Shown here one piece after another: positions 1 to 23,204 of a stretch of 23,204 bases of DNA. Numbering within the stretch: position 1 is the first letter of the stretch; each line of letters starts with the position of its first letter. The stretch is from positions 1-23,204 of the forward strand of contig BTVI01000044.1 of assembly GCA_045862955.1 (NCBI GenBank). The letters are read 5' to 3'. Position numbers and translations under genes: made by a program. The DNA is from Fimbriimonadales bacterium (GTDB lineage Bacteria; Armatimonadota; Fimbriimonadia; Fimbriimonadales; JABRVX01). Under the pieces are notes generated by a model. The model did no database searches. It worked only from the letters and a program-made list of their open reading frames with translations, and had not been told where the DNA came from.

Positions 1-165
1 GGTGTGGGTCTCGTTGGCTTGCTCGGCCTTCGCCGACGCAAGTAGCATCCCGCTGCGAATAAGCATCAACGGCGTGGGGACGGCACTAGTGCCTCCCCAT
101 GCCCGTTTTCTAAGGGGAGACCCCAAGGTCTGTCCCATTGACGGGTCGCCATTCGGCAAAGCCCG

Positions 166-174
166 TGTTACACT
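166..174 (+). promoter_or_regulatory. Candidate extended -10 promoter (TG-T-TACACT) for the gene at 219
   Basis: TGnTACACT at 166-174; weak -35 TCGCCA at 146-151 with 17-nt spacing; GAGGGG ribosome-binding site at 205-210, 8 nt before GTG 219. Confidence 0.4.
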
Positions 175-218
175 GAAGAGAGCGATCGCTAGCCGAGCAG
201 AAACGAGGGGCCAACGCC

Positions 219-1331
219 GTGAAACGAATATTCGCTGTGCTGCTTCCGGCCTTTGCCGTCGGTGTCCAGGCCCAAGTCGTAGGGACCTTCGACAACACCA
301 GGCTGATGACCGAGGACATGAACTTGGCATCCGGGGACTGGCTCTCCGGCATGCGCGAGTGCTTCCAGAGCCGAGGGGCACCGATCACTACCACCGGCAC
401 CCTCACCCCCGCCTACTTATCTGGCGTCACCGTCTTTTTCACCAGCGAATTCCTTAACGATGTGCCCTCGAACGACGAAGTGGCGGCGGTCGTCGCATGG
501 GTCCAAAACGGCGGCACCCTCATCGTCACCGGAGAGTGTGGGTGACACGGTAGCACCATCGGCTACAATCGTCTGGTCAACCCCTTCAAGGTGTACTTGG
601 GACCGACGACGTTGCCGGGAACGGGTCAGGTCTTGACCCGACATCTAATAACCGCAGGGCTGACGACAGTGCAAGTGGGCCAGAACGCTCAGCTGGCCGT
701 CCAGGGCCCTCACTTGGCGCTGATCAACGATCCGAACGCAAAGTTACTCGCGGTTCTGGTAGAGAACACGCCGGAGACCGGGCTCGGCAGGGTACTCGTG
801 ATCGGCGACATCACGATGTTCACGGACGATTACCTCAACCCGTACCCGGAGAACCGGCGGCTGGCGGAGAACATCGCCGCTTGGTCGCTCGGCTTGTCGC
901 GCGAACTCAGCGGAAACGTGCAGCTGGGGCAATACGGTCCTCCGCCGACCGGCATTCCCGTCTCTCTCAGCGTGTATGCTGGCTCATCGCGCGTGGACGA
1001 GGAAGTGACACAGCTGGATGCGCTCGGCAACTACTGGGTGGCTGTCGAGGCGCAAGGTATCGTGGATGTAGTTGTCAAGCCATCGCACTGGCTCAGCGTG
1101 CGGGAGCCAGGTATCGATCTCGGGGTGTCCGGTGCGACCGTGGACTTCGTGGTACCAATCAACGGCGATGCAGATGGCGACGACCTCGTAGGCTTAGCGG
1201 ACCTGGCGCGCATTCTCGTGACGTTCGCAACCAGCCTGGACCCGAATGCCGATCTCGACGGCAGCGGACTGGCCGATCTGCAAGACCTGAACATCGTGCT
1301 TACCAACTTCGCGAAGACGGGCGACGGCTAG
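219..1331 (+). CDS. Secreted protein (signal peptide, DUF4350/GATase-like domain, C-terminal SHWL Ig-like + dockerin-like module) with in-frame TGA at 543-545; candidate selenoprotein/readthrough, or nonsense-interrupted gene
   Basis: ORFs 219..545 and 591..1331 share one frame and are separated only by TGA 543-545. The 15 intervening codons are open (HGSTIGYNRLVNPFK). There is an N-terminal signal peptide (MKRIFAVLLPAFAVGVQA). WVQNGGTLIVTGE before the TGA and GRVLVIGDITMF...ENRRLAENIAAW after it look like two halves of one DUF4350-like fold. The C-terminus has two EF-hand-like repeats (GDADGDDLVGLADL, ADLDGSGLADLQDL). No RBS precedes GTG 591. Confidence 0.75.
540..583 (+). promoter_or_regulatory. 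Stem-loop at and after the in-frame UGA (candidate SECIS or readthrough element)
   Basis: Pairings found by eye: GTAGC(550-554)/GCTAC(562-566), ACG(547-549)/CGT(570-572), TGAC(543-546)/GTCA(576-579), GGG(540-542)/CCC(581-583). An alternative fold, ACCA(555-558)/TGGT(574-577) plus CG/CG, gives a loop starting with G562, 16 nt after the UGA. Confidence 0.35.
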
Positions 1332-2761
1332 CACTCTCTAAAGACGATTAGCTTCTCCTGGGTCAGATCACGCACGGAGTAGCCGATACCACCGGTTCCG
1401 AGCCCAGATTCGGCACGGCCGCCGAACGGCATCCAGTCCACCCGAAAGGCGGTGTGGTCGTTGATCATCACCGCGGATGCCTCCAACCCTCTCGCCGCGC
1501 GAAGGGCCGAGGCGAGGTCCCGGGTGAAGACGGCAGCCTGGAACTTCCACCGAACCGCATTGGCCATCTCGATGGCTTCGCCCGAATCGTCGTACTCCAC
1601 TATGCAGATTACCGGACCGAACACCTCCTCCGTCACCACGCGACTGTCGAGGGGCGGGTTTGCAAGCACCGTCGGGGCGTAGCACTGGTCGCCGACGGCG
1701 CGACCTCCCACCGCGAGCCGGGCGCCCCTTGCAACGGCCTCGGTGACCCACTCGTGAACACGGTCCACTTCACGCTTCAGAATGAGCGGACCGACATCGG
1801 TGGCGAGGTCTGCGGGGTCGCCGACGTTCAGCGCTTCGGCACCGGCTGCGAGCCGCGAGACGAACTCTCCGAAGACCGACCGCTGCGCGAACACCCGCTG
1901 CACACTGACGCAGACCTGTCCGGCGTGATAGAAGCCGCCCTTCAACAGCGCCGGTACTGCAAGATCGAGGTCGGCAGTCTGATCCACGATCACGGGAGCC
2001 GCGCCGCCGTGCTCTAGAGCGCAGCGCACGCCGGGAGCCAGCTTGGACCGCAGGTACCAGCCTACTCTCGCGCTCCCGATGAAGCTGAGGAAGGCTATCT
2101 CGGACGACGAGGCGAGCTGCTCGGCGACATCGTTCTCGCAGGGCACGGGGAGCGCACACTCGGGTGGCAGCCCCGCCTCGTGAAGCATCTGCACGTATCG
2201 CAAACACGAGAGCGGTGTGCGGAGATCGGGCTTCACGAGCACGGGGCAGCCGACTGCGACAGCCGGAGCGACCTGATGCGCGATGAGGTTCAGTGGATGG
2301 TTGAAGGCACTGATCGCGAGCACGACCCCGATGGGCTCACGGATGGTAAAAGCCATCCTGCCCTCTGCCGCCGCGGAGGCGGTCATCGGGACTTCCTCGC
2401 CGTGCAGACGCACACCTTCTTCGGCGGCGAGCCGGGTTGACTGCGCCGCACGGGACACCTCTATCTGCGCATCTCGGAGCGGCTTGCCTCCTTCCCGGGC
2501 GATGAGGAGAGCGAGGTCATCCCGCTGCTGCTCGATGCGTTCTGCCACCTCGCGCAGGATCTGGGCGCGCTCGTGGAGCGGCGGCGTCGGGCGCCTCCAC
2601 CCACCGGCAGACTCCGCAAGGTGCAGCGCTCGGGATGCTCCTTGGGCAAGAAGTGCCTGGGTCTCCCCAACGGTGGAGCCGTCGTAGGGCGATCGGACCA
2701 CGAGGGAAACGACTTCATTCGGTCCAAGGGACGGGATGAACGACGAAAGCTGTAATATCAT
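1328..2761 (-). CDS. NAD(P)-dependent aldehyde dehydrogenase family protein
   Basis: ALDH motifs: EPIGVVLAISAFNHP, SFIGSARVG, catalytic Glu in LEHGGAAP, catalytic Cys in AGQVCVS, EEVFGPV, MPFGG..ESGLG. Its stop overlaps the convergent gene's stop by 4 nt. Substrate cannot be assigned. Confidence 0.93.
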   Translation of the reverse strand: MILQLSSFIPSLGPNEVVSLVVRSPYDGSTVGETQALLAQGASRALHLAESAGGWRRPTPPLHERAQILREVAERIEQQRDDLALLIAREGGKPLRDAQIEVSRAAQSTRLAAEEGVRLHGEEVPMTASAAAEGRMAFTIREPIGVVLAISAFNHPLNLIAHQVAPAVAVGCPVLVKPDLRTPLSCLRYVQMLHEAGLPPECALPVPCENDVAEQLASSSEIAFLSFIGSARVGWYLRSKLAPGVRCALEHGGAAPVIVDQTADLDLAVPALLKGGFYHAGQVCVSVQRVFAQRSVFGEFVSRLAAGAEALNVGDPADLATDVGPLILKREVDRVHEWVTEAVARGARLAVGGRAVGDQCYAPTVLANPPLDSRVVTEEVFGPVICIVEYDDSGEAIEMANAVRWKFQAAVFTRDLASALRAARGLEASAVMINDHTAFRVDWMPFGGRAESGLGTGGIGYSVRDLTQEKLIVFREC

Positions 2762-3047
2762 TAGGGGGTTCCCCCTTAGCCTGGGACTTTCAGCAGAAAC
2801 TGGTTACGGGCGTTTCAGGTTCGACCGAAGGGCTATCGGAACCTTTTCGCGAACTTTTCCCTCGGAGGGCTAAACCTAGCGCGCGGGTTACCTCGTCTTA
2901 ACAAATGGGATCATCCGGTAAGTAGTGAAGTCCCGGATTCGACGCCGATACTGTACAATGAACATCGCGTCAATTGGATCGAGCCATCATCTTATCGGTT
3001 TTCCTCGATTACCGGGTGGTCACCGGACGCTTAGAAGGAGCAACAAA

Positions 3048-3725
3048 ATGATACGGACTGCCAAGCGTGGATTCACGCTCATCGAGCTGCTCGTCGTGAT
3101 TGCGATCATCTCGATTCTGGCGGCGATCCTGTTCCCCGTGTTCGCGCAGGCACGCCAGCAGGCCCGCGATACGCAGTGCATGAGCAACGTCAACCAGCTC
3201 GGCAAGGCGCTCTACATCTACATTACGGACTACAACGACAAGCTGCCCGACTATCGCTTCTACCACCTCGTCCAAGGAGCCGACCAGGATGTGAAGGCGG
3301 GTGGTGGGTACGCCTACATCAAGAGCCGCGAAGTCTTCCTCTGCCCGATGGACAAGCGAACACGAGCCGGCGTGAGCGGGAAGGGTACGTACAGCTACAC
3401 CTACAACGCCTTCCTCGTCGGTCAGACTCCTGCCCAGACCTGGCCAGAGCGACCAGGTAGGAAGTTCAGCAGCTTCCAGGAGCCTGCCCGGACGCCGACG
3501 TTCGTAGAAGAGCGGACCTACTGGGAGGACCCGAACTACAGCTGGGACATCAACGACCCGGCGTTCATCTACATAGACCGAACCAGCAGCAAGCACGCCG
3601 GACGAGCTAACTCCGGCTTCTTGGACGGGCACACCAAGAAGCTGCCGCACAGCACGACGGGACACCAGTGGAACTTGGCTCGCTGGGACGACGGCGTGTA
3701 CATGTTCTGCCCGCCTCTGAAATAG
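3048..3725 (+). CDS. Prepilin-type N-terminal cleavage/methylation protein with C-terminal H-X9-DG motif (DUF1559-like)
   Basis: Start moved to ATG 3048, which follows an [40 protein letters not shown] is a class III signal. C-terminal [12 protein letters not shown]. Confidence 0.92.
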
Positions 3726-3762
3726 ACCATTTCGCATCCGGCGCGCTGTTGCCGAGAGTCCA

Positions 3763-3797
3763 GCGAAATGCCCCTGGTAGCACCAGGGGCATTTCGC
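3763..3797. terminator. Perfect 16-bp inverted repeat, probable bidirectional terminator between the prepilin gene and tRNA-Glu
   Basis: GCGAAATGCCCCTGGT-AGC-ACCAGGGGCATTTCGC lies between convergent transcription units. It has no long U tract. Confidence 0.7.
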
Positions 3798-3850
3798 ACA
3801 GTGGAAATTGCCCTGCGATTCGGAGCGCAGGACGGGCGAACCGAGAAGAG

Positions 3851-3926
3851 TGGTAGCCCGGACGGGACTCGAACCCGCGACCTTCGCCTTGAAAGGGCGA
3901 CGTCCTAACCACTAGACGACCGGGCC
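3851..3926 (-). tRNA. tRNA-Glu (anticodon TTC)
   Basis: Reverse complement GGCCCGGTCGTCTAGTGGTTAGGACGTCGCCCTTTCAAGGCGAAGGTCGCGGGTTCGAGTCCCGTCCGGGCTACCA: 76 nt, acceptor stem GGCCCGG/CCGGGCT, anticodon arm TCGCC-CTTTCAA-GGCGA, T-loop GGTTCGAGTCC, encoded CCA. Confidence 0.97.
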
Positions 3927-3936
3927 ACACTACCTG

Positions 3937-4197
3937 CTACGAGCACTCGCGCTGGCAGACGTAACGGAAGGACTCGCCGTCCAGCGACACCTCCACTCGT
4001 GCAGGACCGCCACACCGCCGACAGGTGACCTCTTCCGTGCGGAGCAAAATGTAGTTGCTCCGCATCTCTTGCGACACGTAGACGTCGTGCAAAAGCCATC
4101 CTGCCGCGAGCAGCTCGTTCGCCGCTGCGGGACTGCGCACCTCGACGACTGCGCGCACGCGGTGCAGATCGAAGTCGAAACCGACGTCTTGCTCCAT
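3937..4197 (-). CDS. Small hypothetical protein with C-terminal CxxC...CxxxC (zinc-ribbon-like)
   Basis: ATG 4197 follows a GAGGG RBS; 86 aa, MEQDVGFDF...TCRRCGG...YVCQRECS; candidate -10 TATATT at 4220-4225; ends 10 nt before tRNA-Glu. Confidence 0.7.
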   Translation of the reverse strand: MEQDVGFDFDLHRVRAVVEVRSPAAANELLAAGWLLHDVYVSQEMRSNYILLRTEEVTCRRCGGPARVEVSLDGESFRYVCQRECS

Positions 4198-4284
4198 TGG
4201 GTTCCCTCGCGGCCCAAGCAATATACCCCACGCCTTCCCGGGCGCGGGGCCGACACATCCCCGAATGAGGGACCAGAGACCGAC

Positions 4285-5754
4285 CTACTCGTCCGACGCA
4301 GGTGGCTTCTGCTCCGGTTCCTTAGGCTCTGGGGCTTTCTCCTTCGGCTGCTTGGACTTGTCTTTGGAAGATGCGGTAGCGCTCTGGAAGGTGCGCGCCC
4401 CTGCGAATCGGCTGCTGTAGTGGCCGCTGGTGTACGAGTCTATGCGCACGCGACCCTTGCCGCTCGATGCGTGAATGAACTTGCCGCCGCCGATCGCGAT
4501 TCCTGCGTGGCCGATGCGCGAGCCACCTCGCGCCGACTTGAAGAAGACCAGATCGCCGGGCTTGATTTGGTCTTTGGGGACGACTTTGCCCGTCCTGGAT
4601 TGTGCAGCGGCGTTGTGGGGCAAACTGACGCCGTGCTGCTTGTACACGTACCGCGTGAAACCCGAGCAGTCGAAGCCAGCTGTCGATTCGCCGCCGTAGC
4701 GGTATCGAACTCCCTGGAACTTCGCGGCATAGTCCACCAACGAGTTGCCCGTGGTTGCAAGGCGCCGGTAATCGGCACTGTAGCGCTGTGGCCGCGATGC
4801 GTAGCTGCGACGATAAGAGGTCGCTGGGCGGTTGGACGAAGCGTAATACCGCACTCGTGGCGCCGCGGGACGTGGTGCTGCCCAGTTCGGCATCTCGGCG
4901 GCGACGAGCATATCGCCGCGAACCCAGCCCGTGGTGCCGTGCTGAAATCGCAGCCGATACCATCCGTCGGCCGCGGCAATCACCTTGGCGGTGGTGAACT
5001 TGTCCACGAGCGTGATGCGCTTCGCCGAGTTGCTCGGAGCAACGCGAACGCCGACACGGTCTGCATCGAGCATCGCCCAGTTGGAGGCTCCGGGGCCACT
5101 CGGCCTCGGTGGTGAGAGGGCCGGCAGATCAACGAGGCGTTCGGGGAGAACGCGCCCTGGCCCGGGAGCGAACAGAACGTCTCCCGGCTTCAGCCGAGCG
5201 AAGTTGGCACCGGGATTCAGTCGGTGAAGGTCGCTCACGCGGACCGCCAGACGATCCGCGATGTTCCAGTCGTTGTCGCCTTCTCGCACGACGTATCGAA
5301 TTAGCGGGCTCTTGACAATCTTGGGCCGCATCGGCGGGCGAAGCGGCGGGAGATTGAGGATGCTCTTCGGAGCCGCTGCCCTCACACTTGCGGAAGGGGT
5401 AGCGCCGGGCACGTTGAGCGTGGAGCCTATCTTCAGGCGAGTCCACACTACTCCCGGGTTGGCGGCACGGAGAGCGTGCCCGCTGACGCCGAGACGCTTG
5501 GCGATGAGTACGTCGTTATCTCCCGGTCGAACCGTATAGGTCGCCTTCGCCGGAGCCTTGGAGCCGAGAGCGGGACCACTGGAGACGTGATCCCGAAGCG
5601 GATTGTAGGTCAGAAGCGCCCGCGGACCGAAGGTGAAGGGGTGGGCCACGCTCTGCCGAGCGATCCCTTCTCTCGTCGTATCCTTCTTGTCCGCGAAGGC
5701 GCAACACAAAAAACAGAGCAGCGCGGTGGCTACACTGGTGAATCGGGTAGGCAT
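4285..5754 (-). CDS. Secreted LysM-LysM-SH3b-NlpC/P60 (C40) peptidoglycan endopeptidase
   Basis: ATG 5754 follows GGAAGGAGG; signal peptide; two LysM repeats (YTVRPGDN...NP, YVVREGDN...NP); SH3b (VRVAPS...DGWYRL...GWV); NlpC/P60 motifs YRYGG-GFDCSGF, PGDLVFF, HAGI, FIHASS. Confidence 0.93.
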   Translation of the reverse strand: MPTRFTSVATALLCFLCCAFADKKDTTREGIARQSVAHPFTFGPRALLTYNPLRDHVSSGPALGSKAPAKATYTVRPGDNDVLIAKRLGVSGHALRAANPGVVWTRLKIGSTLNVPGATPSASVRAAAPKSILNLPPLRPPMRPKIVKSPLIRYVVREGDNDWNIADRLAVRVSDLHRLNPGANFARLKPGDVLFAPGPGRVLPERLVDLPALSPPRPSGPGASNWAMLDADRVGVRVAPSNSAKRITLVDKFTTAKVIAAADGWYRLRFQHGTTGWVRGDMLVAAEMPNWAAPRPAAPRVRYYASSNRPATSYRRSYASRPQRYSADYRRLATTGNSLVDYAAKFQGVRYRYGGESTAGFDCSGFTRYVYKQHGVSLPHNAAAQSRTGKVVPKDQIKPGDLVFFKSARGGSRIGHAGIAIGGGKFIHASSGKGRVRIDSYTSGHYSSRFAGARTFQSATASSKDKSKQPKEKAPEPKEPEQKPPASDE

Positions 5755-5817
5755 AGACGCCTCCTTCCCTGGTGTAGTTGCCCGTGGGTCTGGCCTAACT
5801 TCAGACCAGCGCAAACT

Positions 5818-6855
5818 TTACCCGTTGCTAATCGGAATGTCAACCTCGGCCGCTCCGGCCAGTCCCGTCAGCCTCCTGACCGTGCCCAGCCGTTCAATAG
5901 TCAGCTCCGCAATCGAGCTCACATCTAGGTTCGGGTGATGGATGGGCCAGTTCTTCATGGCCATCAGCCGACCCCGCACGATTGCCTGCAACTCTTGGAG
6001 TTCTACGCCGGACAGCGCTTCCCTCTTCGCCGTCTTCGCTCGGGCGTTCATCTCGTCGATCGTGGCAAAGCGAATGCCTGGGACTTGGGTGAGACGCTCC
6101 AGTGCCCAGCGCAGGTTCGCGAGCATGGTTCGGTAGTCGGTCTCCGGGCGCAGATCCGCAGAGCGCCACTTGCTCTGGGGAGGGTTCGTGCCGTGCGCAA
6201 AGTTCACACCGTCCCAGAACTCCACGGTCCGCAGCACACACGGATGACAGACGAACACCTCGCACCACTCCACGCCGGTCGCGATTCGCTGGCCAACCAC
6301 GTCGTGCAGCTCGACGTGGTGATCTTCCAGAGCGGCCCGGTCGAGTAGGAGCCAGTCGCCGAGATACAGCCCAGAGCCGTAAGCGGTTAGCCCATCGAAC
6401 TCGTGCAGGTCGGAGCCCGGGGGCGCCGTGTGAGCGTACACGAACGCCGGGACGCCCAACTCCTCGAGCGCGCCGACCACTTGCGGGCCCCACGTATTCC
6501 CTGCTCCGCCCCAACAAGAGGGCTTTCGGCCGAAGACGCGCTCGATGGCCTCCACTCCCGGGCGGTTCTGGCCGAGCATCACTTCCACGCCGTCGTCCCA
6601 GTCCAGACCCTCCAGCGCCTCGCAGGTCGTCGGATGCACGGAATGCAGGTCGGTGTGGAGGCCGATGTCGTGCGGCTCGAGAGCTCGGAGCACATCGCCG
6701 CGACCCTCACGATCCAGTCGTCGAGCCAGCTCCCCGACGACGCAGAAAGTGGCACGCAATCCGAGCGAAGTGAGAAGCTCGGCGACATCGCGCACTGCAT
6801 CGGGCTCCTTCGGACCGATGAAGTCCTCGGCGTCCAGCAATAGCGAGACGTACAC
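5818..6855 (-). CDS. Polysaccharide deacetylase-like (NodB/CE4-like fold) protein
   Basis: N-terminal LLLDAED, ATFCVVG and HDIGLHTDLH metal-binding pattern; starts 1 nt after the S9 peptidase stop. Confidence 0.7.
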   Translation of the reverse strand: MYVSLLLDAEDFIGPKEPDAVRDVAELLTSLGLRATFCVVGELARRLDREGRGDVLRALEPHDIGLHTDLHSVHPTTCEALEGLDWDDGVEVMLGQNRPGVEAIERVFGRKPSCWGGAGNTWGPQVVGALEELGVPAFVYAHTAPPGSDLHEFDGLTAYGSGLYLGDWLLLDRAALEDHHVELHDVVGQRIATGVEWCEVFVCHPCVLRTVEFWDGVNFAHGTNPPQSKWRSADLRPETDYRTMLANLRWALERLTQVPGIRFATIDEMNARAKTAKREALSGVELQELQAIVRGRLMAMKNWPIHHPNLDVSSIAELTIERLGTVRRLTGLAGAAEVDIPISNG

Positions 6856-6856
6856 G

Positions 6857-8872
6857 CTACGCCTTCAGGTACTTGTCCAGCCAGTCCACGATCTGCCCCA
6901 GGCGGTGCAGGCGGAGATCGGGGGGGCCGCTGCGGGATAGGCCGTGCGACGTGCTCAGCGGGTAGCGCACGAATTTGGTCTCCACACCCAGTCGCTTGAA
7001 TGCGCTGAACAGCTGCTCCGCCTGCTCGATGGGACAGCGCAGGTCCCCTTCGGAGTGGATGATCAGGGTGGGAGTCTTGACGTTCTTCGCGTATTTCAGA
7101 GGGCTCTGGCGCCAGAGGTCCTCGATCTCGTCCCACGCATTGCCCTTCCACTCCGTGTCGGGAATGAACGCGAAGTCGCAGGTGCCCGCGAAGGAGAGAA
7201 GGCTGACCACGCTGCGATCGGTGATGGCCGTGCGGAACCGGTCGGTGTGCCCCACGATCCAGTTGGTCATGTAGCCGCCATAGCTTCCACCCATCACGGC
7301 CATGCGCGAGGGGTCGACGAAGGGCAACGACGCCGCGTGGTCCGCCACTGCCATCAGATCCACGTAGTCGGCGTTACCCCAGTCTCCCGATATCGCCCGC
7401 GTGTGCGCCTCGCCATAGCCCCGCGAGCCGCGCGGGTTCGAGTACACCACCACATAACCCTGAGCGGCGAGTAGCTGGAACTCGTGGAAGAAGGTCTCAC
7501 CGTACTGCGCGTGGGGTCCGCCGTGAATCTCCAGCGCGCACGGATAGCGTTTGCCTTGCTCGAAGCCGTGCGGCTTCAGCACCCAGCCGTGCACCTTCTG
7601 CCCAGGCTCGCTCTCGATCCAGAAAGGCTCGGGCTCGCAGACCGCCAACTGCTCGAAGAGGGGCCCGTTGAAGTCTGTAAGCGTGCGGACCTGCAAATCG
7701 TCGCCGTCCAGCTTCGCGACGGCCACCTCCGCCGGGCGCGTGGCGGAAGCGACCGTCAATGCGAAGGTTCCGGCTCCATCCGTGTCTCCAACCTCCCACA
7801 GCCCGCGACCTTCGGTGTGGAAGCGAAGCTCGCCGCCCTCGGCAGGAATGCTGCACACGTGGGTGCTGCCGTGCTGGTCTAGGCTGAAGAATAGGCGCGT
7901 GCCGTCCTTGCTCCAGAAGACCTTTGCGCCGAACGAGGCCTCTCGGCTATCGCCGAGCACCGAGCCACCTACCGAGTAATCGTGCTGGGTGCCGAATAGG
8001 TCGGAGGCACCCTGGCCGCTTGCATCGGCGACATAGATGCGGTTGTTGTAGCCCGACCACCAGTCCTGCTCGTTCAGGTGGCCGACGTATGCGATACGGG
8101 TGCCGTCCTTCGACCAGGCGGGCGCATGCTTGGGTCCTTCGGGCAGCCCCTCGAGCTTGGATTCGGCTCCGGTGTCCACATCCAGGATCATCAGGTCGTC
8201 GAGTTGCGGCGTCTCGGAGGGTTCTGGGGAGCGGTTGACCACGAAGCAGAGGCGCTTGCCATCGGGTGCCCAGCAGAAATCCTGCGCGCCGTACCGCTCG
8301 TCGGTTAGCTTCTTCACTTCGCGAGTGGCGAGGTCTACGACGTGCAACTGGTGGTGCTGATCCACGAAGTATCCGTCCCCGTCCAACCGGTACCAGATAT
8401 CGGTGATGATGCGCGGCGGGGTGGAGAGGCCCTTTTCCTCACGCTCCTTTTGTGCTTTTTCGGTCCATTCGGGGGCAGTGGGTCGGAAGGCGAATGCGAT
8501 GCGGGTCGAATCGGGTGACCATTCGATACCCGCGATGGACCCCTCCTCGAGGTCCGTGAGCTTGAAAGCCTCACCGCCATCGGTAGGCAAAAGGTAGATC
8601 TGCGCCTTCGGCTTCTCTCGCGCGGCAACGAAGGCCAGATACTTGCCGTCCGGTGACCACCGGGGACTGCCTTCGCTCTCCTCTCCGAACGTGAACTGCC
8701 GGCTCGCGCCCGTCTCCACGTCGGATACCCAGATGTGGGTGCGGTACTTGTTCTTCTCCTTGTCCACCGTCTTGTGGCAGAAGGCAATCTTCTTCGTATC
8801 CGGTGAGAGCTGCGGGTCGCCGAGGTAGACGAGTTCGAGCAGGTCCTCGGCGGCAATGGGTCTTCGCGCCAT
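6857..8872 (-). CDS. S9 family (acylaminoacyl/dipeptidyl-peptidase-like) serine peptidase with PD40/TolB-like propeller
   Basis: ATG 8872 follows GGGAGG; SPD/WSPDG repeats; IHGGP, nucleophile GGSYGG, HSEGDLRCP (Asp) and SHGLSR (His). Confidence 0.95.
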   Translation of the reverse strand: MARRPIAAEDLLELVYLGDPQLSPDTKKIAFCHKTVDKEKNKYRTHIWVSDVETGASRQFTFGEESEGSPRWSPDGKYLAFVAAREKPKAQIYLLPTDGGEAFKLTDLEEGSIAGIEWSPDSTRIAFAFRPTAPEWTEKAQKEREEKGLSTPPRIITDIWYRLDGDGYFVDQHHQLHVVDLATREVKKLTDERYGAQDFCWAPDGKRLCFVVNRSPEPSETPQLDDLMILDVDTGAESKLEGLPEGPKHAPAWSKDGTRIAYVGHLNEQDWWSGYNNRIYVADASGQGASDLFGTQHDYSVGGSVLGDSREASFGAKVFWSKDGTRLFFSLDQHGSTHVCSIPAEGGELRFHTEGRGLWEVGDTDGAGTFALTVASATRPAEVAVAKLDGDDLQVRTLTDFNGPLFEQLAVCEPEPFWIESEPGQKVHGWVLKPHGFEQGKRYPCALEIHGGPHAQYGETFFHEFQLLAAQGYVVVYSNPRGSRGYGEAHTRAISGDWGNADYVDLMAVADHAASLPFVDPSRMAVMGGSYGGYMTNWIVGHTDRFRTAITDRSVVSLLSFAGTCDFAFIPDTEWKGNAWDEIEDLWRQSPLKYAKNVKTPTLIIHSEGDLRCPIEQAEQLFSAFKRLGVETKFVRYPLSTSHGLSRSGPPDLRLHRLGQIVDWLDKYLKA

Positions 8873-9134
8873 CGTGGTTACCTCCCTGGTGCTGGCCGAA
8901 GTGTATCCGCCTTGCTGGGCTTGCCACAACAGCAGGCCCTCCCTTCCGGCGTCCCGCCGGCGATCGTAGCGCCGTCGCATCCCGTCGCCGCGTCGGCGAA
9001 ACCACTGGGCTTGGAACCTTAGTGTCGTCGTCCCGGCGTCCTGCAGGATTCCATGCGCCGACTCTCCGGCTCCGCGGCACCTGGCAGAGGCTAGCTGGTC
9101 GCACTACATGAGCAGCCGAGCGTCGGGTCGCGTG

Positions 9135-9332
9135 CTACTCCTGCGTCGGCTTTGGGCCGGTCTTGGGAAGGCTGCCGTGCTGAAAGAACCCCACCTTCAC
9201 CCCGAACGCCTTCTCCGGGAAGAAGCAGACAGGGCCTGTTCGGTGTCCGCGAGGGACACGACGGGCGCCGCCAACAGGCAACACAGTACGAAAAGCATCC
9301 ATGCAACCCGCCGCCCGTCCGCACCCTGTCAT
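9135..9332 (-). pseudogene. Possible frameshifted remnant of a secreted-protein gene
   Basis: GAGG RBS with ATG 9332 in one frame. A signal-peptide-like stretch (RRVAWMLFVLCCLLAAPVVSLA-DTEQ) lies in an adjacent frame that stops at 9197. No long ORF is present. Confidence 0.3.
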
Positions 9333-9546
9333 AGTGCACCTCGTCATTACGTCGAGTAGCTAGGGATTATCGGCGGTAGGCTCTGCAATCAGCTTACACC
9401 GACATAAGAGCCGGCTTTCCCCGTCTATCAAGCGGCGTCGAGCAATTTCGCCGAGAAAGGTGCGTGCCTCTGACCGCGCGGGCTCCTGCCGGGCGGGGGG
9501 CCACCTTCCGCCCCTCCCCTGCGGTAGATTCGGCACGAGGTGAACG

Positions 9547-10782
9547 ATGTCCGATAAGCTGGCCGTTTTGGGTGGAACTCCGGTTCGAACGGGTCCGTTG
9601 GGCAGATGGCCCATCTGCGACGAGCGCGACGAACAGGCAGTGCTGCGTGTACTGCGTTCGGGGCGCTGGGGCCGGTCCGGCGACGGAGAGTTGGAGCGTT
9701 TCGAGGCGCGCTTCGCGGGTTATTGCGGAGCTCGCTACGGCGTCACGGTAACCAACGGCACCGTTGCCCTGCGCATCGCACTGTGGGCAGCGGGGGTCGG
9801 GCCGGGAGACGAGGTGATCGTGCCACCATACACGTTCCTCGCCACCGCAACCGCAGTGGTGGAGTGCAACGCCACACCGATTTTCGTGGACATCGAGCCG
9901 CAGACCTATAATCTGGACCCCGAGCGGTTCGAAAAGGCGATCACGCCACGGACCAAAGCGGTCATTCCCGTTCACCTCGCGGGCCTGCCCGCGGATATGG
10001 ACACCATCTGCGAGATCGCGCGGCGCCACGGGATCACCGTGATCGAAGACGCAGCGCATGCCCACGGGTCGGCCTACAAGGGACGGCGATGCGGGTCCTT
10101 GGGTGACATGGCCTGCTTCTCGTTTCAGTCGTCCAAGAACTTGAATAGCGGAGAGGGCGGCATCATACTAACATCCGATGAGCGGCTGTTCGAGCTGTGC
10201 CGTTCGATCCACAACTGCGGGCGCCTTCCCGGGGGTAGGTGGTACGACCATAACATCATGAGTGGCAACTACCGCCTGTCGGAGATGCAAGCGGCGCTCT
10301 TGCACGCGCAGATGGACCGGCTGGACGAGCTGGCTGCCCGGCGAGAACAGGTGGCGCGTAGATTTACAGCCCTGTTAGGTGATGTGCCCGGTATCGAGCC
10401 CCTGCCGTACGGACCTCATACCACCGCGCACGCCTATCACCTATACGTGATACGCTATGACGAAACCGTGTACGGTGTGCCCCGCGCTACGTACTGCAAA
10501 GCGATCCAGGCGGAAGGGGTTCCGCTCAGCGAGGGCTATGTGTTGCCTTTGTATCGCCAGCCTCTGTTTGCTAACCGCGCCTTCGGACCGTTCCTGGTCT
10601 CGGAACAGATGGACTACAACGCCGTCTCTTGCCCCGTGTGCGAGCGAGCGTGCGGCACGGAGGGCACTTGGCTCTGGCAAGGGCACCTGCTGGCCTCCGA
10701 CGAGGACGTCGAGCGGGTGGGCGAGGCGTTCCATAAGCTATACCGGCTTCGCGACCAATTACGAGAGGTGCCCAATTGCTAG
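9547..10782 (+). CDS. DegT/DnrJ/EryC1/StrS family PLP-dependent aminotransferase
   Basis: GAGGTG RBS; NGTVAL, GDEVIVPPYTF.AT, IEDAAHAHG, FSFQSSKNL.SGEGG (PLP lysine), NYRLSEMQAA. Confidence 0.95.
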   Translation: MSDKLAVLGGTPVRTGPLGRWPICDERDEQAVLRVLRSGRWGRSGDGELERFEARFAGYCGARYGVTVTNGTVALRIALWAAGVGPGDEVIVPPYTFLATATAVVECNATPIFVDIEPQTYNLDPERFEKAITPRTKAVIPVHLAGLPADMDTICEIARRHGITVIEDAAHAHGSAYKGRRCGSLGDMACFSFQSSKNLNSGEGGIILTSDERLFELCRSIHNCGRLPGGRWYDHNIMSGNYRLSEMQAALLHAQMDRLDELAARREQVARRFTALLGDVPGIEPLPYGPHTTAHAYHLYVIRYDETVYGVPRATYCKAIQAEGVPLSEGYVLPLYRQPLFANRAFGPFLVSEQMDYNAVSCPVCERACGTEGTWLWQGHLLASDEDVERVGEAFHKLYRLRDQLREVPNC

Positions 10783-12005
10783 TCGGTGCCGCGGAGACTG
10801 ACATAACACCGGATTGGCCTGTCGAACTCGGTGGCTTCGCGGCACGCGAACAGCCCAGTGTGGGGGTGCACGATCCCATCCACGCTAGGGCTCTGTATGT
10901 TGTCGGCGCCGACGGTGACAAGCTCCTGTGGTTGCATGCCGAATGTGTAGGATTCGATGCTAACTACGTAGCTCGGATTCGAGCTATGTTGTCCTCCGCG
11001 CTTGCGCTCCCACCCGAAGCAATCTGTCTCTCTGCTACTCACACGCATTCTGCCCCGGCCACTATCACGCTCACACTCACAGGCCATCAGGACCCTTCTT
11101 ACATGCAGTGGCTGGAAGAGAAGCTGTGCGAAGTCGCCGAGGGGGCCACGCGGTCGGTCGAGGAGTGCCGGGTGCTGTGTGGTAGGAGGGATCTTAGTCT
11201 CGGCGTGGAGAGGCGGCGTGATGCGACTGCTCCGGTGGATGAGACCGTGACCGTCACGGCCTTCGAGCGAGCTAGCGGGGACCTGAAAGCGGTGGTAGCT
11301 AACTACGCCGTGCACAACGTGGCGATGGGACACGAGAACCGCCTGATAAGCAGTGACATCCACGGTTACGCTGCGAGCTGGCTGCACGAGAACCTGCCAG
11401 GTAGGCCGATCTGTCTGTTGCTGCCTGGTGCGTGTGCGAACATCAATCCCCCCAGCGAAGGAACCGACTACGATCGTGTGGCCGGGTGGGGCAAGGATTT
11501 GGGTGGTACGGTGGCGGCAGCCATCCACGGCGCGAACGAGGATAACTCGTCCGTAGGGATCGAGCTGTTAGCGATTGAAATCCCACTAGAAAAGCTGGAT
11601 GGTGTTGCGCTCGCCGCACGAGCAGACTCCCTTCGCGCCGCGATGGGCGATGGAAGCACATACGCATCTGCACGCTGTCGAGAGGCTGTGAGCATCTGGG
11701 AACAGCACATGTTGTCGCGTCCACAGCGCGAGTCCGTCACCATGGACGTGCAGCTCATTACGCTCGGCAGCACCTGCTATGCTTGTGTCGGCGCGGAGGT
11801 GTTCTCGCATATGACGCGGGCCGTCCCGACTGTGTGCCCCGTGGGTTGCGCGAACGGCATCATCGGCTATATCGCCCCCCGTCACATCTATGACGTGGGT
11901 GGATACGAGGTGGACTCCGCATACGTCTTCTATGATACGCAACGCATCCTCCCTGGTGGATTCGAGAAGGTGGTTGCACTCCTAAGGGAGCGAGCGGGAT
12001 GCTGA
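10776..12005 (+). CDS. Neutral/alkaline ceramidase-like (N-terminal domain) hydrolase
   Basis: GAAETDITP...LGGF..R...GVHDPIHARAL, SATHTHSAP, NYAVH, GACANINP, NG.IGY....YD.GGYE; TTG start overlaps the upstream gene. Confidence 0.8.
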   Translation: MLVGAAETDITPDWPVELGGFAAREQPSVGVHDPIHARALYVVGADGDKLLWLHAECVGFDANYVARIRAMLSSALALPPEAICLSATHTHSAPATITLTLTGHQDPSYMQWLEEKLCEVAEGATRSVEECRVLCGRRDLSLGVERRRDATAPVDETVTVTAFERASGDLKAVVANYAVHNVAMGHENRLISSDIHGYAASWLHENLPGRPICLLLPGACANINPPSEGTDYDRVAGWGKDLGGTVAAAIHGANEDNSSVGIELLAIEIPLEKLDGVALAARADSLRAAMGDGSTYASARCREAVSIWEQHMLSRPQRESVTMDVQLITLGSTCYACVGAEVFSHMTRAVPTVCPVGCANGIIGYIAPRHIYDVGGYEVDSAYVFYDTQRILPGGFEKVVALLRERAGC

Positions 12006-13663
12006 GGGAGATTGCAGTCCAGAACCTCGCAGTGATCGAGAGCGCACGACTCGAGATGAGCGGACGCCTCATAGCGATCACGGGTGAGACGGGTGCGGGC
12101 AAGTCGCTGGTAGTGGACGCCATCGGGCTTGCGCTGGGCGACAGGGCGGATAGCCAACGTGTCGCGTCCGGCGCGCGCAAGGCGGTGATCTCGGCGGTTT
12201 TTGCGGTTCCGCCGGCCGGCACGGCAGAAGCCGAGCTCCGTGCACAGGGGTTCGAGCTAGAAGAAGGCATGCTCTTTCTGACGAGGGAGATCACGCCCGA
12301 AGGACGCTCCACGTGCCGCATCAACGGCCACGCCGCTCCAGCATCGGCGGCACGGACAGTGGGAGAGTGCCTGGTCGACCTCCATGGCCAACACGAGCAC
12401 CAGACCTTGCTTCGCCCCGTCGTACACCGTGACCTGCTGGATGCATGGTTAGGTGAAAAGGCCATGGCGCTGCGCCAGCAGATTGGGGACTGCTACACCG
12501 CGCTGCAGGACGCCGAAAAGCGAATCGCTGATCTGGAGAGCCGCTCGCGTGAGCGCGAACGGCTGGCCGATCTGCTCCGCTTCGAGCTTGCCGAGATAGA
12601 GGGCGCCGACCTGACACCGGGGGAGGAAGCCGAACTGCATGCGGAGCGCAAGCGCATTCAGAATGCCGAGCGGCTCTCTGGGGAAGTGACAGTCGCGCTA
12701 GACGCGCTCACTGCGGGCGAGACGAGCGCGAGCGACCTGCTAGCCACCGCGGAAGCCGCCTTGCAACGAGCGGCTTCGCTGGACGAGCGGCTGACCGACG
12801 TACTAGCTCAGGTTCGCGATGCGCTGGTATCAGCGCAAGAGGCCGGTGCGACGCTGGCCGATTATGCGGAGTCCTTCTCGGTGGACCCCGAACGCGTTGC
12901 GATCGTGGAAGACCGCCTCGACCTGCTGCACCGCCTGCAGCGTAAGTATGGCGCAACCGTGGAGGAAGTTCTGGCTTACGCGGAACAGGCTCGAGCCAAC
13001 CTCGCCGACTTGGAGGGTGGCGAAGAAGCGTTGGAGGCACTGCGCGAGGAGCGAGATGCACGTCGGGCGGAGATGTTGGCTGCGTGCAAGGAGCTGACCA
13101 AGCTGCGGCGCGATGGCGCGCCGCGATTCGAGAAGGAAGCTCTGCGACACATCCGGGACCTGGCGATGGAGCAGGCTGCCTTCGAAGTGCGCCTCACCCC
13201 CAAGGAACCGGACGCAGGGGGAGCGGAATCGGTGGAGTTCCTGTTCTCCGCGAACCCGGGCCATCCGCCGCAGCCACTGGGACGCATCGCCTCAGGCGGA
13301 GAACTCTCCCGAGTCATGTTAGCGCTTCGGTGCGCGCTGGCGGGGGCCTCGCCGGCGCCCACCATCGTGTACGATGAGGTGGATGCGGGGCTGGGCGGAC
13401 AAGTGGCTGCCGTCGTGGGTGACAAGCTTCGGCAGCTCGCGCAACACAGCCAGGTCATCGTGATCACACACCTGGCGCAGATCGCCGGGCGCGCAGACGA
13501 GCAGTTCTGCATCACCAAAGAGGCACTGGACGGGCGGACCGCGGTGCGCGTGGAGCGGTTGGAAGGCGAGGAGCGGGTGCGGGAGCTGGCGAGGATGCTG
13601 AGCGGGGACGAGGCACGCGACACGGCCTTGCGGCATGCTAGAGAGCTCCTTGCCGAGGTGTGA
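11999..13663 (+). CDS. recN: DNA repair protein RecN
   Basis: Walker A ITGETGAGKS, DLHGQHEHQ, coiled coil, signature ASGGELSRVML, Walker B YDEVDAG, VITHLAQIA, ERVRELARML. Confidence 0.97.
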   Translation: MLREIAVQNLAVIESARLEMSGRLIAITGETGAGKSLVVDAIGLALGDRADSQRVASGARKAVISAVFAVPPAGTAEAELRAQGFELEEGMLFLTREITPEGRSTCRINGHAAPASAARTVGECLVDLHGQHEHQTLLRPVVHRDLLDAWLGEKAMALRQQIGDCYTALQDAEKRIADLESRSRERERLADLLRFELAEIEGADLTPGEEAELHAERKRIQNAERLSGEVTVALDALTAGETSASDLLATAEAALQRAASLDERLTDVLAQVRDALVSAQEAGATLADYAESFSVDPERVAIVEDRLDLLHRLQRKYGATVEEVLAYAEQARANLADLEGGEEALEALREERDARRAEMLAACKELTKLRRDGAPRFEKEALRHIRDLAMEQAAFEVRLTPKEPDAGGAESVEFLFSANPGHPPQPLGRIASGGELSRVMLALRCALAGASPAPTIVYDEVDAGLGGQVAAVVGDKLRQLAQHSQVIVITHLAQIAGRADEQFCITKEALDGRTAVRVERLEGEERVRELARMLSGDEARDTALRHARELLAEV

Positions 13664-13788
13664 CCCCCTCGAGCGGCGCTCCACCCCAACGATTCTCCTT
13701 CGTCTCTTCGCACAATGAGCGCGAATCGGCCGAAAGAGATGTACAATAGTTACGCGGTAGGACGGATATCCGCCGTATGGAGGTGACT

Positions 13789-14502
13789 ATGCAGGACCTT
13801 CGTAGAGCGTTGGGCTTCACGCTGATCGAGCTATTGGTAGTCATCGCGATCATCGCCATCCTCGCGGCGATCCTTTTCCCCGTGTTCGCCTCTGCGCGTG
13901 CCAAGGCTCGGCAGACGCAATGTAGCAGCAACATCAAGCAGCTCAACATTGGCATGATGCTATACATTAGTGATCATGACGATCGCATGATCACGTATCA
14001 CTTCTTTAACTACGCGAGCGGCTATACGGACGACCTACGCAAGGGTTCCGCCAACAAGTACATCCGCTCTCCAGAGGTCTTCCGCTGCCCTGCCGACAAC
14101 ATGGAGCGATGGGACTGGGCCAACTGGGGTCCCGACATGCCGAAGATCAAGGGCACCTACTCTTACACCATCAACTCCTACCTAACCAAGAGCACGCCTT
14201 ACGGCTGGAGTGATACATACCAAGGCAAAGTCAAGCTCAGCTACTTCCAGGAGCCGGCTCGAACACCCAGCTTCGTAGAGGAAAAAGGTATCAACGAGTG
14301 GTCTGCGTACGATCCGGGGCATCTCTACTGGGGCATCAACGACTCGCGCTTCGGCAACGTGGACGAGACGAGCGGGCGCCACAACGGGAAGTGCAACGTG
14401 GCTCACCTCGACGGGCACGTAAAGACCGTAAAGGGCGATCTGATCTGGCTGTACGCGCGCAACGACGATGGCACGTTCTGGTGCTGCCCACCAGTGAAGT
14501 GA
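13789..14502 (+). CDS. Prepilin-type N-terminal cleavage/methylation protein with H-X9-DG motif (paralogue of 3048..3725)
   Basis: ATG 13789 follows [49 protein letters not shown]. Confidence 0.92.
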
Positions 14503-14687
14503 CCTCCGAACGCTGACGGGCTTAGCCCCGTCGCGCTGCCCCGTGCAGTGACGCTGAGCCTAGGGCCCGTCGAGGCCCCCACTTGTCATTCCGATTGCCA
14601 GCCGTTCCTATGAGGTTAGGGCTTGGCTGACGCAGCAGTCGTGTCATGTAGAGCCCCTTACACCGTCCGACATACCCCACACCGAAT

Positions 14688-14794
14688 CGTCGTGCTGAGC
14701 GTGTCGAAGCATGAGCTCGAATGCTGCAAAGGCGGTACTAGCAGCAGATAGCATGCGGTGTGTGCTGTCATGCTTCGACAAGCTCAGCATGACG
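14688..14794. repeat. Inverted pair of 27-bp CGTC-tagged palindromic (REP-like) repeats around a 53-bp spacer
   Basis: 14688-14714 CGTCGTGCTGAGCGTGTCGAAGCATGA matches the reverse complement of 14768-14794, CGTCATGCTGAGCTTGTCGAAGCATGA, at 25/27. Each copy is itself an imperfect hairpin. Confidence 0.8.
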
Positions 14795-14822
14795 GGCCAT
14801 GGCTGCCCACATGAGGAGCACC

Positions 14823-14997
14823 CAGGAGGACATACCGAGACAGGTTCAGCATGATTCGAAGGGCTCGAGGCCACACGAACAGGGGGACATACCGAGACAG
14901 GTTCAGCATGATTCGAAGAGCTCGAGGCCGCACTAACAGGAGGACATACCGAGACAGGTTCAGCATGGCTCGAAGAGCTCGAGGCCGCACTAACAGG
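14823..14997. repeat. Tandem repeat, 3 x 57 bp, each unit carrying a diverged copy of the REP-like motif
   Basis: Units start at 14823, 14880 and 14937 (consensus CAGGAGGACATACCGAGACAGGTTCAGCATGATTCGAAGAGCTCGAGGCCGCACTAA, few substitutions), with a partial CAGG at 14994. Confidence 0.9.
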
Positions 14998-15063
14998 CGA
15001 TCCCCATCTGCCCTGAAAGGCTCAGCATCACGAACCATTGTCACCGGAGAGCTCCTGGTCAGC

Positions 15064-17403
15064 CTACCGCAAACTTACCGGCAGCACATACAATACGATA
15101 CTGTATGATGGCACTTCGATGCTCGATCCGGGCCGATCCACCTTCTCCTCGACGACGAACACACGCGGCTCCACCCCTGGTTCGTTGTAGGCCATGGGAT
15201 CATCGTGGCGCATGGTGTATCGCACCCCGCCCGCCACTACCTCCAGCCCCTTCCACTCCAGCCGCAGAGATCGTGGCTGGCCGGTGGCGTTCACTACAGC
15301 GAGGGTAAGTCTCTTGCCGTCCTCGGTGAGGGCTGCCGCCACGTCCAGCGGCTCCATCGTTCCTTCGAGCAGCAGCGGAATCGCGCCATAGTGTTGCCTA
15401 TAGAGTTTGAGCACCAGGCCGGTCGTATCGAACGCCGCGGCTGTCGGCGTCGTCTTGATGGCTCCTATCACGTTCACGGTTTGCGCATAGTTAGCCATTG
15501 CGATGATGTCGGTGTTTCGGAAGAACTCGTGCAATCCCACCGCGATCCCGAGCGCATCCTTGTGAAAGTACCGAGTGCCGATCTCGCCGAACACATCCGG
15601 GCCATACCAATAGTTCCACTCGTCCATGGCAATGCGAATGTCTTTGCCCCGTAGCGATGGTAGCTGCTCCCGATACTCCCGGTGGGCGACAGCCTTAGCT
15701 CTCACGTTGTCCCGGATTTGCGCGACGTGGCTCATCACCCCTACCTTCGCGCCGCAATAGAAGTGTTCGCTGATCAGATCCATACTATCTGCGCAGTGTG
15801 TCAGCATCTGCTTGGACCACTCTCCTACGGCACCTACGCCGATGGTCTTGATAGCGGGATCCACAGCGCGCATCTTCTTCACGACCTCGTTGTGCTTCAC
15901 CACATACTGCCCGAGTGCCATGTGGCCGAGCTGCCAGTTGCCGTACATCTCGTTTCCGATGCCCCACCACACGACACCCCACGGCTCCTTGCGACCGTTC
16001 GCGGCGCGCAGCCTACCCATCGGCGTGTCCGGGGCACCGTTGACGTACTCCACCCACTCGGCAGCGGAATTGGCATCACCGAACCCGGTGTTCACGACGA
16101 TCAGCGGCTCGGCACCTATCTCGTGGCAGAAGTCCAGGAACTCGTGAGTTCCGAAGTCGTTGTGCTCGAGCCCGGACCACGCCGGGTTCCTGCGTGGTGG
16201 CCGCTTGTCAGGGTCGCCGATCCCCTCGCGCCAATCGTAACCGCTGACGAAGTTTCCACCCGGCCAACGGTAGATGGGTGCATTCAGCTCTTTGAGGAGT
16301 CGCAGCGTGTCACGTCTCATTCCGCGCACGTTGTCTTCTGGCATGAGCGACACGCACCCGACGTGGAACGAGCCCGATCCGGACGAAAGGATCTCCAGGC
16401 GTGCGGCGGCACTATCACCATGGGAGGAGAACTTCAGCGGGTACTTCTCGTAGTTGGGGCCGAGTCTCTTGATGTCCACCGTGTCACGCTGTTCGGGCTC
16501 GTCGCCCCACACGAGGCTAACACGTATGGGTGCCACGGTAGCATCGCCACGCAGCCAGATGCGTCCCATGTAACGCCTGCCACTCACTACTGTTAGCCCG
16601 CCATGGGACAGTCCGGCCGCATCCTTCCCCGGCAGGCGAACCAGGGGCGTATGATCCCCTACGAAAGGCTCGTTCCGATCCATGGTGACGGCGGCACCTC
16701 CTACCGACCGCCACGGTGACTCCCTATCACCTACCGGAAGGCAGAACTTGCGATCCTCCAACATCTCCGCCCAGATGCCGCCATAGATGCATCTGCCGAG
16801 GTGCTCGATGAACTGCCCGTAGATGTACTTCGAGATGGGCTCGCCACGCTTGGCGGCATCGATCGTTACCGAGGGGCTCAGCTGACGCGAAGAAAGGCGC
16901 ACTAGACGCACATCGTCGAACCACGCCGTCCCCTTCGCCCGCCCGAAGTAGCCTAGAATGCAATTGATCTGGATCGTTTCGTCCGCATCGGTGTCGAACT
17001 CCATGGACAGCTCGGTCCAGTCGTTATCGCCTACCAGTGCGCGCGTGCGCTCGGGCCTAGTGTGCAGATTGACGAGGGCGCCTTGTCCGTCAATAGGGGT
17101 CACGCCCTCGGTGCGGACCCAGGCGCTAAGGCGGTAGCGCGAGAAAGGCATTACGGTGGCGATGGTCACCCAAGCAGCATCGGCACCCTCGGCCGAGCGC
17201 ACCGCCACACAGCGTTCGCCGTCACGCGCCTCACCCGACACGGACAGGCCTGCCGGCCCCGCCCAGACCTGCTTCCGCCAGTGCTCGGGGGTGCCGTTGC
17301 TGAGAGCTTCGAACGAGCCGTTCGGGAGTTCACTATCCATGATCCGTCCGCCCAGTCCGCCGGCTGAGAGCAGCGCGGCGAGCGTAATGATAAGAGGTGT
17401 CAT
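15064..17403 (-). CDS. Secreted GH51 alpha-L-arabinofuranosidase-like protein with N-terminal CBM4/9-like domain(s)
   Basis: Signal peptide; NGSFE CBM-like start; IYGQFIEHLGRCIYGG, RWPGGNF, NDFGTHEF, WGIGNEMYG (acid/base), IAMDEWN (nucleophile), MANYAQTVNVI. Confidence 0.92.
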   Translation of the reverse strand: MTPLIITLAALLSAGGLGGRIMDSELPNGSFEALSNGTPEHWRKQVWAGPAGLSVSGEARDGERCVAVRSAEGADAAWVTIATVMPFSRYRLSAWVRTEGVTPIDGQGALVNLHTRPERTRALVGDNDWTELSMEFDTDADETIQINCILGYFGRAKGTAWFDDVRLVRLSSRQLSPSVTIDAAKRGEPISKYIYGQFIEHLGRCIYGGIWAEMLEDRKFCLPVGDRESPWRSVGGAAVTMDRNEPFVGDHTPLVRLPGKDAAGLSHGGLTVVSGRRYMGRIWLRGDATVAPIRVSLVWGDEPEQRDTVDIKRLGPNYEKYPLKFSSHGDSAAARLEILSSGSGSFHVGCVSLMPEDNVRGMRRDTLRLLKELNAPIYRWPGGNFVSGYDWREGIGDPDKRPPRRNPAWSGLEHNDFGTHEFLDFCHEIGAEPLIVVNTGFGDANSAAEWVEYVNGAPDTPMGRLRAANGRKEPWGVVWWGIGNEMYGNWQLGHMALGQYVVKHNEVVKKMRAVDPAIKTIGVGAVGEWSKQMLTHCADSMDLISEHFYCGAKVGVMSHVAQIRDNVRAKAVAHREYREQLPSLRGKDIRIAMDEWNYWYGPDVFGEIGTRYFHKDALGIAVGLHEFFRNTDIIAMANYAQTVNVIGAIKTTPTAAAFDTTGLVLKLYRQHYGAIPLLLEGTMEPLDVAAALTEDGKRLTLAVVNATGQPRSLRLEWKGLEVVAGGVRYTMRHDDPMAYNEPGVEPRVFVVEEKVDRPGSSIEVPSYSIVLYVLPVSLR

Positions 17404-17439
17404 CTCACCCGGGAGGGTTCGCTATGGGCGTGCGAGCTC

Positions 17440-18876
17440 CTACGCGATGGGCAACCACTCCCTGCGACGGGCAGCGGACATCTGCAGCTGTGCCGGTGAA
17501 ACGGCCGAAGGCGCCGCCGGCTGTGGACGCCTTCGATGCCAGTCGGTCTCGCGCTGAAAATCGGAGGCCACACGGTAGCACACGTCCTCTCGAAACGCCG
17601 CGGCGATGATCTGCCCACCCAGTGGACACCCGTCTTCGAATCCTATCGGAAAGGCAACGGACGGCCATCCCAGCAGGTTGGCAGGGCCCCGATCGCCGCC
17701 CATCTTCTCGAACGACTTGTCGAACGGCACGTCCGCGGGTGGCGCACAGTGATAGAAGACGGGCGTGAAGATGGCGTCGCACCGCTCCCACACAGCGTTA
17801 GCAGCCAGCGCCTGAGTCCGTAGGCGCATGGCCCACAAATAGTCCGTCGCACGAGTCTCCAGCGCAGCGGCGAACCCGGCCACCTGATGGGGATCGGCGA
17901 GCAAGTTCAGCTTCTTGCTTCGGATGAACCGCTCGTGCGCGCTCGCCCCCTCCGCATCCACGATGATGCCGACCGCCAGACCATAGGGCATCGGAGGGTA
18001 GGCAACGTCCACCGTCTCGTAACCGAGTGAGCGGAAGACTCGGAGAGCTTCGGCGTACGCCTTCTCGCATGCCGCTGCGTCGTTTTCTGCGAAGCTTTCC
18101 TTCAGCAAGCCGATCCGCGGCTTGGGCCCGGGGCGCCGCAGGTTCAGCGGCTCTGTAAGCGTGCTCGGATCGTTCGGGTCCGGCCCCGCAATCGCCTCCA
18201 GCACCAGCGCACAATCCTCCACCGACCGTGCCATCGGCCCGATTTTGTCGAGCGACCAGCACAGCGCCATTGCGCCATGCCGGCTGACTCGGCCATAGGT
18301 GGGTCGGAAGCCCGTGACGCCGTTGAACGCACTGGGGCAGGTGATGCTCCCGCTGGTCTCGCTGCCGAGCGAGTAGGGCACACAGCCGAGCGCCGTCGCG
18401 GCACCCGAGCCGCTACTGGAACCCCCCGACCACCGAGACGTGTCCCAAGCGCAGAGGCAGGCCCCGGTGTGCGAGGCCGCGGCGATGTTATAGTTCCCTC
18501 CCCCCGCCAGCTCTATCATCGCCAGTTTCGCCACTAACACCCCACCGGCTTGCTGCAGCCTGGCGACCGCTGTCGCATCGTAGTCGAATACCTGGTCCAT
18601 GTGGCCGGGAGAGCCCCAGCGCGTCGGAATGCCCTTGGTGGCCAGAAGGTCCTTCACACCGAAGGGAATGCCGTGCAGGAGCCCTTTAGGACGCTGCCTG
18701 TCCGCCGCCTTGGCCTGTTCCAGCGCCCGCTCCTCGGTGAGTTCGGCGACCGCGTGATGGGCCGCGCCGAGCGTGCGCAGCCGGTCGAGATACATCCGTG
18801 CCAGCTCCACCGAGGAGACTTGCTTTCGGCGCAGCGCAGCGGCGAGGTCGGCGATGGAGGAGAGCGGGTCAATCAT
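17440..18876 (-). CDS. Amidase signature (GatA-like) family amidase
   Basis: LHGIPFGVKDL (Lys), GGSSSGS (cis-Ser), LGSETSGSI (nucleophile Ser), G.RPTYGRVSRHG, SLDKIGPMARSV; no signal peptide. Confidence 0.93.
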   Translation of the reverse strand: MIDPLSSIADLAAALRRKQVSSVELARMYLDRLRTLGAAHHAVAELTEERALEQAKAADRQRPKGLLHGIPFGVKDLLATKGIPTRWGSPGHMDQVFDYDATAVARLQQAGGVLVAKLAMIELAGGGNYNIAAASHTGACLCAWDTSRWSGGSSSGSGAATALGCVPYSLGSETSGSITCPSAFNGVTGFRPTYGRVSRHGAMALCWSLDKIGPMARSVEDCALVLEAIAGPDPNDPSTLTEPLNLRRPGPKPRIGLLKESFAENDAAACEKAYAEALRVFRSLGYETVDVAYPPMPYGLAVGIIVDAEGASAHERFIRSKKLNLLADPHQVAGFAAALETRATDYLWAMRLRTQALAANAVWERCDAIFTPVFYHCAPPADVPFDKSFEKMGGDRGPANLLGWPSVAFPIGFEDGCPLGGQIIAAAFREDVCYRVASDFQRETDWHRRRPQPAAPSAVSPAQLQMSAARRREWLPIA

Positions 18877-19151
18877 GTGCGGCTACCTGCTGCGGTCGGT
18901 CGGAACACGAAGCACGGCTCGCTGTTCTCCGGCAGCGCGTAGCGGCGTCTCGCCCTCGCCGCCTCCGCGTTGCCTTTCAGCGCCTCGGCGAGCAGGCGCC
19001 TATGCTGTTCGGACAGGTCGGTCGCGAGCTGCAAGACGACTGCATCTACTTCCGGTTCCGGTGTGTGCTGTGCCTGCGATGGGAGTGCTCCGGCCACGCC
19101 CAACACTGCACTGACTGCCAGAAACTCACGTCGCGAAACGGGACACTTCAT
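18873..19151 (-). CDS. Small twin-arginine (Tat) signal protein, probable amidase partner subunit
   Basis: SRREFL Tat motif, hydrophobic core and SQA cleavage site; helical body ending ALPENSEPCFVFRP; ATGA overlap with the amidase start. Confidence 0.75.
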   Translation of the reverse strand: MKCPVSRREFLAVSAVLGVAGALPSQAQHTPEPEVDAVVLQLATDLSEQHRRLLAEALKGNAEAARARRRYALPENSEPCFVFRPTAAGSRT

Positions 19152-19308
19152 GCACCGCCACTTCGCTCCCCGCGTCTATACTCCTCCCGCACTCCGGCCG
19201 CGACTGTCATCCGCAGTGACAACGAGGCAGTCATTCGCCGCACCGACCGGGTCCGCAATGGGTGCCGTTGGGGCGGTCGGTGGTACACGGGGCGATAGGC
19301 TGCAAGTG

Positions 19309-21651
19309 TTATCCGATCGCGACGCGCACCAAGCCGTGATTGGGGACTTCGAACGAGATCTCGTTGGTGCCTTCCCTAAGCGGGTGGGCGAAAAGCGAGT
19401 GCCCGTCTGCATCCTCTATCCCTATCACCGTATCGCGCTCGCACCGCACCAGCAACTCACACCGCAGACGCTCGTCCTTCAGCACCGTGTACCGCACATC
19501 GAACACCATGCCCCTATACTTCAGGTTTGTGATAGTATACGTGCCACCATCCCGCATCATTCGCTTCGGCAAACTGGGAGCCAGCGCGAACTCTTGCGCG
19601 CCAACTTCTCGGAATCCTACGATGTTGCGTATCAGCAGGGTAGGCATGGTAGCCCCCCATCCATAGCACTCTGCCCCGTTGCGAATCTGGGGATGCATAT
19701 CCACCGGCCAGAATTCGGCTGCCTGCCCCGGGATACGGTAGTTGTACGGCTCCGGCAGACTGAACTTGGTATCACCCATCGGTGTCGGCTCCCGGCCCGC
19801 TGTGCGAGAATACACCCTATCGGCTGTGGCTGTCAGTGTTTCTGCCAAGAACGGGCGCAGGCCTGCGTTCCATGCCGCCTCGCTGAACGGGAACCAGAAT
19901 GAGGGCCACTCTAGGAATGGAGTGGGTTCATCCGCGAATCGCCGGAACATGGGGCGCACCCCTTCCACCTGCTCCGGAGTGGCGATGCCCACAGAGAGCG
20001 GCACGAACATCATGACATCGTAGTAGTCCTCCAGAATGATGGGCTCTCCGGTCCTCGCATCGAAGTCGCGAAACCAACCATCCACGTACATCGCACGCGT
20101 CGTCTCGATGCGCTTCTGTGCTAGCTCGCGCCACCTCTTCGCGTCTGCCTTGTGACCCGCTACGGCTGCCAACTCCTCCATTACGGCGAATGCGTGAGCC
20201 ATCACCGCTTCGACGTCTACGGTACGCACGTAGTCGGATACTTTCGCCTCCTCACCCACGTCGATCAGGAAGCGGCGCGAGCCGTCTTGACCGGACTCCC
20301 AACTGTTGTTGCAGTGGAACCAACCTTCGTCGTCGGTACGGTTCTCCAGCCACCAATCGAGGAAGGCTCGCAGGTAGGGGTATAGGTCACGTATCCACGC
20401 GTCGTCTCCGGTGCGGTGGTGTAGGCAGCGTATTACGTGAAACGGCAGGCCCCACGTAGGTGCCGTACCACATTCGGCCCCGCCTGCGCCTATCATGTTC
20501 ATGCTGCCGTCCTCACGGGAACATGGCACGTTGGGCATCGGTGCGTCGGCAAAGGTGCCGTAGATGACTTCCTTGGCCAACTCCTCGTCGGCATAGGACA
20601 GACACATCATATCCAGCATGGTCTCTCCGAGCACCGCACGGGGCGTGTAGATCTGCATGGCATCCCACGGATGCTGATAGATGCCAATGGGTGGGCGCGT
20701 GTTCATCCGCAAGGTCTCTAGGTCCAGCACCCATCCCTGCTTCCATTCATCCGGCCAGTCGCCGGATAGCACCGGTGCCGAGCGGTAGAACTCGCGGTCC
20801 TCCTGTAACTGCCTGTCTAAGATGACCGTCGCGTTGCCTAGCACCTCTCGATGGCGGCGCAACGTCCACAGCTCGTTGGTGCCACGTGTTAGGGCGAAGG
20901 TTAGCTGCTCCTCACCGCCTGCCGGCACGGTAAGCCGGTAAGTCAGGATGCTGAACATCGGCAGCGGCAGGGACTCGGATGCACCCTGGTTCGACGTTCG
21001 ATCATTGGAGCGGACCCACTCGTCCCACTGTTCGCGGTGTGGTGTGGCCTTATACGCAACCGGCTCTCGATCCGCTCCCAACGCGAACACGTCCCCGTAG
21101 GCCCACATCTTGCACACCGCCGCAGCGTGCTCGCCATCGAAGGTTGCAGCAAGGCCGTTGGAGCCCCACCAAGGGCGCTCCACGTGACCGTACTCGTTGG
21201 TCACATGTACGAAGACCTCGCGCACTCGGTCCGACGCGTTGCGGACGCTGAGCAAACAGGCCAGCGCGTGCTCCTCCGCCAGGAAGTACTTGGCAGAGAA
21301 GCTGAGGCCATCGGTCTCCCAGTCGTAGCTCATCATCGTCTTGGTGTGATAGCGCGAACCGAGGCGAATCCCTGCACGCGAGAAGTCGTCGGGGGATAGC
21401 AGCGTGCGACCATTTGCTGCCACGCCGAGGTGGAGGAAGGACAGGTAGTTGACGTGGCGCAGGGCGCCCTCTCCGTAGGGCCAGGGGAAGCGACGGCACC
21501 AGAAGCCGAAGCCGAGCGGGGGGACGGAACGGATGATGCCACTGCGGTTCATCACTGCGCTGTGATATGGATTGTCCAAGTAGCCGAACGGCGGGTAGTC
21601 GAGAGCGGGGTACTCGGGAGGCAGCACGATTTCCTGGTTGCGACGTGTCAA
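19309..21651 (-). CDS. GH63/MGH1-like (alpha/alpha)6-barrel glycoside hydrolase
   Basis: About 780 aa; LYPYLRAFLDWW..NR, WESGQDGS motif, AAEFW...ECYGW near the C-terminus. TTG 21651 sits 8 nt after an AAGGAG RBS; GTG 21660 is the alternative start. Confidence 0.7.
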   Translation of the reverse strand: MTRRNQEIVLPPEYPALDYPPFGYLDNPYHSAVMNRSGIIRSVPPLGFGFWCRRFPWPYGEGALRHVNYLSFLHLGVAANGRTLLSPDDFSRAGIRLGSRYHTKTMMSYDWETDGLSFSAKYFLAEEHALACLLSVRNASDRVREVFVHVTNEYGHVERPWWGSNGLAATFDGEHAAAVCKMWAYGDVFALGADREPVAYKATPHREQWDEWVRSNDRTSNQGASESLPLPMFSILTYRLTVPAGGEEQLTFALTRGTNELWTLRRHREVLGNATVILDRQLQEDREFYRSAPVLSGDWPDEWKQGWVLDLETLRMNTRPPIGIYQHPWDAMQIYTPRAVLGETMLDMMCLSYADEELAKEVIYGTFADAPMPNVPCSREDGSMNMIGAGGAECGTAPTWGLPFHVIRCLHHRTGDDAWIRDLYPYLRAFLDWWLENRTDDEGWFHCNNSWESGQDGSRRFLIDVGEEAKVSDYVRTVDVEAVMAHAFAVMEELAAVAGHKADAKRWRELAQKRIETTRAMYVDGWFRDFDARTGEPIILEDYYDVMMFVPLSVGIATPEQVEGVRPMFRRFADEPTPFLEWPSFWFPFSEAAWNAGLRPFLAETLTATADRVYSRTAGREPTPMGDTKFSLPEPYNYRIPGQAAEFWPVDMHPQIRNGAECYGWGATMPTLLIRNIVGFREVGAQEFALAPSLPKRMMRDGGTYTITNLKYRGMVFDVRYTVLKDERLRCELLVRCERDTVIGIEDADGHSLFAHPLREGTNEISFEVPNHGLVRVAIG

Positions 21652-21763
21652 CTGGTTCACTCCTTCAGTTCGGGTTCAGGCGTTCTTTCGCCGTGGAGCC
21701 GGCGGTGCCCTGCGTTGGGCCGAGGCACCGAGGGACCAGGCTACTGGCGGCGAACTCGCTATC

Positions 21764-22138
21764 ATGCAGGAGTTCGACCAGTTCGTGACCTTCCTCTACA
21801 CCAAGGACCTCCAAGCCTCGTCCCGCTTCCTTTCGGAGACTCTGGGCCTGCGGCTGGTGCTGGATCAGGGCCGTTGCCGCATCTTCCGCGTTGCGCCGCG
21901 GTCCTATCTCGGCGTGTGTGAACGCAGTGACCCACCGCAGTCGGCCGGTGTCATCGTGACGCTAGTTACTGACGACGTGGACGGCTGGCATGAGCGGCTG
22001 CGCGATGCGGGTATTCCGATCGAGAAGGAACCTGCTCGGAATCCAGACTTCGACATCTACCACATTTTCTTTCGCGATCCGAACGGTTACCTCTTCGAGA
22101 TTCAGCGATTCCTCGATCCCTCGTGGCCACAGGACTGA
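21764..22138 (+). CDS. VOC/glyoxalase family protein
   Basis: TFLYTKDLQASSRFLSETLGL, VTLVTDDVDGWHERL, FFRDPNGYLFEIQ; likely start ATG 21764. Confidence 0.9.
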   Translation: MQEFDQFVTFLYTKDLQASSRFLSETLGLRLVLDQGRCRIFRVAPRSYLGVCERSDPPQSAGVIVTLVTDDVDGWHERLRDAGIPIEKEPARNPDFDIYHIFFRDPNGYLFEIQRFLDPSWPQD

Positions 22139-22284
22139 GGTAGGTGTGGCCTATGTCGGATCGGTGGGTGAGAGGGTCGTCCCCTTGCCATGGTACGCCA
22201 GGTGCCCCGCGTTCGACAGGCTCGGAATCGTGCAGGCCCACCGCACGGTGGGCCTGCACGCAGCGGAGCAAAGGTCAGTAAGAC

Positions 22285-23204
22285 TTAAGGCTGGCCCTGC
22301 TTGCCGAAGTTCAGCAACACGATGTTGAGGTCCGCCAGGTCGGTTAAGCCCGAGCCATCGAGATCGGTCAGCACGTTGGCCTGACCGAACTTCACTAGCA
22401 CGGCGTTCAGGTCCGCCAAGCCGACCGAGTTGTCGTTGTCGGCGTCACCGTTCACCTGAACGAAGGCGACCGTGTTTGCGCCAGACACGATCGTCTTCGA
22501 AGCCTCCACTGCTCGCAGCCAGTGCGAGAACTTGATCGCTACGTCCCAAGTGCCCTCTGCAACGCAAGGCACGCTAGCGGTTCCGGACGCATCCAGCGTG
22601 ATAGGATAGGTGTACTGCGGAGTAGTCTCGCCGGGATTGCGCAGTTCCAGTATCGCAGTCTGACCGAATGGGCTTCCGAAGTTCTGAAGCGTGACCGACA
22701 CATTGAGCGTGGCCGGCGGGCGAAGTTGGAATACATGGATGCGGTTGGTGTCTTCGCTACCAACGTAGATGATACGGTTGTCGGGATCGTAGGCAACCGA
22801 CTCGATCTCACCCCACCCGAGCGGAGAGAACTCCGTCTCGCCGAGCACGTTACCGTCGAAGTCGTAGATCCAAAGCTTGTTGACGGTGCCGGGCGCCCCG
22901 ACGGTGCTGGACATCAGCAGGTACTCACCCGTGAGGTCCGTTCGGCAGAGCATCCAGTTGGCAGCCTGCGCGGGGATCACACATAGTCCCTTGGTCTCGA
23001 GGTCCTGCGTCACCCAGCTCTTCACGATTCCCGTGAGACCCGAGGAGTCGTGCGTGTGAAAGTCCAGCCAGATACCGTCTAGGTCGCGATCCTCCAACGT
23101 AACGAACTGATCGAGGCTCGGGACATAGGCAATGTCGTCCGGGTTCGGCACTGGGCCGATGTTGCACACATAGGCTGGCGAAGTGTTGGTGTCCACCGTG
23201 GCGA
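22285..23204 (-). CDS. Partial (5' end outside window) probable extracellular protein: beta-propeller-like region plus SHWL Ig-like + dockerin-like C-terminus
   Basis: The frame stays open to the window edge. DIAYVP and ESVAYDPDNRIIYVG blade-like motifs; IKFSHWL, NGDADNDNSVGLADL and TDLDGSGLTDLADLNIVLLNFG match the C-terminus of the gene at 219. Confidence 0.85.
   Translation of the reverse strand, partial: ATVDTNTSPAYVCNIGPVPNPDDIAYVPSLDQFVTLEDRDLDGIWLDFHTHDSSGLTGIVKSWVTQDLETKGLCVIPAQAANWMLCRTDLTGEYLLMSSTVGAPGTVNKLWIYDFDGNVLGETEFSPLGWGEIESVAYDPDNRIIYVGSEDTNRIHVFQLRPPATLNVSVTLQNFGSPFGQTAILELRNPGETTPQYTYPITLDASGTASVPCVAEGTWDVAIKFSHWLRAVEASKTIVSGANTVAFVQVNGDADNDNSVGLADLNAVLVKFGQANVLTDLDGSGLTDLADLNIVLLNFGKQGQP

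Follow-up and report, generated by a model that had tools for sequence, protein, structure and literature searches.

The window, a stretch of 23,204 nucleotides, is contig C44 of a Fimbriimonadales genome (G000; 3.36 Mb, 97.55% complete). Near the start of its forward strand, a 108-aa ORF (219-545) and a 246-aa ORF (591-1331) lie in one shared frame. Translation of the whole region 219..1331 gives 370 codons ending in TAG, with a TGA at 543-545 as the sole internal stop (context ...GGTLIVTGECG*HGSTIGYNRLVNPFKV...). If the TGA is read through, the product is a protein of 370 residues, to which Cys paralogs with an uninterrupted full-length frame can be aligned over the entire length. A Shine-Dalgarno-like sequence, GAGGGG (205..210), lies 8 nt ahead of the start codon GTG219 and may serve as the ribosome-binding site; no such site was seen in the sequence upstream of GTG591. 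These observations agree with the original prediction that the in-frame TGA joins the two ORFs and that the second has neither a ribosome-binding site nor a leader of its own. Gene callers split the gene at the TGA codon (database entries P0136, P0139, P0128).

The TGA at 543-545 is real DNA and is the sole break in the 370-codon frame. A check of the sequencing data, proposed together with the prediction, bears this out: the codon is covered by contigs from all four DNA runs (four studies), and no other letter occurs there. The check was made on contigs rather than raw reads, and one run, X2, is near-identical to the window and may be its source. At least half of the words of the gene occur in 14 of the 24 runs listed, all of them bioreactor, sludge or aquatic metagenomes. 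Among the RNA runs, one contig of X17 spans 378-602 at depth 2.5; of the other three, two cover the 5' part alone, and X15 is probably DNA.

The gene is preceded by PEP-CTERM-type genes and is tail to tail with an aldehyde dehydrogenase gene. Positions 1-45 of the window are the tail of a PEP-CTERM-type gene, and in the genome G001 four such genes stand in tandem upstream of the orthologue (L083:975-4318). No conserved operon was seen around the genes of the family. Repetitive stretches, read as long low-complexity ORFs, occur near two paralogs in G000 (C12, approximately 51300-53300; C28, approximately 41100-42600). A tRNA-Glu(TTC) gene is found at 3851-3926 of the window on the complementary strand.

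Domain architecture and the predicted C-x-U loop

Residues 1-18 (219..272) form a predicted signal peptide with a basic start, a hydrophobic core and a V-Q-A end; this assignment, already part of the original prediction, agrees with the hydropathy profile, and the paralogs have similar leaders. The leader is followed by a GIFT/DUF4350-like domain with the class I glutamine amidotransferase-like fold (273..896), which is unbroken across the TGA. Indeed, the Pfam DUF4350 match crosses the codon (residues 50-219, E 7.2e-7; score 30.1 bits, cut-off 30.4), and most relatives carry PF14258. An AlphaFold2 model of residues 18-229, with U modelled as C, has a mean pLDDT of 94.3. Its best fold match is the N-terminal domain of IFT52 (Z 23.4, rmsd 2.3, 201 residues aligned; Foldseek E 1.5e-11), followed by OST48 (Z 19.4) and other class I glutamine amidotransferase-like domains. 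No thioredoxin fold occurs among the 50 structural matches listed. There is also a sequence match to IFT52N (E 3.6e-8), and the IFT52 columns at the motif read GEGGE. The one continuous DUF4350/GATase-like domain that had been predicted is thus recovered by the GIFT fold, the Pfam match falling slightly short of its threshold.

Cys107, Gly108 and the TGA codon 109 (537..545) make up a C-x-U motif, placed where a core strand loops over to the helix that follows; in the model, the motif comes after the strand at model residues 83-87 and before the helix at 96-106. We take this loop to be the nucleophile-elbow loop of amidotransferases, with the motif a few residues past the elbow. A sister family of secreted DUF4350 proteins with PEP-CTERM and other tails, found in Planctomycetota and other groups, has (A/G)DIF at the motif and a loop approximately three residues shorter. 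In a search that took in at most approximately 8000 candidates and leaned towards this family, none of its 134 aligned domains has Cys at either column, and 122 of the 134 have a gap at the Sec column.

In the order, 6 of 228 genomes match, and the full-strength C-x-U/C-x-C forms occur in family f1 only. In a sample of 401 genomes of the phylum, which contains no other f1 genome, five match, the other four weakly and without stops. A search of genome contigs with the single window protein yielded no relative. The occurrence in f1 only, together with the lack of the motif in the sister family, marks the C-x-U/C-x-C loop as a lineage-specific addition. A few distant members (P0168, P0237, P0250) carry just one Cys in this loop. 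Giant proteins of approximately 3500 residues (P0145, P0146, P0148, P0150) contain up to eight GIFT-like domain repeats.

The C-terminal part consists of an X-module-like beta-sandwich (903..1160; model pLDDT 93.2, fold matches) and a dockerin-like tail with a double calcium loop (1161..1328; sequence and fold matches). For the last 142 residues the fold matches are XDoc structures (Z 13.0, rmsd 2.9, 134 residues aligned, 16-21% identity), which also fill the best 10 Foldseek rows. The fold matches therefore refine the predicted dockerin-like tail to an X-module plus dockerin. The X-dockerin-like tail is terminal in all 75 matching ORFs of G000, which encode diverse proteins; a Dockerin_1 match was obtained in only 2 of 17 members. 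The cohesin domain PF00963 was found in none of three genomes (94-98% complete), a search that could miss remote cohesins. X-dockerin-like tails without a recognisable cohesin may possibly represent a lineage-specific surface-display system. A second X-dockerin-like ORF of the window lies at 22285-23196 on the complementary strand.

Codons at the motif column and selection on the frame

G000 contains five full-length paralogs, with TGA at the Sec column in three (ECG*H, DCG*P, DCG*G) and Cys in two (ECGC, ECNC). The genomes G000, G001 and G002 together have 15 genes, collected by protein search and thus unbiased as to codon. Their codons at this column are TGA in seven cases, TGC in six and Gly in two, and TGG, TAA and TAG are absent. 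Both Gly genes, which are G002 paralogs, also lack the first Cys of the motif. The pattern by which the original prediction would recognise selenocysteine, Cys at residue 109 in some homologues and TGA in others, is the one observed, and the recurrence of TGA at the same column in two more G000 paralogs and in other genomes rules out chance. A nonsense codon derived from Trp, suggested by the GG-aromatic look of the site, was considered and is ruled out by the absence of TGG from the 15 genes.

A DNA pattern scan was also made; it admitted TGA, TGC or TGT alone at the column and was blind to TGG by design. In genome contigs it produced six matches, three of them family members identical to G002 genes and three unrelated. 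In metagenome contigs it produced eight: five TGA members, one TGC member and two unrelated. Among all 21 loci read, 12 have TGA, seven TGC and two Gly, that is, TGA or TGC in 19 of 21; three genomes and three metagenome assemblies supplied them all, so that they do not amount to 21 independent events.

Database proteins are in keeping with this pattern. Seven of nine short ones end at ECG or DCG, which corresponds to residue 108, and at least four further fragments, 45-58% identical to family loci, stop at the same column (DCG, DCS, DCG, DCV). At least five further full-length proteins with C-x-C were found (99 of 122 new proteins parsed, 128 domain matches). Three tandem paralogs in G002 (L081:6123-10095 of G002:C2) have the loops ECG-TGA, ESAG (without Cys) and ECGC; a thioredoxin-like gene is situated approximately 3 kb from this cluster.

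The TGA loci form four clades, 37.7-53.4% identical and interspersed with Cys clades. In an analysis of 26 rows, with the motif column masked and the unpublished genome G036 left out, the best tree that groups all nine TGA rows in one clade is rejected (p-AU 0.0015). An earlier tree of 22 rows needs three changes, and its well-supported branches alone are compatible with one origin; G036 supplied a row in alignment A1 as well as the outgroup used here, and none of the main claims depends on it. Sec may have arisen several times, or it may be old with reversion to Cys; the tree favours neither.

Selection was measured by the Nei-Gojobori method in gapless register. In all six pairs of TGA orthologues, dN/dS over codons +1 to +115 after the TGA is 0.05-0.14. 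The values upstream of the TGA are 0.04-0.08 (upstream dS 0.85-2.0), and two Cys pairs are similar to the TGA pairs. For the pair L008/L009, dN/dS over codons +116 to +255 is 0.096. The full-length frames read have no further stop or frameshift downstream of the TGA. The tail of a pseudogene would drift towards a ratio of 1, and the downstream values thus reject a pseudogene.

Selenocysteine machinery and the region downstream of the TGA

TGA is an ordinary stop codon in the window, as the original prediction had noted: it terminates recN, the prepilin gene at 13777-14502 and the ORFs at 10776-12005 and 21638-22138. In G000 it terminates 532 of 1500 long coding-like frames, which rules out genome-wide recoding. 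G000 has tRNA-Sec (81 bits), selA, selB and selD, all above cut-offs, so that the genome search proposed with the prediction found all four components; selD itself has an in-frame TGA. The tRNA-Sec gene is directly 3' of selD (G000:C2:120035-121151; L001, L006), with selA and selB on other contigs, and is the one tRNA with a TCA anticodon reported by ARAGORN. All four components are also present in G001.

In G002 (94% complete), selA, selD with a TGA and tRNA-Sec are present, and selB was found by neither of two models; this genome has one TGA member of the family. It also has four AhpC/TSA-like peroxiredoxin-like frames with TGA (L069-L072) and a thioredoxin-like one (39613-39888 of G002:C25). 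Since these frames occur there, the missing selB is more likely an assembly gap, yet it counts against the selenocysteine reading. The selA gene was found in 33 of 61 relatives, and thus the presence of the machinery alone says little about the window gene.

Four of the 67 coding-score Sec candidates of G000 are selD and the three TGA paralogs. In 19 read-throughs of G000, mostly among the 67, no Pfam domain extends across the TGA, and nine are without any match. A non-exhaustive survey of the molybdopterin, AhpC/TSA, CMD and thioredoxin families revealed no internal stop in G000. As selD is the sole other Sec candidate found in this genome, it is conceivable, though rather doubtful, that the family is the main client that keeps the Sec machinery. 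A peroxiredoxin-like/TlpA-type gene of G000 (C63:10056-10418) has C-G-P-C, and its counterpart in G001 (L068; C13:22275-22637) has TGA-G-A-C together with a canonical bSECIS, which amounts to an exchange of Sec and Cys inside a single genus. A PEP-CTERM-type gene at G000:C22:13200-15000 (L050) has two in-frame TGAs that are not beside Cys and an apparent frame change, and is probably a pseudogene.

Bacterial Sec is encoded by UGA with a 3' stem-loop read by SelB, and it often lies near a Cys. Directly after the TGA of the window gene, a block of 72 nt (546..617) has a single variable site, 599, among four orthologues, and is a candidate cis-acting recoding element. In the window clade (four sequences), synonymous variation occurs in 1 of 18 codons at +1 to +18 against 91 of 149 elsewhere (p 4.6e-6), and the invariant block reaches codon +24. 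The drop is weaker in two other TGA clades (5/15 against 95/141, p 0.011; 5/16 against 81/144, p 0.05), and no drop is seen in two Cys clades (5/15 against 52/145; 5/17 against 55/156). There are only two sequences in each Cys control, and independence of codons and of related sequences is assumed in the p-values. Run X9 has a single contig of 65 nt, 534-598, common to two alleles whose flanks differ on both sides, which fits the same constraint. No alternative-frame ORF of at least 80 aa overlaps the 72-nt block. On the other hand, synonymously invariant blocks also occur away from a TGA (C12b, codons +22 to +40; a Cys pair, -26 to -9), and thus recombination can mimic the constraint signal.

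The best predicted hairpin in this region (569..609, -13.7 kcal/mol) has the loop GUGUA 45 nt past the UGA and is a candidate outside the consensus spacing; the substitution G599A, present in three of four orthologues, breaks one pair of its upper stem. The fold of the 81 nt after the TGA is unremarkable (z -0.70). [quoted passage not shown] By this model the window gene fails; three of ten TGA genes and none of seven Cys genes of the family pass, as do three of three selD genes and four of five peroxiredoxin-like TGA genes (G001/G002). In three of the passing peroxiredoxin-like genes the loop is G-led and lies 17 nt past the TGA. The results for selD and the peroxiredoxin-like genes indicate that the canonical bSECIS is used elsewhere in the lineage. 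However, 84 of 150 ordinary TGA stops pass our strict implementation and 124 of 150 the relaxed one, and a pass therefore means little as a positive test.

In the C28 clade, a short hairpin CC-AGUUY-GG occurs at 37-38 nt, like the peroxiredoxin-like loops. RNAalifold over nine TGA genes found no shared structure. Neither a proximal hairpin (GUAGC/GCUAC, with no early G in its loop) nor a loop at 37-45 nt, both weighed as candidates, could be established. Canonical SECIS elements are present in 87.4% of BSepDB entries and absent from 12.6% (PMC13326102), so that their lack in the window gene lowers the Sec claim and does not remove it. The original prediction of a selenoprotein is thus supported as regards the machinery, the TGA/Cys column and selection, whereas no canonical bSECIS could be assigned to the gene.

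Proposed function, alternatives and known systems

The paralogs, relatives, dN/dS ratios, metagenome contigs and tree make it very likely that the TGA at 543..545 is decoded as Sec. SelB and Sec-tRNA would insert the residue, guided by an element within the nearly invariant 72 nt whose structure would be unlike the consensus bSECIS. With high probability, the leader exports the protein from the cytoplasm and the X-dockerin-like tail, which 74 other G000 proteins also have, attaches it to a surface partner. The C-x-U loop, lengthened by approximately three residues in this lineage, would hold Cys107 and Sec109, which may switch back and forth between a selenolthiol and a selenenylsulfide state and reduce disulfides or peroxides outside the cell, in the manner of the SELENOF CGU motif; the Cys-only paralogs may be lower-activity or selenium-independent versions. 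We know of no GIFT-fold relative that is a redox enzyme. A redox or metal function is suggested by the motif and its conservation, and by analogy a surface redox role of Cys107/Sec109 has about an even chance. For the analogue, the CGU motif of SELENOF, a potential of -256 mV and reductase activity are reported (PMC9304195). Taken as a whole, the combination of Sec decoding, predicted export with surface docking and a reversible Cys-Gly-Sec redox site in one protein of 370 residues appears likely. More speculatively, and rather doubtfully, the C-x-U loop may have made a selenoenzyme out of a non-catalytic GIFT scaffold, with a surface set of Sec and Cys paralogs displayed through a dockerin-like system and a SECIS class unlike that of selD and the peroxiredoxin-like genes.

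One possibility is that Sec is inserted and that the C-x-U motif is a site binding or sensing soft metals (Hg, Cu, As, Zn), with no catalytic redox couple. Metal binding by C-x-C and C-x-U pairs is known from other families. The middle residue of the motif varies (G, N, A, L, P, S), and His110 follows it in the window clade, both in keeping with a metal site; metal-binding selenoproteins are present in the catalogue of prokaryotic selenoproteins published in 2026 (PMC13188914). However, residue 110 is not conserved, being P, G, T or Y in the paralogs, and a scan of 23 neighbouring ORFs showed nothing recognisable as a metal-resistance gene. A thioredoxin reductase gene directly upstream of the C28-type TGA paralog, on the same strand, in G000 and G001 (L013:96-1304; L082:4343-5290) also speaks against a metal site, though this is one paralog in two kin genomes and was not counted as support. 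We regard a metal site as rather improbable.

Alternatively, the inserted Sec could be purely structural, making a stable Se-S (or S-S) staple within a binding domain that is exported, without catalysis. The best GIFT-like matches, IFT52 and OST48, are interaction domains, and the pair is absent from the wide sister family as well as from two paralogs in G002. However, a costly recoded codon in four clades and the repeated Sec/Cys switches fit a chemical role better, and Sec is usually catalytic (PMC13188914); a staple is unlikely.

Readthrough independent of Sec, in which a Cys or Trp tRNA decodes the codon as near-cognate, or a leaky stop by which the proportions of full-length and truncated protein are set, would agree with the missing canonical bSECIS and with the failure to find selB in G002, and the conserved downstream nucleotides also fit a read-through enhancer. 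Still, it is very unlikely: the alternative residue in the 15 genes is Cys and never Trp, no member has TAA or TAG, the sole tRNA with a TCA anticodon is the Sec tRNA, and a canonical SECIS is likewise missing from 12.6% of BSepDB entries (PMC13326102). Two separately translated pieces, the 108-aa one and a re-initiated downstream part assembled after translation, would match the behaviour of the gene callers and the purifying selection on both halves. However, the cut would fall inside one alpha/beta sandwich, the second piece lacks both a leader and a ribosome site, codons +1 to +15, ahead of any restart, are kept as protein (18/18), and the stop is always TGA and always at the Cys column, which makes this most improbable. 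A nonsense mutation or an assembly error, which the original prediction had named as a real alternative, is excluded by the downstream dN/dS ratios, the TGA in all four DNA runs and the tree with 12 TGA loci in four deep clades rather than one, even though TGC or TGT becomes TGA by a one-base change and intact Cys paralogs exist in the genome.

Returning to the reading as an exported selenoprotein, the family is apparently undescribed and of narrow distribution, and its conserved TGA is probably Sec-coding. Neither DUF4350 nor GIFT nor dockerin appears in Table 1 of the 2026 catalogue (PMC13188914), where NF004836 comes nearest in fold, and no selenoprotein with a DUF4350/GIFT domain is listed in the available text of this catalogue. 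No mention of DUF4350 was found in the available parts of deep-Sep (PMC12013277) and BSepDB (PMC13326102), and NCBIfam 20.0 has no model for the window family. The openly accessible full-text literature contained no DUF4350 selenoprotein and no paper on selenocysteine in Fimbriimonadales; the hits for selenoproteins together with Armatimonad, in the text available, concern other subjects. Within these sources, the claim that no selenoprotein family with this architecture has been described holds. If the reading is true, a new fold and architecture, namely a GIFT/DUF4350-like domain that contains Sec and is flanked by a signal peptide and an X-dockerin-like tail, would stand beside the approximately 119 catalogued prokaryotic selenoprotein families. 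Single genomes would contain a rare natural series of C-x-U, C-x-C and Cys-free forms with repeated switches, so that what Sec offers beyond Cys could be tested directly. As a nearly invariant sequence that lacks a consensus hairpin, the 72-nt block would be a concrete substrate for finding the non-canonical SECIS classes expected by the literature. Genes deposited as hypothetical fragments of 108 aa and orphan C-terminal halves would have their annotation corrected.

The known systems each share a part of this architecture. The C-terminal 142 residues have a fold like that of the type II X-module/dockerin of cellulosome scaffoldins, but at 16-21% identity, on 75 diverse proteins and in three genomes without a PF00963 cohesin. 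The CGU motif is shared with SELENOF/Sep15, which acts in a secretory compartment (PMC9304195), and C-x-U is shared with bacterial CxU selenoproteins (rhodanese form 3, UshA-like, ferredoxin-thioredoxin reductase, thioredoxin-like Sec.1); in all of these the fold appears to differ and there is no NCBIfam match, so that the analogy is functional only. DUF4350 (PF14258)/GIFT proteins, such as IFT52N and OST48/Wbp1, have the same fold, whereas the sister family among them, with (A/G)DIF, a shorter loop and no Cys, is unlike the window family. Nearest in fold among catalogued selenoproteins is the CTP synthase C-terminal-related family NF004836, which like the window protein has Sec in the class I glutamine amidotransferase-like superfold, and has Cys homologues; one frame of 561-572 codons in each of G000-G002 matches it below the cut-off and without stops. 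However, its motif is GxUxG, whereas the window protein has E-C-G-U-H-G, does not match NF004836, and differs from that family in its C-x-U pair, leader and X-dockerin-like tail.
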